Under the pieces are notes generated by a model, which had not been told where the DNA came from, ran no database searches, and saw only the letters and a program-made list of their open reading frames with translations. Shown one piece after another: positions 1 to 64,000 of a stretch of 64,000 nt of DNA. A program made the position numbers and the translations under genes. Origin of the DNA: a virus; IMG/VR virus record IMGVR_UViG_3300045241_000217, positions 45,171 through 109,170 of that record; one strand, given 5' to 3'. Numbering within the stretch: the stretch's first letter is position 1; every line of letters starts with the position of its first letter.

Positions 1-1752
1 ACGGTCCGCTGGCGAGAGCACCGACGTCGGCGTCTGTCCCTCGCGCGTGCCGTCGGGGAGGCGAGCGCCGAACATCGCGTCAGCCGCCTCATCGGCTGCC
101 GATCGCATGGTGTCGATCGGATGCGCCAACGTGCTCAATGGCGTCGCGCCTCCGCCGCCCGCTCCACCGCCCGGGGGCGTGATGCCGAGGAACTGGAACA
201 CGCCGTTCATGAGCGTCCCGAGGTTCTCGACGAGGTAGGCCGCGACGCGTTCGATCTGCGGGAGCAGAGCGGCCACCTGGTCCATCTCGGTGTTCCGGAT
301 CGACTGGTAGCTGCTCGCGAGGCTCTGGCCCACGCCCGCGCTGCGGTTGCGGTACGCAGCCTCGGCCGAGCCCACTGACGCTGCGCCGCGTGCGCCACGC
401 CCGCGCCTGCTCAGGAAGTCGGAGCCCTCCTGCGTTCCCACGCCCCCGTGCAACTGCGACGCGTCGCCGCCCTCCAGCGCATCGATGTCGGTCTCGGTCA
501 GTTGCTGGCCGGTGAGTTCGGGCCCGAGCGATCGGATGAGCTGTCGGATGGACTCGCGGTTGCCGCCGCCCGCGGTGCGCAGTTGCCGCACGGCGTTCTC
601 CATCACCTGGTCGGGTGTCTCTTGCAGACGGCGCATCGCGTCCGAGTACGTGACGCCCCGCTGCCCGTAGCCAGCGGCTTGGAGCGCGACGATCGACGAG
701 ACGTTCCCGCTCGGCCGGAAGTGCCTGAGGTTCGACGTCGCGGAGCCCGCGAGGCTCATCGCGCGCTCGCCGCCGAGACCCATGCGCCCGAGCCCCTGCA
801 CGAGCTGCTCGATCGACTCCGCCGAGAGATCGGCGCCCTCCATGCGCGCGCTGTCGAGCGAGGAACTCAGGGCCTCCACGTACTCTGGGAGGCGAGCCTC
901 TCGCACGCCGGCCACCATGCCGGCGGTGATGGCATGCTGGATCAGCCGCGTCGGATTGTCGGCGTGTCCGCCGGACGTTGTCTGCGCGCGCAGGAGCCCC
1001 GCTCCGTTGATGCCCGCGCCGAACTGCGCTTCGAGCAGCGTCCCCTGCGTGCGCGGATCGAGCTCTTCACCCGTCATACCCGCACCCTGCGCGAAGGCAC
1101 CGTACTGCGTGGCAGCCTGCCCAGCGTCGAGCCCGTAGCGTCCGTACCGACCGCTCGTGCGACCACCGCTGCCCAACGCGCCGTACGCGGCCGCACGAGC
1201 CTGCTCCTGCGCGACGTACTGCTGATAGTGCTGCCCGGCCGCGCCCATCGCCCCGCCGAGCACGCCGCCTACGACGGGGATGGAGCTCACCGCCGACTGA
1301 TAGAACCCGCCCTGGCCTAGCTGGCTGAAGAGCCCGCCCGCCGTGCTGCCGAGCCGCGAGGCCATCGGGTTCCCGCCGCCACCGCCAGCGGGACCGCCGC
1401 CGCGGTTGCCGAGCAGCCGGGTCAGATCCCGGACGGCCGCAGCCATGTCATTGGCGCCCCCGAACGGTGGCCCGCCGCCTCCGCCACGCGGCCCACCCTG
1501 TGGCTGGTTGCTGGGCGGGAAGAACGAGCCTCCGAAGTGCCCGCCGCCTCCACCGCGCCCGCCCATCGTCTGCTCGAGCCGGCCCGCCGCCTTGGTCAGC
1601 GCCTCGATGTGGCGAGCGCTGCGTTCGAGCGAGCGCTCGAACGCCTGGAGCATCTTCTCGTCGAACGCGCGGTGCAAAGTCGCGTCGAGGCCCTTCAGCG
1701 CGCGGTCGTCCACGCTGTACTGAAGGGTCGTCTTGATCTTCTGATCCGTCAT
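1..1752 (-). CDS. Tape measure protein, N-terminal part (runs off the window)
   Basis: Long frame from ATG at 1752 (MTDQKIKTTLQYSVDDRALKGLDATLHRAFDEKMLQAFERSLE...), Gly/Ala-rich and helical. It follows the tail tube and chaperone genes. Absent from the ORF track, consistent with no stop inside the window. Confidence 0.75.
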   Translation of the reverse strand, partial: MTDQKIKTTLQYSVDDRALKGLDATLHRAFDEKMLQAFERSLERSARHIEALTKAAGRLEQTMGGRGGGGGHFGGSFFPPSNQPQGGPRGGGGGPPFGGANDMAAAVRDLTRLLGNRGGGPAGGGGGNPMASRLGSTAGGLFSQLGQGGFYQSAVSSIPVVGGVLGGAMGAAGQHYQQYVAQEQARAAAYGALGSGGRTSGRYGRYGLDAGQAATQYGAFAQGAGMTGEELDPRTQGTLLEAQFGAGINGAGLLRAQTTSGGHADNPTRLIQHAITAGMVAGVREARLPEYVEALSSSLDSARMEGADLSAESIEQLVQGLGRMGLGGERAMSLAGSATSNLRHFRPSGNVSSIVALQAAGYGQRGVTYSDAMRRLQETPDQVMENAVRQLRTAGGGNRESIRQLIRSLGPELTGQQLTETDIDALEGGDASQLHGGVGTQEGSDFLSRRGRGARGAASVGSAEAAYRNRSAGVGQSLASSYQSIRNTEMDQVAALLPQIERVAAYLVENLGTLMNGVFQFLGITPPGGGAGGGGATPLSTLAHPIDTMRSAADEAADAMFGARLPDGTREGQTPTSVLSPADR

Positions 1753-1853
1753 CGCGCTCAGAGCGTAGCGCGTTCCTTGCCCGCGCCGTTGCTCGTGCTA
1801 CCTGTCGATCGTCTGTCCCGCCCCAAGGGGTTCTACACGGTGCTCCTACACCC

Positions 1854-1923
1854 GATCGATCCGATGCGCGCATGCCTACGACCCCAAGGTCGCGGGACAG
1901 ACCTTGCTCGCGTCGGATCGATC
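1854..1923 (+). promoter_or_regulatory. Long leader hairpin upstream of the Cas7-like gene
   Basis: GATCGATCCGATGCGCGCA (1854-1872) pairs with TGCTCGCGTCGGATCGATC (1905-1923). The stem ends just before the GGAGG RBS at 1928-1932. Confidence 0.55.
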
Positions 1924-1937
1924 AGTTGGAGGCGCCC

Positions 1938-2564
1938 ATGTTGCGCATCGAAGTCGAGATCGAAGGCCGTACCCCGCTGCTGATGAATCGCATGTCGCCC
2001 GAGGCCCTGGAGGGCCTGCGGACGAAAGCGAAGGCCCCGAAGTCCAAGACCCAAGCGTCGCAGACACCCCGCGAGCAAGCTGAGGCTCACGTCTACAAGC
2101 GCACGGACGGCGCGCCGTACTTGCCGGTAGAGAATCTGCTCTCGTGCCTGATCGCAGCGGGCGTGTTCATCCGACTCGACGGCAAGCGTCAGATGAGCAC
2201 AGGCAAGAGCACGACAGTGCCTGGACTGTTCGAGATCGAGGAATCGTGGCTCCCGCTCGTCACGCCATCGGAGAACGGTGCGCGCCCACCGCTCACGTGG
2301 GATCCCGACATTCGCCAGGGCCGCAATCCGAACGGCGGGGAGGCGGTGTGCATCGTGCGGCCGCGCTTCGATCGTTGGGCAGCCTCGCTCACGATCTGCA
2401 TCGACACCGAGCAGATCGACGAGGCGAAGATTCGCGATCTCTTCGACATCGCCGGCAAGCGCATCGGGCTCGGTGACTTCCGCCCGTCGCGCAAGGGTAT
2501 CTTCGGCAAGTTCAACGTGGCCCGCTGGGAACGCCTCGACGCGATCTCTCAAGCCGCGGAGTAG
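1938..2564 (+). CDS. Stand-alone Cas7/RAMP-like RNA-binding protein (208 aa)
   Basis: RAMP signature: N-terminal strand LRIEVEIEGRTPLLMN, PYLPVENLLSCL helix, RPRFDRW strand and C-terminal Gly-rich loop AGKRIGLGDFRPSRKGIFGKF. GGAGG RBS precedes ATG 1938. Confidence 0.8.
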   Translation: MLRIEVEIEGRTPLLMNRMSPEALEGLRTKAKAPKSKTQASQTPREQAEAHVYKRTDGAPYLPVENLLSCLIAAGVFIRLDGKRQMSTGKSTTVPGLFEIEESWLPLVTPSENGARPPLTWDPDIRQGRNPNGGEAVCIVRPRFDRWAASLTICIDTEQIDEAKIRDLFDIAGKRIGLGDFRPSRKGIFGKFNVARWERLDAISQAAE

Positions 2565-2574
2565 TTTACTCCCG

Positions 2575-2700
2575 GGCTGTGAATGGCTCGGCAGCGCAGC
2601 GTTCTGCTCTGTACCGCTTGCCTACGCTCGGCAGGGTTTCGTGTGGCCTGCGCCGCGGCGCTCCGCATGGTCTGGTGCGGCACTGCAACGCAACGCAAGG
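2575..2700 (+). ncRNA. Pentamer-periodic NGY-NN tract 1 (25 units), candidate guide RNA
   Basis: GGC-TC GGC-AG CGC-AG CGT-TC TGC-TC TGT-AC CGC-TT ...; 23 of 25 units fit NGY, with one 4-nt unit at 2645-2648. Ends CGCAAGG. Confidence 0.75.
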
Positions 2701-2771
2701 GCCCCGTGATGGGGATGGTTCGCTCCGAGCATTGGGCTCGTTGCCGGTTTCGAGGACCGGACGGGGCATCA
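2701..2771 (+). ncRNA. tRNA-like cloverleaf between tracts 1 and 2
   Basis: 7-bp acceptor GCCCCGT/ACGGGGC, D-like stem GGGG/CTCC, GAGC-ATTGG-GCTC hairpin, T-arm CCGGT-TTCGAGG-ACCGG, then ATCA. Confidence 0.65.
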
Positions 2772-2780
2772 CGGAAGGAG

Positions 2781-2907
2781 TGTGGTGCGAGGTAGCGCGG
2801 TGTTCCGCAGCGCAGCGCCGGGTCGGGCGGGGTCGCGCACCGCTAGGTTCTGTAGCGCTCTGCGACGTGTCGCGGGGTAAGGCGACCCATCGCTCTGCTC
2901 TCCAAGG
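2781..2907 (+). ncRNA. Pentamer-periodic NGY-NN tract 2 (25 units), candidate guide RNA
   Basis: TGTGG TGCGA GGTAG CGCGG TGTTC CGCAG CGCAG CGCCG GGTCG ... TGCTC TCCAAGG; 23 of 25 units fit NGY in unbroken phase. Confidence 0.8.
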
Positions 2908-2969
2908 AGCCCTGGTGGCTGGTGGCTACGAGAGTCGGTCTCTCGGCGGGTTCGATGCCCGCTCGTAGC
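2908..2969 (+). ncRNA. tRNA-like structure between tracts 2 and 3
   Basis: GTGGC-TGGTG-GCTAC, GAGAG-TCGGT-CTCTC and T-arm GCGGG-TTCGATG-CCCGC. An alternative 7-bp stem GCTACGA/TCGTAGC can stack on the T-arm. Confidence 0.6.
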
Positions 2970-2973
2970 GTCT

Positions 2974-3055
2974 CGCGAGGTCGTGCTGGGCGAGGCGCGG
3001 CACTGGGCTGTGCGGTGACGTTCAGCGGTGCGCGGTACGGTGATGCAATCCAAGG
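2974..3055 (+). ncRNA. Pentamer-periodic NGY-NN tract 3 (16 units), candidate guide RNA
   Basis: CGCGA GGTCG TGCTG GGCGA GGCGC GGCAC ... TGCAA TCCAAGG; 14 of 16 units fit NGY. Followed by a GGCC-CTGC-GGCC hairpin. Confidence 0.75.
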
Positions 3056-3071
3056 GGCCCTGCGGCCAACA

Positions 3072-3608
3072 TCACCGATCGCCACGCGGGAGGGATCCGA
3101 GCAGAGCGCCGACGCGCTCTGCGCCAGGGCGAGGCGCTTCTTCCGGCTCGTCCTCGTCGGTCATCGCGAAACGAAGAGGCGGCTTGCTGGGATCGGTCTC
3201 GGAAAGCTCGAGGGCGTCCCACTCGGCGTCGCCCGTGAGGTGCGGTGCGTCGGCGAAGGCTCGCCCCTCCTCCGTGTTGTTCACGCGGAAGCGCCCACCC
3301 GACACCGGAGCCGGGAGCGTCTCTCCATCCATCGTCACCTGCGCCGGTGCCTCGCGAACATCTCGACGAGGCGTCTGCTGCGGTCGGTTCTTGGACCGCA
3401 CGCGCTCTAGGGCGTCGAGCCCGTAGACCTGCTCAAGCGCCTCCCTCATCGTCACCTGCGAGAGTCTCTCGTCGCTTGGAGGGAGGCGGAACCTTTCGGC
3501 CCACAGGAGCTTCACCACCTCCAGCGGGGGCATCGTCCGTTCCTCGAACGCCTTCGCCAGCATCTCCGGTGAGCGCGTCCCCGAAACGAAATCGAGCCTC
3601 GTGTTCAC
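3072..3608 (-). CDS. Second tail assembly chaperone ORF (probably frameshift-fused to the upstream ORF)
   Basis: Lies between the chaperone and the tape measure; W..RFRLPPSDERL motif; overlaps the upstream ORF by 176 nt in the +1 frame. Confidence 0.55.
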   Translation of the reverse strand: MNTRLDFVSGTRSPEMLAKAFEERTMPPLEVVKLLWAERFRLPPSDERLSQVTMREALEQVYGLDALERVRSKNRPQQTPRRDVREAPAQVTMDGETLPAPVSGGRFRVNNTEEGRAFADAPHLTGDAEWDALELSETDPSKPPLRFAMTDEDEPEEAPRPGAERVGALLGSLPRGDR

Positions 3609-3987
3609 GGCACCTCCCGAACAACGAGAAGTAGGGCGTCATGTCGTACGAATGTTCTCCGTCCGGCGCATACCAGTCGGGCCTCGGGAACTCCTTGGAG
3701 AAGCGAATGGCCACGCTGAGGTACGTGAGCGCCTCGACCTTCCGCCCGCCCAACTGATCGAACGAGGCGCCGTCGGGGAGGATGTTGGCGCGGAGTTGTG
3801 TGATGCGCGTCTCTTCCGCGATGCTCGGGACCTTGTAGTGGAAGCGGCCCACGTACTTGCGGCCGCGCTCTCCCACGACGTCGAGATCGATCATCTTGAT
3901 CGGCGACACGTCCTCGTCCGCGTCCGTCTTTTTCTTCTCGCCCCGCGCTTGGAGCTCGCGCTCCGCATCTTCGATGGTGCTCGCCAT
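3433..3987 (-). CDS. Tail assembly chaperone
   Basis: Synteny (after tail tube, before tape measure); G.F.YKVPSI.E...I..LR and P..DWY motifs typical of such chaperones; GGGAG RBS. Confidence 0.65.
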   Translation of the reverse strand: MASTIEDAERELQARGEKKKTDADEDVSPIKMIDLDVVGERGRKYVGRFHYKVPSIAEETRITQLRANILPDGASFDQLGGRKVEALTYLSVAIRFSKEFPRPDWYAPDGEHSYDMTPYFSLFGRCREHEARFRFGDALTGDAGEGVRGTDDAPAGGGEAPVGRKVPPPSKRRETLAGDDEGGA

Positions 3988-4096
3988 GCTCGTCTCCCTG
4001 TCAGCCCCGTGCCGACGTCAAGGCGTACCACGTACTGGCGCCGAGAGCCGAGCGCGCTAAACCATCGACGCGCGCACGAGCGTGCAGGAGGAACGA

Positions 4097-4414
4097 GTGA
4101 ACGATCTAGAGCGTGTCGCCCGCACGATCGCCGGGCTCTACAACAACGCGCGGGGCCCTGGCGTCTTCGGTCTCTTCGACACGAAGAAGATGTCGAGCGG
4201 TGAGGCGGTGTCGCTCGCGCGCAAGGCGATGGCCTCGTCGAACGGGATCTACTTCGACTATCACAACGCGCGCGTGATGAAGGTTCGGGTCCGCGCCGAC
4301 GGATCCGGGGAGGACGGCGATCTCTACGATCGCGACAACGGCCACGGGGCCTACCGTCGCGCGATCGAGCAAGGCCTCGCCGATGCGGCGTACGACTTCA
4401 CGGGCATCACGTGA
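4097..4414 (+). CDS. Hypothetical protein (YFDY..RVMKV..LYDRDNG motif)
   Basis: AGGAGG RBS, GTG start, good codon usage. Confidence 0.65.
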   Translation: MNDLERVARTIAGLYNNARGPGVFGLFDTKKMSSGEAVSLARKAMASSNGIYFDYHNARVMKVRVRADGSGEDGDLYDRDNGHGAYRRAIEQGLADAAYDFTGIT

Positions 4415-4617
4415 GCACCTGGAACGAGCCGCTCGACGAGCCACCGGAGCCCGACGCGTGGTCGGCGCACTCCGAATCGCAGTCGAACGCGTACGCCGCG
4501 ACGCACCGCCGCACGCAGTGGGGGTGGCACGGCGGAGTGACGCAAGGATGGGGGCGGCGCGCGGCGCGAGCGGGAGGCTTCAAGCGCAAGGCGCGTCGCC
4601 GCTTGGTGTCGCGGTGA
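4411..4617 (+). CDS. Hypothetical protein
   Basis: GTGA overlaps with both neighbouring genes. Confidence 0.5.
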   Translation: MSTWNEPLDEPPEPDAWSAHSESQSNAYAATHRRTQWGWHGGVTQGWGRRAARAGGFKRKARRRLVSR

Positions 4618-4850
4618 GCCTCGTGCATTACGCCCCTGCCGTCTCGCACGGCCAACTCCGCGATGGTCGCCACGTCGTTGTGGCGGTCACCCGATGCCGT
4701 CTCGTGGACGCTGCCCACGAGCACTTCAACCGCGAGGAGCCCTCGCGCGCGACGTGCGCCGAGTGTCGGCACCACGACGGCTCGCTCGATCCGAACCTGT
4801 GGCGCGTGCACGTGACGATCGAGGGGATGCCCATGGGAGGTGGACGATGA
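4614..4850 (+). CDS. Hypothetical Cys/His protein
   Basis: GTGA/ATGA translational coupling; CxxC motif. Confidence 0.5.
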   Translation: MSLVHYAPAVSHGQLRDGRHVVVAVTRCRLVDAAHEHFNREEPSRATCAECRHHDGSLDPNLWRVHVTIEGMPMGGGR

Positions 4851-5161
4851 AGGACGACGAGAAGAGCGGGCAGACCGCGATGGACTTCGACGGCGGAACG
4901 ATCGAGCCCGCGCTCGACGCACCACGCTTGGGCGCGCTGCTCACTGCGGTGCGGGACCTCATGCACGACGGGCGGTGGCGCACGTTCGCCGAGATCCAGT
5001 CCTCGATCGGGATGGGCAGCGAGGGTGGGATCAGCGCGCGGCTGCGCGACCTGCGCAAGGAGCGATTCGGGAGCCACACGGTCGAGCGCCGACGTCGGGG
5101 CGTGCCGAGCGACGGTCTCTTCGAGTACCGGCTCAAGCCGCTTCCCGAGACAGCGGGGTGA
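4847..5161 (+). CDS. Winged-HTH DNA-binding protein
   Basis: DGRWRTFAEI...SEGGISARLRDLRK.RFG.HTVERRRRG...FEYRL; GGAGG RBS. Confidence 0.65.
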   Translation: MKDDEKSGQTAMDFDGGTIEPALDAPRLGALLTAVRDLMHDGRWRTFAEIQSSIGMGSEGGISARLRDLRKERFGSHTVERRRRGVPSDGLFEYRLKPLPETAG

Positions 5162-5487
5162 GCGGCGAGGCGCTCGCCATCGCTCGCCTCAAGGCGAGGT
5201 GCTCCTCGCTCAGCAAGGTCATCGCGGATCTCACCGCGAAGCTCTCGGTGGCCGAGCGAGCTCTCGCCGAGCGAGACGCACAGCCCGGACTGTCCGTGGA
5301 CCGCACCGAGTGGGCTCGTCTCGTCGAGGTGGACCGCATGGCCGAGGAGTACGTCGCGCAGGCCGACAAGCGATGCGAGGTGCTCCGGCGCATCGTACGC
5401 ACGCGGAACGAGGAGATCGCCTCGCTCAAGGAGCAGCTACGTGGGGCGGGTGTGGCCGTCGAGCAGGACGGCCCGCTCACCGACTGA
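5158..5487 (+). CDS. Hypothetical coiled-coil protein
   Basis: GTGA coupling; heptad pattern. Confidence 0.5.
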   Translation: MSGEALAIARLKARCSSLSKVIADLTAKLSVAERALAERDAQPGLSVDRTEWARLVEVDRMAEEYVAQADKRCEVLRRIVRTRNEEIASLKEQLRGAGVAVEQDGPLTD

Positions 5488-5490
5488 TCG

Positions 5491-5931
5491 CTAGCTGACT
5501 TCGCTCTCGTCCAGGATGGCGATGCAGTTGAACTCGAGGTCCGTGAGCACGATGCCGCGCGCACCGGTCTGGATCTGGTAGCTCACGCACTTCACCCGCT
5601 GGATGGTCGCGAGCAGAATCCCCGTCGTCGGGTCCTCCACCGTGCCCGTCATCTCACCGCGGGTGAGGATGTCGCGCAGACGCGGGAAGATGACGATGCC
5701 GTCCCGGTTCTTCACGCTGTTGCCGATGACGCGGCACATCTGCGCGCTGAAGCTCGCGTCGTAGTCGATCGGCACGTTCTCGGCTGCCTCGAACTGGTCG
5801 AGGGGCTTCACGGGCGCGTGCTCGATGCGCTCGCCGTAGTTGCAGTTCATGGCCAGCGCGACCTTCACGCCGTCGAGGGAGAGCCGCGTGCGGGCGCCGG
5901 ACTGGATCAGATTGCGGAAGGGGTTGGCCAT
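5491..5931 (-). CDS. Tail tube protein
   Basis: 146 aa, beta-rich, downstream of the sheath; SGAR..LSLDGVKVA and TI..VKC.SY pattern. Confidence 0.8.
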   Translation of the reverse strand: MANPFRNLIQSGARTRLSLDGVKVALAMNCNYGERIEHAPVKPLDQFEAAENVPIDYDASFSAQMCRVIGNSVKNRDGIVIFPRLRDILTRGEMTGTVEDPTTGILLATIQRVKCVSYQIQTGARGIVLTDLEFNCIAILDESEVS

Positions 5932-5946
5932 GGCAGTTCTTCTCTC

Positions 5947-6540
5947 TCAGGCCGCAGCCTTGTCCTGGGCCTTGCGAACACGGGCGTACAGCGTGAAGTA
6001 GTTGATCCCCGTCGCGACCGACGCGTCCTTGATGGATGCGTACGTGACTCCTTCGAGTGTCACGGGGACCTTCGGTTTCCCGGAGCGGCGTTTCTCTGGC
6101 GACAGTGCAACACGCGGCTCCTGCCGAAGCACCCTGAGTCGGTGGTCGAGTGTGTTGTGATGGATGCCCGTCTCGGCAGACCAGTCCGCGATCGTCATTC
6201 GGCGACCGTCGTGCTCAACCCACACATTCCGCCGCGTGTTTCGTTTGTTCTGGGCCCTGGTGGCCCACCGAACGTTGCCAGGCTCGTAGCCCTTGCTGTT
6301 GTCGATGCGGTCGATCTCGTGAAGTGGACTTGGGCGCTTGCCCACCTCTGCGACGAAGGACGCTGGATCGACGAGCCATCCTTGGTGCACATCGATCCCG
6401 CGTCCGCCGTAATCCTTGAAGGAAGGATGGCTTGCCTGCCGGCAGCGATTGGTGATGTAGCGGAGCACGCGATACTCCACTGTCCGTGAGAGGCCGTGCC
6501 TCCGGATCGGTCGGCCAAGCGTGTCGAGTCGCTCGCTCAC
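5947..6540 (-). CDS. HNH homing endonuclease
   Basis: HGLS...EY...RC...YGGRGI.V...IDRIDNSKGYEPGNVRWAT..QN.RN plus C-terminal HTH repeats. GTG start overlaps the sheath stop codon. Confidence 0.9.
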   Translation of the reverse strand: MSERLDTLGRPIRRHGLSRTVEYRVLRYITNRCRQASHPSFKDYGGRGIDVHQGWLVDPASFVAEVGKRPSPLHEIDRIDNSKGYEPGNVRWATRAQNKRNTRRNVWVEHDGRRMTIADWSAETGIHHNTLDHRLRVLRQEPRVALSPEKRRSGKPKVPVTLEGVTYASIKDASVATGINYFTLYARVRKAQDKAAA

Positions 6541-8804
6541 GCCGCTGCCCGAGCAATGAACAAGTGGGCCGTCACCAAGATGAACGAAATAGGCGTCACG
6601 GGTGCCCACTCGACGCTGACCGGGAACGCGTCGCCGATCTGCTCGATGACCAGCGTCTCGGGGCGGTACGAGAACAGGATGCCGTCGAGCACGAGCTCCT
6701 CGAGCACACCGAGCGCGAGGCTCTTGAGCACGCCGACGCTGCCACGGATGCCCGCAGTGCCGACCTTGCGCTCCATGCGGCGCCGGAACTCGAAGATCGC
6801 CGTGTCGTCGGCGGCGTTCGCGCTCACCTCGCCGAACACCACGTTGTCGTCCTGCGTGTAGGTGGTGATCGAGCGGATCCAGCGGATGCCGATGCCGTCC
6901 ACCTTCTCGGCGATCATGAGACCCGCACGGATGAGCGAGTCCTGGTCGTTCTCGACGTCCCACGTACTGTCGTTGCGGATGTCGAGCACGTTGATGAGCT
7001 TGTGCGTCAGCGGCTCGCCCACCGGAGCGCCGGCCTGCTGACCCGCCGCGATCGCGTCGAACATGTAGGGCGGGTACCAGGTGGCCTCGCCCGTGAGGGG
7101 GTCGAAGCGCTGGCACTCCTGGGCCACGCCCGAGAGGTGGCGCGTGTTGAGCGCCTGGAGCTGCGTGCGAATGTTCGCCTGCGTCTCACCCGTGCCATCC
7201 ACCTTGCCGAACGCGACGTAGCCGTTGGCCTCGCTGCGGCCCTGGCCGGCGCGCCATACGAGGTGCGTGCGGAGGAGCGCCTCGATGGCGGGGTCGCGCG
7301 AGAGCACCACGATCTGCGTGACGCGGCGCTTCTTGAGCAGGTCGAGCGCGGCCTGCCACTGGTTGATCGTGACCACGCCCTCGATGCCGCCCGAGAGGTA
7401 CACGTCGCTCGCGGTGTTGGCCGGCACGAGCGAGGCGCCGGCGTGTCGCGCCGCGCGCACCATCGCCGAGCCGTTGTTGAGAGCCTCGATGAAGCGCTCG
7501 AGATCGTCGGAGAACGTGGCGGTCGTGAGGAGCGAGACGGCCGTCGAGTAGTCGAGGGTCGAGACGAGTTCGGTACCGGCATCCACCGCGAGCGCCGTGG
7601 CGGTGAAGCCCGCGAGCGCGTTGAGGCGATCGACGAGCCGCTGCACGGTCTTGAACGTGGCGGTGGCTGCGCTCACCGCGCGAGCCGCGACGGTGATGGT
7701 GCGCGCACCGGCGATGTCGCCCAGGCACAGCACGCTCAGCGTGCGGAAGTTGTCCGCGCTCACGACGGGCGTGGTGCCGGCCGTCATGTCGAAGCGGTCG
7801 CCGATGATCGCGCCGGTCGTGCTGAGTCCGAACACCGCGACGTCGTTGGCGGCGTTCACGTCGATCGACACGGCGATGGTCGTGTCGGCCACCGGCGAGT
7901 TCGTGAGGAGCACCACGCCGCGCGTGAGAACCGCGGGGGCGAGCGAGAAGAGCGTCGTGGGGATCACGCTGTCGGTGACCAGCACGGTGCCCACGGCCGC
8001 CGCGCTCATCACGGTGCCGAGCACCTTGCTGAAGGACTGCGTTCCCTGCACGGGCGTGACGCCGTTCAGCACCTTGGTCTCGCTCACGGGGGTCGTGCCC
8101 GAGAGCCCGTAGACCGTGACGCTCTGCGTGGTGTCGCCCGCGTTGCTCGAGACGTAGCGGAGCGCGCCGGGCGCCGGGATGTTGGCGGTGCGCTGAGCCA
8201 CCAGGCCGGTGGCGGTCTTCGTCGCGTCCACGATGAAGGCCGTGCTCGTCACGCGTGCGAGAGCCGTCGTGTAGCCGCCGGTGCTCGGGGTGTAGAGCGC
8301 GCTGAACGCGGGGAGCCCGCCCACATCGTCGAACGTCTCGACGACGTCCTCGAAGGTGATGGTGATGAGCTTGCCGCGGTCGGTGCCGGCAGCGACCGAC
8401 AGGTTGATCTGCGAGGTGAAGAGCCCGTAGTCCACGCTCGTGAGATCCACCGAGGGTGCCGCGAGCGCGTCGGCGAGCGTCGCGATGCTCTGCGTGGCCG
8501 GGTTCACCTTCACCGGCACGATCATCTGCGCGCCACCCGGCACGGCCTCGTCGAGAGACGGGTCGAACGCGAAGAGCGAAGCCGTGCGCAGGTCGCCCGA
8601 GCGGTACTGCTTCTGCGCCTTCTGCGGGTTCGAGAGATCGTAGGTCTTGTCCACCGTGAGGGGGACGCCGCCCTCGGCGGTGCCGACGAGCGCCACGATG
8701 CCGGTGCTGGAGATGCTCGTGCTCTGGAGCTGCGAGGCGTCGATGACCGAGTACGCACCGGGGACGACGATGTTGCGGCCGCCGAAGTACACGCTGGAGG
8801 GCAT
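6537..8804 (-). CDS. Tail sheath protein
   Basis: 755 aa; N-terminal YFGGR.IVVPGAYS.ID and ALVGTAEGGVP; C-terminal GEPLTHK, IRW.RSITTY...N....E.S. Confidence 0.92.
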   Translation of the reverse strand: MPSSVYFGGRNIVVPGAYSVIDASQLQSTSISSTGIVALVGTAEGGVPLTVDKTYDLSNPQKAQKQYRSGDLRTASLFAFDPSLDEAVPGGAQMIVPVKVNPATQSIATLADALAAPSVDLTSVDYGLFTSQINLSVAAGTDRGKLITITFEDVVETFDDVGGLPAFSALYTPSTGGYTTALARVTSTAFIVDATKTATGLVAQRTANIPAPGALRYVSSNAGDTTQSVTVYGLSGTTPVSETKVLNGVTPVQGTQSFSKVLGTVMSAAAVGTVLVTDSVIPTTLFSLAPAVLTRGVVLLTNSPVADTTIAVSIDVNAANDVAVFGLSTTGAIIGDRFDMTAGTTPVVSADNFRTLSVLCLGDIAGARTITVAARAVSAATATFKTVQRLVDRLNALAGFTATALAVDAGTELVSTLDYSTAVSLLTTATFSDDLERFIEALNNGSAMVRAARHAGASLVPANTASDVYLSGGIEGVVTINQWQAALDLLKKRRVTQIVVLSRDPAIEALLRTHLVWRAGQGRSEANGYVAFGKVDGTGETQANIRTQLQALNTRHLSGVAQECQRFDPLTGEATWYPPYMFDAIAAGQQAGAPVGEPLTHKLINVLDIRNDSTWDVENDQDSLIRAGLMIAEKVDGIGIRWIRSITTYTQDDNVVFGEVSANAADDTAIFEFRRRMERKVGTAGIRGSVGVLKSLALGVLEELVLDGILFSYRPETLVIEQIGDAFPVSVEWAPVTPISFILVTAHLFIARAAA

Positions 8805-8828
8805 CGCGATGGTTCCTTCTGGCCCCCA

Positions 8829-8867
8829 GAAACGAAAAAGGCGCCCCGGCTTTCGCCGAGAGCGCCT
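8829..8867 (-). terminator. Intrinsic terminator/attenuator in the sheath leader
   Basis: Minus strand AGGCGCTCTCGGC-GAAA-GCCGGGGCGCCT followed by TTTTCGTTTCT. Confidence 0.7.
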
Positions 8868-8886
8868 CAGTGCCCACGATCGTGAG

Positions 8887-8933
8887 CGGGCCTACGTGAC
8901 CAGACTTTGCGCCGTGCGGGGCGGTACGGTCAA
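8887..8933 (-). promoter_or_regulatory. Putative late promoter and conserved leader
   Basis: TTGACC-18 nt-CAAAGT then CTGGTCACGTAGGCCC; near copy at 29850-29895. Confidence 0.6.
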
Positions 8934-8945
8934 GCCACGCGCTCG

Positions 8946-9025
8946 CGTGCTACGAATAGGTCGGCCCGCGACGCTATCAACGTCAGCGGGCCGCGCCCCA
9001 TAGCCTCCTCGAAAGGCTCCGAGAC
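8946..9025 (+). promoter_or_regulatory. Conserved HNH leader (copy 1 of 3)
   Basis: CGTGCTACGAATAGGTCGGCCCGC...GCGGGCCG...GCCTcctcgaaAGGC...AGACATG. Confidence 0.65.
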
Positions 9026-9562
9026 ATGTCGAAAGTAGCACGCCGAATCGCGGCGACACACCTTGCCGATCGTCTGTGGGCAAAGGTCGATCGCGACGGT
9101 CCGCTTCACCCTCGGCTCGGCACGCGGTGCTGGCTATGGCGTGGTGGGATTACGCGTGGTCACGGCGGGCGTGGGTATGGACAGGTGCGCGTCCCCAACG
9201 AGGGGTCTACTGGACCATCGCGGATGCTCGCCCATCGGCTCGCTTGGATCTTGACGAACGGCGACCCGCCCACCGACAAGCCCAACGTCCTGCATCGCTG
9301 CGACAACCGCGCGTGCTGCAATCCGGACCACCTTTTCGTGGGAACGCAGAAGCAAAATATTCACGACGCCGTTGGCAAGAGCAGACACCCGCACGGAGCG
9401 ACGCACGGCATGGTGCGACTGACGGAGGAACTGGTGCGCGCGGTCTTTTCGGCGATCGGAACGGACACGGAGATCGGACTTCGCTTCGGAATCTCCAGGA
9501 CACACGCAAGCCAGATCCGACTGGGCAAGAGGTGGCGTCACCTCGGATTGGTGTCGGCCTAA
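9026..9562 (+). CDS. HNH homing endonuclease
   Basis: RLWAKVDR..CWLW.G..YG..AHRLAW..VLHRCDNRACCNPDHL..GTQKQNIHD plus C-terminal HTH. Confidence 0.92.
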   Translation: MSKVARRIAATHLADRLWAKVDRDGPLHPRLGTRCWLWRGGITRGHGGRGYGQVRVPNEGSTGPSRMLAHRLAWILTNGDPPTDKPNVLHRCDNRACCNPDHLFVGTQKQNIHDAVGKSRHPHGATHGMVRLTEELVRAVFSAIGTDTEIGLRFGISRTHASQIRLGKRWRHLGLVSA

Positions 9563-9864
9563 GCGTCGAGGCTGCGCGCGATCCGGCGGAGCACGCGTGC
9601 GGCGACCCTGCGCGTCGCCATGAGCGCCAGGCGAGGGAGGCTTGCGTCGGCCGCTTCACGCACCGCGTCTCGCCGCTCCTCCTTGCGAAGCCACGCGGTC
9701 TGGTTCGCCACCGGGCAGTGCGAGAGGTGCAGGCCGATGCCGCCGCACTCCTCGCAGAAGCTGATGGGCGTCGGGTCGTGCGAGACGGGCGGAGGCGGCG
9801 GGATGATCCCCAGGGGATCCCCGTCGAGCATGTCGAACTCGGAGTCCGTCGGCTCCCCGTTCAT
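9559..9864 (-). CDS. Hypothetical protein
   Basis: ATGA coupling; CxxC...H...C motif. Confidence 0.5.
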   Translation of the reverse strand: MNGEPTDSEFDMLDGDPLGIIPPPPPVSHDPTPISFCEECGGIGLHLSHCPVANQTAWLRKEERRDAVREAADASLPRLALMATRRVAARVLRRIARSLDA

Positions 9865-10184
9865 CGCTCGACGAGCATGAAGGCCGCGAGCTCGGCCTTC
9901 CATCCCGCGGCGGTGAGCTTGCGCGTCACGCCCTTGAGCTTCTCGCAGTGCACGAACGCCGCGACCGTGGCCTCCTTGCGGTGGGCGAACGCGCGCTCGA
10001 CCGTGATCTCCGGCTCGGTGCTGGGGTGCTCGGTGACCGGCGGTGCGTCGTCCGCTTCGGGCGGAGCGGGGAGCGTGGGCGCCAGGCTCGGGCTCGCAGG
10101 CTCGTCGAGCACCGGCGTGCCGATGGTCTCCGGCTCGGTCGTGTCGGAATCAGTCGTCATCGTCGTTGGTCGCTTGGTCGCCAT
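9861..10184 (-). CDS. Hypothetical virion-module protein
   Basis: Acidic/Pro-rich N-terminus; small gene in the slot before the sheath. Start could be 10160. Confidence 0.55.
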   Translation of the reverse strand: MATKRPTTMTTDSDTTEPETIGTPVLDEPASPSLAPTLPAPPEADDAPPVTEHPSTEPEITVERAFAHRKEATVAAFVHCEKLKGVTRKLTAAGWKAELAAFMLVER

Positions 10185-10980
10185 GCACCCGAGCATGAAC
10201 GCCTCCGCGGAGACCGTCCACCACCACGTCGTCGGAGTAGATGCCGCCCAGGACGAGACGATCGGCCGACCGGTACGTCTGGAGGATCGGCACCGTCTGC
10301 ATGACCTTGCCGCGCACGGTGAGTTGCCGAACGAACGCGAGATCCGGTAGCTGATACTCCGACGGGTTCAGCTCCGCTCCCGAGAACGCGATGTCAGAGA
10401 TCCCGGAGCGCTCGAGATAGCCGCGGGCGCCCACGAGGCAGAGCTTCGCGAAGTGGTAGAGGTACAGGCACTGGTCAGGGTTCTCGGCGAGCGTCATCAC
10501 GCTCCACGTGCAGTCCCAGATCCCGCCCTCGTAGATCGCATCCTCGCCGCCGGGCGGGCGCTCGCCGTGCTGCGTCTCGTGCACGTACCTGCCGATCGGG
10601 GTCTCGCCCTCGCCCTCCTCGGCGAGCGTGATCGAGAAGATGGGCCAACTGTTCGCCGTCCTCGGGTACCCCAGGACGACTTTCGGCTGCGTCTCCTGGA
10701 AGTCCTTCACCCACGAGTCGCGCTCGCTGGTGTCGGCGATCGATGGATCGAAGAAGTGCGAGAAGAAGCGAACGCACTCCGACACGTTCGCCTTCGCGCT
10801 GAGCCGATCGATCTCCGAGAGCAGCACGGCGCGGAGCAGTCGCTCGGGGAGCACGATGGCCGTCTTGAGCTCGGCGCTCTGCGGACCGTCCACGAAGCCC
10901 TCGAAGCGAGGATCGGTCGCGCCCTCAGTGCCGCCCAGGTTGCGCTGGAGACGTCTCTTGCGCGAGGGCACGGTCGTCAT
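10150..10980 (-). CDS. Neck/tail-terminator-like protein
   Basis: VVLGYPR...P.FSITL.EE.E...IG motif; synteny immediately before the sheath. Confidence 0.6.
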   Translation of the reverse strand: MTTVPSRKRRLQRNLGGTEGATDPRFEGFVDGPQSAELKTAIVLPERLLRAVLLSEIDRLSAKANVSECVRFFSHFFDPSIADTSERDSWVKDFQETQPKVVLGYPRTANSWPIFSITLAEEGEGETPIGRYVHETQHGERPPGGEDAIYEGGIWDCTWSVMTLAENPDQCLYLYHFAKLCLVGARGYLERSGISDIAFSGAELNPSEYQLPDLAFVRQLTVRGKVMQTVPILQTYRSADRLVLGGIYSDDVVVDGLRGGVHARVHGDQATNDDDD

Positions 10981-11486
10981 CGGTAGTCGCCTCGCGAACG
11001 GAGGATCGTGTCGCGAGCGAGGCATGAGGCGCACGTGCGGTCCTTCGGGGTCGCGCACGAGCACGGAGCCATGGCTCTGTTCTTCACACCCTTGAAGTTC
11101 ATCGTCGCCAGCACGTCATCCGCCGCAGCGAACGCGAGTGCCTGACACGCGCCGCAGATCGGGAAGCACGAGCCGCCGCATTCCGCGAGAGCCGTCTCAC
11201 GGTCGCGCATCTGCTGCGGCGAGAGCAGCTCGGTGCGCGGTGGTCGCGGGTTCTCCATGTCGTGCTTGAGCAGACGCAGCCCGCGCTCGAACGTCTCGGG
11301 CGTGAGCGGCGGACTCGACGCGTAGCGGTGGCCGTCGGTGTGGAGCGTGGTCTCGATCCCGCTGAGGGTGGCGTCCACGCTCTTGCACACGGCCTCGATC
11401 TGCCGGTCGCGCTCGTGCGGCGTGTTGCTCCCCACCAGCAAGAGAGCCCGGCCCGTCTTGGTAACGCGCACGCCCTTGGTCTTCAT
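10977..11486 (-). CDS. Hypothetical Cys-rich protein
   Basis: ATGA coupling on both sides; GGAGG RBS; several CxxC motifs. Confidence 0.55.
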   Translation of the reverse strand: MKTKGVRVTKTGRALLLVGSNTPHERDRQIEAVCKSVDATLSGIETTLHTDGHRYASSPPLTPETFERGLRLLKHDMENPRPPRTELLSPQQMRDRETALAECGGSCFPICGACQALAFAAADDVLATMNFKGVKNRAMAPCSCATPKDRTCASCLARDTILRSRGDYR

Positions 11487-12271
11487 CGCGATCCTCCCTG
11501 CGACATCTGGATGAGCTCCATCGCGATCTTCTCCATCCGCTTCTGCGTCTCTTGCGCGAGGTGTCTCGCTTGGATCCCGGGGTGCTGCCACGCTCGAGCG
11601 TCGGAGCGTAGCGAGATCCGGCGGAACGTGTGATAGCCGCTCGTCTTGAGCCCGCGCGCGGTCGGCTGCGCCTTGCGGATCATGCCCTCGTAGATGGAGG
11701 CGGTGTGCCAGTCCTTCACCTTCGTGTTGAGGATCGCCTTGGCCTCGGCGCCCATCTTCATCCCCGGGTGCAGACGCTGCCCCCACACGGTCGTCCCCAG
11801 CCCCGAGCCAGCCACAGCCGCCCCTGGACGCGTCACGGTGGGAGCCAGGCGCTTGGCGACGTTGGCGATGGCCGTGGGCATGGCGGGGCCCACGTTGCGC
11901 CCTCCGGTGCCGGGGGTGCCGTGCCGGAAGGGGACCGTCACGTACGGGCCGTTCTTGCCGTACTTCACGGCGTTCCCGGTGAGCATCCAGAGGCGCATGT
12001 CGCCGCCCGCCCAGCCCTGCTCGACCATGTTCGGGACACGGCCCTGGAGCGTGATGCTCACCACGCCGTCGCCCGACTCGGGAGGCTGGAGGCCCGCGAC
12101 GTAGTCTCGCGAGCTGCTCTTGAGCTTCTCGAGCGCGAGCGAGCGCCAGGTCGCGAAGGCGGCCGCCCCCACCCCGCGGAGCACGCGCTGGCGGTCGGCG
12201 CTCTGCGGGAGCGCGGCGAGGAGCCCGGCTCGCAGCGGGGTGAGGTTCACGCTGATGAGCTTCGCTCCCAC
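11483..12271 (-). CDS. Neck / tail completion protein
   Basis: MVEQG...DMR, PYVTVPFRHGTPG, Y.TFRRIS..SD...W.HPG motifs typical of SPO1-like neck genes. Confidence 0.7.
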   Translation of the reverse strand: MGAKLISVNLTPLRAGLLAALPQSADRQRVLRGVGAAAFATWRSLALEKLKSSSRDYVAGLQPPESGDGVVSITLQGRVPNMVEQGWAGGDMRLWMLTGNAVKYGKNGPYVTVPFRHGTPGTGGRNVGPAMPTAIANVAKRLAPTVTRPGAAVAGSGLGTTVWGQRLHPGMKMGAEAKAILNTKVKDWHTASIYEGMIRKAQPTARGLKTSGYHTFRRISLRSDARAWQHPGIQARHLAQETQKRMEKIAMELIQMSQGGSR

Positions 12272-12343
12272 CGAGAGAGCCTAGCGCATCGGCGCCCCGC
12301 GCTTCATGTTGCGCTCGTTGGCCAGAGCCAGCAGGAAGATGAG

Positions 12344-13468
12344 ATGACGATGCTGGTGTTGCCTGAGCAGCTACGCGACCTGCCGCTGATCCTGAGCGTG
12401 AGCGGCGGGAAGGACTCGACCGCGATGATGCTCGCGGTGCGCGAGGCCGGTCTCCCGTTCCGAGCGGTGTTCGCTGACACCGGGTGGGAGGCGCCAGAGA
12501 CGTACGCGTACCTGGATGTGCTGCGAGCGCACATCGGACCGATCGATGTTGTTCGAGCGCTCCCACCCGTGGCTCTCGAACTGTGCATGGAGGTGACACA
12601 GTTCAGCGACGGTTCGTTGGTGCACTACGTTCCGCACGTCGAGACGCCGATCGTTCCAGTGTGCTTCGCCGATCTGTTCCACTGCTCTTCTGCGATGGCT
12701 GAACGCATCGCAGTGTATGCGCGGTTCGCCTCGCGGACGCAGCGCTGGTGCACCCGCGAACTGAAGTTGGAACCGCTTCACGCGTACCACCGCTCGCAGT
12801 CAGGCCTTCCACCGTGCGCATTGCCTCGACCCAAGAAGCGCGATCCCGAAGCGGACGACGAGGATGCCGAGGAAATCGAGCCTGAGATCGACGCGACGCT
12901 CGATCACGCGGTGCACACGGTATCCGTGACCGGAGTCCGCCGCGACGAGAGCGAGAAGCGCAAGGACGCGAAGGAGATCGAGGACGACGTTGCGTGGGGC
13001 GGATGGGCATGGCGTCCGCTGGTTGCGTGGGCCGTCGCCGACATCATCGGGCTGCACCATCGCCACGACGTGCCGGTCAACGTGCTCTACCAGCGCGGCC
13101 ATGATCGAGTCGGATGCTACCCGTGCATCAACGCGACGAAGTCCGATCTGACCCTCGTCGCACGCCACGCACCTTGGCGCATCGAGCAACTGCGAGCGTT
13201 GGAAGCGCGAGCGACCGAGCTGCGACTCAAGCGCAATGCGGAGTGGGTCCCCACCGCCAAGAGGCCGCTGCGCTACAAGAACCCCAAGGCCACGTTCTTC
13301 CAAGGTCGCGATGCTGGTCTGACGGGTGTTGCGCCGGGGATCGACGAGGTGGTGTCGTGGGCACGAACCTCTCGCGGCGGGCGACAGTTGCCGCTGCTCG
13401 TCGAGCCGCCCGACGGAGGTTGTTTCCGGTGGGGCTTCTGCGATCCACCGAGCAAGGAGACGCCGTGA
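12344..13468 (+). CDS. PAPS reductase family (PP-loop) protein
   Basis: SVSGGKDS, FADTGWE, RWCTRELK.EP, GVRRDES..R, WRPL..W, LY.RG.DRVGCYPC. Confidence 0.9.
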   Translation: MTMLVLPEQLRDLPLILSVSGGKDSTAMMLAVREAGLPFRAVFADTGWEAPETYAYLDVLRAHIGPIDVVRALPPVALELCMEVTQFSDGSLVHYVPHVETPIVPVCFADLFHCSSAMAERIAVYARFASRTQRWCTRELKLEPLHAYHRSQSGLPPCALPRPKKRDPEADDEDAEEIEPEIDATLDHAVHTVSVTGVRRDESEKRKDAKEIEDDVAWGGWAWRPLVAWAVADIIGLHHRHDVPVNVLYQRGHDRVGCYPCINATKSDLTLVARHAPWRIEQLRALEARATELRLKRNAEWVPTAKRPLRYKNPKATFFQGRDAGLTGVAPGIDEVVSWARTSRGGRQLPLLVEPPDGGCFRWGFCDPPSKETP

Positions 13469-13575
13469 CGCCCGAGAACGCCATCGGTTACGCGCTTGCC
13501 GCTCTCCTCGCGGCGTGTGCTCTGTGCGTGGCCCTCGGTGCCACCGCCGAGTTCCTCGAACGCATCGCGCAGTAG
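13465..13575 (+). CDS. Small membrane peptide
   Basis: AAGGAG RBS, GTGA overlap, single hydrophobic helix. Confidence 0.45.
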   Translation: MTPENAIGYALAALLAACALCVALGATAEFLERIAQ

Positions 13576-13576
13576 C

Positions 13577-14515
13577 TCACCTCTCGGGGAGCTTGGCCGC
13601 CACGCCCAGCGGCACCGGTACGAGCGGGTCGAACGTCGGCGTCATGTTCGTGCCCTCATCGGTGAGCCACATGAGCTTCGCCTTGCTCGACACGGGCAGC
13701 GAGATCGATCGCGACTTGATCCCCGCCGGCGTCTTGCGTCCGCTCATGTCGTCGCGCGTGACGTGCGTCCAGGAGGTCACGAGGTACACGGGATGGAAGT
13801 CGTAGTGGACGCTGAGCGAGCTCCCCTCGGGCACGAACGCGTCGCCGGTGGCCGTCCACTCGATCCAGCCCTCGGGACTGATGGCGAAGTGCGTGCCCTC
13901 CTCAAGCACCTCGACGGTGTCCTTGCCGGGGCAGACGAAGAGCATCTTGGCGACGTGCACGATCCGGAAGCGCGCGCTGTCCACGAGGCGCGCGGCGGGG
14001 AGCGTCTGCCGCCGGCCACGTCGGTTTCCCTTCTTGAGCGTCTCGGTGAAGGGGATCACCGGGTCGATCAGTTCGAGCGAGTCGAGGAAGCCCATGCGGA
14101 ACTGCGGCTCGACGGTGACCTGCACCTCGCCGCTCTGCCACAGGCTCATTCGCTCGTAGAGCGTCGTGCGCTTGTCGAACTGCATCATCGTCGCCGAGAT
14201 CACATGCGGGTCTACGTAGATGAGGCCGCTGCCACCGCAGTAGGAGCACCCGAGCTTGCTCTGCTCGGTCTCGTCGGTCTGGCGTGGGCAGATCATCGCC
14301 TTGCGCCAGATCACGTTCTTGCCGTGCTGGCGCACGAGCTTGATGAACTCCTCCTCGTGGAAGCTCGCGCGCGTCTTGGTGATCGGGAACTGGTCGCCCT
14401 CGGTCGTGAGCTTGCTGCCCACGGTCGGAGGCACCTCGTTCTGCACCTTGCGCGCGACGTCGAGAGTCGGAGTGGGCGCCTTGATCTTCTTGCGGTCGCC
14501 GGGCGGGATGGCCAT
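13577..14515 (-). CDS. Head closure / head-tail adaptor protein
   Basis: F.KLV.QHG..VIW.KA..CP...C..CGGSG.IY motif; neck-module synteny. Confidence 0.7.
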   Translation of the reverse strand: MAIPPGDRKKIKAPTPTLDVARKVQNEVPPTVGSKLTTEGDQFPITKTRASFHEEEFIKLVRQHGKNVIWRKAMICPRQTDETEQSKLGCSYCGGSGLIYVDPHVISATMMQFDKRTTLYERMSLWQSGEVQVTVEPQFRMGFLDSLELIDPVIPFTETLKKGNRRGRRQTLPAARLVDSARFRIVHVAKMLFVCPGKDTVEVLEEGTHFAISPEGWIEWTATGDAFVPEGSSLSVHYDFHPVYLVTSWTHVTRDDMSGRKTPAGIKSRSISLPVSSKAKLMWLTDEGTNMTPTFDPLVPVPLGVAAKLPER

Positions 14516-14524
14516 GCGGCGAGT

Positions 14525-15052
14525 CTACGCCGAGAGGGCCGCGGCCGGCTCCTCGCGCCATGTGATGCCGCGCGTGATCTGCGAGACGGTCGGCTGAGAG
14601 ATCTCGAACTCGTCGGCGAGCTCCATCTGGGTGGCCCCGTCAGCGTACCGAGCGCGAAGTGTGCGCACGCGTTCCCAGGTCATCACGGCGAGGTGCTGGC
14701 GCTCGCCGGTCGCGGTGCGACGGGACGCGATGCAGTGCTCCATGTTCTGCTTCTGCGTGCCGGCGACGAGATGGCGCGGGTTGCAGCACGGCCGGTTGTT
14801 GCACGTGTGCATCACCAGTTTTCGCGCGGGGACGCGGCCCTTGAAGATCCGGTACGCCGCCACGTGCGCGCCTACGTTCCGCAGTTCTCCGCCAGACCCA
14901 TCATCCCAAGCGAAACTACCGTAGCCGCGCTTGCCACCGTTCAGCGGCTCGACATAGCCACGGAACGGCCAGCACGCCGATGCGCCGCCTGAGCGATCGA
15001 GCTTCTCGACGAAGCGAGCGCGGTTCGTTCGTCTGTCTCGGCGTGCGGGCAT
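14525..15052 (-). CDS. HNH homing endonuclease
   Basis: CWPF.G..YG..AHVAAY..VMHTCNNRPCCNPRHL.AGTQKQNM plus HTH. Confidence 0.9.
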   Translation of the reverse strand: MPARRDRRTNRARFVEKLDRSGGASACWPFRGYVEPLNGGKRGYGSFAWDDGSGGELRNVGAHVAAYRIFKGRVPARKLVMHTCNNRPCCNPRHLVAGTQKQNMEHCIASRRTATGERQHLAVMTWERVRTLRARYADGATQMELADEFEISQPTVSQITRGITWREEPAAALSA

Positions 15053-15079
15053 TTGCGGATACTACAACACGTCCCCCGT

Positions 15080-16186
15080 TCACGCTGCCGTCCCACGGAC
15101 CCCTTTGAAGTACGCGCGCAGCGACTTGATCTTCGCGTGGATCTGATCGCGGTAATCTTTGATTCTCGCGCCGTACCCCGTAAACTCAGGACTGCTCGTC
15201 GTATTTACGGATTGGCTGATCCCGTCGAGGCTCAGGCTCAGGCTCGCGATGCCGGCGCCGCCGAGCATGTCGCCAAAGATGTTGAGCGGGCCCATCGAGG
15301 CGCCCATGCCTATCACCTCGATGATGTCGCGCGGACATTGGCCGCGCCCGAAGCCCGCCGTGTACGTCACGTGGAAGAGTTGCGGCAGCGACTCCATCCC
15401 GTAGCCGAGCGCGGGGAGGAAGCTACCGCCGGCGCCGACGACGAAGTTGCTGATCGTTCCGGCCGTCGCGACGATCTGGAGGTGTCCGTGGGTCTTGTCG
15501 AGCCGGAACCACTCAGTCGGGAACGTCACAACGGTCTGGCCGCTCGGGTACTGGATCGTGAAGTCGTCCACCGAGATCACGGGGTAGTTGTCGAGTTGGA
15601 GGAAGCAGAACTCGTTGTAGTCGTCGCGGTGGTAGTCGTGGTCCTCGCTGAACTGCGTCGGCAGGATCGCGATGTCCAGATCGGTCTCGAGCCCGCGGAT
15701 GGCCGCGAGGATGTAGTGCTGGAAGGTCGAGTCCTTCATCCGCTGGTTCTGATCGTTGGTGAGGTCCACGCCGAAGAAGTAGCGGTCGATCAAGTCCTCT
15801 ACCGAGAGCAGCCCCCGCAGCGCCAGGCCGGCACCGACGATGGGCTCGCTCGGCTCGCTGAGCGGGTCCTCGTCGAACTTGGGGTCCGTGTTCATGTAGC
15901 GGGTGCGGTAGAGGAAGGCCGCGTCGCCCCGTCGGTCGATCATCCGGTACGTCTGCTTGTCCGCGGAGAGTGCTGGGCGCTGGTCGGGCGAGGTGATCTC
16001 GTGCCAGGTGAGCCCGACGTCGTCCGAGCGCTCGAGCACGGCGCGGTTGAAGCCCGCCCCGATGACGTCGGCGATGCCGGTGTCCGTGATGTCCACCGTG
16101 ATCACGGTGCCGATGCGGCCGCTCTCGATGGCTGGGCTGGTCGCGTTCTCGACGGGGAGGATGAGCTGGTGCCGGTCGTTCGCCAT
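15080..16186 (-). CDS. Head-tail connector (neck) protein
   Basis: YFFGVDLTN, LETDLDI.I.P, YPVISV, V.YTAGF, SLSLDGISQSV.TT.S...GYGARI. Confidence 0.75.
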   Translation of the reverse strand: MANDRHQLILPVENATSPAIESGRIGTVITVDITDTGIADVIGAGFNRAVLERSDDVGLTWHEITSPDQRPALSADKQTYRMIDRRGDAAFLYRTRYMNTDPKFDEDPLSEPSEPIVGAGLALRGLLSVEDLIDRYFFGVDLTNDQNQRMKDSTFQHYILAAIRGLETDLDIAILPTQFSEDHDYHRDDYNEFCFLQLDNYPVISVDDFTIQYPSGQTVVTFPTEWFRLDKTHGHLQIVATAGTISNFVVGAGGSFLPALGYGMESLPQLFHVTYTAGFGRGQCPRDIIEVIGMGASMGPLNIFGDMLGGAGIASLSLSLDGISQSVNTTSSPEFTGYGARIKDYRDQIHAKIKSLRAYFKGVRGTAA

Positions 16187-16251
16187 GCCCGAGAGTAGCG
16201 CGACCGGGGGCGCGTGATATCCCTGGTGGGCGACACGAGTCGCAGGAACGG

Positions 16252-16443
16252 ATGGGTTCGATGGACGACTGGTTCGACAAGATCGGAGAAGCCGAGGATC
16301 GCGGCAACGACTGGACGGTCAGGTGCCGTGTCGCGTTCGGCGTGAGCAGCGTCGCTCGTTCCGCCGGCAGGTGGGTCACCGGCAAGGGTCGCTCGTTCGG
16401 CGAGGCTCTCGCCAACGCGCACGCAGAAGCGAGGTCGCGGTGA
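16252..16443 (+). CDS. Hypothetical protein
   Basis: AGGA RBS; coupled to the next gene. Confidence 0.45.
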   Translation: MGSMDDWFDKIGEAEDRGNDWTVRCRVAFGVSSVARSAGRWVTGKGRSFGEALANAHAEARSR

Positions 16444-16784
16444 GCGACACCGTTCACGCGGGCAAGACCTACCGGCGCCTCATGGCGCGCGTCACCGAGG
16501 AGGCTCGGGTCCGGATGGAGGACCACGGGCTGATCCTCGTGACGCTCGGGTTCCAGCACGAGACGGGCTCGCAAGAGATCGCGCCGTGCTTCTCGCCGAA
16601 GCGGCAGAACGAGCTCGCGGCCGCGATGCACGTATTCCTCCGGCTCCGCGCGTTCCCGAAGGGGTGGACGGGCTACGTGCTCCAAGAGGACGGTCTGATC
16701 CGCGGGCTCGAAGCGCTGGAGCTCGACGGCAGCAAGATCGTGATGCTCCACGACATGATCCTGGAGTGCGAGGCGTTGCCGTGA
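16440..16784 (+). CDS. Hypothetical protein
   Basis: GAGG RBS, GTGA overlap, good codon usage. Confidence 0.55.
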   Translation: MSDTVHAGKTYRRLMARVTEEARVRMEDHGLILVTLGFQHETGSQEIAPCFSPKRQNELAAAMHVFLRLRAFPKGWTGYVLQEDGLIRGLEALELDGSKIVMLHDMILECEALP

Positions 16785-17472
16785 CGCACCGAGGCCTGCA
16801 CCACGCACCACCACCCCCCGCGTTCGAGGCTGCGATGAACTCGGCGCGAGAGTCCGACGCCACCGCAAAGGAGCACCGGATGCTCGCCGAGCGCGCGACG
16901 TTCGCCGCATCCATCCGCTCAACGGGCGGCGAGTGCCAGTGCGACGAGTACGGGATCTTCCGGCTCACGCTCCGCGACGGGCGCGTCTTCCGCCGCATCG
17001 GCATGCACGGGTGGGGTGGGATCTTTCGCCGACCACGACCGCGCGAACCGATGCGTCGGTCTCGGTCAGCGTGGCCGGGCGAAGGTGCGATCCACTCTTG
17101 GGATCGATCGCGATCATCCGGAGCATCACGACGACACCGCCACAAGGCTCGCGTAGACGAAGACGCCTTCCACGCGCACGAGTTTGGCGGTGCCCTTGCG
17201 GATGAGAGCGCGGACGGCGCGCTTCTGTTCGGGCTCGCCGAAGTTCGCCGCGATCCCCTGATCCGCTGCGCACCGAAGAACCGCCAACACCTGCTTCGTC
17301 ATCATCGCCTCTCGTCTCCTGCCCGCTCAGTGCGGACGAGACGATGCTTTGCAGCGTGCATGCCACCCCAGGATCTTGCGGAGATCTGCGAGAGCACGCG
17401 ACCGATGCTCGACGGTGGTTCACGCGCCAACGCGTCGCGCTGATGCCGCGTTCAGGACGACGTGTCGCAGTG

Positions 17473-17587
17473 GTCCGAGGTGTAGAGAGAGCGAGCGAAG
17501 CACCTTTCGGGTCGGGCAACCGTTTCCGGCTTCTACGTCCATCAGGACCTAGCCCGCTCCATCGCACGCTCTCTGCACCCCTCGGAC
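17473..17587 (-). ncRNA. Candidate structured RNA
   Basis: Imperfect closing stem of about 25 bp around a multi-hairpin core with two GAAA tetraloops; TAGGCT -10 box at 17612-17617. Confidence 0.45.
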
Positions 17588-17622
17588 GAGGTGTTCGGCC
17601 GTGAGGAGGAGAGCCTAGCCGA

Positions 17623-18198
17623 TCACGCGACGTCGGACACGGGGATGAGCGGTAGCTGCGCCTTGCTCACGAGCTTGGCCGCGCGCCGCTCGCGCTTCTC
17701 CTGCTCTTCGCGCCGGAGGCGCTCACTGAACGATTCCCAGATCCCCAGTGTGGGATCGAAGAACGAACCGCACTCGTGGCGCCGGCACGCACTCTGGAGC
17801 ATGAGGCGCTCGCATCGCATCGCGTGCACGTCGAGCTCGCGCTCGGGCGCGACCCTCACCACCGCCACGATGTCTCGCGGGTGCGCCTCGAGGAACCCGC
17901 ACCACTCCGGGATGTCCCGGATGCCGAGCAGGCCAGCGGGCGCGAGGTAGTAGCGCTGCTCGCCCATGCCGCTGCTCGGGCTGGCCATCCACGGCTTCTT
18001 GCGGTCGGCTCGGAAGTCGGCCCGCGAGACCTTGGCCTCGATGACGGTCGAGCGCCCCTCGCGCCAGCCGATGACGTCCGGCTGCTCGCCCGCGTTCGTC
18101 ACCATCTCGGCGAAGACGAGCCCGCACGGTCCGCCCTGCTCGTACCGGCGCCTGCGGAGCCACCGCACGCCGAGCTGCACGAGGAGCGCGTGGTTCAC
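17623..18198 (-). CDS. MmcB-like PD-(D/E)xK nuclease-family protein
   Basis: GEQPDVIGW...S.VIEAKVSRADFRADRKKP...GMG..RYYLAP. Confidence 0.75.
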   Translation of the reverse strand: MNHALLVQLGVRWLRRRRYEQGGPCGLVFAEMVTNAGEQPDVIGWREGRSTVIEAKVSRADFRADRKKPWMASPSSGMGEQRYYLAPAGLLGIRDIPEWCGFLEAHPRDIVAVVRVAPERELDVHAMRCERLMLQSACRRHECGSFFDPTLGIWESFSERLRREEQEKRERRAAKLVSKAQLPLIPVSDVA

Positions 18199-18647
18199 GG
18201 ATGAAGATCTCCGCGGGACCACGGGTTGTCCTCCGTCGAGAACTGCTTGCGACCACGGCCCTTCTTGATCATGTCTCGCGAGTTGTCAGCAGCCGTTCCC
18301 GCGAACAGGTGATCCGGGTTGCAGCACGGCGGGTTGTCGCACTTGTGCAGGACGAAGGGCTTGTCCGCTGGGACGCGGCCATGGACGAGGATCCACGCGA
18401 GACGATGCGCCTGCTGCAAGCGTCGGCCGTCCCAGGCGCGACCGTACTCGTGTCCAACGCGTGGGTCGCGATCGCCGGTCCACAGCCAGCACGGCGTTCC
18501 CAGCGTCGAATGGTTCGGCCCGCCCTTGTCGACCTTCGACCAGAAACGCTCCGCCGTCGTGAGTCTCGACGTCCGGCCGACGCACGGATGACATCTAACT
18601 CCCCAGCACGGGGTAGCGCACGAAACGCACGGTGACAGCTTCGCCAT
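18195..18647 (-). CDS. HNH homing endonuclease
   Basis: RFWSKVDK..CWLWTG..AHRLAW..VLHKCDNPPCCNPDHLFAGT..DN..DM. Confidence 0.92.
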   Translation of the reverse strand: MAKLSPCVSCATPCWGVRCHPCVGRTSRLTTAERFWSKVDKGGPNHSTLGTPCWLWTGDRDPRVGHEYGRAWDGRRLQQAHRLAWILVHGRVPADKPFVLHKCDNPPCCNPDHLFAGTAADNSRDMIKKGRGRKQFSTEDNPWSRGDLHP

Positions 18648-19433
18648 CTACGCGACCTGATGCGTTCGGAGTCGTTCCGCGAAATCGGCCAGAACCGGCT
18701 CCATCGCGGGCGTGAGAAAGTTGTTCGCCCAGCCGATCATCGCGTGCACGGGCTCCCCCTCGTTGATGAACTCGGCCAGGTGCGCGGTGAGCTCCCCGGT
18801 CGTCTTGCTGCGGAACCCGCCCGCGCCGTCCTTCGCATACAGCCCGAAGTTCGGGACCTCCACCGCGTGCGATCCGGTGAGCGCGATCTCGCGACCGAAC
18901 ACGCCGATGGACTCGTCGATCGTTTCGTCGTCCGTGTAGGTCTGACCTCCGACGAAGTCCACGCCGACCTTGAGGAACGCGCGGAGAGGAAACCACGCCG
19001 GAACACCGCCGAAGGTGCTGAGCCCCACGCTCTTCGCTCCGTGCGCGCGCAGGCCGCTCACGATGATGCGCGCCGAGTCGTTCGGGCCGTCCATGTCGTG
19101 CGGATCCCGCTTGGGGTTCATCCCGAGCTCGGGGTCGAGCAGGTGGAGCGCGTCGTCTCCCGCGCACTCGACCATGGCCTGCACGAAGAGCTTCTCGTTC
19201 CCGAGCCACGGGTAGCCCCAGAAGTAGGGGACAATGCCCACGTCGCGCATGGCCTTCGCGAGCTCGCGGCAGCGCGCTGGGCTGTTCAGGTAGCGCTGGG
19301 CGACCGGCGAGTCCTGCCAGACGGCGCCGATCGCGGCCCACGAGAGACCGATGCGCTTGAAGCGCTGCGCGAGCGCGGCTGCGGGATCGTTGTTGTGCCG
19401 CACGTAGAGCGCGGTTCCCTTGGGGACGCTCAT
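18648..19433 (-). CDS. Putative endolysin (TIM-barrel glycoside hydrolase)
   Basis: G.SW.AI, GIVPYFWGYP, LLDPE, VGLSTFG, GQTY pattern; at the end of a membrane-protein cluster. Confidence 0.55.
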   Translation of the reverse strand: MSVPKGTALYVRHNNDPAAALAQRFKRIGLSWAAIGAVWQDSPVAQRYLNSPARCRELAKAMRDVGIVPYFWGYPWLGNEKLFVQAMVECAGDDALHLLDPELGMNPKRDPHDMDGPNDSARIIVSGLRAHGAKSVGLSTFGGVPAWFPLRAFLKVGVDFVGGQTYTDDETIDESIGVFGREIALTGSHAVEVPNFGLYAKDGAGGFRSKTTGELTAHLAEFINEGEPVHAMIGWANNFLTPAMEPVLADFAERLRTHQVA

Positions 19434-19681
19434 GCTGCACCTCGCGCTTCCGGGCTCCGCGTGGTCTCGTGGAGCATCGCGTTGTGCCGACGTGTCTGCT
19501 CGCACTTGGCTTCCACGAAGCCGCAGTCGCAGGTGCTGCGTCCTTCCGACCAGAGATGCTTGCAGTGACCTGCATGCCCGCGGTGGAGGGTCGTTTCGAG
19601 CTGCTCATCGGTCGCTTGGCGCGCAGCCTCGACCCTCGCGTGTCGGTCCATGCGCACGAATGTAGCCCAGACCGCCGGTTT

Positions 19682-19870
19682 TCACCAAAGACGGGGGTTG
19701 AGCGCGTGGCCCTCTCCGAGGAACCCACCGGCCAACCACAGCACCACGACCACGATGACCACGACGTAGATCACCTTCTTGATCGTCGGATCGATGGCCG
19801 GGAACTGCGAGAGCGCCCAGAGCAGCACGCCCACCACGACGAGCACGAGCAGCAGCGCAAAGAGTGTCAT
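19682..19870 (-). CDS. Small two-helix membrane protein (Thivi_2564-like)
   Basis: LLVLVVVGVLLWALSQFP.ID..IKKVI.VVVIVVVVLWL. Confidence 0.7.
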   Translation of the reverse strand: MTLFALLLVLVVVGVLLWALSQFPAIDPTIKKVIYVVVIVVVVLWLAGGFLGEGHALNPRLW

Positions 19871-19904
19871 GCGCTCCGAGGGAGCAACGACCGCGCCTCA
19901 CGAA

Positions 19905-20321
19905 TCACGACGCTTCCGCGTCTCGGTGGGACACCCGCGTCTCAGGGGTGTGGCGCGCGCGGCGGATCTTCGTCGGTCCGAGGCAGGAGCGCCGAGTCGA
20001 GGTACCCGCCGCGAAGGTTTCTCGCGAGGCGCTCGGCTCGGCCCTCTGGCAGGTGGACTGCGATGTACGGATGGGCGGTGAGCCCGTCGCGCTCCACCAG
20101 CGACGAGACGTAGCGGCGACCCTCGGGGCGCTCTCGATATCCGCCTCGGGCTGGTACGCACCAGCGCAGACCTGGATCGGAAGGTCGCTCGCGGCGAAGC
20201 CCGGCGTCTCGGCCATGAGCCCCGGCTCGGTGTGCGTGGTCACCCCGTAGATGATCAGCGCGATCACGAGGACGGTGAAGCCGATGATGATGCCGAGGAA
20301 GATCTTGCCGGAGGTGCTCAT
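19905..20321 (-). CDS. N-terminally membrane-anchored protein
   Basis: Transmembrane helix at the N-terminus; the C-terminal half looks poorly coding. Confidence 0.45.
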   Translation of the reverse strand: MSTSGKIFLGIIIGFTVLVIALIIYGVTTHTEPGLMAETPGFAASDLPIQVCAGAYQPEADIESAPRVAATSRRWWSATGSPPIRTSQSTCQRAEPSASRETFAAGTSTRRSCLGPTKIRRARHTPETRVSHRDAEAS

Positions 20322-20336
20322 CCGCCGATGGTGGGC

Positions 20337-20894
20337 CTACCGGAGCGCTCCGGCAATGAGGCCCACGACGGCCCCGCCGAGGACGGCGCCCACGATGGTC
20401 CAGAGCAGTGGGCTCTCCCAGAACCCTCGGTCATTCGCGTGCGCCTGCGACGTCGCGAGCGCGGCACCAAGCTCGGTGGCTCGAGCACGCCAGAGCTCGT
20501 CGCGCAGCGAGACCCGCTCCTCGCACGCAGTGGTACGCGCGTGCTCCTGGTCGAGGCGGAGCGAGAGCGTCTGCGCGTCCATCGCGATGGTGGCGCCGAG
20601 TCGGTAGGCCAGGCGCTCGATGGTCTGCCGCCATGCCACGAGATCGTCGTCGAGGATGAGCATGCCGGCGTGCGGAGCTCGGTCGCCCGCGTCGAGCGCG
20701 AGGATCTCGCCCGTGACGGGTAGCTGCACGTCGGGGACGGTGAGCGGCGCTGGCGCGGTCGCAGGCGTGTCCTGCGCGTGAGCCAGCGAAGCGTGCTCGC
20801 ACTCGGTGGCCAGGAACGAGAGCAGCACGCACCCCGCCACGAGCACGTAGAACCACGGATCGGTGAACGGATCGTTCGCGCGGCCGCGCTTCAT
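20337..20894 (-). CDS. Putative spanin-like protein
   Basis: N-terminal TM/signal, coiled coil, C-terminal TM. Confidence 0.5.
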   Translation of the reverse strand: MKRGRANDPFTDPWFYVLVAGCVLLSFLATECEHASLAHAQDTPATAPAPLTVPDVQLPVTGEILALDAGDRAPHAGMLILDDDLVAWRQTIERLAYRLGATIAMDAQTLSLRLDQEHARTTACEERVSLRDELWRARATELGAALATSQAHANDRGFWESPLLWTIVGAVLGGAVVGLIAGALR

Positions 20895-21256
20895 CGGATC
20901 CCCGCGTCGGTCTTGAGGACCTCGTTGAACGATGAGAGCCATGCGGCCACCGCTCGACGTCCGCCGCGACGAGCCTCGTCGTACTCCGCCTGCTGCTGCT
21001 CGTTGAACTGGTCGATCGAACGCTGGTTGCGCTCCTCGAGCTCGCGGATGGCCTGCTCGTCGGCCTGCACCGCCCCGTCGAGCTGGCCGGCAATGACGGC
21101 CTCCCCGGGCCCGGCATCAATCTCCACGCTGGGCACGACGATCGGCGCACGCGAGGAGCACGAGCGGATCGCGAGGCCCCCGAGCACGGCGCCGAGGATG
21201 ACGGCCACGACGACGGCGATGACGATGAGCTTGGTGGTGTCCAGCGGTGTCTTCAC
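20891..21256 (-). CDS. Putative inner-membrane spanin-like protein
   Basis: N-terminal TM followed by a coiled coil. Confidence 0.5.
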   Translation of the reverse strand: MKTPLDTTKLIVIAVVVAVILGAVLGGLAIRSCSSRAPIVVPSVEIDAGPGEAVIAGQLDGAVQADEQAIRELEERNQRSIDQFNEQQQAEYDEARRGGRRAVAAWLSSFNEVLKTDAGIR

Positions 21257-21756
21257 GGCTTCGTCTCCGGCTCGATCTCGTCGGCGAGAGAGGTCTCCCG
21301 GCTCGGGTCCGGATCGGTGGGCCGCTGCTCGCGAGAGGCTCCGCCTCGGAACGGTCCTCGTGGGGTCGTGTCCGGATCACGCTCCTCGACCGGCGGTGAC
21401 ACGTGCGGCACGCGTGTGACGCGCACGGTCGCCGTGGCTGTCGTGGTGCCAGTGCTCGGGCTCTTCGAGTCCGGCTCCTTGTTCGCGACCATCGGCCGCA
21501 TGAATGGCGCGATGAACCCGTGGATCGCCATCCCGAGCATCGGAAGCCCGACACCGAGGATCGTGCTCCACGGCAGGCTGAAGAACTTGTCCTGCGTGTG
21601 CTCCGGCACGAGCGTCAGGAACCCGATCGGCAGAGCAGCCGAGCAGACCAGGAACGTGGCGAACAAGAACACCTGCGGCCAGTGCAGCCGCTCGATCCAT
21701 CCGGCCACCGCGCGCGCCTGCTCCGCCTGAGCGGCCTGCTTCTCTTCGTCGGTCAC
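21253..21756 (-). CDS. Putative holin
   Basis: Two TM helices and a charged C-terminal tail. Confidence 0.5.
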   Translation of the reverse strand: MTDEEKQAAQAEQARAVAGWIERLHWPQVFLFATFLVCSAALPIGFLTLVPEHTQDKFFSLPWSTILGVGLPMLGMAIHGFIAPFMRPMVANKEPDSKSPSTGTTTATATVRVTRVPHVSPPVEERDPDTTPRGPFRGGASREQRPTDPDPSRETSLADEIEPETKP

Positions 21757-21806
21757 AAGAGCCCTCCCGGAGAAGGCTCAAGGATGCCACGGACGGGCGT
21801 GGCGGG

Positions 21807-22373
21807 TCAGCCGGGCTTCTTGATCGTCGGATCGGTGGTGCGCCGGTCGAGCTCGGAGACCTTGATGCGCAGCGCGCGCACCTGCTCCGCAGCCGCGGCT
21901 GCGTCCTGCGCGGCGAGGGTTGCCTTTCGCTCGGCCTCCGCGTGCTTGCCCTGCGATTCCCGGTCGCGCTCCTCGCACGCCTTCAGCGAAGCCGCGGTCT
22001 CCGCCTGAACGGTTTCCACGACCGTTACGCGCTCCACCGCCTCACTCGCCATGGCGGTGGCCTTCTGGACCTCTTCCATGCACTCGCCGTGAGCCGCTCG
22101 AGCTGCGTCCTCCCCGCGCGTACGGGTGTCGAGCGTGGTCTGCAACGTCGTGATGAGCTTGCCCATCCCGTCCAGAAGCATCGCTTTCTCGGCGACGGCG
22201 GCTGCGACAGCATCCGTCTTGGCCTTGGCCTCGGCGTCCGAGTCCACCTTCGCGCGCTCAGTCCCGGCCTTCCGGAACTCGACGATGCGCCCCAGGACGA
22301 CGCCGATCCCACCGCCACCGAGGAGAGTGCCCACGGCGGTGGTACCCAGCACGACCCAGTCCGTCATGATCAC
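21807..22373 (-). CDS. Membrane-anchored coiled-coil protein (holin-like)
   Basis: N-terminal TM with LGGGGIG, then a long coiled coil; AGGA RBS. Confidence 0.55.
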   Translation of the reverse strand: MIMTDWVVLGTTAVGTLLGGGGIGVVLGRIVEFRKAGTERAKVDSDAEAKAKTDAVAAAVAEKAMLLDGMGKLITTLQTTLDTRTRGEDAARAAHGECMEEVQKATAMASEAVERVTVVETVQAETAASLKACEERDRESQGKHAEAERKATLAAQDAAAAAEQVRALRIKVSELDRRTTDPTIKKPG

Positions 22374-22420
22374 GAATCCTTCTCACGCGAGGGTGGGGCG
22401 CGCGTGTCGCAGCGTGACGA

Positions 22421-22843
22421 TCAGGACGCAGCCGGATCGGCGGCGGGATCGGGCGTGGGGTCGCTGCCGACGCGGCGGTAGCTCTGCTCTCCGTTGAGCA
22501 CCGCCTCGCCCGGCTTCGCCAGTTCGGCGAGCTTCTCCAAGGCGGCCTTCACCTCGTCCTCGCGACGCTTCTTGCCCACCGCGGAGAGCTTGAGCGTGAA
22601 CTCGCCCGTCTCCATGTTCTGGTGGATCACGTCCCACGCGCCGCGGTCGGTGATCTCCACGGCGATGCGCTCGTTGATCGCCTGAATCACCTGGTTGGAC
22701 GCCTGCACGTTCTGCTGCGCGAGCGTCACGCCCTGCTGCGCGGCGATGAACTCGGCGTTCGCCTTGCCGGCGCGAAGCTCGGCCACCTCCATCTTGTGGC
22801 GGAGCTCCTCGGGGACCACGATCGTCTTCGTCTCTTCGCTCAT
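22421..22843 (-). CDS. Hypothetical coiled-coil protein
   Basis: Good codon usage; co-directional in the operon. Confidence 0.6.
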   Translation of the reverse strand: MSEETKTIVVPEELRHKMEVAELRAGKANAEFIAAQQGVTLAQQNVQASNQVIQAINERIAVEITDRGAWDVIHQNMETGEFTLKLSAVGKKRREDEVKAALEKLAELAKPGEAVLNGEQSYRRVGSDPTPDPAADPAAS

Positions 22844-22887
22844 CTTCCGGGCCTTCCTGATTGCGAGTCTGCGGGGGGAACTGCGGG

Positions 22888-23220
22888 TCACTTCTTGACG
22901 GGCGCGGCTTCTTCGGCCTGCGCCGCCTCGGCCACAACGGCGACCTCGGCCGCCTTCGCGTCGGCGTTCGCCTTCTCGCTCGCCGCCACCGCACGAGCGC
23001 GCACGAGCGCCAGCGTGGCCTCGCGCTCGACCGGAGCGAGTGTCGCCACGTCCTTGCCCGCGATGGCGTCGGCCGCTGCCTTCTCATCGAGCTTGTCGAG
23101 GAGCCGGAAACACGCGTCCGCGCGATCGAGCGCCGCGAGGCACTCGTCGAGCGTGTCGCCTGCCGGGATGGTGTCGCGTGCGGCGGAGCGGAGAGCTTGG
23201 GACTGTTCGAGCAGGGTCAT
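22888..23220 (-). CDS. Hypothetical Ala-rich protein
   Basis: GAGGTG RBS; follows the fibre gene. Confidence 0.6.
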   Translation of the reverse strand: MTLLEQSQALRSAARDTIPAGDTLDECLAALDRADACFRLLDKLDEKAAADAIAGKDVATLAPVEREATLALVRARAVAASEKANADAKAAEVAVVAEAAQAEEAAPVKK

Positions 23221-23223
23221 TGG

Positions 23224-25485
23224 TCACACCTCGCGCCAGAAGGCGCTCGTGGGGTCGTAGATCAGATTCATCACACCGTTGGTCGCGATCACCGTGGCCG
23301 CGCCAGTCTTGGTCTGGATGCGGTTCGCCGCTGCGCTGCCCGCGTCCTGGTTCTGCACCGTGAGCGTGCCCGCGCCGTTCCCGAGGTTGATGATCGTGAG
23401 ACGGCGCGCGAGAGAAGTAGTCGGGGCGAGGATTCCGCGAAGCGAGGTCGCTGTCGCGTCTGGCGTCGCGCGCGCGAAACTGTAATGTGCGAAGCCTGCA
23501 TAGTCGTCCACGTTGCCGTTTGCGAGCGCAGCGGGAGAAACGACGGCGGTGCCAAAACCGCCCTTATTGGTGACGGCAAATACTTGCGTGGTACCAGCCG
23601 CGCCGGCCTTGCAGTTGATCAAAAGCTGTACGCCGGAACCAAGCCCCGTCTCGGTCGTAGCCAGATCGAGAAGCGTGAACGCGGCAGTGGCGGTCTGATT
23701 GACGGTCGCGGCGATGCTCGTGTGGATCTGTGCAGTGGCCCCGCCAGTGAAGCTGTTGTTATTGATCAGGCTCAGGCTTGGGGTAGCCGACTGCGAGATC
23801 TGTCCGAATAGCGTCAGGCCAAGCGTGTTGGTCAAGTTCCCGATCTGAGGACCAGGCCCAAATCGCACGCCAAGAGTTCCGTTGTGCGATGTGGCGATCG
23901 TCCCTGTCGCCGACTTGTAGATTCCAGTCGTCGGCTGATCGATGAATGCGAACGCATTTACGACTGTGCCGCCCTGCGCGAGCACCGTGCCTGCACTCGT
24001 AATCGCTGCGACGCTTGTGCCAGTCGTCTGAAAATCGACGAAGAGACCTCCACCCGACCCGAAGACAGGAGCGCCGGTCTGGCCTGTGGTGAGCGCCTGG
24101 TTGATGATCAGCGAGGTGAACGATGCGGTCGAGGTCTGGTTGACCGGCGACACGATGAGAACTGAGCGCTGATTAACTCCCGTCGAAGCCGTGAACGCTG
24201 CTCCGTTCGTGATGAAGAACGGACCACCCGCGTTGGCTGCATACGCTCCACTGATCGAGAACTGCCCGTTCGCTACCAGGCTTTCGATTCGCGTGTTGGT
24301 TTGGTTGAACCCGAGCGAAGGGCCAGTCGCGTTCAGTGTGAAGATGTCGACACCGCCTTGCGCCATGCGCATGACGCCCGCAGCCTGACGATACCAACCG
24401 AGCCCGGTCTCAGCGGCGAAGGAGTGACCTGGAACGGTGATCGTTCCGGTGCTGAGCACCGCGCCTGCGCTCGTGATCGCCGCTACCTGCGTAGTGCCCG
24501 CTGCGCCCGCAAGCCCATTGAAAAGTAGCTGCGCTCCCGAGCCAGCGGCCGTAACTACCTGCGAGACCTGAAGGCTGGTGAACGCCGCGGTGCCAGTCTG
24601 ATTGAGCGTGTGCGAGATCGTGACGCCGACCTGCGAGACACCCGCTCCACCCGTGCGCGTCGAGTCGGTGATCGCGAGGTTCGCGCCCGTGCCCGAGGTC
24701 TGCACAGCGAGCGCGAGACCGAGCACGCCGCCAGTCGCGATGTTGTACTGGTCTGCACCAGGCGAGTACGAACCTGTGTTGAGGTCGCCGACGAACGTGG
24801 ACGACGGCGTGCCGACCGCACCGAGCGGAGCCACGTACGGGAGCGTGCTCGTGATCGCTGCGGTGTCGATCGTCAGCCGGTCCGTGCTGTTCGTCGAGAG
24901 CGCGATGGTGTGCGCGACTCCCGTCGCGTGCAGGCCTGCGTTCGCGAGCGGTGAGAATGCGGGGAGCGCTGCGGTGCCGGCGGGCGCGAGGAGCGCACCG
25001 ACCACCGAGAGGACCACGAGCGAGTCCTTGATGAGCTTGCCGGTGATGCCGGAGAACACCGCGAGCGCGTTGTCGGTGGACGACGCGGGCCCCACGACGT
25101 TGCCGCTGCCGAACGTGGTCCACGTGATCGCCGTGACGCCGATCGTCGGGTTGATCGCCGTCTGTCGCCACGTAGTGCCGGCGCTGGTGCCAGCCTCGAT
25201 CGAGATCGTGGCGTTGTTGAGCTCGGCGCTGACGTCGGCGTCGGGCGCGCGAGTCGCGGGGGCCGCTGCGCCGTTGTAGACGTAGATCCCGTTCTCGGCC
25301 GGAGCCGTCTGACCACCGGCCACGAAGCGCTGGCCCACGACCATCGCCACGCCGTCGAGGTTCGCCCCCGGTGCTGCGAGGTTGATGTTCGTGGCGGTGA
25401 AGACGCGGGCGTCGGCCTTCCAGTTCAGCGAGTCGAGCAAGTCGGACGCGCCGCCCGCGACGAGGAACCTACTCGGGAGCGGCAT
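23224..25485 (-). CDS. Virion fibre / decoration protein
   Basis: N-terminal WK..ARV.T.TNINL..PGA.LDGV...QT.PAENGIYVYNG...TRA.DAD domain, GPASSTDNALA motif and Gly/Thr-rich internal repeats (VNQT.TA.FT.L three times). Confidence 0.75.
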   Translation of the reverse strand: MPLPSRFLVAGGASDLLDSLNWKADARVFTATNINLAAPGANLDGVAMVVGQRFVAGGQTAPAENGIYVYNGAAAPATRAPDADVSAELNNATISIEAGTSAGTTWRQTAINPTIGVTAITWTTFGSGNVVGPASSTDNALAVFSGITGKLIKDSLVVLSVVGALLAPAGTAALPAFSPLANAGLHATGVAHTIALSTNSTDRLTIDTAAITSTLPYVAPLGAVGTPSSTFVGDLNTGSYSPGADQYNIATGGVLGLALAVQTSGTGANLAITDSTRTGGAGVSQVGVTISHTLNQTGTAAFTSLQVSQVVTAAGSGAQLLFNGLAGAAGTTQVAAITSAGAVLSTGTITVPGHSFAAETGLGWYRQAAGVMRMAQGGVDIFTLNATGPSLGFNQTNTRIESLVANGQFSISGAYAANAGGPFFITNGAAFTASTGVNQRSVLIVSPVNQTSTASFTSLIINQALTTGQTGAPVFGSGGGLFVDFQTTGTSVAAITSAGTVLAQGGTVVNAFAFIDQPTTGIYKSATGTIATSHNGTLGVRFGPGPQIGNLTNTLGLTLFGQISQSATPSLSLINNNSFTGGATAQIHTSIAATVNQTATAAFTLLDLATTETGLGSGVQLLINCKAGAAGTTQVFAVTNKGGFGTAVVSPAALANGNVDDYAGFAHYSFARATPDATATSLRGILAPTTSLARRLTIINLGNGAGTLTVQNQDAGSAAANRIQTKTGAATVIATNGVMNLIYDPTSAFWREV

Positions 25486-25488
25486 GAC

Positions 25489-25842
25489 TCACACCTTCGC
25501 CTGCCGCGAGAGCGGCGTGAGGATGAGGCGCACGGTGGCCGCCTCGGAGATCCCCGAGATCTGGTCGTTGAAGCCCGGTCGCACGTTCAGTTCGAGCGCG
25601 ACCACCCCGCCAGCGCCCATGGGCGTGCAGGGGACGTCGGCCACGGCTGCGACGGGCGCTGCCTGCGAGAACGGCGCGGTGCGCACCCAGACGCGGTTCG
25701 TGAGGTCTCCCACGAGCTGCGCGAGCCAGCGCCCGGGCGGGAGCTTGTCGCTGGAGGCCGTCACGGGCGTGAGCGTGACCTTCCGGCTGAGACCGAGGTC
25801 CCCACCGAAGAAGTCCAGAGAGTCATCGGGGCGTGCACCCAT
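25489..25842 (-). CDS. Hypothetical virion protein
   Basis: AGGAGGT RBS; beta-rich. Confidence 0.6.
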   Translation of the reverse strand: MGARPDDSLDFFGGDLGLSRKVTLTPVTASSDKLPPGRWLAQLVGDLTNRVWVRTAPFSQAAPVAAVADVPCTPMGAGGVVALELNVRPGFNDQISGISEAATVRLILTPLSRQAKV

Positions 25843-25918
25843 CGCTACCTCCTGCGTGTCTCACTCGGGAGCCGAGGGGGCCACGCGGTCGCGATGGGAA
25901 CACCCTCGGCGGGTTCGT

Positions 25919-26521
25919 CTACTCGGTCTTGGGCGGGTCGGTGGCCGGCGGAGCGTCCGCGGGGGCCAGGAGCGCCTTGTGGAGCGCGTCCTTCATCTCG
26001 CGGAGCAGCATGCCCTCCGCGAGGGTCGTGACCTTGTGGAGCTCCGCGAAGGCCAGCGCGTCCTTCTTGGTCATGAGCTCGTCGATCTCCACACCGAGAC
26101 CGCCCTCGCCAGCGGTCGGAGCGCTGGGGGCAGGCGCCTTCGCCTCGAGCGTGGTTGCCGTCTCGTCGAGCAGGTCGGCGTCAGCCGTCCGACCCTCCTC
26201 GCGAGCCTTGGTGGCGTAGTTGCGAGCGTAGCGCGCGGCGTACGCGGGATCGGCGTGCGCCAGCATCTCGCCGACCATCTTGCGGGTCGCCGCCGACGTC
26301 CCTGGGGCCACGACGGGCTCCGGGACCACGGGGGCGACCGCACCGATGGCGAGAGGCTCGCGCCATCCCGGAGTCGCGAGGAACCACTGTCCATCGCGAT
26401 CCGGGACGTCGGCGCAGCCCTGGGCGTCCAGCACCACGCTCTCGAGCTTCCCCGTCTCGGGGTCGCGCTTGAACGGGAGTGCGAGCGTCATGCCCGCGTA
26501 GCCTGGGTGCTGGACGCGCAT
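25919..26521 (-). CDS. Hypothetical protein downstream of the capsid gene
   Basis: Conserved-slot synteny; C-terminal short helical (HeH/Rho-N-like) segment. Confidence 0.6.
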   Translation of the reverse strand: MRVQHPGYAGMTLALPFKRDPETGKLESVVLDAQGCADVPDRDGQWFLATPGWREPLAIGAVAPVVPEPVVAPGTSAATRKMVGEMLAHADPAYAARYARNYATKAREEGRTADADLLDETATTLEAKAPAPSAPTAGEGGLGVEIDELMTKKDALAFAELHKVTTLAEGMLLREMKDALHKALLAPADAPPATDPPKTE

Positions 26522-26523
26522 GG

Positions 26524-27948
26524 TCAGCTACCGAACGTCAGGCTGGCCGGCGCGCGACCGATGTTCTTCACGATGACGTTCTTCGTCGGCGTGTACATCT
26601 TGATCGCCCCGTAGATGACCTGCGCCCAGCGGATGCTGGTGTCGATCGCCGCGAGCGGGATGCGCGTCATCGGAAGCAACTGGCTCCACGAGAACGAGCG
26701 CGTGTTCTGCATGAGCACGAAGCCCTGGGACGTGCCCGGGATGTCCGCGTTCAGGTCCGTGAAGACCTGCGTGGCGCCCGTGCGCGGGATCTTCGTCATC
26801 AGCTTGCACGTCGTCGCGTCGCCGCCGGCCGTCGAACGATAGATCTCGTAGTAGGTGGTGTTCTGGCCACCGTCCGCGATCGTCATCGTGATGCCGTCGC
26901 CAGCCGCCGCCATCGCGACACCCGCCGTGGTGATCGGCGTGCTGCGACCGTTCTTGTTGCCCGCCACGATCTTGTAGATGTAGGTGGCGATGTCCGCCGC
27001 GACCCACAGCGAGCCGGCCGTCGCGCCCGCGTCGGCGGGAGCCACGGTGTTCGTGGGCGGCAGCGGCCGCTTGTCCGCGCGACCGAGGCCCGCCGCGACG
27101 GGAGCGCCACCCGGCGTGAGGAACACGTGGTCGTGCAGGTTGATCTTGCCGTGCTGGCCCTGGAACGCCGTGATGGTCGTGCCGAGGATGCCCGGCGCCG
27201 GCGCGTACGCGAAGCGCTGGCGGTCGTACACCTGCTTGGCGAGGTCCGCGTACGGTCCGGTCCCGAAGTACGCATCGGTGGCCTGGCCGAAGTTGTCGCG
27301 GATCTGGAGCAGCATGTCGTTGAGGTTCTCCTCCGTGAGGATGCCTCCACGAAGGTCCACGACGTTGTTCGGAGCGCCCGCGAGGATGAGTGCGAAGAGG
27401 CCGTCGAACTGCGCGGGGATCAGCGACTTGTCGCCGAAGAAGATGGCGCGCTCGAGCTGACGCAGGAGGTCCATCGTCTTCGCCATCGTCTCGAGCGCGA
27501 TGACGTTGCCGTGCGCTGCGCGAATGGTGTTCGCGACGTGCGTCACGCGGCCGGTCACGCCCAGATACTTGATCTGGACGCTCACGCGCTCGTACGTGGT
27601 GTCCTGCGAGTCGGGCAGGTCACCCTCGTCGAAGAAGCCCTGGTCGTACTGACGCGAGCCGCCCTCGTCGTACGACAGGATACGGTTGAATTCCTCCACC
27701 GTATTCGACGCCGGCACCTTGGGGATGCTCTTGAACATCTTGATCTCATCCATCTCGTACGTGAGATTTTTGAGAGTCGCCTCCAACGACTGGACGCGGA
27801 GCGGGAACCCCTGCCCGGGCGAGGTGCCGGGGTTGGTGGTGTCGTTGCCCGCGAAGAGGGCCTTCTGGAGGTCAGCCGTCTGACCGGGATCGACGAGGCC
27901 GCCGTCCTGCGAGCCGTAGTCCTGACTGGAAACGTGTGCGCCGAGCAT
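26524..27948 (-). CDS. Major capsid protein
   Basis: LQKAL.AG...G.PLRVQSLE.TLK.LT, EWAIF-like ERAIFFGD..L...QFDGL, VVDLRG..L; SPO1/Twort-type capsid; AGGAG RBS. Confidence 0.93.
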   Translation of the reverse strand: MLGAHVSSQDYGSQDGGLVDPGQTADLQKALFAGNDTTNPGTSPGQGFPLRVQSLEATLKNLTYEMDEIKMFKSIPKVPASNTVEEFNRILSYDEGGSRQYDQGFFDEGDLPDSQDTTYERVSVQIKYLGVTGRVTHVANTIRAAHGNVIALETMAKTMDLLRQLERAIFFGDKSLIPAQFDGLFALILAGAPNNVVDLRGGILTEENLNDMLLQIRDNFGQATDAYFGTGPYADLAKQVYDRQRFAYAPAPGILGTTITAFQGQHGKINLHDHVFLTPGGAPVAAGLGRADKRPLPPTNTVAPADAGATAGSLWVAADIATYIYKIVAGNKNGRSTPITTAGVAMAAAGDGITMTIADGGQNTTYYEIYRSTAGGDATTCKLMTKIPRTGATQVFTDLNADIPGTSQGFVLMQNTRSFSWSQLLPMTRIPLAAIDTSIRWAQVIYGAIKMYTPTKNVIVKNIGRAPASLTFGS

Positions 27949-27992
27949 GGGGATTCTCCTTCTTGTCTTTCAGGGGTTCCGGTCAGCCCGGG

Positions 27993-29006
27993 TCAGCGAT
28001 AGTTGAGCGCGGTCTCGCGCTCGGCGGGGTTGGCCGCGAGGAAGCCGAGCACGTGAGCCACGTGCGACTTGGTGAGCTGGCCGCCGCCCTCGACGAACGA
28101 GGAGATCTCGCTCGCGCTCTGGCCACCGATCTGGCCCCACCGCGTGTCGCTCTTCTCGAGCCCGCAGTAGGACAGCACGCGGACGGCCTGCGCCGCCGAG
28201 AGCTTCGGCTCGCCGCTGCCGTCGCCGCTCTTCGCGAGCGGGTTGCCCGCGCCGCGACCGAGGTTCTGCTGGCCCTTGGCCGGGAGCGGCGTGCGCTCGA
28301 CGATGCCGAGGCGACGGCCGAGCTCCTGGTTCACGGCAACGACGCTCTTGACGAGCTTGCCGACCTCCATGAGCGCCTTGGCCATCGAGATCTGGACCTG
28401 CGCGTCGCGCGCAGCCTTCTCGTTCATCGACTTGCTGAGCTGCGAGCGCGTGGCCCGACCGCTCTTCGCGAGCCCGTCGATCTGCTCGCTCACGCTGGCG
28501 ACGAGCTCTTCGAGGAACGGTGCGACGTTCATCGCCTTCGCGAGCGTCTCGTTGCCGCGGAACGCGTCGAGGCTCTTGTCCACCTTGCCGCCGCCCTCGC
28601 CGCCCGTCGCGCGCACGCGCGGGTTCGGCTGGATGCCGCCCTCGGTGGACGCGGGCTTGCCGAACTTGCCGAACGGCTGACCGGCCGGCTGTCCGCCGCC
28701 CGCGTCGTCATCGTCGTCATCGTCGTCGCCCTCCATCTTCGCCATGAAGGCGGCGATGGCGTCGGCGGGAACGCCCGAGGCGATCATCGAGTCGCGCATC
28801 TTCCCGATCATCATCGAGTCGAGCACGCCCGCGTCACCTTCACCGGCGAGGCTGCCCTCGACGTGCCCGCGCTCGTCGGTGTGGCCCGTCGTGTCCACGC
28901 CCTCGAGCGCCTTCACGATGTCGGCACCCTCCGAGATCTTGAGGAGCTCGGCGAGCGAACTGTCGATGCCCTCGAGCGTGGTCGTCTCTTCCTGCTGCGT
29001 ACCCAT
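27993..29006 (-). CDS. Putative scaffold protein
   Basis: Between protease and capsid; acidic, coiled-coil, many KA/KS sites; GAGGAG RBS. Confidence 0.7.
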   Translation of the reverse strand: MGTQQEETTTLEGIDSSLAELLKISEGADIVKALEGVDTTGHTDERGHVEGSLAGEGDAGVLDSMMIGKMRDSMIASGVPADAIAAFMAKMEGDDDDDDDDAGGGQPAGQPFGKFGKPASTEGGIQPNPRVRATGGEGGGKVDKSLDAFRGNETLAKAMNVAPFLEELVASVSEQIDGLAKSGRATRSQLSKSMNEKAARDAQVQISMAKALMEVGKLVKSVVAVNQELGRRLGIVERTPLPAKGQQNLGRGAGNPLAKSGDGSGEPKLSAAQAVRVLSYCGLEKSDTRWGQIGGQSASEISSFVEGGGQLTKSHVAHVLGFLAANPAERETALNYR

Positions 29007-29023
29007 GGCGGCTCCTCTTCGGT

Positions 29024-29770
29024 TCACGCGGCTCGCGCCGGGTGGTGCTTGACTGCGTACCCGGCGATCCGGGCGACGATGCTCTTGGAGAGGTGTGGCG
29101 CGCGCTTCGCGATCAACGCGGCGGCCTCGCTCTTCGTGATCGGCTTCTTGCGCTTCTTGACCAGCGGCTCGGGGCGCGAGGCGTTCACGCCCTCCAGCCC
29201 GACCGTGCTCAGCACCGCGGCGTTGCCGGGCGCGGTGGTCGTGGGCGAGTCGTTGCCGACCGCGAGGCTCTTCGCGAGCATCGTCAGCGACGTGTGATCG
29301 TTCACGGGACAGCGCGTGACGGCGACCTCGCGTACGACGGCCTTGCTGATTTTTCGGTGGTCGTTCGCGTCGCGCTCGACGACCGTGCCCTCGACCGAGT
29401 ATCCGAGCGTCCGCGGAGCACCGGAGCGCTTGAGCGCCTGGGCGAGGGACCAGATCTCGTCGGCGGGCGGGTGGCCCTTGAGCAGGAACCCCTCGACGTA
29501 CCAGCCCTTGCTCCCGTCGGGACGCGAGCGGAGCTCGCACGTCTCTGGGTAGCCGACCGCCTTGCCGGTCTCCTTCAGGTGGTTGTCGTTGAAGAAGCCG
29601 CCCTTGAGGAACGGCTGGAAGTCCATGCCCTCCTGGATCAAGCGCTCGTGCTGCTTGTCGAGGTGGTCGGTGGAGACGAAGCCTCCGATGCGACGCTCAC
29701 GGCCAGGGGCTGCGTCCGCCTTCTCGAAGACGTCCGCGTCCCACTGAATCTTGAAGAGGCGCTCGTTCAC
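29024..29770 (-). CDS. Prohead protease
   Basis: IGGFVST..LD.Q.E.LIQ.G.D, GFFNDNH, GYSVEG, VAVT.CPVN..T. Confidence 0.88.
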   Translation of the reverse strand: MNERLFKIQWDADVFEKADAAPGRERRIGGFVSTDHLDKQHERLIQEGMDFQPFLKGGFFNDNHLKETGKAVGYPETCELRSRPDGSKGWYVEGFLLKGHPPADEIWSLAQALKRSGAPRTLGYSVEGTVVERDANDHRKISKAVVREVAVTRCPVNDHTSLTMLAKSLAVGNDSPTTTAPGNAAVLSTVGLEGVNASRPEPLVKKRKKPITKSEAAALIAKRAPHLSKSIVARIAGYAVKHHPARAA

Positions 29771-29790
29771 GTTCGTTCATCGAGACCCAC

Positions 29791-29831
29791 AAACGAAAGC
29801 GGCGACTCCAGCTTTCGCCAGAATCGCCGCT
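29791..29831 (-). terminator. Intrinsic terminator/attenuator in the protease-capsid leader
   Basis: Minus strand AGCGGCGATTCTGGC-GAAA-GCTGGAGTCGCCGCT followed by TTCGTTTG. Confidence 0.7.
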
Positions 29832-29849
29832 CGTGTCGCTCTGCGCGAC

Positions 29850-29895
29850 GGGGCCTAGTGACCGGATGTTGCGCTGCGATCCGGTGATTCGTCAA
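29850..29895 (-). promoter_or_regulatory. Putative late promoter and conserved leader
   Basis: TTGACG-18 nt-CAACAT then CCGGTCACTAGGCCC. Confidence 0.6.
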
Positions 29896-29902
29896 GCGTC
29901 GC

Positions 29903-30139
29903 TCAGGAACCGTCTTCCCGCTTCTCCGTCCGGCGACTCGGTTCGCCCTTCTGCAACGCTACTCCGCGCTCCTGCGTGAGCGGCAAGATGATGCCTCCAC
30001 CACACCGCGCGCAGACCATTTCCACATCGCCCTGACGATGTAGAACGAGCATCGACGTCTTCGCCTTGAGCTTCCCTTCGTCAGCACGGAAGACCACAGA
30101 TCCGCATCCGTGTGGGCAAGCGTTCTCCGGCGCGCTCAT
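29903..30139 (-). CDS. Small zinc-ribbon protein (Com-like)
   Basis: CPHGC...VEMVCARCG. Confidence 0.55.
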   Translation of the reverse strand: MSAPENACPHGCGSVVFRADEGKLKAKTSMLVLHRQGDVEMVCARCGGGIILPLTQERGVALQKGEPSRRTEKREDGS

Positions 30140-30153
30140 CCGGCAACCGTCGC

Positions 30154-30234
30154 CGTGCTAGAAATAGGTCGGCTCGCGAACGCCTGAGAACGTCGCGAGC
30201 CGCGCCTCGAAACCTCCTCGAAAGGTTCCAAGAC
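30154..30234 (+). promoter_or_regulatory. Conserved HNH leader (copy 2 of 3)
   Basis: CGTGCTAGAAATAGGTCGGCTCGCG...CGCGAGCCG...AACCTcctcgaaAGGTT...AGACATG. Confidence 0.65.
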
Positions 30235-30654
30235 ATGACAGCGATAGCACGTGCGAAGACCGGCCCGAAGCCTCGTCCGCTCGCTGAGCGTTTCTGGGCG
30301 AAGGTGGATCGGCGTGGACCCGACGAGTGCTGGCTGTGGACCGGCGGCTTCACCGAGTTTGGCTACGGTCGTATCGGTGCCGGAGGCAACACGGGGGCGA
30401 TTCTCCGCGCGCATCGCGTTGCATGGATCCTGGTCTTCGCGGCGACCGGCTCTAGCGAAGACATCGCCGCACGCAACGGAACCTCGGCGGCACACGTGTG
30501 CAGCATCAAACGCGGAGAATCCTGGCAACACCTTGGACTGCTTCGCGAAGGCCCGCCGGGTCGCACTACCCGTAACCCACGCCGACGTTTTGATCGCGAA
30601 CATGCTCTTGCGCTTCGGAGCGCTGGTGGCAGTTGGGCTAGTGTCGGTCGTTAG
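30235..30654 (+). pseudogene. HNH endonuclease derivative lacking the catalytic core
   Basis: RFWAKVDR..CWLWTG..AHRVAWILV joins directly to the C-terminal HTH; the H.CDN..CCNP.HL core is absent; the reading frame is intact. Confidence 0.75.
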
Positions 30655-30734
30655 TTGGGTGTGTCTGGGACGGCCATTCGCCTGGCGCTCGTGGATGCGG
30701 CGCGCCAACGGTCCCGTCGTCAATAGAACGGCGC

Positions 30735-31298
30735 TCATCCGAGCCTCTTGCTGCGCTTGGTGTGCTGCTCTTCGATGTGCGCCGCGTTGCGCGCGTGTGA
30801 CTCGGCGTACTCGACCGACGCGCCCTTGAGCACCGCGCTCGTGAGGTGCGCCACGTACGTCGCCGAGATCCTACCCGTGCGCGCGCGGATGCGGAGCGTG
30901 TCGAGAGCCTCTCGGAGCTCCTTCGTGCGTGTCTCGACGTCGTGCTTGCGAGCATCCCGCTTCGCGGCCGTCACGCGCGCGCGGAGCGCCTCGTGCTCCT
31001 TGCGCATGTTCTCGATCTCGCCGTGGAGCTGCTCGTACTGCTCTGTCGCCTGACGCAGGAACTCGGGCGCCTCGATCAAGACGCTCAGGGTCGCGTACGG
31101 ATCGAGCGAGGCTCCGCAGTCGTGGCACTCGAGCACCCGCGCACGCTCGTCGAGCAGCGAGTGCCGGTGCTCACATCGCGTCCGTGCTCGAGCGCGGCGC
31201 ACGGTCCGAAGATCGGTGACGTTCGTGATCCTCGTCGGCAGCGGCGCGACGCTGCGAGGATCGATGCGGTCGTTCGGGTCCAGCGGCTCGTCGCTCAC
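30735..31298 (-). CDS. Hypothetical Zn-finger / coiled-coil protein
   Basis: CEH....DE..R.LEC.DCG..LDPY motif. Confidence 0.65.
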   Translation of the reverse strand: MSDEPLDPNDRIDPRSVAPLPTRITNVTDLRTVRRARARTRCEHRHSLLDERARVLECHDCGASLDPYATLSVLIEAPEFLRQATEQYEQLHGEIENMRKEHEALRARVTAAKRDARKHDVETRTKELREALDTLRIRARTGRISATYVAHLTSAVLKGASVEYAESHARNAAHIEEQHTKRSKRLG

Positions 31299-31786
31299 GG
31301 GAGAGCCTTGCGGACCGGTCGGTCCTTCTTGCCCTTCGACTCGAGCCAGCGCTTGAAGCGCGCGACGCTCCACTCGACGATCGAGCCGAGGAGCTTCGGC
31401 CCATGCTCGTCGTAGTTCTGGAGGTACACCTCGCGCGCCTCGGCCTCTGTCAGCGCGCCCAAGATCACCTTGTGCTCATCGAAGCGGCGACCGTCTTTGC
31501 GTTGCCGCTGATTGATCACGAACACCTTGTCCGAGTCGAGGTGCGGTCCGACGAACACGTCCACCGAGTCACCGTCGGCTCCCTTGGTGCCGGGGAGGAA
31601 TCCGTACGGGTGCTTCATCGTCTGTTTGCCGCGATGCCCTGTCTTCGGGTCATGCCAGTGGCGATTCGATCCAGCCGGGTTCTCGATGTGCGCGTGGACG
31701 TCGTGGATCACGAACTTCTGCTTCACGGGCCCGTCGGCCTTCGCGAGCAACTCCTCGTGAGCCTCTTCGATGGACAGGATGCGCAC
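31295..31786 (-). CDS. Inorganic pyrophosphatase-like protein (polyvalent-protein type)
   Basis: IENPAGS.R..TM.HPYG..PGT.GADGD.VDVFVGP...VFVINQ...FDEHKV.LG...YL.NY. Confidence 0.85.
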   Translation of the reverse strand: MRILSIEEAHEELLAKADGPVKQKFVIHDVHAHIENPAGSNRHWHDPKTGHRGKQTMKHPYGFLPGTKGADGDSVDVFVGPHLDSDKVFVINQRQRKDGRRFDEHKVILGALTEAEAREVYLQNYDEHGPKLLGSIVEWSVARFKRWLESKGKKDRPVRKALP

Positions 31787-31789
31787 GCG

Positions 31790-31987
31790 CTACTTCTTCG
31801 TGGGCGGGGCGTCGTCGGCGGGCATGCTCGTCTGGAACAGGTCGGGCATCTTCGGCTCCGCCGTCTTCACCGCTGGCGGTGCGAACGCACATGCCACGAG
31901 CGCCGCGTTGTCGTTGGTCGAGCAGAAGCACTTGGTGCACTGCATCGCCCCGTAGTCCCATCGGTGGCTGGAATCGACCGTCCGCAT
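31790..31987 (-). CDS. Small hypothetical protein
   Basis: H.W...QCTKC motif; co-directional. Confidence 0.45.
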   Translation of the reverse strand: MRTVDSSHRWDYGAMQCTKCFCSTNDNAALVACAFAPPAVKTAEPKMPDLFQTSMPADDAPPTKK

Positions 31988-31997
31988 GCCAAGGACT

Positions 31998-33698
31998 CTA
32001 CCCGTTATCGGGTGAGAGCGTGTCGGGGTCCGGCTGATCGAGGATCCCATCGTAGCCGCGGTGCACGAACGTGAACTGCCGGGGGAACGAGAGCATCAGG
32101 CGCGGCCGCTCGAACATGTACATGCGCGTGACCTCCGCTGCGTTCTCGATGGGTGCGCGGTCCGCGTAGTCCGAGCACCACCCCTCGCGCTTGGAGATCT
32201 CCCACAGCCGATCGTGCCAGGCCCGCACCTCGCTCGCTGAGCCGAGCTTGCGCATCAGGTAGACATTCGGCGCGTGGCCGAGCTCGTGGCGCAGCACGCG
32301 AGGCAGGCGCTCGATGGGCAGCGTCTGCGAGAGCCGGATCTCGTTGCCCGTCCAGTACGCGAAGTCGTGATCGTCGAGAGGGTTCTGCGCTCGCGGGTGG
32401 TCTGTCGTGATCAGCGTCACGCCCACGTCGCGGCGGAAGAGCGCGGGCGGTGCCTCCTTGCAGATCTGCGCGACCACGGAGTGCATGCGCGGGTCGGCGA
32501 TGCGGATGGTGAGCGAGTCGCCCGCGATCGCGTCGTGCGTCATGTGCGGGCGGACGTCCTCGGCCTTCTCGAGCAGGTCGAGCACGTACGGCATCACGTG
32601 CCCCGCGCTCTCGCTCTTCCCGATCAGCGACTCGGGCACCATGTGGCCCTCGGCGTTGAAGCCCCAGCCGTCGGGGACCTCCACGGTCGTGCAAAAACAC
32701 CAAGGATGCGTGGGCCCCAGAACCGGCTTCCACTGCGCCGCTCGTCGTCCGACGTTCGTACCGTTCGCGGCGAGTTCATGGAGCGTGAAGATTCGCGGCG
32801 GGCTTCCATGGCCAGCCGTTCGGTAGAACTCGACGCACCGCTCACACGCGCTCGGTTGCGTGAGACGTGCAACGCGGATGTCTTTCGGATTACGTCCCTC
32901 GCTGAGCGCGCGCGCCGTCCCCTCCTCCATCGCTGACTGCATCTCGGTCGCAGCCAGGCGATGCATGTCGCGCCCCCAGTCTTGCGTCTCGTGCGCGAGC
33001 GTGGAGGCGAGCTTGCGCCACTCGGCTTTCCGATCGATCGCCGACTCCAGTTCACGCTGCACGCTTCCGATGTACCGCTTGCGGGCCTCGGCATCCGCGT
33101 CGAGCACGCTTACCCCGATGTCGTGGGCCAGCCGCTCGCCGATCCCTCGGATGTACTGACCGGCTTGGGTGCGTGCGGCCTGCATCGCGTGCTCGTCCAC
33201 GCGCGTCGTCGGGAGCTTGTCCTCGTCCACGTAGCGCACGAAGCGCTCGAGGGATGCGTCATCGAGCACGGTCCGCTCGCGCGGATCCTCGCGCTGCATC
33301 TCCCCGCTGCGCTTGCCGAGCAGGTACGCGAGATCCACGACGCGCATGCTCTGCTTCGCGCCAAGAGGCACGAGGCCGGCGCGCTGGAGTCGCTTCAGAT
33401 CCGCGACGGGCACTGCGTCGTTGCCGAGAGCGGTCACCGCGAAGGCCAGGTGGTGCTCCCGCACGATCGTCTTGATGGCTTCGAGCTGCTCTGGCGTGAG
33501 GAGCGAGAACTTCCGTGGCCCGTCGTCCTCGGCCTTGGTGAGGCGGGTGCCCGGGACGATCTTGGTGCTCACGTAGCGGAGGAGATCCTCCCAGAGACGG
33601 GAGACCGATCGCTGGTAGGAGCGCTCGACGCGGGCGAGGAGCTCGCGCATCGCTCGCTGCGGGATGCGCTCTTCGGTCTCGTCGTGGGTACCGCTCAC
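31998..33698 (-). CDS. MuF-like head morphogenesis protein with C-terminal zincin metalloprotease domain
   Basis: DW.RD..RLAATE, AC.RC...Y, N.GR....WKP..GP.HPWC.C; C-terminal RHELGH and SDYA....E..AE. Confidence 0.8.
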   Translation of the reverse strand: MSGTHDETEERIPQRAMRELLARVERSYQRSVSRLWEDLLRYVSTKIVPGTRLTKAEDDGPRKFSLLTPEQLEAIKTIVREHHLAFAVTALGNDAVPVADLKRLQRAGLVPLGAKQSMRVVDLAYLLGKRSGEMQREDPRERTVLDDASLERFVRYVDEDKLPTTRVDEHAMQAARTQAGQYIRGIGERLAHDIGVSVLDADAEARKRYIGSVQRELESAIDRKAEWRKLASTLAHETQDWGRDMHRLAATEMQSAMEEGTARALSEGRNPKDIRVARLTQPSACERCVEFYRTAGHGSPPRIFTLHELAANGTNVGRRAAQWKPVLGPTHPWCFCTTVEVPDGWGFNAEGHMVPESLIGKSESAGHVMPYVLDLLEKAEDVRPHMTHDAIAGDSLTIRIADPRMHSVVAQICKEAPPALFRRDVGVTLITTDHPRAQNPLDDHDFAYWTGNEIRLSQTLPIERLPRVLRHELGHAPNVYLMRKLGSASEVRAWHDRLWEISKREGWCSDYADRAPIENAAEVTRMYMFERPRLMLSFPRQFTFVHRGYDGILDQPDPDTLSPDNG

Positions 33699-33775
33699 CG
33701 CCGGAGTGTGCGCGAAGGCCTCCGGCGTGTCATGTCTTCGACGCGGCGCGGAGCCGCAGGAACAGGAGCAAGGCG

Positions 33776-34426
33776 ATGACGGTGGTTCTCCTCTCGGGCG
33801 GCCAGGACTCGACGACGTGTCTCTTCTGGGCGAAGCGGCACCTCGGTGGCGCGAAGCCTCCGATCGCGCTCTTCGTGCACTACGGACAGCGCCACGCGCG
33901 CGAGTACGAGTCGGCGCGCGTGATCGCAGGACTTGCGGAGACGCCGTTCTACGAGGCGCGCGTGGAGTTCCCGACCGCGTCGAGCCTCACGCGCGACGAA
34001 CCGATCACGACGCGCGCGGACGGGCTGCCCTCGACGTTCGTCGCGGGCCGCAACGGTGTGCTCCTCTGGCTCGCTGGCGGGCTCGCGAAGGAACACGGGC
34101 ATGCGTCGATCGTCATCGGCTGCTCGAGCGTGGACTTCTCGGGCTACCCGGACTGCCGTCCGAAGTACCTCTATCACGAGCGTGACGCGCTTGAACGCGG
34201 GCTCGACACGCCGGACTTCCAAGTCCACGCGCCGCTCATCGATCGCAGCAAGGCGCAGACGGTGAAGATGGCGCGCGAGCTGGGCGAGACGTGTTGGACC
34301 GCGCTCGGCATGTCGTGGACCTGCTACCTCGGCGGAGAACGGCCGTGCGGTACGTGCCCGGCGTGCATGCTCCGCGCGAAGGGCTTCGCGGATGCCGGAG
34401 AGGAGGATCCGGCATGCACCCCGTGA
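33776..34426 (+). CDS. queC: 7-cyano-7-deazaguanine synthase
   Basis: LLSGGQDSTT, YGQRH, STFV.GRN, DFSGYPDCR, SWTCY.G...CG.CPAC.LR. Confidence 0.95.
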   Translation: MTVVLLSGGQDSTTCLFWAKRHLGGAKPPIALFVHYGQRHAREYESARVIAGLAETPFYEARVEFPTASSLTRDEPITTRADGLPSTFVAGRNGVLLWLAGGLAKEHGHASIVIGCSSVDFSGYPDCRPKYLYHERDALERGLDTPDFQVHAPLIDRSKAQTVKMARELGETCWTALGMSWTCYLGGERPCGTCPACMLRAKGFADAGEEDPACTP

Positions 34427-34821
34427 CCGTCTCCATCGCTCGCGTCTACACCGCCGAGTGCTCGCACGTTCTGCCGAACGTCCCGAAGGGTCACAAGTGC
34501 GGCCGCGTGCACGGACACTCCTACGCGTTCGAGATCGAGTTGAGCGGCCGCGTGGACACCACGCTCGGGTGGCTCGTGGACTTCGCCCACCTAGACGAAG
34601 TCGCGAAAACGATGATCGTCAGCAAGCTAGACCATCACCACCTGAACGACGTGGAGGGCCTGGCGAATCCCACGAGCGAGGTGCTCGCGTTCTGGATCTG
34701 GAAGCGCCTCTCGGTTTACGGGTGGCCCACCGGCGTCTCACTCTCGCGTGTGACCGTCAGGGAGACGAAGCGCTCGTCGGCCACCATCCGAGGGGACGTA
34801 CCAGATCGCGACGGACGGTGA
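34414..34821 (+). CDS. queD: 6-carboxytetrahydropterin synthase
   Basis: H.LP..PKGHKCGRVHGHSY, GWLVDF, LDH..LND..GL.NPTSE, V.VRET. Confidence 0.95.
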   Translation: MHPVTVSIARVYTAECSHVLPNVPKGHKCGRVHGHSYAFEIELSGRVDTTLGWLVDFAHLDEVAKTMIVSKLDHHHLNDVEGLANPTSEVLAFWIWKRLSVYGWPTGVSLSRVTVRETKRSSATIRGDVPDRDGR

Positions 34822-35597
34822 CGTTCCGCTTCTACCTCGGCACGCACATGCCGAACTGGATGGCCGACGAGCGCTTCGCCGACGTGCCGCTCTTCGTCTC
34901 GCGTCGGCGTCTTGAGGAACGCAAGACGCTCCCGCGCGCGGTCGGCGACTGGGCACTCGACTCGGGGGGGTTCACCGAGCTCTCGCTGAACGGTGCGTGG
35001 CTGCTCTCGCCGAAGGCGTACGTGGCCTTCGTGCGGCGTGCTCGCGACGAGATCGGTCGTCTCTCGTGGGCCGCTCCGCAAGACTGGATGTGCGAGCCGG
35101 TGATCCTGGAGAAGACGGGGCGCACGGTCGAGCAGCACGTCGCGCTCACAGTGCAGAACCTGCTCGACCTGCGCGCGCTCGATCCGAGCCTGCCCATCGC
35201 ACCCGTCGTACAGGGCTGGACGTACGCGGACTACATGCGGTGCGTCGAGGCCTACGACCGCGCCGGCATCGATCTCTCGCGCGAGCCCGTCGTGGGCGTG
35301 GGGACCATGTGCAGACGCCAGGAGACGCACGAGGCGGAGCGCGTCCTACGCGCGTTGCGCCGCATGGACATCCGCCTACACGCGTTCGGCGCGAAGACCG
35401 TGGGCCTACAGCGCTACCACGACGCGCTCGCGTCCTCGGACTCGATGTCGTGGTCGTACCGAGCACGACGCGCCGACCCGTTGCTCGGGTGCAGCCATGC
35501 GTCGTGCTCGAACTGCCCGCTCTTCGCCCTACGCTGGCGCGAGAACGTGCTGCGACGGATGGAGCAGCCGCACCAGTTGGATCTCGTCGGGACCTAG
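34818..35597 (+). CDS. DpdA / TGT-like deazaguanine DNA transglycosylase
   Basis: FYLG.H, LDSGGF.EL, APQDWMCEP, PVVQGW, VGVG.MCRR, LHAFG.K, SSDSMSWS; coupled to queD. Confidence 0.75.
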   Translation: MTFRFYLGTHMPNWMADERFADVPLFVSRRRLEERKTLPRAVGDWALDSGGFTELSLNGAWLLSPKAYVAFVRRARDEIGRLSWAAPQDWMCEPVILEKTGRTVEQHVALTVQNLLDLRALDPSLPIAPVVQGWTYADYMRCVEAYDRAGIDLSREPVVGVGTMCRRQETHEAERVLRALRRMDIRLHAFGAKTVGLQRYHDALASSDSMSWSYRARRADPLLGCSHASCSNCPLFALRWRENVLRRMEQPHQLDLVGT

Positions 35598-35637
35598 CAG
35601 GTGGGCGGAGGCGTGGTCACCACGTCGCCCGCTACCG

Positions 35638-35712
35638 CGTGCTACGAATAGTTCGGCCCGCATCGTGTGATGGCGACGCGGACCGATGCCCAACCTGATC
35701 AGAGGTCGAGAC
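35638..35712 (+). promoter_or_regulatory. Conserved HNH leader (copy 3 of 3)
   Basis: CGTGCTACGAATAGTTCGGCCCGC...GCGGACCG...ACCTgatcagAGGT...AGACATG. Confidence 0.6.
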
Positions 35713-36306
35713 ATGGCGAAGCTAGCACGTGCGATCGATGGTCGCGTCGCAGCCAACATGGCGCGCACGCGTCCGCTCGCTGAGCGGTTCAATGAGAAGG
35801 TGGATCGCGGCGGCGGTCCCGACGCCTGCTGGTTGTGGACTGCGCACCGGCACCAAGGCTACGGGGTGATCAAGGTTCTGGGACGACTGCGCAAGGCGCA
35901 CCACGTCGCGTGGGAACTGCACCACGATCAGCCTCTGCCGGCGCTGATGTATCCGCGCTCCAACACCGTCGTCAGGCACTCGTGCGACAACCCTCCGTGC
36001 TGCAATCCGGCGCACCTGCATCGGTCCACGCAAGTCGCGAACATCCGCGACATGAACCGCAAGGGTCGGCGCCGAGGAGGGCCTCAGCCACCGCGCAATC
36101 GCTTCGGAGAGGCGAACCCGTTCTGCCGAGTCTCCGACGCCAACGTCACACTCATCCGACACTCGGCGGAGTGCGCCCGCGTCCTTGCGGAGCGCTACGG
36201 TCTGAGCCGCAGTCACGTCTACAAGATCAAGTGGGGCCTCGCGCGAACCGGTCCACCTCAGCAAGAGGGTGGCGGGGTCGTCACGACATCCCCGCAGACC
36301 GCATAG
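35713..36306 (+). CDS. HNH homing endonuclease
   Basis: RFNEKVDR..CWLWT..YG..AHHVAWE..VRHSCDNPPCCNPAHL...T...N..DM. Confidence 0.9.
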   Translation: MAKLARAIDGRVAANMARTRPLAERFNEKVDRGGGPDACWLWTAHRHQGYGVIKVLGRLRKAHHVAWELHHDQPLPALMYPRSNTVVRHSCDNPPCCNPAHLHRSTQVANIRDMNRKGRRRGGPQPPRNRFGEANPFCRVSDANVTLIRHSAECARVLAERYGLSRSHVYKIKWGLARTGPPQQEGGGVVTTSPQTA

Positions 36307-37049
36307 ACGACCTCGATTGTGTTGTCCGGATCGAGGTTGTCGATCGTGAGCGCCGACGTCGCCATCGTGGCGAACACGAAGGCCCGCACGCTCGCCGCTT
36401 CATCGCTCGCGCTGGTGCTCGCCGGCAGGAGCGAGGTGAGCGGGGTCTGGCCCGGGGTGCTGTTCGTGCCAGACACGACGCCCACGCTCAGGCCGAGCGC
36501 GGTGAGCACCGAGCCGGTCGTGGTGTTGAGCACCTCCACGGACGACGTGCTGCCAGACGTCGGCGAGATCAGTCGGAGCTGGTTGCTCCCGTTGTTGCGC
36601 GCGATCGTCCACGGCACCGTCCCCTGAAGGATCGGGATGAGCACGCCCACGCTGTTGATGCGACCCGTGACCTGCACGAGGCTCTGATCGCCGATCAGGA
36701 ACGGCACCGTCACCACCGTGCCGTCGATCTTGAGATCCAGGTGCTCACCGCCAGCGAAGCCCGTCGGGTAGCTGCCGCCGACGCCGTCCTTGTGCGCCAC
36801 CGTCGCGGCCGCTCCGCCGGGGTTCAGCCGGAACGCGCCACTGGCCTTCACGTACACGAGGCGCGCTTGGGACACGGCGCCGAAGGGCAGGCTCACGCCG
36901 CTCGCGCCAGCGTCGATCGTGAGCGTGCCGCTCTCCGCGTGGTCGAGCGTGTCGAGCAACTGCGTGAAGTCCTCGTCGAACGTGAGGAGCGAGAGACTGT
37001 TGTCCCGCCCGAGCTGCAAGATGATCTCGACGTTGCTGCGGATGCCCAT
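36258..37049 (-). CDS. Hypothetical virion protein
   Basis: Beta-rich; directly downstream of the portal. Confidence 0.6.
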   Translation of the reverse strand: MGIRSNVEIILQLGRDNSLSLLTFDEDFTQLLDTLDHAESGTLTIDAGASGVSLPFGAVSQARLVYVKASGAFRLNPGGAAATVAHKDGVGGSYPTGFAGGEHLDLKIDGTVVTVPFLIGDQSLVQVTGRINSVGVLIPILQGTVPWTIARNNGSNQLRLISPTSGSTSSVEVLNTTTGSVLTALGLSVGVVSGTNSTPGQTPLTSLLPASTSASDEAASVRAFVFATMATSALTIDNLDPDNTIEVVYAVCGDVVTTPPPSC

Positions 37050-37067
37050 GGTGTGTTCCCTCGCGGC

Positions 37068-39059
37068 TCAGGAGAGCCAGTGATCGATGCGGCCGAGACG
37101 GTGGTTCGTGAGGCTCTTGCCGAACGGCGGAGCGCCAGGCTTCTTGGGTGGCCCGCCGAAGGGCGTGGGCTTCTTCTTCGCGGCCGCGCCGGCGCCGAAG
37201 AAGTTCTTGGAGCCGGGTGGAGCTCCACCGGGTTCCGGCTGCTCACCGGCATCGGGCTGTTCTTCGTCGGTTGGCGGAGTGTTCTCGTCGTCGCCCTCGT
37301 CCTCGTCGCCGGACTCGCCCTCACCATCATCGTCACCCTGGCCGTGGCCGGCGCCGAAGAGATCGTCGTACGTGTTCTCGCCCTGTCCCTCGCCCGGGGG
37401 CTGGTTCGGATCACCAGGCGGTGCGCCGGGGGTGCCGGGCATCCCGCCCGCGGCCTGCTGCGCCGCTGCGTCGGCTGCCGCTTGCTGGGCCTGCGCCCAC
37501 TGGATCCAGTTCGAGTCGAGGATGACGTCGCCGAGCTTGCCCTCCAGCGGCGGGAGATCCTCCTCGGCGCGCGCCTCGTTCACGGTCATCGTGCTCTTCA
37601 CGCGAGCCTGACGGCCCTCGCGCTCTTCCTTCTCGCTCTCGGCGTCGTAGCCGCCCCACACGAACTCGAAGTCCGGGTTGAGCCCCTGGATGATGTGGCG
37701 GTTGAAGTAGTCCGCCGAGTGATCGAGGAGCGGGAGCAGGCCCTTGTCCTTGCTCTCCTTCACTTCCTCTTCGTTCGGTCGTGACTGCCCCATCGAGGAC
37801 GTCTGGCCGCTGTTGCCGAAGATGAAGTTGATCTCCGTCGGGTCCACGCCGTAGAGCGCGGTGGTCAGCTTGCACAGCCAGTCCATCCAGGCTCCGAACT
37901 CCATGTCCTTGTTGCCCATCTGCATGGGCACCCACTGGAGATCCTCGGAGTTGACGATCGGCGTCTTCCACGCGTTCGCGTTGCCGGCGACCATCGTGTA
38001 CCACATGCGGCGGAACGCTCGGAGCTGACGGTCTGGGATCGCGCCCTTGATGTTGATCAGGCCCTTGATGCTCGCGCCGTTGCGGAAGTAGTTCGAGTTG
38101 TGCTGGAAGCCCCACAGCCACGCGGTGACGAGCGAGACCATCTGCTCGAGCGGTGAGAGCCCGAAGCCGTTCACGCGAATGTCGCTGCGCGGGTTCATCA
38201 CGCCCCACGCGAGCTCGTCGCTGGAGAACTCGGCGATCACCGTCTGCTCGTAGACCTGGACGTACGCGATGCGCGAGCGAAGCTCCTCTGGATCCATGTG
38301 CTCGATGTCCGACACCGCCGGTCGGATCGTCTCGCTCGGCAGCATCACGAAGCGCGACGGCTTGCCGCCTCGATCGCGGATGAGCTCCACCGCGGCCTGG
38401 TCGTACGTGAGCGTGTCGCGCACGAACTTCTTGCACAGCGTGCGGAACGAGTCGCGATCGCGCGGGAACTCGCTGGGCAAGAGCGCGCCCGTCGTCTCCA
38501 AGTAGCGCTCGATGGCCTCGGCCTCGCGCTGCTCGACGGGGCTCATGCCCTTCTTCGACTTCTGACGATCCCGGTGCGCGATCTTGAAGCCACGGTCGAA
38601 CTTCGTCTTCTGCGGCGTGCAGAAGGACGCGACCTGGTTGATCCGCAGGTTGATGATCGCCCCCACCACGGGGTTCGTGATGCTCATCGTGCGCAGCGTG
38701 TCGTACGTCAGTGCCGAGGGGCGGTTGCGCCAGCCGCCCCAGTCCACCGCCGAGTAGGGGTCGTGGAACATTGCGCGCGGCTTGTCGGTCGTGGGCTCGA
38801 CGATCTGTAGCGGGGCTTGTCCGGCGAGCTGCATCCCCGTGCCTGGTTGCTGCTGACCCTGCTGCGGCGGAGGGAAGCCGCCGCGCTGCGGCTCGCGCAT
38901 GCCGCGCCGCTCGAGCAACGCGTTCATGTCCTGCTCGGACACGTCGTCGTCGGGCCCGGGACCGTCCTCGTCGTCGGCGGAGTCGTCCTCCTCGTCGTCG
39001 AGCCCCGGTGGCCGCCCGGCCTTGATCAGCCGGGCCCGTAGTTCTTCGCGCCAGCCCAT
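37068..39059 (-). CDS. Portal protein
   Basis: AIINLR.NQV..F, RD.LTYDQ, G.SPLE, N.NYF.NG...KG.I.I, DMEF..W...L, SKDKGL.PLL, TVNEAR...LPP; acidic extensions at both ends. Confidence 0.93.
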   Translation of the reverse strand: MGWREELRARLIKAGRPPGLDDEEDDSADDEDGPGPDDDVSEQDMNALLERRGMREPQRGGFPPPQQGQQQPGTGMQLAGQAPLQIVEPTTDKPRAMFHDPYSAVDWGGWRNRPSALTYDTLRTMSITNPVVGAIINLRINQVASFCTPQKTKFDRGFKIAHRDRQKSKKGMSPVEQREAEAIERYLETTGALLPSEFPRDRDSFRTLCKKFVRDTLTYDQAAVELIRDRGGKPSRFVMLPSETIRPAVSDIEHMDPEELRSRIAYVQVYEQTVIAEFSSDELAWGVMNPRSDIRVNGFGLSPLEQMVSLVTAWLWGFQHNSNYFRNGASIKGLINIKGAIPDRQLRAFRRMWYTMVAGNANAWKTPIVNSEDLQWVPMQMGNKDMEFGAWMDWLCKLTTALYGVDPTEINFIFGNSGQTSSMGQSRPNEEEVKESKDKGLLPLLDHSADYFNRHIIQGLNPDFEFVWGGYDAESEKEEREGRQARVKSTMTVNEARAEEDLPPLEGKLGDVILDSNWIQWAQAQQAAADAAAQQAAGGMPGTPGAPPGDPNQPPGEGQGENTYDDLFGAGHGQGDDDGEGESGDEDEGDDENTPPTDEEQPDAGEQPEPGGAPPGSKNFFGAGAAAKKKPTPFGGPPKKPGAPPFGKSLTNHRLGRIDHWLS

Positions 39060-39065
39060 CGGGGA

Positions 39066-41852
39066 TCAGCCGGGAGCGTTGCAGGTGCAGGGCAGCATGC
39101 CGTGGTTGAGCATCTGCGCCTTGTGGATGTCGCGCCCGTCGTGGATGGGACACGATCCGATCGGCGCCCGGTCCGGCACTCCCGAGAGGCCCTCGCCCCA
39201 CTGCGCGTGCGCCGCGCGTCGGTGAGCGGCCGCGAGGAGCTCGTGCGGGTCCTGCGCGTCCTCGCTCTTCACCATGTCGCCCGCGGGCTGCTCGACGGGT
39301 CCGCGGACCGTGAGGCCCGGGACGGCGAAGATGTCGTGCGCGAGGAACGGCGTGGTTGGGTGCGAATAGGCGAAGCCCTCTCGCGCGAGCAGGCCAGCGC
39401 CCATCGCGCCCAGGCCGTCGTCGGTGAAGTCGCTGTCGGCGCGGGGCTTGTAGTACCCCTTCTCCACCAGGAGCTTCTCGACCGTCACGGTGGTGACCGA
39501 GAACTTCTTGCACGCGCGGAGCAGGTTCCCGTTGTAGGGGATCATCTCGACGAGCGCGTGCATCACACTCTGCGCCATCGTCTTCACCTGGTCGTGAGCG
39601 TCGAGCTTGCTGTGCTGGACCTCGGTGGACTCCGCCTCGTACGCCTGCTCGATGAAGCCGCAGAGGTAGTCGTAGAGGAGATCGTCGGGCACCGCGTGAG
39701 TCGAGCCCTCGGTGGGAAGCCGGTAGGCGTACAGACCCTTCTTGAGGGGGCGGCCGGCGGTGTCGGTGATCGTCTCGATGTGCATGCTCTTGTCGATGTC
39801 CACGTCTACTGCCTTCTGCCGATGTTTCGCGGCGTCTTCGCGGTGGGCCTTCGCGCTCGGGCCGTTGCCGATCTTCTCGTGGGCCTTCGCCGCGAACTCG
39901 TGCGTCTGCGCTGCGTAGCGATGACCGCCCGGGGTCTTCTTCGCGTTGGCCACGTCGTCGCCGGCGTACGCAGCCTCGCTCCAGTGCCCAGCGGACATCT
40001 CGTGATCGCCGTGCTTCGCGTGGAAGTTGGCCGCCGCCTTGTGGGCGGAGTGCTTCTCGTCGGGCGTGCTCGCCGCTTCGATCCGCGGACCGATCTCGCG
40101 GAACTCGGCGTTCTTCCGCGCGGTGACTTCCGCGGGATGGAGCGGAGCGGAGCCGCCCGGATACGAGGAGGCCTTGATGTTGGCGCTCGCGTGCGACTGC
40201 GCGTCGCGAGCGCCGTCGCCGGCCGCTTCAGCGTGCGCCGCGTGGAGAGCCTTGGCGGTGACCGGCTCACCGTCGGCGTGCATCTGGTCGGCGGTCGCAC
40301 GCACGGCCGCGATGTCCGCTGGATGCGTGAGGCCGAGTTTCTTCGCCGCGAGTGCGACCGCTTGCTCGTGACCGTCCCCAGTGACGGACCTCGACTCCAT
40401 CGAGTGTTCCGTTGCGCGGACCCCGTGCTGCTTCGCCTCCCCCTCGTGAAAGCGCTTCGCGTCCTCGGAGCGCGCAGCGGCCGCACGCTCGCTGTGCATG
40501 TTCGCCGCTCCACGGTGCGCATCCATCGCGAGCCGATGCTGGTTCGGATCGCGGCTCTCGTCGGCGCGCTTCGAGAACACCTCGGCGTGCTTGCTGGCCC
40601 CCATGGTGTTCGCGTAGCTGGGGGGCTTCGGCTTCTTGGCCTTGATCGCCGCCGTCTCTGCATTGAGACGCGCCGTGTGTGCCTTCGTTCGCTCCTTCGC
40701 GGAGCTCGCCTCGCGCGACTTGGCGCTCGGGTCGGATGCGGCGTCTTGCAGCGCGTCCTTGTGCATCGCGTGCACGTGCTCGTCGTTCCCCCACCCGGGG
40801 TTCTGGTGCATGTGGACACCGCCGCCGGCGTGCGCGTACGCCTTGCCGTGCTCGGTCTCCATCGTCCCCTGCTCGTTGCCACGGACGGCGACCGTGTGGT
40901 GCTCGCCGGTCTTCGGGTGCGCGTACACGTAGTCGAAGCCGTGCCCATTCGCCTTCTTGCTGAGGTACTTGTGACCCGCGCTCTTCGCGAACGGCTCGAG
41001 GCTCTTCACCAGCGCGTCGAGATCCGAGAGCGCGTCGTGGCTCTTCACGGCCTCGCTCGCTCGCGCCTCGACTGCTCGGGGCCGACTAGCGAGCGGAGCT
41101 CCCTGCGGCGCGGCGGGTGCCACGGGCTTGCTCACCGGCTTGGCTGCTCGCGGCCGCGCGACGGGGGCATCTTCACCGTCGTCGGCAGCGGGTGCGGAGA
41201 GGGACGCGATCGTGCGTTCCGCGTCCTCCATCATCGCCGCCATCGAGGCCTCGAAGTCGATCCAGCCACCGGCGCCGCCGCCGCGCTGGCTCATCTTCGC
41301 CGCCTGCCCTGGCTTGGGGGCCTCCACCTCGTGCGCGGTCTCGGTGATGGGCTTCACCGGCTCGGGCTCGTCGTCCGCGTTGGGGCGTCCGAAGTCCCCG
41401 CCGTAGAACGCTGCGAGCTGGTTCGCGAACGGCAGAGCGCGCGTCATCTTGCCGAAGGGCTGGCCCGCGGGCTGGGCGTTCGAGCGGCCCTGCGGCACGC
41501 TCGCGGCGTTGCTGCCCTCGAACGGGTCGTCTCCCTGGATCCCCGGCTCGTACGGGCGCCCGGTGCCGTCGCCGGTGCCATCGGGCTGGCGGTCGTCGTA
41601 CTTGCCGTGCATCGGCGTGGCTGCCGAGCGGCCGCCGAAGTGCGCGTCGGCGGGGTTGTCGCGGTCCGCCCACTCGGCCTTCGCGAGGAACTCGTCCTTC
41701 ACGATCGCGTGCCCGAAGTGCGCCTCGAAGTCGATGAACTTCCCGCTCTTGGGATCGCCGACGAAGTTCGAGGGCGAGAAGTTTCCGGGGGGCAGCGCCA
41801 CGCCGCGAGGGCCACGGGGCGTGATGATGTTGGGATCGCGGGGGGCGTTCAT
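39066..41852 (-). CDS. Large putative head-cargo protein (928 aa)
   Basis: GAGG RBS; modular, with KA/KS sites, an HKY..K...Y.Y module and His/Ala helical repeats. Confidence 0.7.
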   Translation of the reverse strand: MNAPRDPNIITPRGPRGVALPPGNFSPSNFVGDPKSGKFIDFEAHFGHAIVKDEFLAKAEWADRDNPADAHFGGRSAATPMHGKYDDRQPDGTGDGTGRPYEPGIQGDDPFEGSNAASVPQGRSNAQPAGQPFGKMTRALPFANQLAAFYGGDFGRPNADDEPEPVKPITETAHEVEAPKPGQAAKMSQRGGGAGGWIDFEASMAAMMEDAERTIASLSAPAADDGEDAPVARPRAAKPVSKPVAPAAPQGAPLASRPRAVEARASEAVKSHDALSDLDALVKSLEPFAKSAGHKYLSKKANGHGFDYVYAHPKTGEHHTVAVRGNEQGTMETEHGKAYAHAGGGVHMHQNPGWGNDEHVHAMHKDALQDAASDPSAKSREASSAKERTKAHTARLNAETAAIKAKKPKPPSYANTMGASKHAEVFSKRADESRDPNQHRLAMDAHRGAANMHSERAAAARSEDAKRFHEGEAKQHGVRATEHSMESRSVTGDGHEQAVALAAKKLGLTHPADIAAVRATADQMHADGEPVTAKALHAAHAEAAGDGARDAQSHASANIKASSYPGGSAPLHPAEVTARKNAEFREIGPRIEAASTPDEKHSAHKAAANFHAKHGDHEMSAGHWSEAAYAGDDVANAKKTPGGHRYAAQTHEFAAKAHEKIGNGPSAKAHREDAAKHRQKAVDVDIDKSMHIETITDTAGRPLKKGLYAYRLPTEGSTHAVPDDLLYDYLCGFIEQAYEAESTEVQHSKLDAHDQVKTMAQSVMHALVEMIPYNGNLLRACKKFSVTTVTVEKLLVEKGYYKPRADSDFTDDGLGAMGAGLLAREGFAYSHPTTPFLAHDIFAVPGLTVRGPVEQPAGDMVKSEDAQDPHELLAAAHRRAAHAQWGEGLSGVPDRAPIGSCPIHDGRDIHKAQMLNHGMLPCTCNAPG

Positions 41853-41999
41853 GCGCTCGACCTCTTCGCGCCGACTGTAACGCGTCAGGGAGAAGAGCGC
41901 GACCGATGCGCTTGGGCTACCACTCCAGCGCGCGTCGCCGAAAGGCGAGACCGTGCCGCAACGCGCGGCGGCTTAGGCCCGATCACCGGGAGGGCCCGG

Positions 42000-42248
42000 T
42001 TAGGAGAGTACGGCCCAGAGCCCCGCGCACACCACGCTGACGGCGAGCGCGAAGGCCACGGCCACGAGGTGCACGTCGGCCGCCGTCCCGTGGCGATGCT
42101 CGCGGTTGTACCAGCGAACACGTGAGATCCACTCCTGCGTCGCCAGCCGTTGCCGAAGCTTCCGTCGCGTCCCTTTGCGCGTCCTGCCGAGGATGACTCG
42201 ACGCTGGTACGGGAGCAGGAAGATGATGCGCGACCGGCCCTCGATCAT
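42000..42248 (-). CDS. Small basic membrane protein
   Basis: Start overlaps the upstream stop codon; C-terminal TM. Confidence 0.4.
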   Translation of the reverse strand: MIEGRSRIIFLLPYQRRVILGRTRKGTRRKLRQRLATQEWISRVRWYNREHRHGTAADVHLVAVAFALAVSVVCAGLWAVLS

Positions 42249-45200
42249 CAGCCGAACATGCTCCGCTGCTGCGTGTCCTCTCCGCCCTTGAGCGCTGCGG
42301 TGATCGTCGCGCGCAGCACGTCGCCCGGGCTCTTGCTCTCGCCGAACATGCTCGACTGCCCCTCGGGGTTCTGGCCCGCACGCTTCACGTAGTCACGCCA
42401 CACTGCCGCCTGCTGCTGCGGGCCCGGCTTGCGGATGAGGAGCTCCAGGAGCGCCGTGGCGCTCTCGTTGCCGGCCACGGGGTGACGGTCCCCGAACAGG
42501 TCGTCGAAGTAGTTGAAGAGCCGCTTGAACTGCGCGTCGGGCATCTTCGGATCCATGGCTCCGATCGCTCCGCTCTCCACCCGGTTCTGGAGGCTGTTGT
42601 AGGCCGAGAGCGCCACCGCGAGATCGCTGCCCACGTCGTAGCCGGCGCCGTAGGCCTTGGCCTGCACCATGTACGGCACGCTGCTCGCGATGTTGCCGAC
42701 GAGCTTGGGGCCCGTGTTGCTCAGGATGTCCGCGTCTCCGACGAGGCGACCGACGAGGATGCGCTCGACGAGCACGCGCCCGTCCTCGTTCAGGAGCTTG
42801 GTGCCCTTCTTGAGGTACTGGCTGCTGTTCCGCTGATCGATGATGCCGTTGCGCATGAGCGCGTTCACGAAGCGCTCGCTCCGCGGACTGCCCAGGAAGT
42901 TGGCGAGCGTCTCGTCGCCCTGCATGTCGTTGCCGAGAGAGCCCAGCGTCTGATCGTCGAGCTTGCGGCCGAGCGCGACCTGCATCGTGCGTGGGTCCAT
43001 CGCCTGCGTGAACGACTCGTTGAGTTGACGCACGAGCAGCCGCTGCGCATCCGCCGAGCGGTCCTCGGGATCGATCTCGCGCACGAGCACCGGGCGCTCG
43101 AGGGCGCCGACGTCCTCGGGGCGGAAGCCGAACTCGTGCGCGTGCTCGGCCAGGTACGTCGCGAGCGCGCGACCCTTCTCCTCGTGCTTCTCGTACGCGA
43201 CCTGCATGGACATCGTGCGCGAGTTGCCGCCCAGCGCGATCACACCGTCGCCGTGCGACATGACGACCGGCGGTCCGTTCACCGCGTCGGGGTTGGTGTT
43301 CGCGACGAAGGCCGGGTTGAGCGCCTGCGCGTTGCGCACGACCTTGCCCTGTTCGGCCTGGTCTCGGTGGTACGCGCGTTCCTGGATGTTCTCCGGGTAG
43401 TCCTCGCGCTTGCGGAAGCTCTTGAGCGGATCGTGGCTCGCGATGATCTCGCCAGCCTCCATGAGCCGGTAGCGCGCGCGCACGGCCTTCGGCTGCCCGT
43501 TGTCGCCCGCGACGTACACGTGCGTCTCGCCGCCGATTCGCTTCGGCTCCGGGGACGGGATGACGCTCGCCACCTCGACCATCGCGTCCCGCGCTTGCTC
43601 GGCCACGCGATCGCGCAGGCCGGGAAACGCCGTGGTGAGCATGTTGAGCTGCTGGATGGCCGTGCTTGAGAGCGCGGTGGCCAGCGCCTCGGCCGAGAAC
43701 GACTCGTTGCCGCCGCCGCGAGCCTTCGCGAGGAGCGCCGAGAGTGCCGCGAGCTCGCGCTCCGCGTTGCGTGCGATGGTCGCGACGCGCGCCGAGAAGT
43801 CGTCTTCGGCGGAGCCCGAGCGCCGCATCTCGACGACGGTGCCGACGTGCGCGGCCGTGACGTGCTGCCCGCCCGCGACGTTCTCGGCTGCCGCCACGAT
43901 CTCGTGGAACGAGCGCTGGTCGGTGCGCTTCGTGAGCACGCTGCCCACGACGGCCGCGCGCGCCTCGGGCTCCCAGCCGCGCCGCTCAAGCGCGTGCGCG
44001 AGGATCTCCTTGGCGCGCCACGGGTTCACGCCGGCGCGGTTGAACGCCTTCTGGAGCTTCGCGTAGACGGCCGGCACTCGCTTCTGGAGTGCCTCGAAGC
44101 GCTCTTCGTCCGTGTCGCCCGGGAGATCGTGGAGCATCTCGATCGGCACGTGCTTGAGCACGGCGTTCACGCTCTGCTCGGCGCGCTTCTCCGCCCACGC
44201 GTGGAACTTCTCGCCGTACGTGCCGGCCAGCATCGAGGCCCACTCGTCGGGCTTCACGCTCTTGCGCTCTCCGTTGATCTCCATGTGGATCACGCCGTCG
44301 CTGCCGACGTCGAGCACGTGCACGGTGCGCTCGTGATCGAGCTTCACCTCTTCGCCGGACGTCGCGTCTCGCGCGATCGAGCTCTCTCGGTAGAAGTACC
44401 TCCACGGGCGCTTCGGGTTCCCGGTGGGCACGCGGCGGATGTACTTGTGGCCGCCGGCTGCCTTGTAGAGCGCCTCCATGCTCTTCTGGAGGCTGTCCTC
44501 GTCGAGCGGGATGTAGAAGAGCGACTTGCTGACGCTTGGGTCCTTGAACGCGAACCGCGTCGGCTCCTCCTCCTCTTCGTCGTCCTCCTCTTCGTCGTCG
44601 GATCCGTCGTCGGGCGTGCCCACCTCGTCGTCATCTTCGCCATCGGCGCCGTCGCCGAGCTCCTGGTCATCCATCTCGACCGGGCGAGCGGGGATGCCGC
44701 GCTCTCGCTGCGTGCGATCGGTGGCGCCGTCCACCTCGACCTGCGCTCGATCGTCGAGCAGTCGCGGGCGCGGTCGCAGCGTCTGCGGCGCGAGCAGGTC
44801 GTTGTCTCGGTCGGCCGATCGCGGCACACGCCCCGCGTCGGTCTGCGCGTTCACGGGCGAGCCGTCTTTCGATCCGCCGTGCGTCGCGGCCTCGCTGCCA
44901 GCCTTGTAGCGATCGAGCACCTGGTCGGCCGTAAGCATCGGCTCGCGATCACCAGGCGTCGCCTCCTCGCCCATGATCGAGGGTCGCAGCGTCGGCACGT
45001 AGTAGAGCGTCGGGTCCAGCGGGATGGCCACCGTGCCACCGAGGAACCCGAAGTTCCCGCTCGCGCGATCGGCGTCGGCCTTGCGTCGGTTCGCCAGCGC
45101 CTCGGCCTCGCGCTGCCGGTTCTCGTCGTCGGGTGGCTGGCGGAAGATCGACTGGTAGTCCGGCATGGGCGGCGTGCTCGTGACGGGTGCGGCTCCGCCC

Positions 45201-48200
45201 GTTGGGCCCGCTGCGCCCACGGGTCCGCTCGAGCCCTTCACGAGATCGCTGAGGAGGATCACCGGGATCGGTGAGGAGGCGAGCGCGCGCTCGAGCGCTG
45301 CCTGCATCGGCTTGCCCTTCTTCCGCTTCCCGGGCGCGACGGTGCCGGCCTGCCGCTGCTCGGGAGTGGCCTGCGGCGCAGGTGCCTGCGGTGGTCCGCC
45401 TTCGAGGTTGCCGCGCGCCACCTCTCGCGCGTGCCACAGGTCTCCATCGCGGCTCGCCTGCTGCTCGGTCGCGTCGCGCTTGGCCTTCGCGGTGTTGAGC
45501 TCGCGCTCGAAGTTCCCACGCTGCTGCACGTCCTGTTGCCTGCGCTGCGCCGCCTGGTCGAGCGCCGGCTCCTGCGCGTGCACGTCGGCGAGCGCCTGCT
45601 CGGTCTCGCTCTGCGGAGCTCCGGGGGAGGGTGCGGCGCCCGGTGCTTGGTCGGCCGCTCCGAGCTTCGCGAGCGCGGCCGCGTTCGCCTGCTTCACCGC
45701 TGCGGCCTTCGGATCGTGCCCGAATCGAGCGTTGAACGCGTCGGCGTTGCCGAGCCCGAGCGCGTCCACCTCGCCCTCGTTGTCCGCCTGCGGCGCTTGT
45801 CCGTTAGTGGCGGGCGGTGCTTGGAGATCGAGCGGGCCCGGAGCGTTGGGGTCGGTCGCCACGCTCGCGTCCTGCTGTCCCGGTGCGGTCGGCCCTGTGC
45901 TCGGTCCGGGTGCGGCGCCAGCCTGCATGGCCTGCGCGCGCTGCGCGGCTGCCGGGTCGGCCTGCCCACCGAGCGCTCCGCTGACCTGCCCGAGCGCGTC
46001 CTTCGCTCCCTGCACGGCCTGACCGTGCTCGGCGCCCGCCTCGGCCATCTTCCGCTTCTGCGTCTTCTCGTGCGCCTCGAGCAGCCCACCCATCTCTTCG
46101 CCGAGGATCGATTGCGGCGCAGCCGCCTGGTTGAACGCGCGACCGAAGGCCTTGAGACCCTCGTGGATCTTGTGATCGCCCGCGGGGCTCTGCTGTCCGG
46201 CCTGGCGGAGCTTCATCCCCGTGACGACCACGTTGAGCGCGGCTTCGAGTTGCGCCGCGAGCTCGGGGCTCTGCGCGCGGACGGCGTCCACGATCTTCTT
46301 GCCCGCTGCGCCGATGGCGTCGGCGTCGGGCAGCTCCTTGCCGCCCCCGCCTGCCTTCGGAGGCTGCCCGCCGGGGCCGGGCGGGTTCGCGGCGGGCGGC
46401 GGCTCCGCGCCGGGTGGCGTGATCGTGGGCGGGCCTGCCTGCGCGGGGGGCGGCGTCTGGCCAGGCTGCGCAACGGGCTTCGCGTCGGGGCCGTTGCCGT
46501 GCGCGTTCGTGCTCCCGTCGGCGTAGGTGTAGATGAACCCGCCCTTGCCGTCGGGCTTGCGGGTCTTCCACAGGTGCCCGGGCTTCTCGGCGCCCTTCTG
46601 GCCGAAGGCCTTCGCGAACTCGGTCCTGCCCGGCTCATGTCGCGCGACGCCGCTGCGACGGTCGGCCGCTCGCTTCTCGTGCTGCTCTTGCTTCTTGTCG
46701 TGCATCACCGCTGCGTGACGGAGGCCCACGTAGTGCTGGTGGTTCGCCGCGTTCTCGTGAGCCCGTGCAGCAGCGTCGTGGTCCTCGGGGGAGTCCGAGG
46801 CGAACGCGCGCGACGTCGCTTCGTACGCTGCGTCGCCAGCCTTGCGGGCTGCGCGGTGCTCCTTCGGGCTGCGCCACGGCTGCGTGTGGGCAGCGTCGGC
46901 GTACTTGCCGCCGTTGGGCCCGATGAACGGACCGGGCGCGGCCGCCTTGGTGAGCGAGAGCGGGATGACGAACGACATGGGCATGGCCTTCTCGATTCCT
47001 TCGCGCACCGCTGCGTCTCGCACCGCGGTCAGCTTTCGCACCTGAGACTCCAGTCGCGCGGCATCGTGCTTCAACCGAAGTTCGGCCGACGCTTCCGCTC
47101 GACCGTACCCGTGCTCCGCGAGCATCGCCTGCTTCCACTGGAAGGTGACGTCGCGCACCGCTTCTGGACGTCGTGACCCGCTGATCTCGCTGTCTGCCTG
47201 TTGCCACGCGCGACCCGGACCCATCGCGAGCCACTTCTGACCTCGCGCGATGTTCGCTCGCGCCCACAGTTCGTCGGGAGCAGTGATCTCCGTGATGGGC
47301 GGTGGCGTGAGTACGTCCACGATCTCGTACGCCCGCTCGCGCTTCGCTTCGAGCGCTGCCTGCTCTTGCCGCGTCGTCGCCAGTTCGTGCGTGGCCTTGC
47401 CGAGCGCCTTGGCTGCGCGCTCGAGCGTGCCGATGCGGCTCGCGGCCTCGGGGTCCTGCTTCTTCGCGCACCCGGTGCCCATGACGTGGTGAGAGCCGTC
47501 GGTGAGCTCGACGGTCGCGTGCACCTCGTGCTCCTTGCCGCACCGCTTGCAGACGCTCGACACGCCGCTGCCTGGGATCGGTCGGCTGTACTCCCGACCC
47601 ATCGTGCCCTCGACCAGTTCACGCTCACGTGTGTCCTTGATCTCGACGATGCGCCGGATCTTTAGGTGCGCGTTCTCTGCGCTCCACGCGCGCGTGTGCT
47701 GGGCATCCGCCCACTTCCCACCCTTCGGTCCGATGAAGGGTCCACCCGACTTGAGCAGCCCAGCGGGGATCACGAACGTCATCGAGCGCAGGAGCGATTG
47801 CTGCTCACCCGGCTTCCGGTACGAGAGCAGCGAGAGCTGACTCGCTCGCGGCTTCTGCTCGCCGCCAGATCCACCGGCACCCTTCGGCTGGTGCGAGTCG
47901 GGGACGGGCAGGCCCATCGCGCGCACCTTGCCCACGTCGAGCGCATGCTTGCCGTTCGCGTTGCACGTGCGGCAGACACCGCTCGTCACGTGCTCCTCGC
48001 CGCCGAACATGTGCGCCTGTCGGCGGATGATGTGCCCCAGGCCCTTGCACGACGGGCAGTTCGCGGGCGTGATCTTCCCGTGCTTGGCCGGGTCGTAGGC
48101 CACGGTGTGCTGCGCGTCCGCCCAGAGCCCTCCCTTGGGGCCGATGAACGGACCGGCGCCCATGCGGCCGACCATCTGCTCGACGAGATCATCGAGGCGC

Positions 48201-48580
48201 TGGCCGGTGTAGCCCTGGCGGGTGAGCGAGGAGCGCAGCGAGCGGCGACGGTTGGTCTCTTCGGCGCTCATTCGTCCGACGGCATCATCAGCGGCTTGCC
48301 CGCCCCACCCCTTCGCCTCAAGCGCATTGCTTGCGCGTCGCTTCTCGTCCGCGCTCATCCGCGCGTGCATGGGGACGTCGAGCATCCGGTTGAGCTCGAT
48401 GTAGTAGTTCGGGCGCTCGGCGAGGTGCCCGGCATCCATGCGCTGGCGCTCCGCATCGCTCATCTTGCCCACGTGCTCGGGGAGGCGAGCGCCCTTCGGT
48501 GTCGCGGCCGCGAACTCGCGCGCGACTTCCGGTTCCTTCGCGAACAAGTACCTGCGCTGAGCTTCGGAGCGGAAGGGCAT
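42248..48580 (-). CDS. Giant polyvalent protein (~2110 aa) with C-terminal DdrB-like ParB domain
   Basis: Starts MPFRSEAQRRYLFA; ParB-like RY.LME..EI..SHD...YP...Q.R.Y, GPPVV...V...GN.R.M; repeated GPFIGP.GG modules. Confidence 0.8.
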   Translation of the reverse strand: MPFRSEAQRRYLFAKEPEVAREFAAATPKGARLPEHVGKMSDAERQRMDAGHLAERPNYYIELNRMLDVPMHARMSADEKRRASNALEAKGWGGQAADDAVGRMSAEETNRRRSLRSSLTRQGYTGQRLDDLVEQMVGRMGAGPFIGPKGGLWADAQHTVAYDPAKHGKITPANCPSCKGLGHIIRRQAHMFGGEEHVTSGVCRTCNANGKHALDVGKVRAMGLPVPDSHQPKGAGGSGGEQKPRASQLSLLSYRKPGEQQSLLRSMTFVIPAGLLKSGGPFIGPKGGKWADAQHTRAWSAENAHLKIRRIVEIKDTRERELVEGTMGREYSRPIPGSGVSSVCKRCGKEHEVHATVELTDGSHHVMGTGCAKKQDPEAASRIGTLERAAKALGKATHELATTRQEQAALEAKRERAYEIVDVLTPPPITEITAPDELWARANIARGQKWLAMGPGRAWQQADSEISGSRRPEAVRDVTFQWKQAMLAEHGYGRAEASAELRLKHDAARLESQVRKLTAVRDAAVREGIEKAMPMSFVIPLSLTKAAAPGPFIGPNGGKYADAAHTQPWRSPKEHRAARKAGDAAYEATSRAFASDSPEDHDAAARAHENAANHQHYVGLRHAAVMHDKKQEQHEKRAADRRSGVARHEPGRTEFAKAFGQKGAEKPGHLWKTRKPDGKGGFIYTYADGSTNAHGNGPDAKPVAQPGQTPPPAQAGPPTITPPGAEPPPAANPPGPGGQPPKAGGGGKELPDADAIGAAGKKIVDAVRAQSPELAAQLEAALNVVVTGMKLRQAGQQSPAGDHKIHEGLKAFGRAFNQAAAPQSILGEEMGGLLEAHEKTQKRKMAEAGAEHGQAVQGAKDALGQVSGALGGQADPAAAQRAQAMQAGAAPGPSTGPTAPGQQDASVATDPNAPGPLDLQAPPATNGQAPQADNEGEVDALGLGNADAFNARFGHDPKAAAVKQANAAALAKLGAADQAPGAAPSPGAPQSETEQALADVHAQEPALDQAAQRRQQDVQQRGNFERELNTAKAKRDATEQQASRDGDLWHAREVARGNLEGGPPQAPAPQATPEQRQAGTVAPGKRKKGKPMQAALERALASSPIPVILLSDLVKGSSGPVGAAGPTGGAAPVTSTPPMPDYQSIFRQPPDDENRQREAEALANRRKADADRASGNFGFLGGTVAIPLDPTLYYVPTLRPSIMGEEATPGDREPMLTADQVLDRYKAGSEAATHGGSKDGSPVNAQTDAGRVPRSADRDNDLLAPQTLRPRPRLLDDRAQVEVDGATDRTQRERGIPARPVEMDDQELGDGADGEDDDEVGTPDDGSDDEEEDDEEEEEPTRFAFKDPSVSKSLFYIPLDEDSLQKSMEALYKAAGGHKYIRRVPTGNPKRPWRYFYRESSIARDATSGEEVKLDHERTVHVLDVGSDGVIHMEINGERKSVKPDEWASMLAGTYGEKFHAWAEKRAEQSVNAVLKHVPIEMLHDLPGDTDEERFEALQKRVPAVYAKLQKAFNRAGVNPWRAKEILAHALERRGWEPEARAAVVGSVLTKRTDQRSFHEIVAAAENVAGGQHVTAAHVGTVVEMRRSGSAEDDFSARVATIARNAERELAALSALLAKARGGGNESFSAEALATALSSTAIQQLNMLTTAFPGLRDRVAEQARDAMVEVASVIPSPEPKRIGGETHVYVAGDNGQPKAVRARYRLMEAGEIIASHDPLKSFRKREDYPENIQERAYHRDQAEQGKVVRNAQALNPAFVANTNPDAVNGPPVVMSHGDGVIALGGNSRTMSMQVAYEKHEEKGRALATYLAEHAHEFGFRPEDVGALERPVLVREIDPEDRSADAQRLLVRQLNESFTQAMDPRTMQVALGRKLDDQTLGSLGNDMQGDETLANFLGSPRSERFVNALMRNGIIDQRNSSQYLKKGTKLLNEDGRVLVERILVGRLVGDADILSNTGPKLVGNIASSVPYMVQAKAYGAGYDVGSDLAVALSAYNSLQNRVESGAIGAMDPKMPDAQFKRLFNYFDDLFGDRHPVAGNESATALLELLIRKPGPQQQAAVWRDYVKRAGQNPEGQSSMFGESKSPGDVLRATITAALKGGEDTQQRSMFG

Positions 48581-48612
48581 CGCCCGAGTGTGCCCCACGC
48601 TGGGCGAACGCG

Positions 48613-48915
48613 TCAGCCCTCCCTCTCGCCGCCACCGTCGCCGGTCAGCGTGGGAGGCCCCTGCGGACCGCTCGTCATGCTCTGCATCGCGTCGAGGGCT
48701 GCTTGCGCGTGGTCGCGTGCGCTGACCGCGTGCTGCGCGGCGAGCCCGATCGCGGGGAGCGTGCTCGACGAGATCTTCGCTGCTCGTCGGTACTCCCTCG
48801 CGTGCTCTCTCCACGCGGCGCGAGCTGCTCTCCACTCGTCGTGCGTGAGCGGTGGTAGCTCATGCTCGGCGAAGAACAGATCAAGCACGGTGGTCGCTGG
48901 TGTCGCGTGGCTCAC
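48613..48915 (-). CDS. Hypothetical protein
   Basis: GTGA coupling. Confidence 0.45.
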   Translation of the reverse strand: MSHATPATTVLDLFFAEHELPPLTHDEWRAARAAWREHAREYRRAAKISSSTLPAIGLAAQHAVSARDHAQAALDAMQSMTSGPQGPPTLTGDGGGEREG

Positions 48916-49091
48916 GCGTTCACCACCTGCCACCACTGGCAGATCGCGGACGGCGGTCGGTCTTTCGGCGGTGGCTGCTTGCACCGCACGCACTGCCCCT
49001 TGAGCACGCGACCCAAGCACTCGATCGAGACGCAGGTGCGACCGACGTGGAAGCGAGGCGCTGGCGGGAGCGCGTGGGGTTGGTGGCTCAC
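48912..49091 (-). CDS. Small Cys-rich protein
   Basis: GAGG RBS, GTGA coupling, CxxC pairs. Confidence 0.4.
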   Translation of the reverse strand: MSHQPHALPPAPRFHVGRTCVSIECLGRVLKGQCVRCKQPPPKDRPPSAICQWWQVVNA

Positions 49092-52000
49092 GCGGGTACC
49101 TCGATCTCGAGTCGGTCTACCAGGTGGCGAAACTGAGGGGCGATGAGCGGGATGCCCATCATGCGGAGAGCCTTGTGGAGCATGGTGGAGGTGCGGAACG
49201 CATCGAAGATCGCATCGAAGTGCGGGGCGAGCGCGTCCACTTCGCTGTCCGTCGGCCAGAGGTGGAGCGCCGAGTGCGGGGCGTCGTCGGGTGCCCGTTT
49301 CCGCACCGCGACGAGGTACGTGTTCTCTCGCCCACGCTTCTCGAGCGTGCGTTGCACGTAGCGCTCGAAACAACGTGCGAACACCTCGTGGCCGCTGTGC
49401 CAGTAGGTGGCTTCCTTGTGATCCATCAGCCCGTGCTTCTGGAGCAGGTCGGTGGTCGAGCGTAGCCGCGTGCGGAACGCGTCCATCTCGCTCGACCCAC
49501 GCAGCGCCGCGAACGACTTGGTGACCGGATCGTCCTTCGGGTAGCTCGTGCTCGCGAAGCCGTGCGTGCCGCCTCCCTGCGCGACCTTGGCCACCACGTT
49601 GTCGAAGAAGTGGCCCCACTCGTGCGCGAGGCTGCCGGCGCCCTTCGCGCGCGTGAGATTGATCGCCAACTGCCCCGGCTCGTAATGAGCGAGAGCGCCT
49701 CCGCGACCGCGCGCGCCGATCGCGACTGCGAGCCGACCGTTGAACGACGCCATCGAAGCGGGCAGCCCGAGCACGTCGGTGAGATCGGCGAACGAGTCCA
49801 CGAGGCTCTTGAGGTGATGTTCGCGCTCATCGTCCGTGACGCTCTTGCCCCACTGCACGCCGCGCATCGCGTACTTGCCGCCGCTGCTCTTGTCGAGCTC
49901 GTCGAGCGCCTGCTTGGTGGTGCGGAAGTCTGACGCCGGCCCGCGACGCACCATCTTGTCGGTGTCGTAGACGGTCGAGAGATCGATCTTCTTTCCGCCC
50001 TTGCCCTCACCCTTGGTTCCGAAGGCGACGTTCATGCTCTTGCCCTCCACCAAGAGCTTCGCGTGATCGCCCATGCGAGTGACGCCCGCCTCGAGTGAGC
50101 CGTACTTGTCGCGGATGCGCTTGGCGAAATCGTTCGCCTGGCCCATCGCGCTCGTCTTGCTGTTGCGGACCAGCGTGTTGTGCACATCGATCAGAGCCTT
50201 GGTCGCCGCGCTGCGGTTGCCCCACCGCGTCATCGACTCTTGGTACGCGCTCTTGATGAGTCCGACGAGTTGCTTGTGATCGACGCCGTCCTCCGCGCCA
50301 CGCTGGACGATGTCCTTCGCCTTGTTCCAAGCCCAGTAGTAGCCCTCGCGCTGCTTGCGCTCGTGCTCTTCCTTCGTCGGCTGCGGGCCCTTGGATGGTT
50401 CGTATTCAAAACCGTGCGCCCCGTAGTGACCCCCACCCGACGCGAAGCGGTCGCCGTCGTAGTGGCTGCCTGGCGGGAGGAACGGGATCTCCGGCTTCGG
50501 CGGGAACTTGTTGAGAGCGAGGTAGCCCATGACGGCCGCCAACGCGGTCGCGGCGCTCGGGTTCTTCTGGAGTGTCTCGACGAGGTGCAGCGGCTCCTGA
50601 CGTTGGAGGAAGTCGCGGGTGAACATCTCTGGGGCGTCTTTCGACGAGAGCGCTTCATGGAGGCTCTTCCACACCGCTGCCGCGTGACGAGCGCTGCCCA
50701 TCACATCCTCGCCGCGCTGCTCGACACGAGACGCTCTGTCGTTGATGTAGGCGCCATTCTCCTCGGCGGCCTTTGTCTCCTTCGCAGCCTGCTCGCGTGG
50801 TGTCTCCGGTGGCCCGTGTTTCGCGGCATGCGCGTCGGCATGCGCGATGTACGACCTGAGCCCGGCGATGAGCTTGCTCAGGTGCGGAGCGTCTCCGTGC
50901 TTGGCGACCATCGCCCGCATGCGCTCGACGTCGCCGCTCTCCACGGCATCGTGAATCTCGTCCATCGCCGCCACCTTCGCGGTCGCTTCGGCGAGTGTGG
51001 TTGGCGTGGGCTTCGGTCGAACGGTTCGTTGCTGATCCTCCGGGACCTTGTCGGCATCGGTCCATCCGCCAGGAGGCGCTACGCCGATCGCCCGCTCCTC
51101 GGGCAGCGGTATCACGGGGACGATGGCTCGCGCGGCCTCCGCCGTCGCATCGGCGTGACCTCGGCGCCACTCGTTCTGCACAGCACCGACCGGGCCGCCG
51201 TACGGGCCTCCATCGAACTTGTCGAGCAGCGCCTTGGCGTGCTGAAGAGACGCGTGCCCAGGAACGCCCTCCGCGACCGCGCGCTTGCCGAGCTCGTAGC
51301 CAGCGGCGAGGTGTTCGGGCGAGGCCTCTGTGTGCCCCCGGTCTGCCTCGACCTTCGCAATCCGCCGCTCGAGCATCTGGCGCCGCTCCGACACGAGGAA
51401 GTCTCGGTACGTGTCCTTCGGCGCTGCGTCGAGTTGCGTCTGTGCGTCGCGCATCGCAGCCACGTCTCGACCGCGTGAGACGATCTCCGCATGTTGCGCG
51501 ATGGCCTCGACCACCTTCGTTCGTGCGTCCTTCGCTTCGCGTACGAGCGCCTCTTCGTCCCGTGCACGCTGCTCTTCGATCTCACGCGCAGCCTTCACCG
51601 TCGGATCCTTCACCTCCTGCGCGTGCCGTGACTCAGCGGGGTAGAAGCGGAACGAGCTCACCACAGCCGACGGGTACTGATTGCCGAACTGCGGCCCCGA
51701 GTAGTCGGTGTACGTGGTCTCGAGCTTCTTCTGCCACACGAACGACGTGTCGCCGCTCTCGCGGATCGCGTCGCGCAGAGCTTTGCCCGCGGCGTGCGCC
51801 TCGCCCCACGCCTTCTTCGTCCCACGCCCCACCTCGAACGTGATGGTGTAGCCGCCGCTGCCGTCGTTCATCTCCTTGCGCGTCATCGTCACGCCCTCTG
51901 GAGCCTTCCAATTCGCGATGATGTCGGTGGCGCTCGCGCTCGGCGCCGTCGCTTCGATCACCGGCTCGGGTGGCGTCTGCGGCTCGGGCGCTGCGGGGGT

Positions 52001-53020
52001 CGCCTCCGGCATGGGGATCGTGAAGTCCATCGCCGTCTGCTCGGGCTGCGAGTGCTTCTCGGCCAGGTCCTCGAATCGAGCAGCTCGTTCCTCGTGGTAG
52101 TCGCGCGTCTTCTCGTCGCGGGCCTTCGCCGCCTTCTCGTGGTGCTTGTCGGCCTCGCGCGCGTAGTGCTCGGCGCTCGCTCCGCTGACACGCCGCTCCT
52201 CGATCTCGGGGCCGTGCAGGTGCGCGCCGGCGCCGTGGTCCTTCTCGTACTCCGCTCGCGTGTAGTAGTAGCGCCACGGACGATCGGCCTTCCCGGTCGG
52301 GACGCGGCGGTAGTACTTCCCTCCGCGCGCGACGCCCTTGCTGAGCACGTCGAACGGGATCACGAACATCATCTCGCTGCCGTCCATGCTCTTCTCCGTC
52401 GTGTCGAGGTGGTAGCGGATGCCGCCGCGCAGCGGACCCGTCGCAGCCACCTGAGCAGCCTCGCGCGTCCACAGCGCCTGAGCTCGGCGCATCACCTGGT
52501 CTCGGGTGTCTTGCGGAACGTGGCGCATCCCGGTCCGCATCGCGCCCAGCAAGCGCGAGCGCGTCTGGAACGATGTGCGCTGCGGGCCCAGCCGCTGTGG
52601 TGTGCCGCCGCTCCCGTACTCCGTGACCAAGCCGCGCACGCGCTGCTCGTCGGCCTGGTCGAGCCCGAGCCCGCGCGTCACGTCCTCCACGCTGATGACG
52701 TGGGGCGTGGGGCTGATACGCGGGTCCTCGGGTTGCGTGCGCGCGTAGCGCTCGAGATCCGCGGGGAGGGTGAGCGTCTCGCCCATGCCTGACGCGGCCA
52801 TCGTGCGGAGCTTGTTGATCGGCGTCGCGTTGCCGCCGCGCTCGGTGCTCCCGCTCGTCGATCCGTCAGCCGGCATCAGCGAGGCCTTCACGATCGGAGC
52901 CCCCTCGGGGTGGTAGCGGCCGCCCGACGAGACGTTGCTCGGGTTGGCTCCGCCGAACTGGCCTCGCGCTGGAGGGAGCGATGCGTTGGCGATCTCGGCG
53001 ACCGTGGGCTTGCGGCTCAT
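49088..53020 (-). CDS. Large polyvalent protein with C-terminal LPD1/zincin metallopeptidase domain
   Basis: RGVQWG..V, L.VAIGARGRGGA.AHYEP...INLT...GAGSLAHEWGHFFD, YW....EVFAR.FE.YV, N.YLV. Confidence 0.85.
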   Translation of the reverse strand: MSRKPTVAEIANASLPPARGQFGGANPSNVSSGGRYHPEGAPIVKASLMPADGSTSGSTERGGNATPINKLRTMAASGMGETLTLPADLERYARTQPEDPRISPTPHVISVEDVTRGLGLDQADEQRVRGLVTEYGSGGTPQRLGPQRTSFQTRSRLLGAMRTGMRHVPQDTRDQVMRRAQALWTREAAQVAATGPLRGGIRYHLDTTEKSMDGSEMMFVIPFDVLSKGVARGGKYYRRVPTGKADRPWRYYYTRAEYEKDHGAGAHLHGPEIEERRVSGASAEHYAREADKHHEKAAKARDEKTRDYHEERAARFEDLAEKHSQPEQTAMDFTIPMPEATPAAPEPQTPPEPVIEATAPSASATDIIANWKAPEGVTMTRKEMNDGSGGYTITFEVGRGTKKAWGEAHAAGKALRDAIRESGDTSFVWQKKLETTYTDYSGPQFGNQYPSAVVSSFRFYPAESRHAQEVKDPTVKAAREIEEQRARDEEALVREAKDARTKVVEAIAQHAEIVSRGRDVAAMRDAQTQLDAAPKDTYRDFLVSERRQMLERRIAKVEADRGHTEASPEHLAAGYELGKRAVAEGVPGHASLQHAKALLDKFDGGPYGGPVGAVQNEWRRGHADATAEAARAIVPVIPLPEERAIGVAPPGGWTDADKVPEDQQRTVRPKPTPTTLAEATAKVAAMDEIHDAVESGDVERMRAMVAKHGDAPHLSKLIAGLRSYIAHADAHAAKHGPPETPREQAAKETKAAEENGAYINDRASRVEQRGEDVMGSARHAAAVWKSLHEALSSKDAPEMFTRDFLQRQEPLHLVETLQKNPSAATALAAVMGYLALNKFPPKPEIPFLPPGSHYDGDRFASGGGHYGAHGFEYEPSKGPQPTKEEHERKQREGYYWAWNKAKDIVQRGAEDGVDHKQLVGLIKSAYQESMTRWGNRSAATKALIDVHNTLVRNSKTSAMGQANDFAKRIRDKYGSLEAGVTRMGDHAKLLVEGKSMNVAFGTKGEGKGGKKIDLSTVYDTDKMVRRGPASDFRTTKQALDELDKSSGGKYAMRGVQWGKSVTDDEREHHLKSLVDSFADLTDVLGLPASMASFNGRLAVAIGARGRGGALAHYEPGQLAINLTRAKGAGSLAHEWGHFFDNVVAKVAQGGGTHGFASTSYPKDDPVTKSFAALRGSSEMDAFRTRLRSTTDLLQKHGLMDHKEATYWHSGHEVFARCFERYVQRTLEKRGRENTYLVAVRKRAPDDAPHSALHLWPTDSEVDALAPHFDAIFDAFRTSTMLHKALRMMGIPLIAPQFRHLVDRLEIEVPA

Positions 53021-53136
53021 GCGCACGAAGGTACGCGAAAGCAGAGGGGCGCCCAAGCCGAAGCCTGGACGCCCCTCTCTCACCGCTGCGCAGTGCGCTA
53101 GCGCCTATGCTCCGGGGCGTTGGCCCCGCGGTGTCA

Positions 53137-53559
53137 TCAGATCGAGCCGTTGCTCACGCGGAAGCCGTAGCAGACCACGTAGACGGCCTCGCCGTCGGGC
53201 GCGAGCTGCGTCGGGATGCCGATCGTCCAGTTGTTCGCGGCCACGCGCGTCAGCGTCGGCGGGTTCGCGTTCGCCGCCGTCGCGAGGATGATGCTGATGT
53301 GCTGCGCCGTGACGCCGTCGCCGAAGTAGCTCTTGTTGTAGCGCGGCGTGGCTCCCAGCGCGTTCACGACCTCGACGATCGCGGGCTGGAACGGGCAGAG
53401 GAGCGCGGAGCCGCCCGCGCCGCCCGCGCCGGTGACGCGCTGCATGAAGCACTCCATCATGCGCTGGCAGAGACCACCGGAGATCTCCTGCTGGTCGGGG
53501 TAGGGGACCTCCTGGACGGGGGTCTTGATGCGGGCGTCGATCGCTTGCTCTCGGCTCAT
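53137..53559 (-). CDS. Hypothetical (possibly virion) protein
   Basis: AGGAG RBS; good codon usage. Confidence 0.6.
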   Translation of the reverse strand: MSREQAIDARIKTPVQEVPYPDQQEISGGLCQRMMECFMQRVTGAGGAGGSALLCPFQPAIVEVVNALGATPRYNKSYFGDGVTAQHISIILATAANANPPTLTRVAANNWTIGIPTQLAPDGEAVYVVCYGFRVSNGSI

Positions 53560-53642
53560 GCTGGGCTCCTGGTTGGCCGGGCACGATGCCCGATGGACCC
53601 ACGGAGCGTGCATGCGTCCACCGACGAGCGCAAGCGGGACGG

Positions 53643-53680
53643 AACGACGAAGGGCGCGACCCCCTAGGAGATCGCGCCCC
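53643..53680 (-). terminator. Intrinsic terminator
   Basis: Minus strand GGGCGCGATCTCC-TA-GGGGGTCGCGCCC followed by TTCGTCGTT. Confidence 0.55.
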
Positions 53681-53725
53681 AGCCTCGCCTACTCGGTCTC
53701 GAACCGAGCGCGGTGCCGATGTTCG

Positions 53726-54046
53726 TCAGTGGTCCGGTCTAGGGCTTCTCGTGCCCTGACGCCGGTAGGTGTCGCGCTGCGCAGCCGGCTCGAGCACGGC
53801 GAGGGACAGCATGGATTGCCGATCCTCCGACGTGACGCGAGCGAGCGGGGCGAGCACGTAGCCGTCGCAGGGCAGGTAGACCCCGTGATCGACGCTGGGC
53901 GGTGTGCTCGGATTGGGCGCGACCCAGCACGAGGTGTCGGTGGCCAGCGAGCCTCCGTCGTGCCGCTCGAACGCGGTGGCAGCGAGCAACGAGAAGCACA
54001 GCAAGCCGACGATCAGGAACAGGGGCGGTCCGAGGATTCTTCGCAT
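53726..54046 (-). CDS. Small secreted/membrane protein
   Basis: AAGGAG RBS; signal-peptide-like N-terminus. Confidence 0.5.
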   Translation of the reverse strand: MRRILGPPLFLIVGLLCFSLLAATAFERHDGGSLATDTSCWVAPNPSTPPSVDHGVYLPCDGYVLAPLARVTSEDRQSMLSLAVLEPAAQRDTYRRQGTRSPRPDH

Positions 54047-54381
54047 GTCGGGATCTCCTTCGAGAGACCAGACGGTAGCCCGGCGATGCGTCGTGGAGCA
54101 AGCGCACCACGCAGGTGAAGCCGTAGGTGCTCGGTGCAGAGGCGGGCTCCGAGAGCAGGAACGATCAACCTCGTCGCACGCGTGCCGCAGACCACGCACT
54201 CCTCTGGTGCGGCTGGGGGCCGCTTGGCTTTGGCGTGGGCCTTCACGCGCGCGGGTCTCACGCGTTCGGTACCGCGGTGTTCGAGCAGCGCAACGGCGAT
54301 CAGGCAGCGTTCGCTGGCCCTACGCCGCTCGGCTTCCACCGCGCGCAGCAGCGCGGCTCGCGAGCGCGGGTCGTAACTCAC
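54013..54381 (-). CDS. Hypothetical protein
   Basis: GTGA coupling to terL; CVVC...LC..H zinc motif. Confidence 0.5.
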   Translation of the reverse strand: MSYDPRSRAALLRAVEAERRRASERCLIAVALLEHRGTERVRPARVKAHAKAKRPPAAPEECVVCGTRATRLIVPALGARLCTEHLRLHLRGALAPRRIAGLPSGLSKEIPTCEESSDRPCS

Positions 54382-55940
54382 AAGAGTCCTGTACCATCGT
54401 CATCGTCGATCTCCTCGACGCGCGTCGCACCATCGTCGTCCTCATCGTCGGTGCCGATCAGTTCGGCTTCCCAGTCGATGTCGCCGCCCTCGCCCGCCAT
54501 CTCCGCGTCGGCATCAGCGTCCTCGTCGCCGGATCCGAACGAGAAGCCACCCATCTTGCGAGCCTCGCTCGCAAACCACCAACCCATCACGGTGTCGTCG
54601 TGTTCGCCAGCGCCTTGGAGCTTGCCGTCGATGAACCCGAACGCCTGACACTCGGCCATCCAAATGTCGGTGAGGATGATGCTGAGTTGGTCGCCCCGCG
54701 GGATCACCACCTTCTCGTTCTCGAGCAGGATGCGAAGCGACGGGATGCCCTTGTCGAGCGCGTACTTGTTGCTCGCGCCGGTGAGGAACTCCTTCACGGG
54801 CACATCGGTCGTCCGCTTCATCTCGTCGGACCACACGCGCTGCGCCTGGTTCGACTCGATCAGGACGAGCTGGCAGTCGTAGTGCTTCGCCCAGCGCTCG
54901 ATCTCCGAGAGTTGCTTGTGGAACGGCATCCCCTTGTGGCGCCGGATGTCCACGAGGTGGTGGAAGCCGTGCGAGTCCACTCCGATCACGAACATCACGA
55001 AGAAGTCGGCCGCGACGCTCGCGCTCATGGCGATGTCCACGCCCATGTAGCAAGTCCACCCCGCTTCCTTGAGCACCGCGCGCGAGGGGCGAAGCTTCGC
55101 GAGCGCGTCGAAGCACGGCGGGAAGAGCGCGGCCGGGAAGATCGCGAGATCGTCCGAGATCGGCTGGAGCATAATCTCGCGCGAGAACGCGACGCTGCCG
55201 ATCTCCACCTTCTTCGCGAGGATGCTCTTGAGCGTGTGTCTCCACGGCCAGAGCGGACGGTCGTGGCCTCGAGCGTCCTTCACGATGCCGGGTGAGCGGC
55301 GCGCGGTGTAGGCCGGGTTCTTGGCGAGGTACGCCATGAGATCCGCCGCGTGCATCGGCGTGCCGACCGCGAACAACTGCCCGTCGGGCGGCAGCATGTT
55401 CGCGATCGCGCCGTTGAGGTACGCGATGCGCTTCGCTCGCACCGTCGGGGAGTAGAGGTCCTCCTCTGTCATCACGTCGTCGAGCACGATGTACTTCGGG
55501 TGACGGCCGCGGACGCGCTTGCCGTACCCCACGGCGCGGAAGCGCGAGCCGTTCGTGAGGCGCACGTCCTTTCGCGAGAGTCGCTCGCGCTTGTCCTTCT
55601 TCTTGCCGTCGTGGACGTGGCCGGGCACGAGGTGCGCGAGCTCCGGCGTGTTCACCAGCCCGGGGATCGAGTCCTTCCCGTAGATGATGATGTCGAGGAA
55701 CTCGCACGCTTCCTCGTGCGTCGCGCTGAACAGGTAGATCTCGTGACCTGGATCAGCCCACGCGCGGTGAATCGGATACGCGTAGCTCGCCATCCCGCTC
55801 TTGCCGTTGTCGCGCGCGGCGAGGACCGCGACACGACGCGAGGCGTTGAGCAGATCCGACCACTCCTCGTGATGAGGTCCCACGCGCAAGCGCAGGACCT
55901 CGGTCATGAAGAGCGAGAGGCAGACGCGGAGCGCCGCCAT
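54378..55940 (-). CDS. terL: Terminase large subunit
   Basis: Walker A AARDNGKS, RGRHP, Walker B IVLDD, motif C VGTP, nuclease GVDIA, IESN and HDDTVM. Confidence 0.95.
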   Translation of the reverse strand: MAALRVCLSLFMTEVLRLRVGPHHEEWSDLLNASRRVAVLAARDNGKSGMASYAYPIHRAWADPGHEIYLFSATHEEACEFLDIIIYGKDSIPGLVNTPELAHLVPGHVHDGKKKDKRERLSRKDVRLTNGSRFRAVGYGKRVRGRHPKYIVLDDVMTEEDLYSPTVRAKRIAYLNGAIANMLPPDGQLFAVGTPMHAADLMAYLAKNPAYTARRSPGIVKDARGHDRPLWPWRHTLKSILAKKVEIGSVAFSREIMLQPISDDLAIFPAALFPPCFDALAKLRPSRAVLKEAGWTCYMGVDIAMSASVAADFFVMFVIGVDSHGFHHLVDIRRHKGMPFHKQLSEIERWAKHYDCQLVLIESNQAQRVWSDEMKRTTDVPVKEFLTGASNKYALDKGIPSLRILLENEKVVIPRGDQLSIILTDIWMAECQAFGFIDGKLQGAGEHDDTVMGWWFASEARKMGGFSFGSGDEDADADAEMAGEGGDIDWEAELIGTDDEDDDGATRVEEIDDDDGTGLL

Positions 55941-56036
55941 GTGGCTGCGGGAAACGTTGCGCCCCGCGAGCGGCGTGTCGAGCGCGTTCGCTACCAGCGT
56001 CGCGCCTGAGTGCGCCTGCGCTCGCGGGGCGATGGG

Positions 56037-56438
56037 CTAGCTCGCGGAGTGACCGGTCTGGAACGTGAACTGACCGGCCTGACCGCCCTGCTTCACGCTC
56101 GCCTTGCGGCCCGCAGCGGTGATGAGCTGGTTCAGGCGCGTCACCATCGCGTTGATCGCCGCCTTGTTCGCATTCGCGAGGGTGGCGATGGTCGCGGTGT
56201 CCACCTGGTTGTAGGCGCCGCCGGGCGCCGTGGCTGCGGCTGCGACGACGAGCGGATCGGCGAGGGCCGCTCCCACGACGGTCGGAGCCGGCGGCCACAC
56301 GGCGAGATCGCACGTCCCGTCGGCGTTCACGCGCGTGATGAGGCCCGGCCACTGGCCTCCGCCCTGCGCGGTCGTCTCCGCGGCGGTCGGCGTGTAGAGA
56401 ACCTGGCGACCGCGATGGAAGCGAGCTCGATTCGGCAT
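56037..56438 (-). CDS. Hypothetical virion-type protein
   Basis: GAGGAG RBS; GR.V.Y...GLITRV...DLAV domain plus a short coiled coil. Confidence 0.6.
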   Translation of the reverse strand: MPNRARFHRGRQVLYTPTAAETTAQGGGQWPGLITRVNADGTCDLAVWPPAPTVVGAALADPLVVAAAATAPGGAYNQVDTATIATLANANKAAINAMVTRLNQLITAAGRKASVKQGGQAGQFTFQTGHSAS

Positions 56439-56528
56439 GTTGCGACTCCTCTGGTGGATTCGGCGGCTCGTGGGGGCCGACGCGTTGGAGTCCCGACTCT
56501 ACACGCCTCGCTCTCTCGACGCCAAGAG

Positions 56529-56723
56529 CTACGGCCCGAGCAGGCGATCGAGCGTGCGCAGCATGTCCATCCCCTCGGGCGTCGTGAGCGGGGTGGCTGT
56601 CGCGTTCGGCTTGTCGCGCAGCGTGCGCACGAGCGTGACCTTGCCGTCGTTGTGCACGTCGATCGTGTACGTGCGCTTCGCCTGCGGGACCTTGATCGTC
56701 TTCTCGTCGCTTCGCTGGTTCAC
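56529..56723 (-). CDS. Hypothetical protein
   Basis: Good codon usage. Confidence 0.45.
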   Translation of the reverse strand: MNQRSDEKTIKVPQAKRTYTIDVHNDGKVTLVRTLRDKPNATATPLTTPEGMDMLRTLDRLLGP

Positions 56724-56927
56724 GCTGCGGCCTTCGTCGGGATCGCGGTGGGCAAGAGGCAGACGCTCAGGCAGTGAGGACAGCGGACGACGAGGGGTGC
56801 GAGCGCGCGCAGGCGCTCCACGCGGAACTGCTCACGGCAGTACGCGCACGTCACTTCGTGCTTCTCGGTCGTCCGGGTGTCCATGGTTGGTCACGCGAGA
56901 GCGTTGTAGCGCGCGATCGACGATTCG

Positions 56928-57389
56928 TCACTCGCTTCGCTGCGCGCGGATGGTGAGGGACAACCCGTCCTTCGCGTACTCCATCTCGATGCCCTGCGAT
57001 GCGTCCTGCATCACGGCGTTCAGTTGCGCGACGTCGATCGTGACCTCGCCTCCCTCGCGCTCCTTGATGAGCTTGAGCATCAGAGCCGCCATCAGCCGCT
57101 CCTGCGTGGCTGCGTTCAGCGGCGGGCTCGACCCGTCCGCCTCGGGCCCGTAGTGGCCGAGCCACACCGCCTGGGCTCCGAGCATCGTGCGCAGCGAGGT
57201 CTGGAGGAGCGCGACGCTGCCGTCCTTCATGCGACCGACGATGGTGACCGAGGCGCGGCCGCCGACCATGCCCCGCGGTAGGGCCGAGAGGTGTGTGACC
57301 TCGCCCTCGCGAACCTTCTTTTCGTGCTGGAGCCACGTGAAGGCGCCTTCGCCATCGGCGAGCACCGTGACCGGACGCTTCTCGCTCAT
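56928..57389 (-). CDS. Hypothetical protein
   Basis: ATGA coupling; GGAG RBS. Confidence 0.6.
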   Translation of the reverse strand: MSEKRPVTVLADGEGAFTWLQHEKKVREGEVTHLSALPRGMVGGRASVTIVGRMKDGSVALLQTSLRTMLGAQAVWLGHYGPEADGSSPPLNAATQERLMAALMLKLIKEREGGEVTIDVAQLNAVMQDASQGIEMEYAKDGLSLTIRAQRSE

Positions 57390-57811
57390 CGCGGAGACTC
57401 CGGTGCGCTCGCCACGCCGTTCGTGAGACTCATCCGATCGTTCACGTGCTGCTCGTGCCGCTTCTGCGAGAGGTCCGACGCTGCTCGGTCTGCGTCGGTG
57501 AGTAGCAGGTTCACGAGCGCCACGTGCGCGCGCTCGGCCTGCACCTCAAGTTCGGTGGCCCGGTCGCGTGCGACGAGCGCATCGTGCCGCGTGTCCACCT
57601 GCCGAGCGCGCCACGCCTTGTTGTTGCGCTCGATGTCCTGTCGCAGGGAGAGCACCTCGCGGTCGCGCTCGGCCACGAGCCGTTGCAGTTCTCCGATGCG
57701 GATGATGTTGCGCTCTACCTGATCGATCAGGTTGCCGCGAGCCACGCTGTGTTCTCTGACGATGTCCTTCAACGCGGCTTCGTCCGCGTGGCGCCGCTTC
57801 CTCTTCGCCAT
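57386..57811 (-). CDS. Hypothetical coiled-coil protein
   Basis: GAGG RBS. Confidence 0.55.
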   Translation of the reverse strand: MAKRKRRHADEAALKDIVREHSVARGNLIDQVERNIIRIGELQRLVAERDREVLSLRQDIERNNKAWRARQVDTRHDALVARDRATELEVQAERAHVALVNLLLTDADRAASDLSQKRHEQHVNDRMSLTNGVASAPESPR

Positions 57812-57813
57812 GG

Positions 57814-58110
57814 CTACGTCCTCACCGGCCAGTGCCAGACCATCGTGTCCCCCGGCAGGGGCTCGGGGCGCCCCTCGTCGCACAGATCCTTGTGCGGGTA
57901 GCGTCCCCACTGGTCGCACACGAGCGCGAGGATGGTGAGGTCCTCCTCGCGCTCGACGCCCACGACCTTCACGGGCATGGCGCTCACCATCACGATGGTC
58001 TCGTTCGTGGCGGGGAGCATGAACGGCTGGCCGTCCTTGCGGGTGACGATCACGTCGCGGCAGATCGTGGGACGCGGGATCGCCGCGCGCATGTCGCTCC
58101 CCGTGCTCAC
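57814..58110 (-). CDS. Hypothetical protein
   Basis: RPTI.R.V...WHWP.R ends; GTGA coupling. Confidence 0.55.
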   Translation of the reverse strand: MSTGSDMRAAIPRPTICRDVIVTRKDGQPFMLPATNETIVMVSAMPVKVVGVEREEDLTILALVCDQWGRYPHKDLCDEGRPEPLPGDTMVWHWPVRT

Positions 58111-58661
58111 GCCCTGGGCTCCCCGATCACCACCTCGCGCTCGTCCTGATCGCCGACCTTGATCCGCACGAGCGGCGTCGGGGCCAGGCGCGTGTCGGTC
58201 GCTTGGATGTTGCCGTCCACGCGCACGATGTTCGCCCGGAACGCGGCTCGAACGCTCTGGTCGGTGCGCACGAAGCCACCGGCCACGAGTAGCTCGCTCA
58301 GGAGCACGCCCTCCGGCTCGTTGGCGCGGATGCGCAGGCGTCCGTCGCTGGGCGGTGCGGCGGGGGCGACGTGGTCCTCGCTCGTGGTCCCGTCGAACAC
58401 GGTGAGCGCCGTCCCGCGCAACGCGTCGGGGTCGAGCTGCTGGAGCTCCGCGTACGCCGCGAGGAGCGCTCGCACCGCGGGCTGCGCTGCGGCGTGGAAC
58501 TGGTAGCGGGCGGCGATGCCGATGATGGTCGTGGTGTCGGCGCGGAGCACGCCCCGCATCTCCACCCCGATCATGGCAGCGATGGCTTGCTGCTCGGTGT
58601 TGTTCGGCTCGGCCTCGTCGATCGCGCCCTCGACCTTGGTGGGCTTCTTCGCTTCGCTCAT
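58107..58661 (-). CDS. Protein with C-terminal S4-like RNA-binding domain
   Basis: LSELLV..GFV.T...VR......VRVDG...LVRIKVG, resembling the TyrRS C-terminal S4 domain. Confidence 0.6.
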   Translation of the reverse strand: MSEAKKPTKVEGAIDEAEPNNTEQQAIAAMIGVEMRGVLRADTTTIIGIAARYQFHAAAQPAVRALLAAYAELQQLDPDALRGTALTVFDGTTSEDHVAPAAPPSDGRLRIRANEPEGVLLSELLVAGGFVRTDQSVRAAFRANIVRVDGNIQATDTRLAPTPLVRIKVGDQDEREVVIGEPRA

Positions 58662-58710
58662 GTCCTCGTCTCTCTTCCTGCGCGCTCTCGCACGCGTTCA
58701 TCGTCGTCTA

Positions 58711-58986
58711 TCACGTCTTCGGCTTCGCGGCTTCGTGTGCTGCTCGACGTTCCTTCTGCCGCTCGATCGCGGCCTTCATGACGGGGAGCTTCCGCATGAG
58801 GCCCCCGAGAGCCTTGCTCGAGCGCATCGCGCGCACGTCGCCTCCGGCCAGGAGCTTGGTGAGCACCTCGCTCAGCGCGCCGATCTCCTCTTCGGAGAAC
58901 GAGGCGCTGGCTGCGACGCGGATGTTCTTGAGCTTCGTGCTCGCGGCACTCGCCACGAACGCGTCAGTGGAGCGTGCGCGCGGCAT
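58711..58986 (-). CDS. Hypothetical protein
   Basis: GGAG RBS; helical. Confidence 0.5.
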   Translation of the reverse strand: MPRARSTDAFVASAASTKLKNIRVAASASFSEEEIGALSEVLTKLLAGGDVRAMRSSKALGGLMRKLPVMKAAIERQKERRAAHEAAKPKT

Positions 58987-59329
58987 CGGGCTTCGTCTCC
59001 ACGGTGGCGGTCCACCTGCCTGGCATGGCCTTGTCGATCATGTCGAAGAAGACCTGCGACTGGAACTCGCCGTCGCGGATCATCGGCTCGCCCGCGAAGG
59101 CCATGCACGCCTGCGCGAGACACTCGTGACACGAGTGCTCGATGAGGTACGCGGCAAAGACTTCGATCGTGATCAGCACCTCGGCGTTCATCACGAGCGC
59201 CATGAGGCCGCCCGCCTTTGCTCGCGCGACGATCGACTCGCTCACTGCCTTCACGCACCGCCCGTGCTCATCCTCAACGAGCCGCCTCAGCACCTCGGGC
59301 GGGATCGCTCCGTGTTCAGACTCGGGCAT
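58964..59329 (-). CDS. Hypothetical protein
   Basis: AAGGAG RBS. Confidence 0.55.
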   Translation of the reverse strand: MPESEHGAIPPEVLRRLVEDEHGRCVKAVSESIVARAKAGGLMALVMNAEVLITIEVFAAYLIEHSCHECLAQACMAFAGEPMIRDGEFQSQVFFDMIDKAMPGRWTATVETKPDAARTLH

Positions 59330-59558
59330 CGGCTGTCTCCTTCTGCTCGACGTACTCGTACACGGGCGCTGGGCCCTCTTTGCGGACCACGCGCGCCCAA
59401 CCCTCGGTGACGCCCTGAGCGAGCCAGCGGCAGACGCTCGTGGGCTTCGCGCCCAGTCCTCGAGCGAGTGTGGTGCCCGTCGTGCTGCGCTGACGTCGCA
59501 AGGCTGCTCGCACGCGCTGCGAGAGCGGGTCCTGGATCTGGATGCCGGCGCGGCTCAC
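59316..59558 (-). CDS. Small winged-HTH protein
   Basis: T...LAR.LG....SV.RWL.....GW..V pattern. Confidence 0.5.
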   Translation of the reverse strand: MSRAGIQIQDPLSQRVRAALRRQRSTTGTTLARGLGAKPTSVCRWLAQGVTEGWARVVRKEGPAPVYEYVEQKETADARV

Positions 59559-60289
59559 AGCGGTGGTCTCCCAGCGCCGTCGCGGAGGTGCATCGTGAAC
59601 GCGACCTGCGCGCGCGTGCGTGCCGCATCGAACTCGTAGAACTGGTGCGCCCACCCGATGAAGTCACTGCGACCCAAGCGCGCGAGCGCGTCCTGCGCCG
59701 CCTTGATCGGAGACTCGAACACGCGGACGAACGTGTCGTCGCCGACCGGGATGTCCGTCTGCTCGTACTCGTACTGGTGGCGAATCCACGGTCCACCGAA
59801 CATCCGCCATCCGTTGGCCGGTGCCGTGCGGCGCATCGTGGAGAAGTCGATCGGCTGGCGCTCGCACCACGCGTCGTACTCCGCGTCCCACGCAACGCAT
59901 GTCGTCAGGTACGCGCGCGTGATCTCGTCGAGGTCGTTGCGCTCAAGGACCCTTGCCGTCGGAGTGCCGTTCGCGTCCTCGTGGAGCTCGAACCACACAC
60001 GTACGCCTTCGCTCGGCTCCGGCCTCTTCGGCTCGGGGTCATCGCGATGCCCGCGACGCTTCTCGTACAGATCGAGGCACACGTCGTCGCAGACGACTGC
60101 GGCGTTGGGCGCGATGCGCGTCCCGCGGCATCCCAGATCGCAGAACGAGCAGGCCACGACCTTGATGCCGTCAGCGTCGTCTCCGAGCCGTCCGTACGCG
60201 CGTTTGCCGATCGTCAGTGGCCCGCCGTGCTTGAGCGCGCGGATGGCCATGTGGTCCTCGGCGGTGAGCATGTGGCCCTTGAAACTCAT
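59555..60289 (-). CDS. Hypothetical protein with ClpX-type zinc ribbon
   Basis: CSFC...I......VCDDVC..L. Confidence 0.55.
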   Translation of the reverse strand: MSFKGHMLTAEDHMAIRALKHGGPLTIGKRAYGRLGDDADGIKVVACSFCDLGCRGTRIAPNAAVVCDDVCLDLYEKRRGHRDDPEPKRPEPSEGVRVWFELHEDANGTPTARVLERNDLDEITRAYLTTCVAWDAEYDAWCERQPIDFSTMRRTAPANGWRMFGGPWIRHQYEYEQTDIPVGDDTFVRVFESPIKAAQDALARLGRSDFIGWAHQFYEFDAARTRAQVAFTMHLRDGAGRPPL

Positions 60290-60648
60290 CGGCCGATCCT
60301 CGTGCCATTCGTCACCGCAAGGCGGCAGTCGTCCTGGTGGAGGATCCCGCACTCGCCGGGCCCCGCGTACGGAGTGCCCTGCGCGTTCGCGAGCTGGCCA
60401 TCGGCGAGCACGAGACGCATCCGGCTCGGGTCGTACATCACGAGCTCGCCCTTCTCGATGTCCTGCACGTCGAGCCCGACGGCGAGCACGGTGCCCACGT
60501 TCGCTCGCCCGTTCGCGTTGTCGGGGATGAGGATCCCGCCGGCCGTGCGCTTCTCGCGCTCTGCGGGGAGCACCTGGATGAGTACGAGGTTGCGGGTGGG
60601 GCGCACGCGGCCTGCAACGGCTGCGTCGTGGAGCTTCTTCATCGTCAT
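60286..60648 (-). CDS. groES: Co-chaperonin GroES-like protein
   Basis: VRP..N.VLI...E.RTAGGILIPD.A......GTVLAVG....I..G..V.Y. Confidence 0.85.
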   Translation of the reverse strand: MTMKKLHDAAVAGRVRPTRNLVLIQVLPAEREKRTAGGILIPDNANGRANVGTVLAVGLDVQDIEKGELVMYDPSRMRLVLADGQLANAQGTPYAGPGECGILHQDDCRLAVTNGTRIGR

Positions 60649-61052
60649 CGGCTTCTTCTCGTCTCGTGTGGTGGTTGATAGATGACTCTGCCGCCGCTTC
60701 CGATGTGACCTGGGTACGGCGCTTCGCCGCGCGACTCGACGGGGCGTAGCCGTTGCGAGTAGTCGGCTGGGATGAGGTGGCCGTGTGCAGCGAGCACGCG
60801 CACCTGCTCGTCGAACCGCATGCGCGACACCTCGCGTTTGGGGGCCTGCGTGCCTTCACCGTTCAGGCGGAGGCAGTACTTCTCTTCGATGATGTCGTGG
60901 ATGCGTCGAGCTTGCTGGATGCTGCGCTCACGGTTCCACGGCGCGACGATCCAGCAGTCCGGTTCATACGGTGACCATCCGCCGTGGAGCGTCCGGTCGA
61001 AGCGCTCCGTCCGCACGTGGTACTCGAGGAGCGCGAGGAAGAGCGGGGTCAC
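60645..61052 (-). CDS. Hypothetical protein
   Basis: GTGA/ATGA coupling. Confidence 0.5.
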   Translation of the reverse strand: MTPLFLALLEYHVRTERFDRTLHGGWSPYEPDCWIVAPWNRERSIQQARRIHDIIEEKYCLRLNGEGTQAPKREVSRMRFDEQVRVLAAHGHLIPADYSQRLRPVESRGEAPYPGHIGSGGRVIYQPPHETRRSR

Positions 61053-61357
61053 GATGGCGTGTGCGCGCTCTCCAGCGCGTCGCAGTTCGCACACAGCGTC
61101 CCGTCGATCCCTCCGCCGGTCGCGAACTCCGAGCACGGGAGCGTCGGCGCCTCGGTGGGGCGTAGCCACTCGGACATCGCCCAAAGGCAGCGCTTGCACA
61201 GATCGCGGCGGAGCGCGTCTGCGCATCCGACCCCTCTGCCTTCTTGGCCGATGCCCACCTCGCCCCATCCAACAGGGCGCGCTACCGAATCGCTGACCTC
61301 GCTGACTCGGCAGCGATCGCAGGTGTGCGTGTGGACGGTTTTGCTCGCAGTGCTCAC
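61049..61357 (-). CDS. Cys-rich hypothetical protein
   Basis: TCDRC...P.GW...DLC..C motif. Confidence 0.55.
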   Translation of the reverse strand: MSTASKTVHTHTCDRCRVSEVSDSVARPVGWGEVGIGQEGRGVGCADALRRDLCKRCLWAMSEWLRPTEAPTLPCSEFATGGGIDGTLCANCDALESAHTPS

Positions 61358-61737
61358 GGTGCGAAGCCCTCGGGATCGTCGGCGCCGATGACGGGTGCCG
61401 CGTGCTGTCCCGCGTTCTCGGGCAGAAGCGGGAGCGTGGTCTGTCGGTCCTCGCCCGTCAGCTCCACGAGACGGCGCTGCGCTTCGTCCAGATCATGGAG
61501 TGCTTGCAGGAGGTCTGGCCGCGCCTTCCTCGCGTCTCCCGTCGCCATGAACCGAGCTTCGCGGATCACCTCGTCGCGTCTGCGCTCGATCGCCTTGCGC
61601 TGGAGTCGCACGGCTTGCGTCTTCTGTTCTTCGTCCACTCGCTCTCCCGTTCCTGTCGGCTCCGATGCCGACCCGTCGAGTGATAGCCGCTGCGCTCGAT
61701 CGCGCAAGCGCGTCAGCCTCGGATGAGTCCCTGCCAT
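61354..61737 (-). CDS. Hypothetical protein
   Basis: Co-directional and coupled to neighbours. Confidence 0.5.
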   Translation of the reverse strand: MAGTHPRLTRLRDRAQRLSLDGSASEPTGTGERVDEEQKTQAVRLQRKAIERRRDEVIREARFMATGDARKARPDLLQALHDLDEAQRRLVELTGEDRQTTLPLLPENAGQHAAPVIGADDPEGFAP

Positions 61738-62462
61738 CGCGAGAGCGCCTTGCGAACGGTCACCACATCCACGACGTCTGACGAAGGCCATGCGTCGAGG
61801 GCCTCTCCCATCTCTCGGCACACCTGCACGATCCCCGATCGCTCGTCGTACCCGTCGGCTGGGGTGGGCGTCGTCCAGGTTGCAGCCGCGGTCTCGACGA
61901 CGGGCTTGGCCTCGATGGGTGCCTTGCGCTTCGGCTTGGCGATGAGTTTGGCGACGGCCTTGTCTGGTGAGCGCTTCGCCGCTCGAGCTTCACCGATCGT
62001 GGTTGCAAACTTCTTCGCAGGTACGGCCGCCTTGGCCCTCGACTTCTCTTCAGCTCGGCGCTCGTTCCGGGAGCGCTTTGCGCCTTCCGATATTTGGTCA
62101 CCGGTGACCGATTTCTTCGGGCGCCCAGCCGTGACGATACGTTCACCAGCCCGAAGCTCGCCTACGCGCCGGTCGGCGTGCTGCCACAACGCCTGGGCGT
62201 GGTGCTCCGCGTCCTTGCTGCCCTTCATCTCGCGCTCGTACACGGCGAGCATCTCGGCTGTGGTGCGCCACTTCTTCGCCTCGTCCACCTGCACGCATCC
62301 GGCGAGGATCTCCACGGCGCGATCGATCGAGAGTGTGGCGAGGGCTGCGAGAGGCGAAGGCGAGGCGAGCGTTGCCGTTGCGCTGTAGCCGCGCCCACGT
62401 GGCACGAAGGCTGTGGCGTGACGCTCGGCTGCGCTTCGTGGCCTTGGGACGATCTTGCTCAT
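61713..62462 (-). CDS. Hypothetical protein
   Basis: LA....VDEAK..R..AE....Y...A.RRVGEL helical domain often seen at the N-terminus of phage proteins; GGAG RBS. Confidence 0.55.
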   Translation of the reverse strand: MSKIVPRPRSAAERHATAFVPRGRGYSATATLASPSPLAALATLSIDRAVEILAGCVQVDEAKKWRTTAEMLAVYEREMKGSKDAEHHAQALWQHADRRVGELRAGERIVTAGRPKKSVTGDQISEGAKRSRNERRAEEKSRAKAAVPAKKFATTIGEARAAKRSPDKAVAKLIAKPKRKAPIEAKPVVETAAATWTTPTPADGYDERSGIVQVCREMGEALDAWPSSDVVDVVTVRKALSRWQGLIRG

Positions 62463-62564
62463 GATGCTCCGCTCCACCGAATCGATCCTCGCGCCGCTTG
62501 TCCCCGGACTTTCGTCTTAGGTGCGCGAGGATCGATTCCGAGAAGGGAACGGGAACAAGCGAGA

Positions 62565-63131
62565 TCAGCCTAGCACGCTCGCCTGCTGCTCAAGCGCGAG
62601 CCTCCATGACTCGATCGCCTGAGCGAGGCCGGCTCCGGTCCGCGCGCTCACGGGGAACGTCTGGGAGCACTCGAACCGCGCGCTTCGGTTCTCGCCCAAG
62701 CGGTACGTGAAGCCCAGCCGCAGGTACTGCCGACCGGGCGGGAGGCGCTCCGTGGCCTGCTCGCTCGTCGCACGCTCGAGCACGTCCCAGCCGATGAGGC
62801 GCCGCGCGCTGCCTCGGTGGTTGGCGTAGAAGCGGCGCACGAGCGCCAGCACGGCGGTGCGCACCTCGAGCGAGCTCCACGCGTCGGTCATCGCGCGCGC
62901 CCACGGTAGGCCGGCGATGTCCGGGGCGCCTGCGTAGTCAGCGGGTGCCGGGCCCAGGCCGTCGGGATGCAGCTCGCCGCCCTTGGCTCCGCCACGCTCC
63001 TTGCCGCCGAAGGGCATGCGGAGCGTCGAGGGCTCGCGCACCTGCACCGTCGCGCCCTGGTCGTCGGGGCCGGGGTTCGTGCTCAGGGGCCAGGTCTGAG
63101 CGGGGTCCACGTTGCGCGTGGGGTCGGTCAC
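62565..63131 (-). CDS. Hypothetical protein
   Basis: GTGA coupling. Confidence 0.5.
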   Translation of the reverse strand: MTDPTRNVDPAQTWPLSTNPGPDDQGATVQVREPSTLRMPFGGKERGGAKGGELHPDGLGPAPADYAGAPDIAGLPWARAMTDAWSSLEVRTAVLALVRRFYANHRGSARRLIGWDVLERATSEQATERLPPGRQYLRLGFTYRLGENRSARFECSQTFPVSARTGAGLAQAIESWRLALEQQASVLG

Positions 63132-63343
63132 GGTCGCACGTGCGCCTCGACCGCTCGGAACGCGGCCTCGGTCATGTAGTCCTCGCCCGTGACGCGACCG
63201 TAGCTCGCGAGCACCGACGGGCTCCCCATGGCGTCGCGCTCGATCTCGCCACGCGCAGTGAGCTTCACGCGCACGATCGCTCCGTTGGGCCACATGACGA
63301 GACCGGGAACGCTCGTGCTCTGGAGTCGCGGCTTCGTGCTCAC
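63128..63343 (-). CDS. Hypothetical protein
   Basis: TAGACT 6 nt upstream of GTG (leaderless pattern). Confidence 0.5.
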   Translation of the reverse strand: MSTKPRLQSTSVPGLVMWPNGAIVRVKLTARGEIERDAMGSPSVLASYGRVTGEDYMTEAAFRAVEAHVRP

Positions 63344-63352
63344 GTTCGGAGT

Positions 63353-63958
63353 CTACGGCTTCGCCAGGTCGGCGGGCCACGCGTCTGTGAAGTCCTCGGT
63401 CCACACGAGCGTCGGGACCGGGCGCTGATCGGCGCTGAACGCGTTCCGCGGGATGGAGTCGTGCTTCCATGTACCCGACCACACCGGGATCCCGTCGAGC
63501 AACACGACGTCGGTCGGCATGCCCGATGCGCCCATCGTCTGGTGCTCGCGGGTGACGCGCGAGAACGAGCGTGCGACCCGTTCGAGAGCCACGTGCTTCG
63601 TGAGCGCGTAGAGCACGGCTTCGAGACGGTGGGTTGCCGTGTCGGAAGCGTGGGCCGCCGCGGCGTTGAACTGCTGCTCTAGGTCCGCCGCGGTCTCCGC
63701 GTTGAGCATGAGCGGCATCGGCTGGTGCACGCACTTGTTGCCAGCGAGCATCATCTCGTCGGATGCGAACGTCGCGATGGTGGGCGCGCCGCTGGGCTTG
63801 ACGCGGTACCAGCGCATCACCGCGCAGTCGTTCGCGTGGCGCTCGTCCTCGGGCCGGAACGCTTGGCGCGCGTTGCACGTGCACAGCGGTGGGTTCCCGT
63901 CCTTGCCGTCGCAGGGCACGTCTCGCGCTCCTCGGTGGTCTACCTCGGTGACCATCAT
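63353..63958 (-). CDS. Hypothetical protein
   Basis: Good codon usage; C.C...H...C motif. Confidence 0.5.
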   Translation of the reverse strand: MMVTEVDHRGARDVPCDGKDGNPPLCTCNARQAFRPEDERHANDCAVMRWYRVKPSGAPTIATFASDEMMLAGNKCVHQPMPLMLNAETAADLEQQFNAAAAHASDTATHRLEAVLYALTKHVALERVARSFSRVTREHQTMGASGMPTDVVLLDGIPVWSGTWKHDSIPRNAFSADQRPVPTLVWTEDFTDAWPADLAKP

Positions 63959-64000
63959 CGGCCTGACCGATCGAGCGAGGAGCGGGTCGCTCGGATAGAG

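Follow-up and report, generated by a model that had tools for sequence, protein, structure and literature searches.

How does a viral guide RNA array that has no Cas6 become a set of individual guides, and what are the small tRNA-like structures that lie between the guides of the array described here? The array comes from the virus record IMGVR_UViG_3300045241_000217 of IMG/VR, a complete virus genome of 109,170 bp with terminal repeats, of which positions 45,171 to 109,170 were analysed; this stretch of 64,000 nucleotides is referred to below as the window. The one sequencing run found to contain this DNA is that of the DNA sample from which it came. An earlier, sequence-only reading had taken the periodic tracts of the window for the guides of an RNA-guided system without Cas6, and had suggested that host tRNA-processing enzymes cut their precursor at the structures between them.

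A system with guides of this kind is known. VIPR is a CRISPR-related DNA silencer, described in 2026 (bioRxiv 10.64898/2026.04.26.720920, 10.64898/2026.04.26.720927, 10.64898/2026.10.15.759431), in which a phage-borne ancestral RAMP protein, Vipr, polymerises on vrRNAs and silences DNA by means of a gapped code. A vrRNA is made up of 9-16 YNNGG repeats with a structured tail at the 3' end, and the published arrangements encompass staggered arrays, single guides and hammerhead-interspersed arrays, with either hairpin or pseudoknot tails (VIPR preprints 2026). The hammerhead-interspersed arrays constitute VIPR types I and V (fig. S19-S20, 10.64898/2026.04.26.720920), and hammerhead-separated arrays have been confirmed by sRNA-seq (bioRxiv 10.64898/2026.04.26.720920).

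The locus in the window is a phage VIPR system, composed of one Vipr (ancestral RAMP) gene followed by three guide RNAs on the same strand. Its features are the following.

1938..2564, plus strand: vipr gene, encoding a stand-alone RAMP/Cas7-like protein of 208 aa (phrog_4652, fold and profile match)
2571..2700, plus strand: vrRNA 1 repeat tract, about 25 pentamers, ending in CAAGG (lag-5 G autocorrelation 0.50, pentamer table)
2701..2768, plus strand: tRNA-like element 1, with a 7-bp acceptor, a weak D region, an arm with a 5-nt loop, a T arm and discriminator A
2702..2714, plus strand: vrRNA 1 tail hairpin, CCCC-GTGAT-GGGG (read from the sequence; tail motif similarity I15)
2773..2907, plus strand: vrRNA 2 repeat tract, about 27 pentamers of the form Y-N-N-n-G, ending in CAAGG (lag-5 autocorrelation 0.43)
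2908..2920, plus strand: vrRNA 2 tail hairpin, AGCC-CTGGT-GGCT (RNAfold; motif D2)
2925..2970, plus strand: tRNA-like element 2, an acceptor/T-arm minihelix with one small internal hairpin, a TTCGATG loop and discriminator G
2971..3055, plus strand: vrRNA 3 repeat tract, 17 pentamers, phased from the base that follows the element 2 discriminator
3056..3067, plus strand: vrRNA 3 tail hairpin, GGCC-CTGC-GGCC (read from the sequence; motif D2)

The identification as VIPR follows from the RAMP fold of the gene product, its homology to the Vipr of Escherichia phage SUSP1, the 5-nt tracts and the repetition of this architecture in relatives. The product of 1938-2564 matches phrog_4652 (E 3.6e-22), has more than 560 homologues, and matched no family in a Pfam search. 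The closest PDB folds to its AlphaFold model (pLDDT 90) are Csm3, Cmr4 and Cas7 (Foldseek E 7e-6; VIA-align Z 10.7), and in hhalign the profile of the window family (A2) aligns with SUSP1 Vipr, YP_009199429.1 (97.9%, E 3.5e-13), in an alignment that takes in the G-loop GLGDFRP...FGxF. Model, fold search and profile alignment together describe a minimal RAMP fold homologous to the published Vipr. IMG/VR, JGI metagenomes and two MAGs supplied about 95 related loci in which the gene-plus-tract layout recurs. The Vipr relatives among the loci retrieved are at most 61% identical to the window protein, and two further relatives, P0001 and P0002, were found in Logan contigs at 92% and 89% identity; a search with the protein of the related locus L031 gave no matches. 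The periodic tracts are therefore vrRNAs, and the view of them as guides of a system without Cas6 is borne out.

The array occupies 2565-3071, between the plus-strand vipr gene and the end of a convergent minus-strand ORF. It contains three tracts with a strong 5-nt period (lag-5 G autocorrelation 0.50, 0.43 and 0.33 in order), all of which finish in CAAGG, at 2700, 2907 and 3055. Position 5 of the unit is G in 25/27 units of tract 2 and 16/17 of tract 3, and position 1 is a pyrimidine in the same proportions (25/27 and 16/17). The first G of the published GGY is found in only 8 of the 27 units of tract 2 and 8 of the 17 of tract 3, against at least 93% for the second G and the Y. The repeats therefore have a relaxed NGY/NN form, which matches the "related consensus" kind in the VIPR preprints, and the tandem YNNGG (GGY/NN) pentamers that mark a VIPR locus adjoin vipr in three tracts. 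The pentamer phase of tract 1 slips by one base near 2647-2651 (about 15 units, CCTG, then 10 units), and this tract may represent two guides that are fused or staggered. In a search of 2565-3070, one weak terminator-like site and no promoter-like site were found, which is weak evidence for a single precursor.

A structured tail, CAAGG(R)GCCC with a 4-bp hairpin, follows 3/3 tracts. The tails read CAAGG-G-CCCC-GTGAT-GGGG in vrRNA 1, CAAGG-AGCC-CTGGT-GGCT in vrRNA 2 and CAAGG-GGCC-CTGC-GGCC in vrRNA 3; the first has the position and shape of the CAAGG+GCCC-TTCG-GGGC tails of related loci, and the latter two have the tail motif TCCAAGGRGCCCTG in common (D2). Throughout the clade, tracts end in (A/T)TC(C/T)A(A/C)GG and are followed by a GC-rich hairpin, often GCCC-TTCG-GGGC, and in most relatives within the window's Vipr clade (about 95 loci) it is plain GC-rich hairpins that separate the guides. 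The GC-rich guide separators of L008:2087-2540 and L013:4669-5104 have one shape with differing sequences and GAAA/GAGA-type loops; those of L008 are followed by ACATCTAAGG-like motifs.

The two tRNA-like elements are placed between the three guides, and none follows guide 3. Element 1 begins directly after the CAAGG at 2696-2700. Its acceptor is formed by GCCCCGT (2701-2707) and ACGGGGC (2761-2767), and within it are found a hairpin, CGAGC-ATTGG-GCTCG (2726-2740), and a T arm, CCGGT-TTCGAGG-ACCGG (2744-2760), with A2768 as the discriminator. In element 2 the acceptor is formed by GCTACGA (2925-2931) and TCGTAGC (2963-2969), the hairpin GAGAG-TCGGT-CTCTC (2930-2944) has 2 nt in common with the acceptor, and the T arm is GCGGG-TTCGATG-CCCGC (2946-2962). 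The first in-phase pentamer of guide 3 starts directly after the discriminator, G2970. Every string that the sequence-only reading had quoted from the two inter-tract spacers was found in its place, including the 7-nt strands that close perfect acceptor-like stems abutting 5-bp T arms with TTCGANG loops, the two hairpins with 5-nt loops, and the start of the first element exactly after the tract-ending CAAGG. Its claim of a D-like hairpin in each spacer holds in part: element 1 has a weak one, whereas the candidate assigned to element 2, AGCC-CTGGT-GGCT at 2908-2920, lies outside the acceptor closure and so cannot be a D arm, being the tail hairpin of guide 2.

RNase P and RNase Z need an acceptor/T helix of 12 bp, a TTCRA T-loop and a G1-C72 pair. 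Both elements present a 7+5 bp acceptor/T helix with no spacer, capped by the loops TTCGAGG and TTCGATG, and both have G1-C72 and a purine discriminator (A and G, respectively). The pair at 53-61 is G-C in element 2 and T-A in element 1, loop position 60 is G in both, and CCA is absent. The features expected of a substrate mimic, namely a stacked helix of about 12 bp with a TTCRA loop, G1-C72 and a purine discriminator, are thus found in both elements, and G53-C61 in element 2 only.

Folded alone, the RNAs take the predicted shapes, with energies of -32.3 kcal/mol for element 1 (z -1.9) and -24.3 kcal/mol for element 2 (z -2.8), in RNAfold, a check that the sequence-only reading had proposed. 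The T arms form with a pair probability of 0.98-1.00 in the full 2566-3075 fold and of 0.75-1.00 over all contexts. In local context the pair probability is 0.72 for element 1 and 0.95-0.98 for five acceptor pairs of element 2; when long naked RNA is folded, the GC-rich tracts win over the acceptor stems, whose pair probability is then at most 0.07. Thermodynamic folding on this scale is dominated by tract-tract pairing and is uninformative for protein-coated RNA. Because element 1 draws its 5' acceptor strand from the tail of guide 1 (CAAGG-GCCCC), its acceptor stem and the tail hairpin at 2702-2714 are mutually exclusive.

The elements are far beyond chance expectation and unique in the genome. 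Eight T-arm-like hairpins occur on the two strands of the 109-kb genome, and an acceptor closure of 7/7 Watson-Crick pairs is confined to these two, while 20,000 dinucleotide shuffles of 2565-3071 yielded no T arm closed by a perfect 7-bp stem. The 5-nt-loop arm of element 1 (2729-2743) also matches the G-loop coding sequence of vipr at 13/15 bases (2461-2475; comparison D5, GCATCGGGCTCGGTG vs GCATTGGGCTCGTTG), which is probably a chance resemblance.

The elements are not bona fide tRNAs: ARAGORN and Rfam reject both, their "anticodon" loops have 5 nt, and element 2 is without a D arm. The low tRNA scores that had been foreseen were indeed obtained, as ARAGORN called no tRNA gene in the window or in the whole genome, and neither element was matched by Rfam at gathering score. 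At E<=10 the only Rfam match of element 1 is snoZ6 (18.1 bits against a gathering score of 35 bits, E 0.21), and element 2 matches tRNA-Sec (16.3 bits, E 2.4), the sole match within the tRNA clan; both are taken as chance. Compared with real tRNA genes (Rfam RF00005), the elements have the same 7-bp acceptor, 5-bp T stem, TTCGA T-loop, G1-C72 and purine discriminator, but differ in their 5-nt loops, in a D arm that is weak in element 1 and absent from element 2, in the T53-A61 pair of element 1, in the G at loop position 60 and in having no CCA. Nor are they hammerheads, none of which was found at E<=10 in 2500-3120 or, with the gathering score as cut-off, across the window and 20 related loci, and no other ribozyme or known tRNA mimic in Rfam matched at E<=10. 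Applied to 217 related loci, ARAGORN again reported none at the elements. The genes that it called in L031 (tract plus minihelix), in L233 (inside periodic tracts) and in L088, L089 and L092 (inside apparent coding sequence) look like false positives.

Minihelices of the same design are found in other VIPR loci. A total of 217 loci, including 120 canonical arrays taken from IMG/VR by the pattern (GGYNN)x8, were scanned for an acceptor stem directly adjoining a T stem, each of 5-7 bp, with the loop [TG]TC[AG]ANN, and the array zones, 101 kb in total, comprised the array strand up to 80 nt from a tract. These zones gave nine matches, against 24 in the other 2.85 Mb, an enrichment of about 10-fold; with the window left out, there were seven matches where 0.85 were expected (P 3e-5). 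Besides the window, minihelices occur at tract borders in L031, L227, L228, L261 and L271, which represent at least three Vipr lineages. The stems of the nine elements, as tabulated by script, differ in sequence throughout, and those abutting the hairpin total 11-13 bp with no spacer, a pairing that is partly due to the construction of the search. The pairs G1-C72 and G53-C61, which the search did not require, are each present in 8/9 elements (P 0.0014 each). Aligned with MAFFT, six minihelices (A3) have their 5' acceptor strands out of register.

L031 is the sole minihelix locus of the window's clade besides the window itself, and there the CAAGG tract end is followed by four bases and then by GCGGAG...CCGGG-TTCGAGG-CCCGG-(G)CTCCGC. 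In L261:6884-7218 (minus strand), which lies upstream of a vipr gene whose product is 35% identical to that of SUSP1, three covarying minihelices of 40-43 nt, with the T-loop TTCGACT and the linker GACGGTY, flank two vrRNA tracts; each is separated by 8 nt from the tract that follows it, and one of them comes ahead of the first tract. The L261 minihelices are each followed by AC.C.CGC and the first GG unit. In L228:3600-4000, three guides are followed by hairpins with GTGAAAG/GTGAAAA loops or by nothing and one by a minihelix at 3784-3825, so that hairpin and tRNA-like separators look interchangeable in this locus. L227 and L271 have one minihelix each, after the last or only tract. A search of viral contigs with the pattern CCGGNTTCGAGGNCCGG returned 119 loci, none of them near a repeat tract. 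In the minus-strand locus L232 (reverse-complement 116-2190), nine ARAGORN-called tRNA genes lie about 400 nt upstream of the VIPR array on one strand.

The best reading of these elements, to which we give about an even chance, is that the array is processed at the element borders by host RNase P and/or RNase Z. The vipr gene and the array would be transcribed as a single precursor, as the lack of promoter-like sites inside the array weakly suggests. Vipr would then coat the repeat tracts, leaving the spacers to fold locally. Host RNase P would cut 5' of the acceptor stem, before G2925 and perhaps before G2701, and a 3' tRNA-processing activity (RNase Z, or RNase E together with exonucleases) would cut after A2768 and G2970, giving the 5' ends of guides 2 and 3. 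Element 1 would be either excised or kept on guide 1 as its 3' end, and a mixed outcome is conceivable, in which element 1 receives the 3' cut only and element 2 both cuts. The elements would in this way do the job that hammerhead ribozymes do in other VIPR arrays, and would be a natural counterpart of engineered tRNA-guide arrays.

Several lines of evidence point to such processing. The elements keep the half of a tRNA that the enzymes recognise without the half that decodes; they are found only between guides, with none after the last; minihelices recur at tract borders in other VIPR loci; and the hammerhead processing modules of published VIPR arrays provide a precedent. A broader proposal, held tentatively and with slightly less than an even chance, is that some VIPR phages hand guide maturation to host tRNA enzymes as an alternative to hammerheads, in a design that arose or spread in at least three Vipr lineages.

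A number of findings weigh against processing. Most clade relatives separate their guides by plain GC-rich hairpins, and tRNA mimicry is therefore not required for the system. Owing to the overlap of acceptor and tail, cleavage at 2700/2701 would leave guide 1 without the CAAGG-GCCC tail hairpin, a motif kept by all three guides and by the clade. Element 1 has T53-A61 rather than G-C, and the acceptor stems lose to tract pairing in the long naked-RNA folds. The minihelix replaces the tail hairpin in L228 and L031, which would fit a retained 3' cap as well, and in L271 and L227 it follows the last or only tract. The T-loop likeness, moreover, may be partly inherited from the TTCG-loop tail hairpins that are common in the clade.

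The main rival reading is that the elements are retained 3' tails, the local equivalent of the SUSP1 pseudoknot tail, which would cap the Vipr filament and protect the 3' end from exonucleases with no involvement of a tRNA enzyme. In published vrRNAs the filament is capped by a structured 3' tail, and in the window element 1 shares sequence with the conserved tail of guide 1. The minihelix of L228 and L031 stands exactly where sister guides or relatives have a simple hairpin, and that of L271 follows a single guide. Yet this one locus would then have three differing tails, one of 67 nt, one of a hairpin plus 45 nt and one of a hairpin alone, although published tails are invariable within a locus, and guide 3 is without such an element. 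In L261 the fixed distance of 8 nt to the next tract, and the minihelix that precedes the first tract, look as if the minihelices belonged to the 5' side, and a mere cap would have no need of the kept G1-C72, G53-C61 and TTCGA. We consider retained tails somewhat unlikely.

It is improbable that the likeness to tRNA is only superficial, with variants of a TTCG-loop tail hairpin whose outer stem closes a small junction and serves another role or none. The tails GCCC-TTCG-GGGC and CCCGCGGG-TTCGT-CCCGCGGG are frequent in relatives, and neither the Rfam tRNA model nor ARAGORN picks up the window elements; however, the loops are 7-nt TTCGANN loops and not tetraloops, the closing stems abut the hairpin without a spacer and total 11-13 bp in 9/9 elements, and 8/9 keep G53-C61 and G1-C72. 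The design is also present in the SUSP1-like L261, whose clade has other tails. Highly improbable, in our view, is the explanation that phage tRNA genes are decaying inside the array with no present function. Phages often carry tRNA genes, a nine-gene cluster lies about 400 nt from the L232 array, and element 1 keeps a 67-nt layout resembling a cloverleaf. This phage has no intact tRNA, however, and decay would not spare the 7/7 and 5/5 stems while removing the decoding parts only. The elements also fill the inter-guide gaps exactly, the top-half-only design is found in unrelated VIPR loci, and the L261 minihelices show compensatory changes.

Processing by host tRNA enzymes, which remains the preferred reading, would have parallels elsewhere. 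tRNA-like processing signals include MALAT1 mascRNA, the tRNA-miRNA transcripts of MHV68, the tRNA punctuation of mitochondria and plant tRNA-snoRNA genes, along with the action of RNase P on the C4 RNA of phage P1 and engineered polycistronic tRNA-gRNA arrays. In the window, as in these cases, an embedded acceptor/T-arm mimic would mark RNase P/RNase Z cuts that free the flanking RNAs. With the exception of P1 C4, which concerns a single RNA, the known signals are eukaryotic, organellar or synthetic, whereas the processing predicted for the window concerns a natural guide array of a bacterial virus.

Like the VIPR of SUSP1, the locus has a phage-borne stand-alone RAMP and guides of 5-nt repeats with a short structured tail, in an array downstream of vipr on one strand. 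It differs from SUSP1 in its NGY/NN repeats, in which the first G is present in about a third to half of the units, in a tail that reads as CAAGG plus a 4-bp hairpin in place of a pseudoknot, in the two tRNA-like elements between its guides, and in the apparent lack, among the neighbouring ORFs, of a co-oriented vap-like gene adjoining vipr or the array. With hammerhead VIPR arrays it has in common a structured RNA module between adjacent guides that is likely to serve precursor cutting; in contrast, it has no hammerhead core, and cutting would need host enzymes in place of self-cleavage. The VIPR system itself is already known, and the tRNA-like punctuation is a variant that the main texts of the VIPR papers do not describe: none of the three preprints uses the word "tRNA" in its main text, and among the papers searched none links VIPR to tRNA-like elements.

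How single guides are cut from VIPR arrays has been worked out for the ribozyme-containing types only. Host processing at the elements, if true, would add a second, host-dependent maturation route for a CRISPR-related system without Cas6 and a rule for marking guide boundaries in such loci. It would also make available compact natural parts of 40-68 nt with which VIPR or other guides could be multiplexed in bacteria. The array would be a rare bacterial-virus case of a tRNA punctuation otherwise associated with mitochondria, eukaryotic lncRNAs and herpesvirus miRNAs, and nature's equivalent of the tRNA-gRNA arrays that have been synthesised for genome editing.

Around the locus, the overlapping convergent ORFs 3072-3608 and 3433-3987 (minus strand) lie downstream of the array; these two and the large G/P-rich ORF 1-1752 gave no match in Pfam or PHROG. 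The region 5' of vipr (1805-1935) contains a perfect inverted repeat of 11 nt (1811-1821 / 1892-1902) and an imperfect one of 31 nt (1842-1872 / 1905-1935). The two repeats enclose two CCCCAAGG motifs, which resemble the tail ends of guides, and the arrangement could be an operator or the vestigial tail of an upstream vrRNA.
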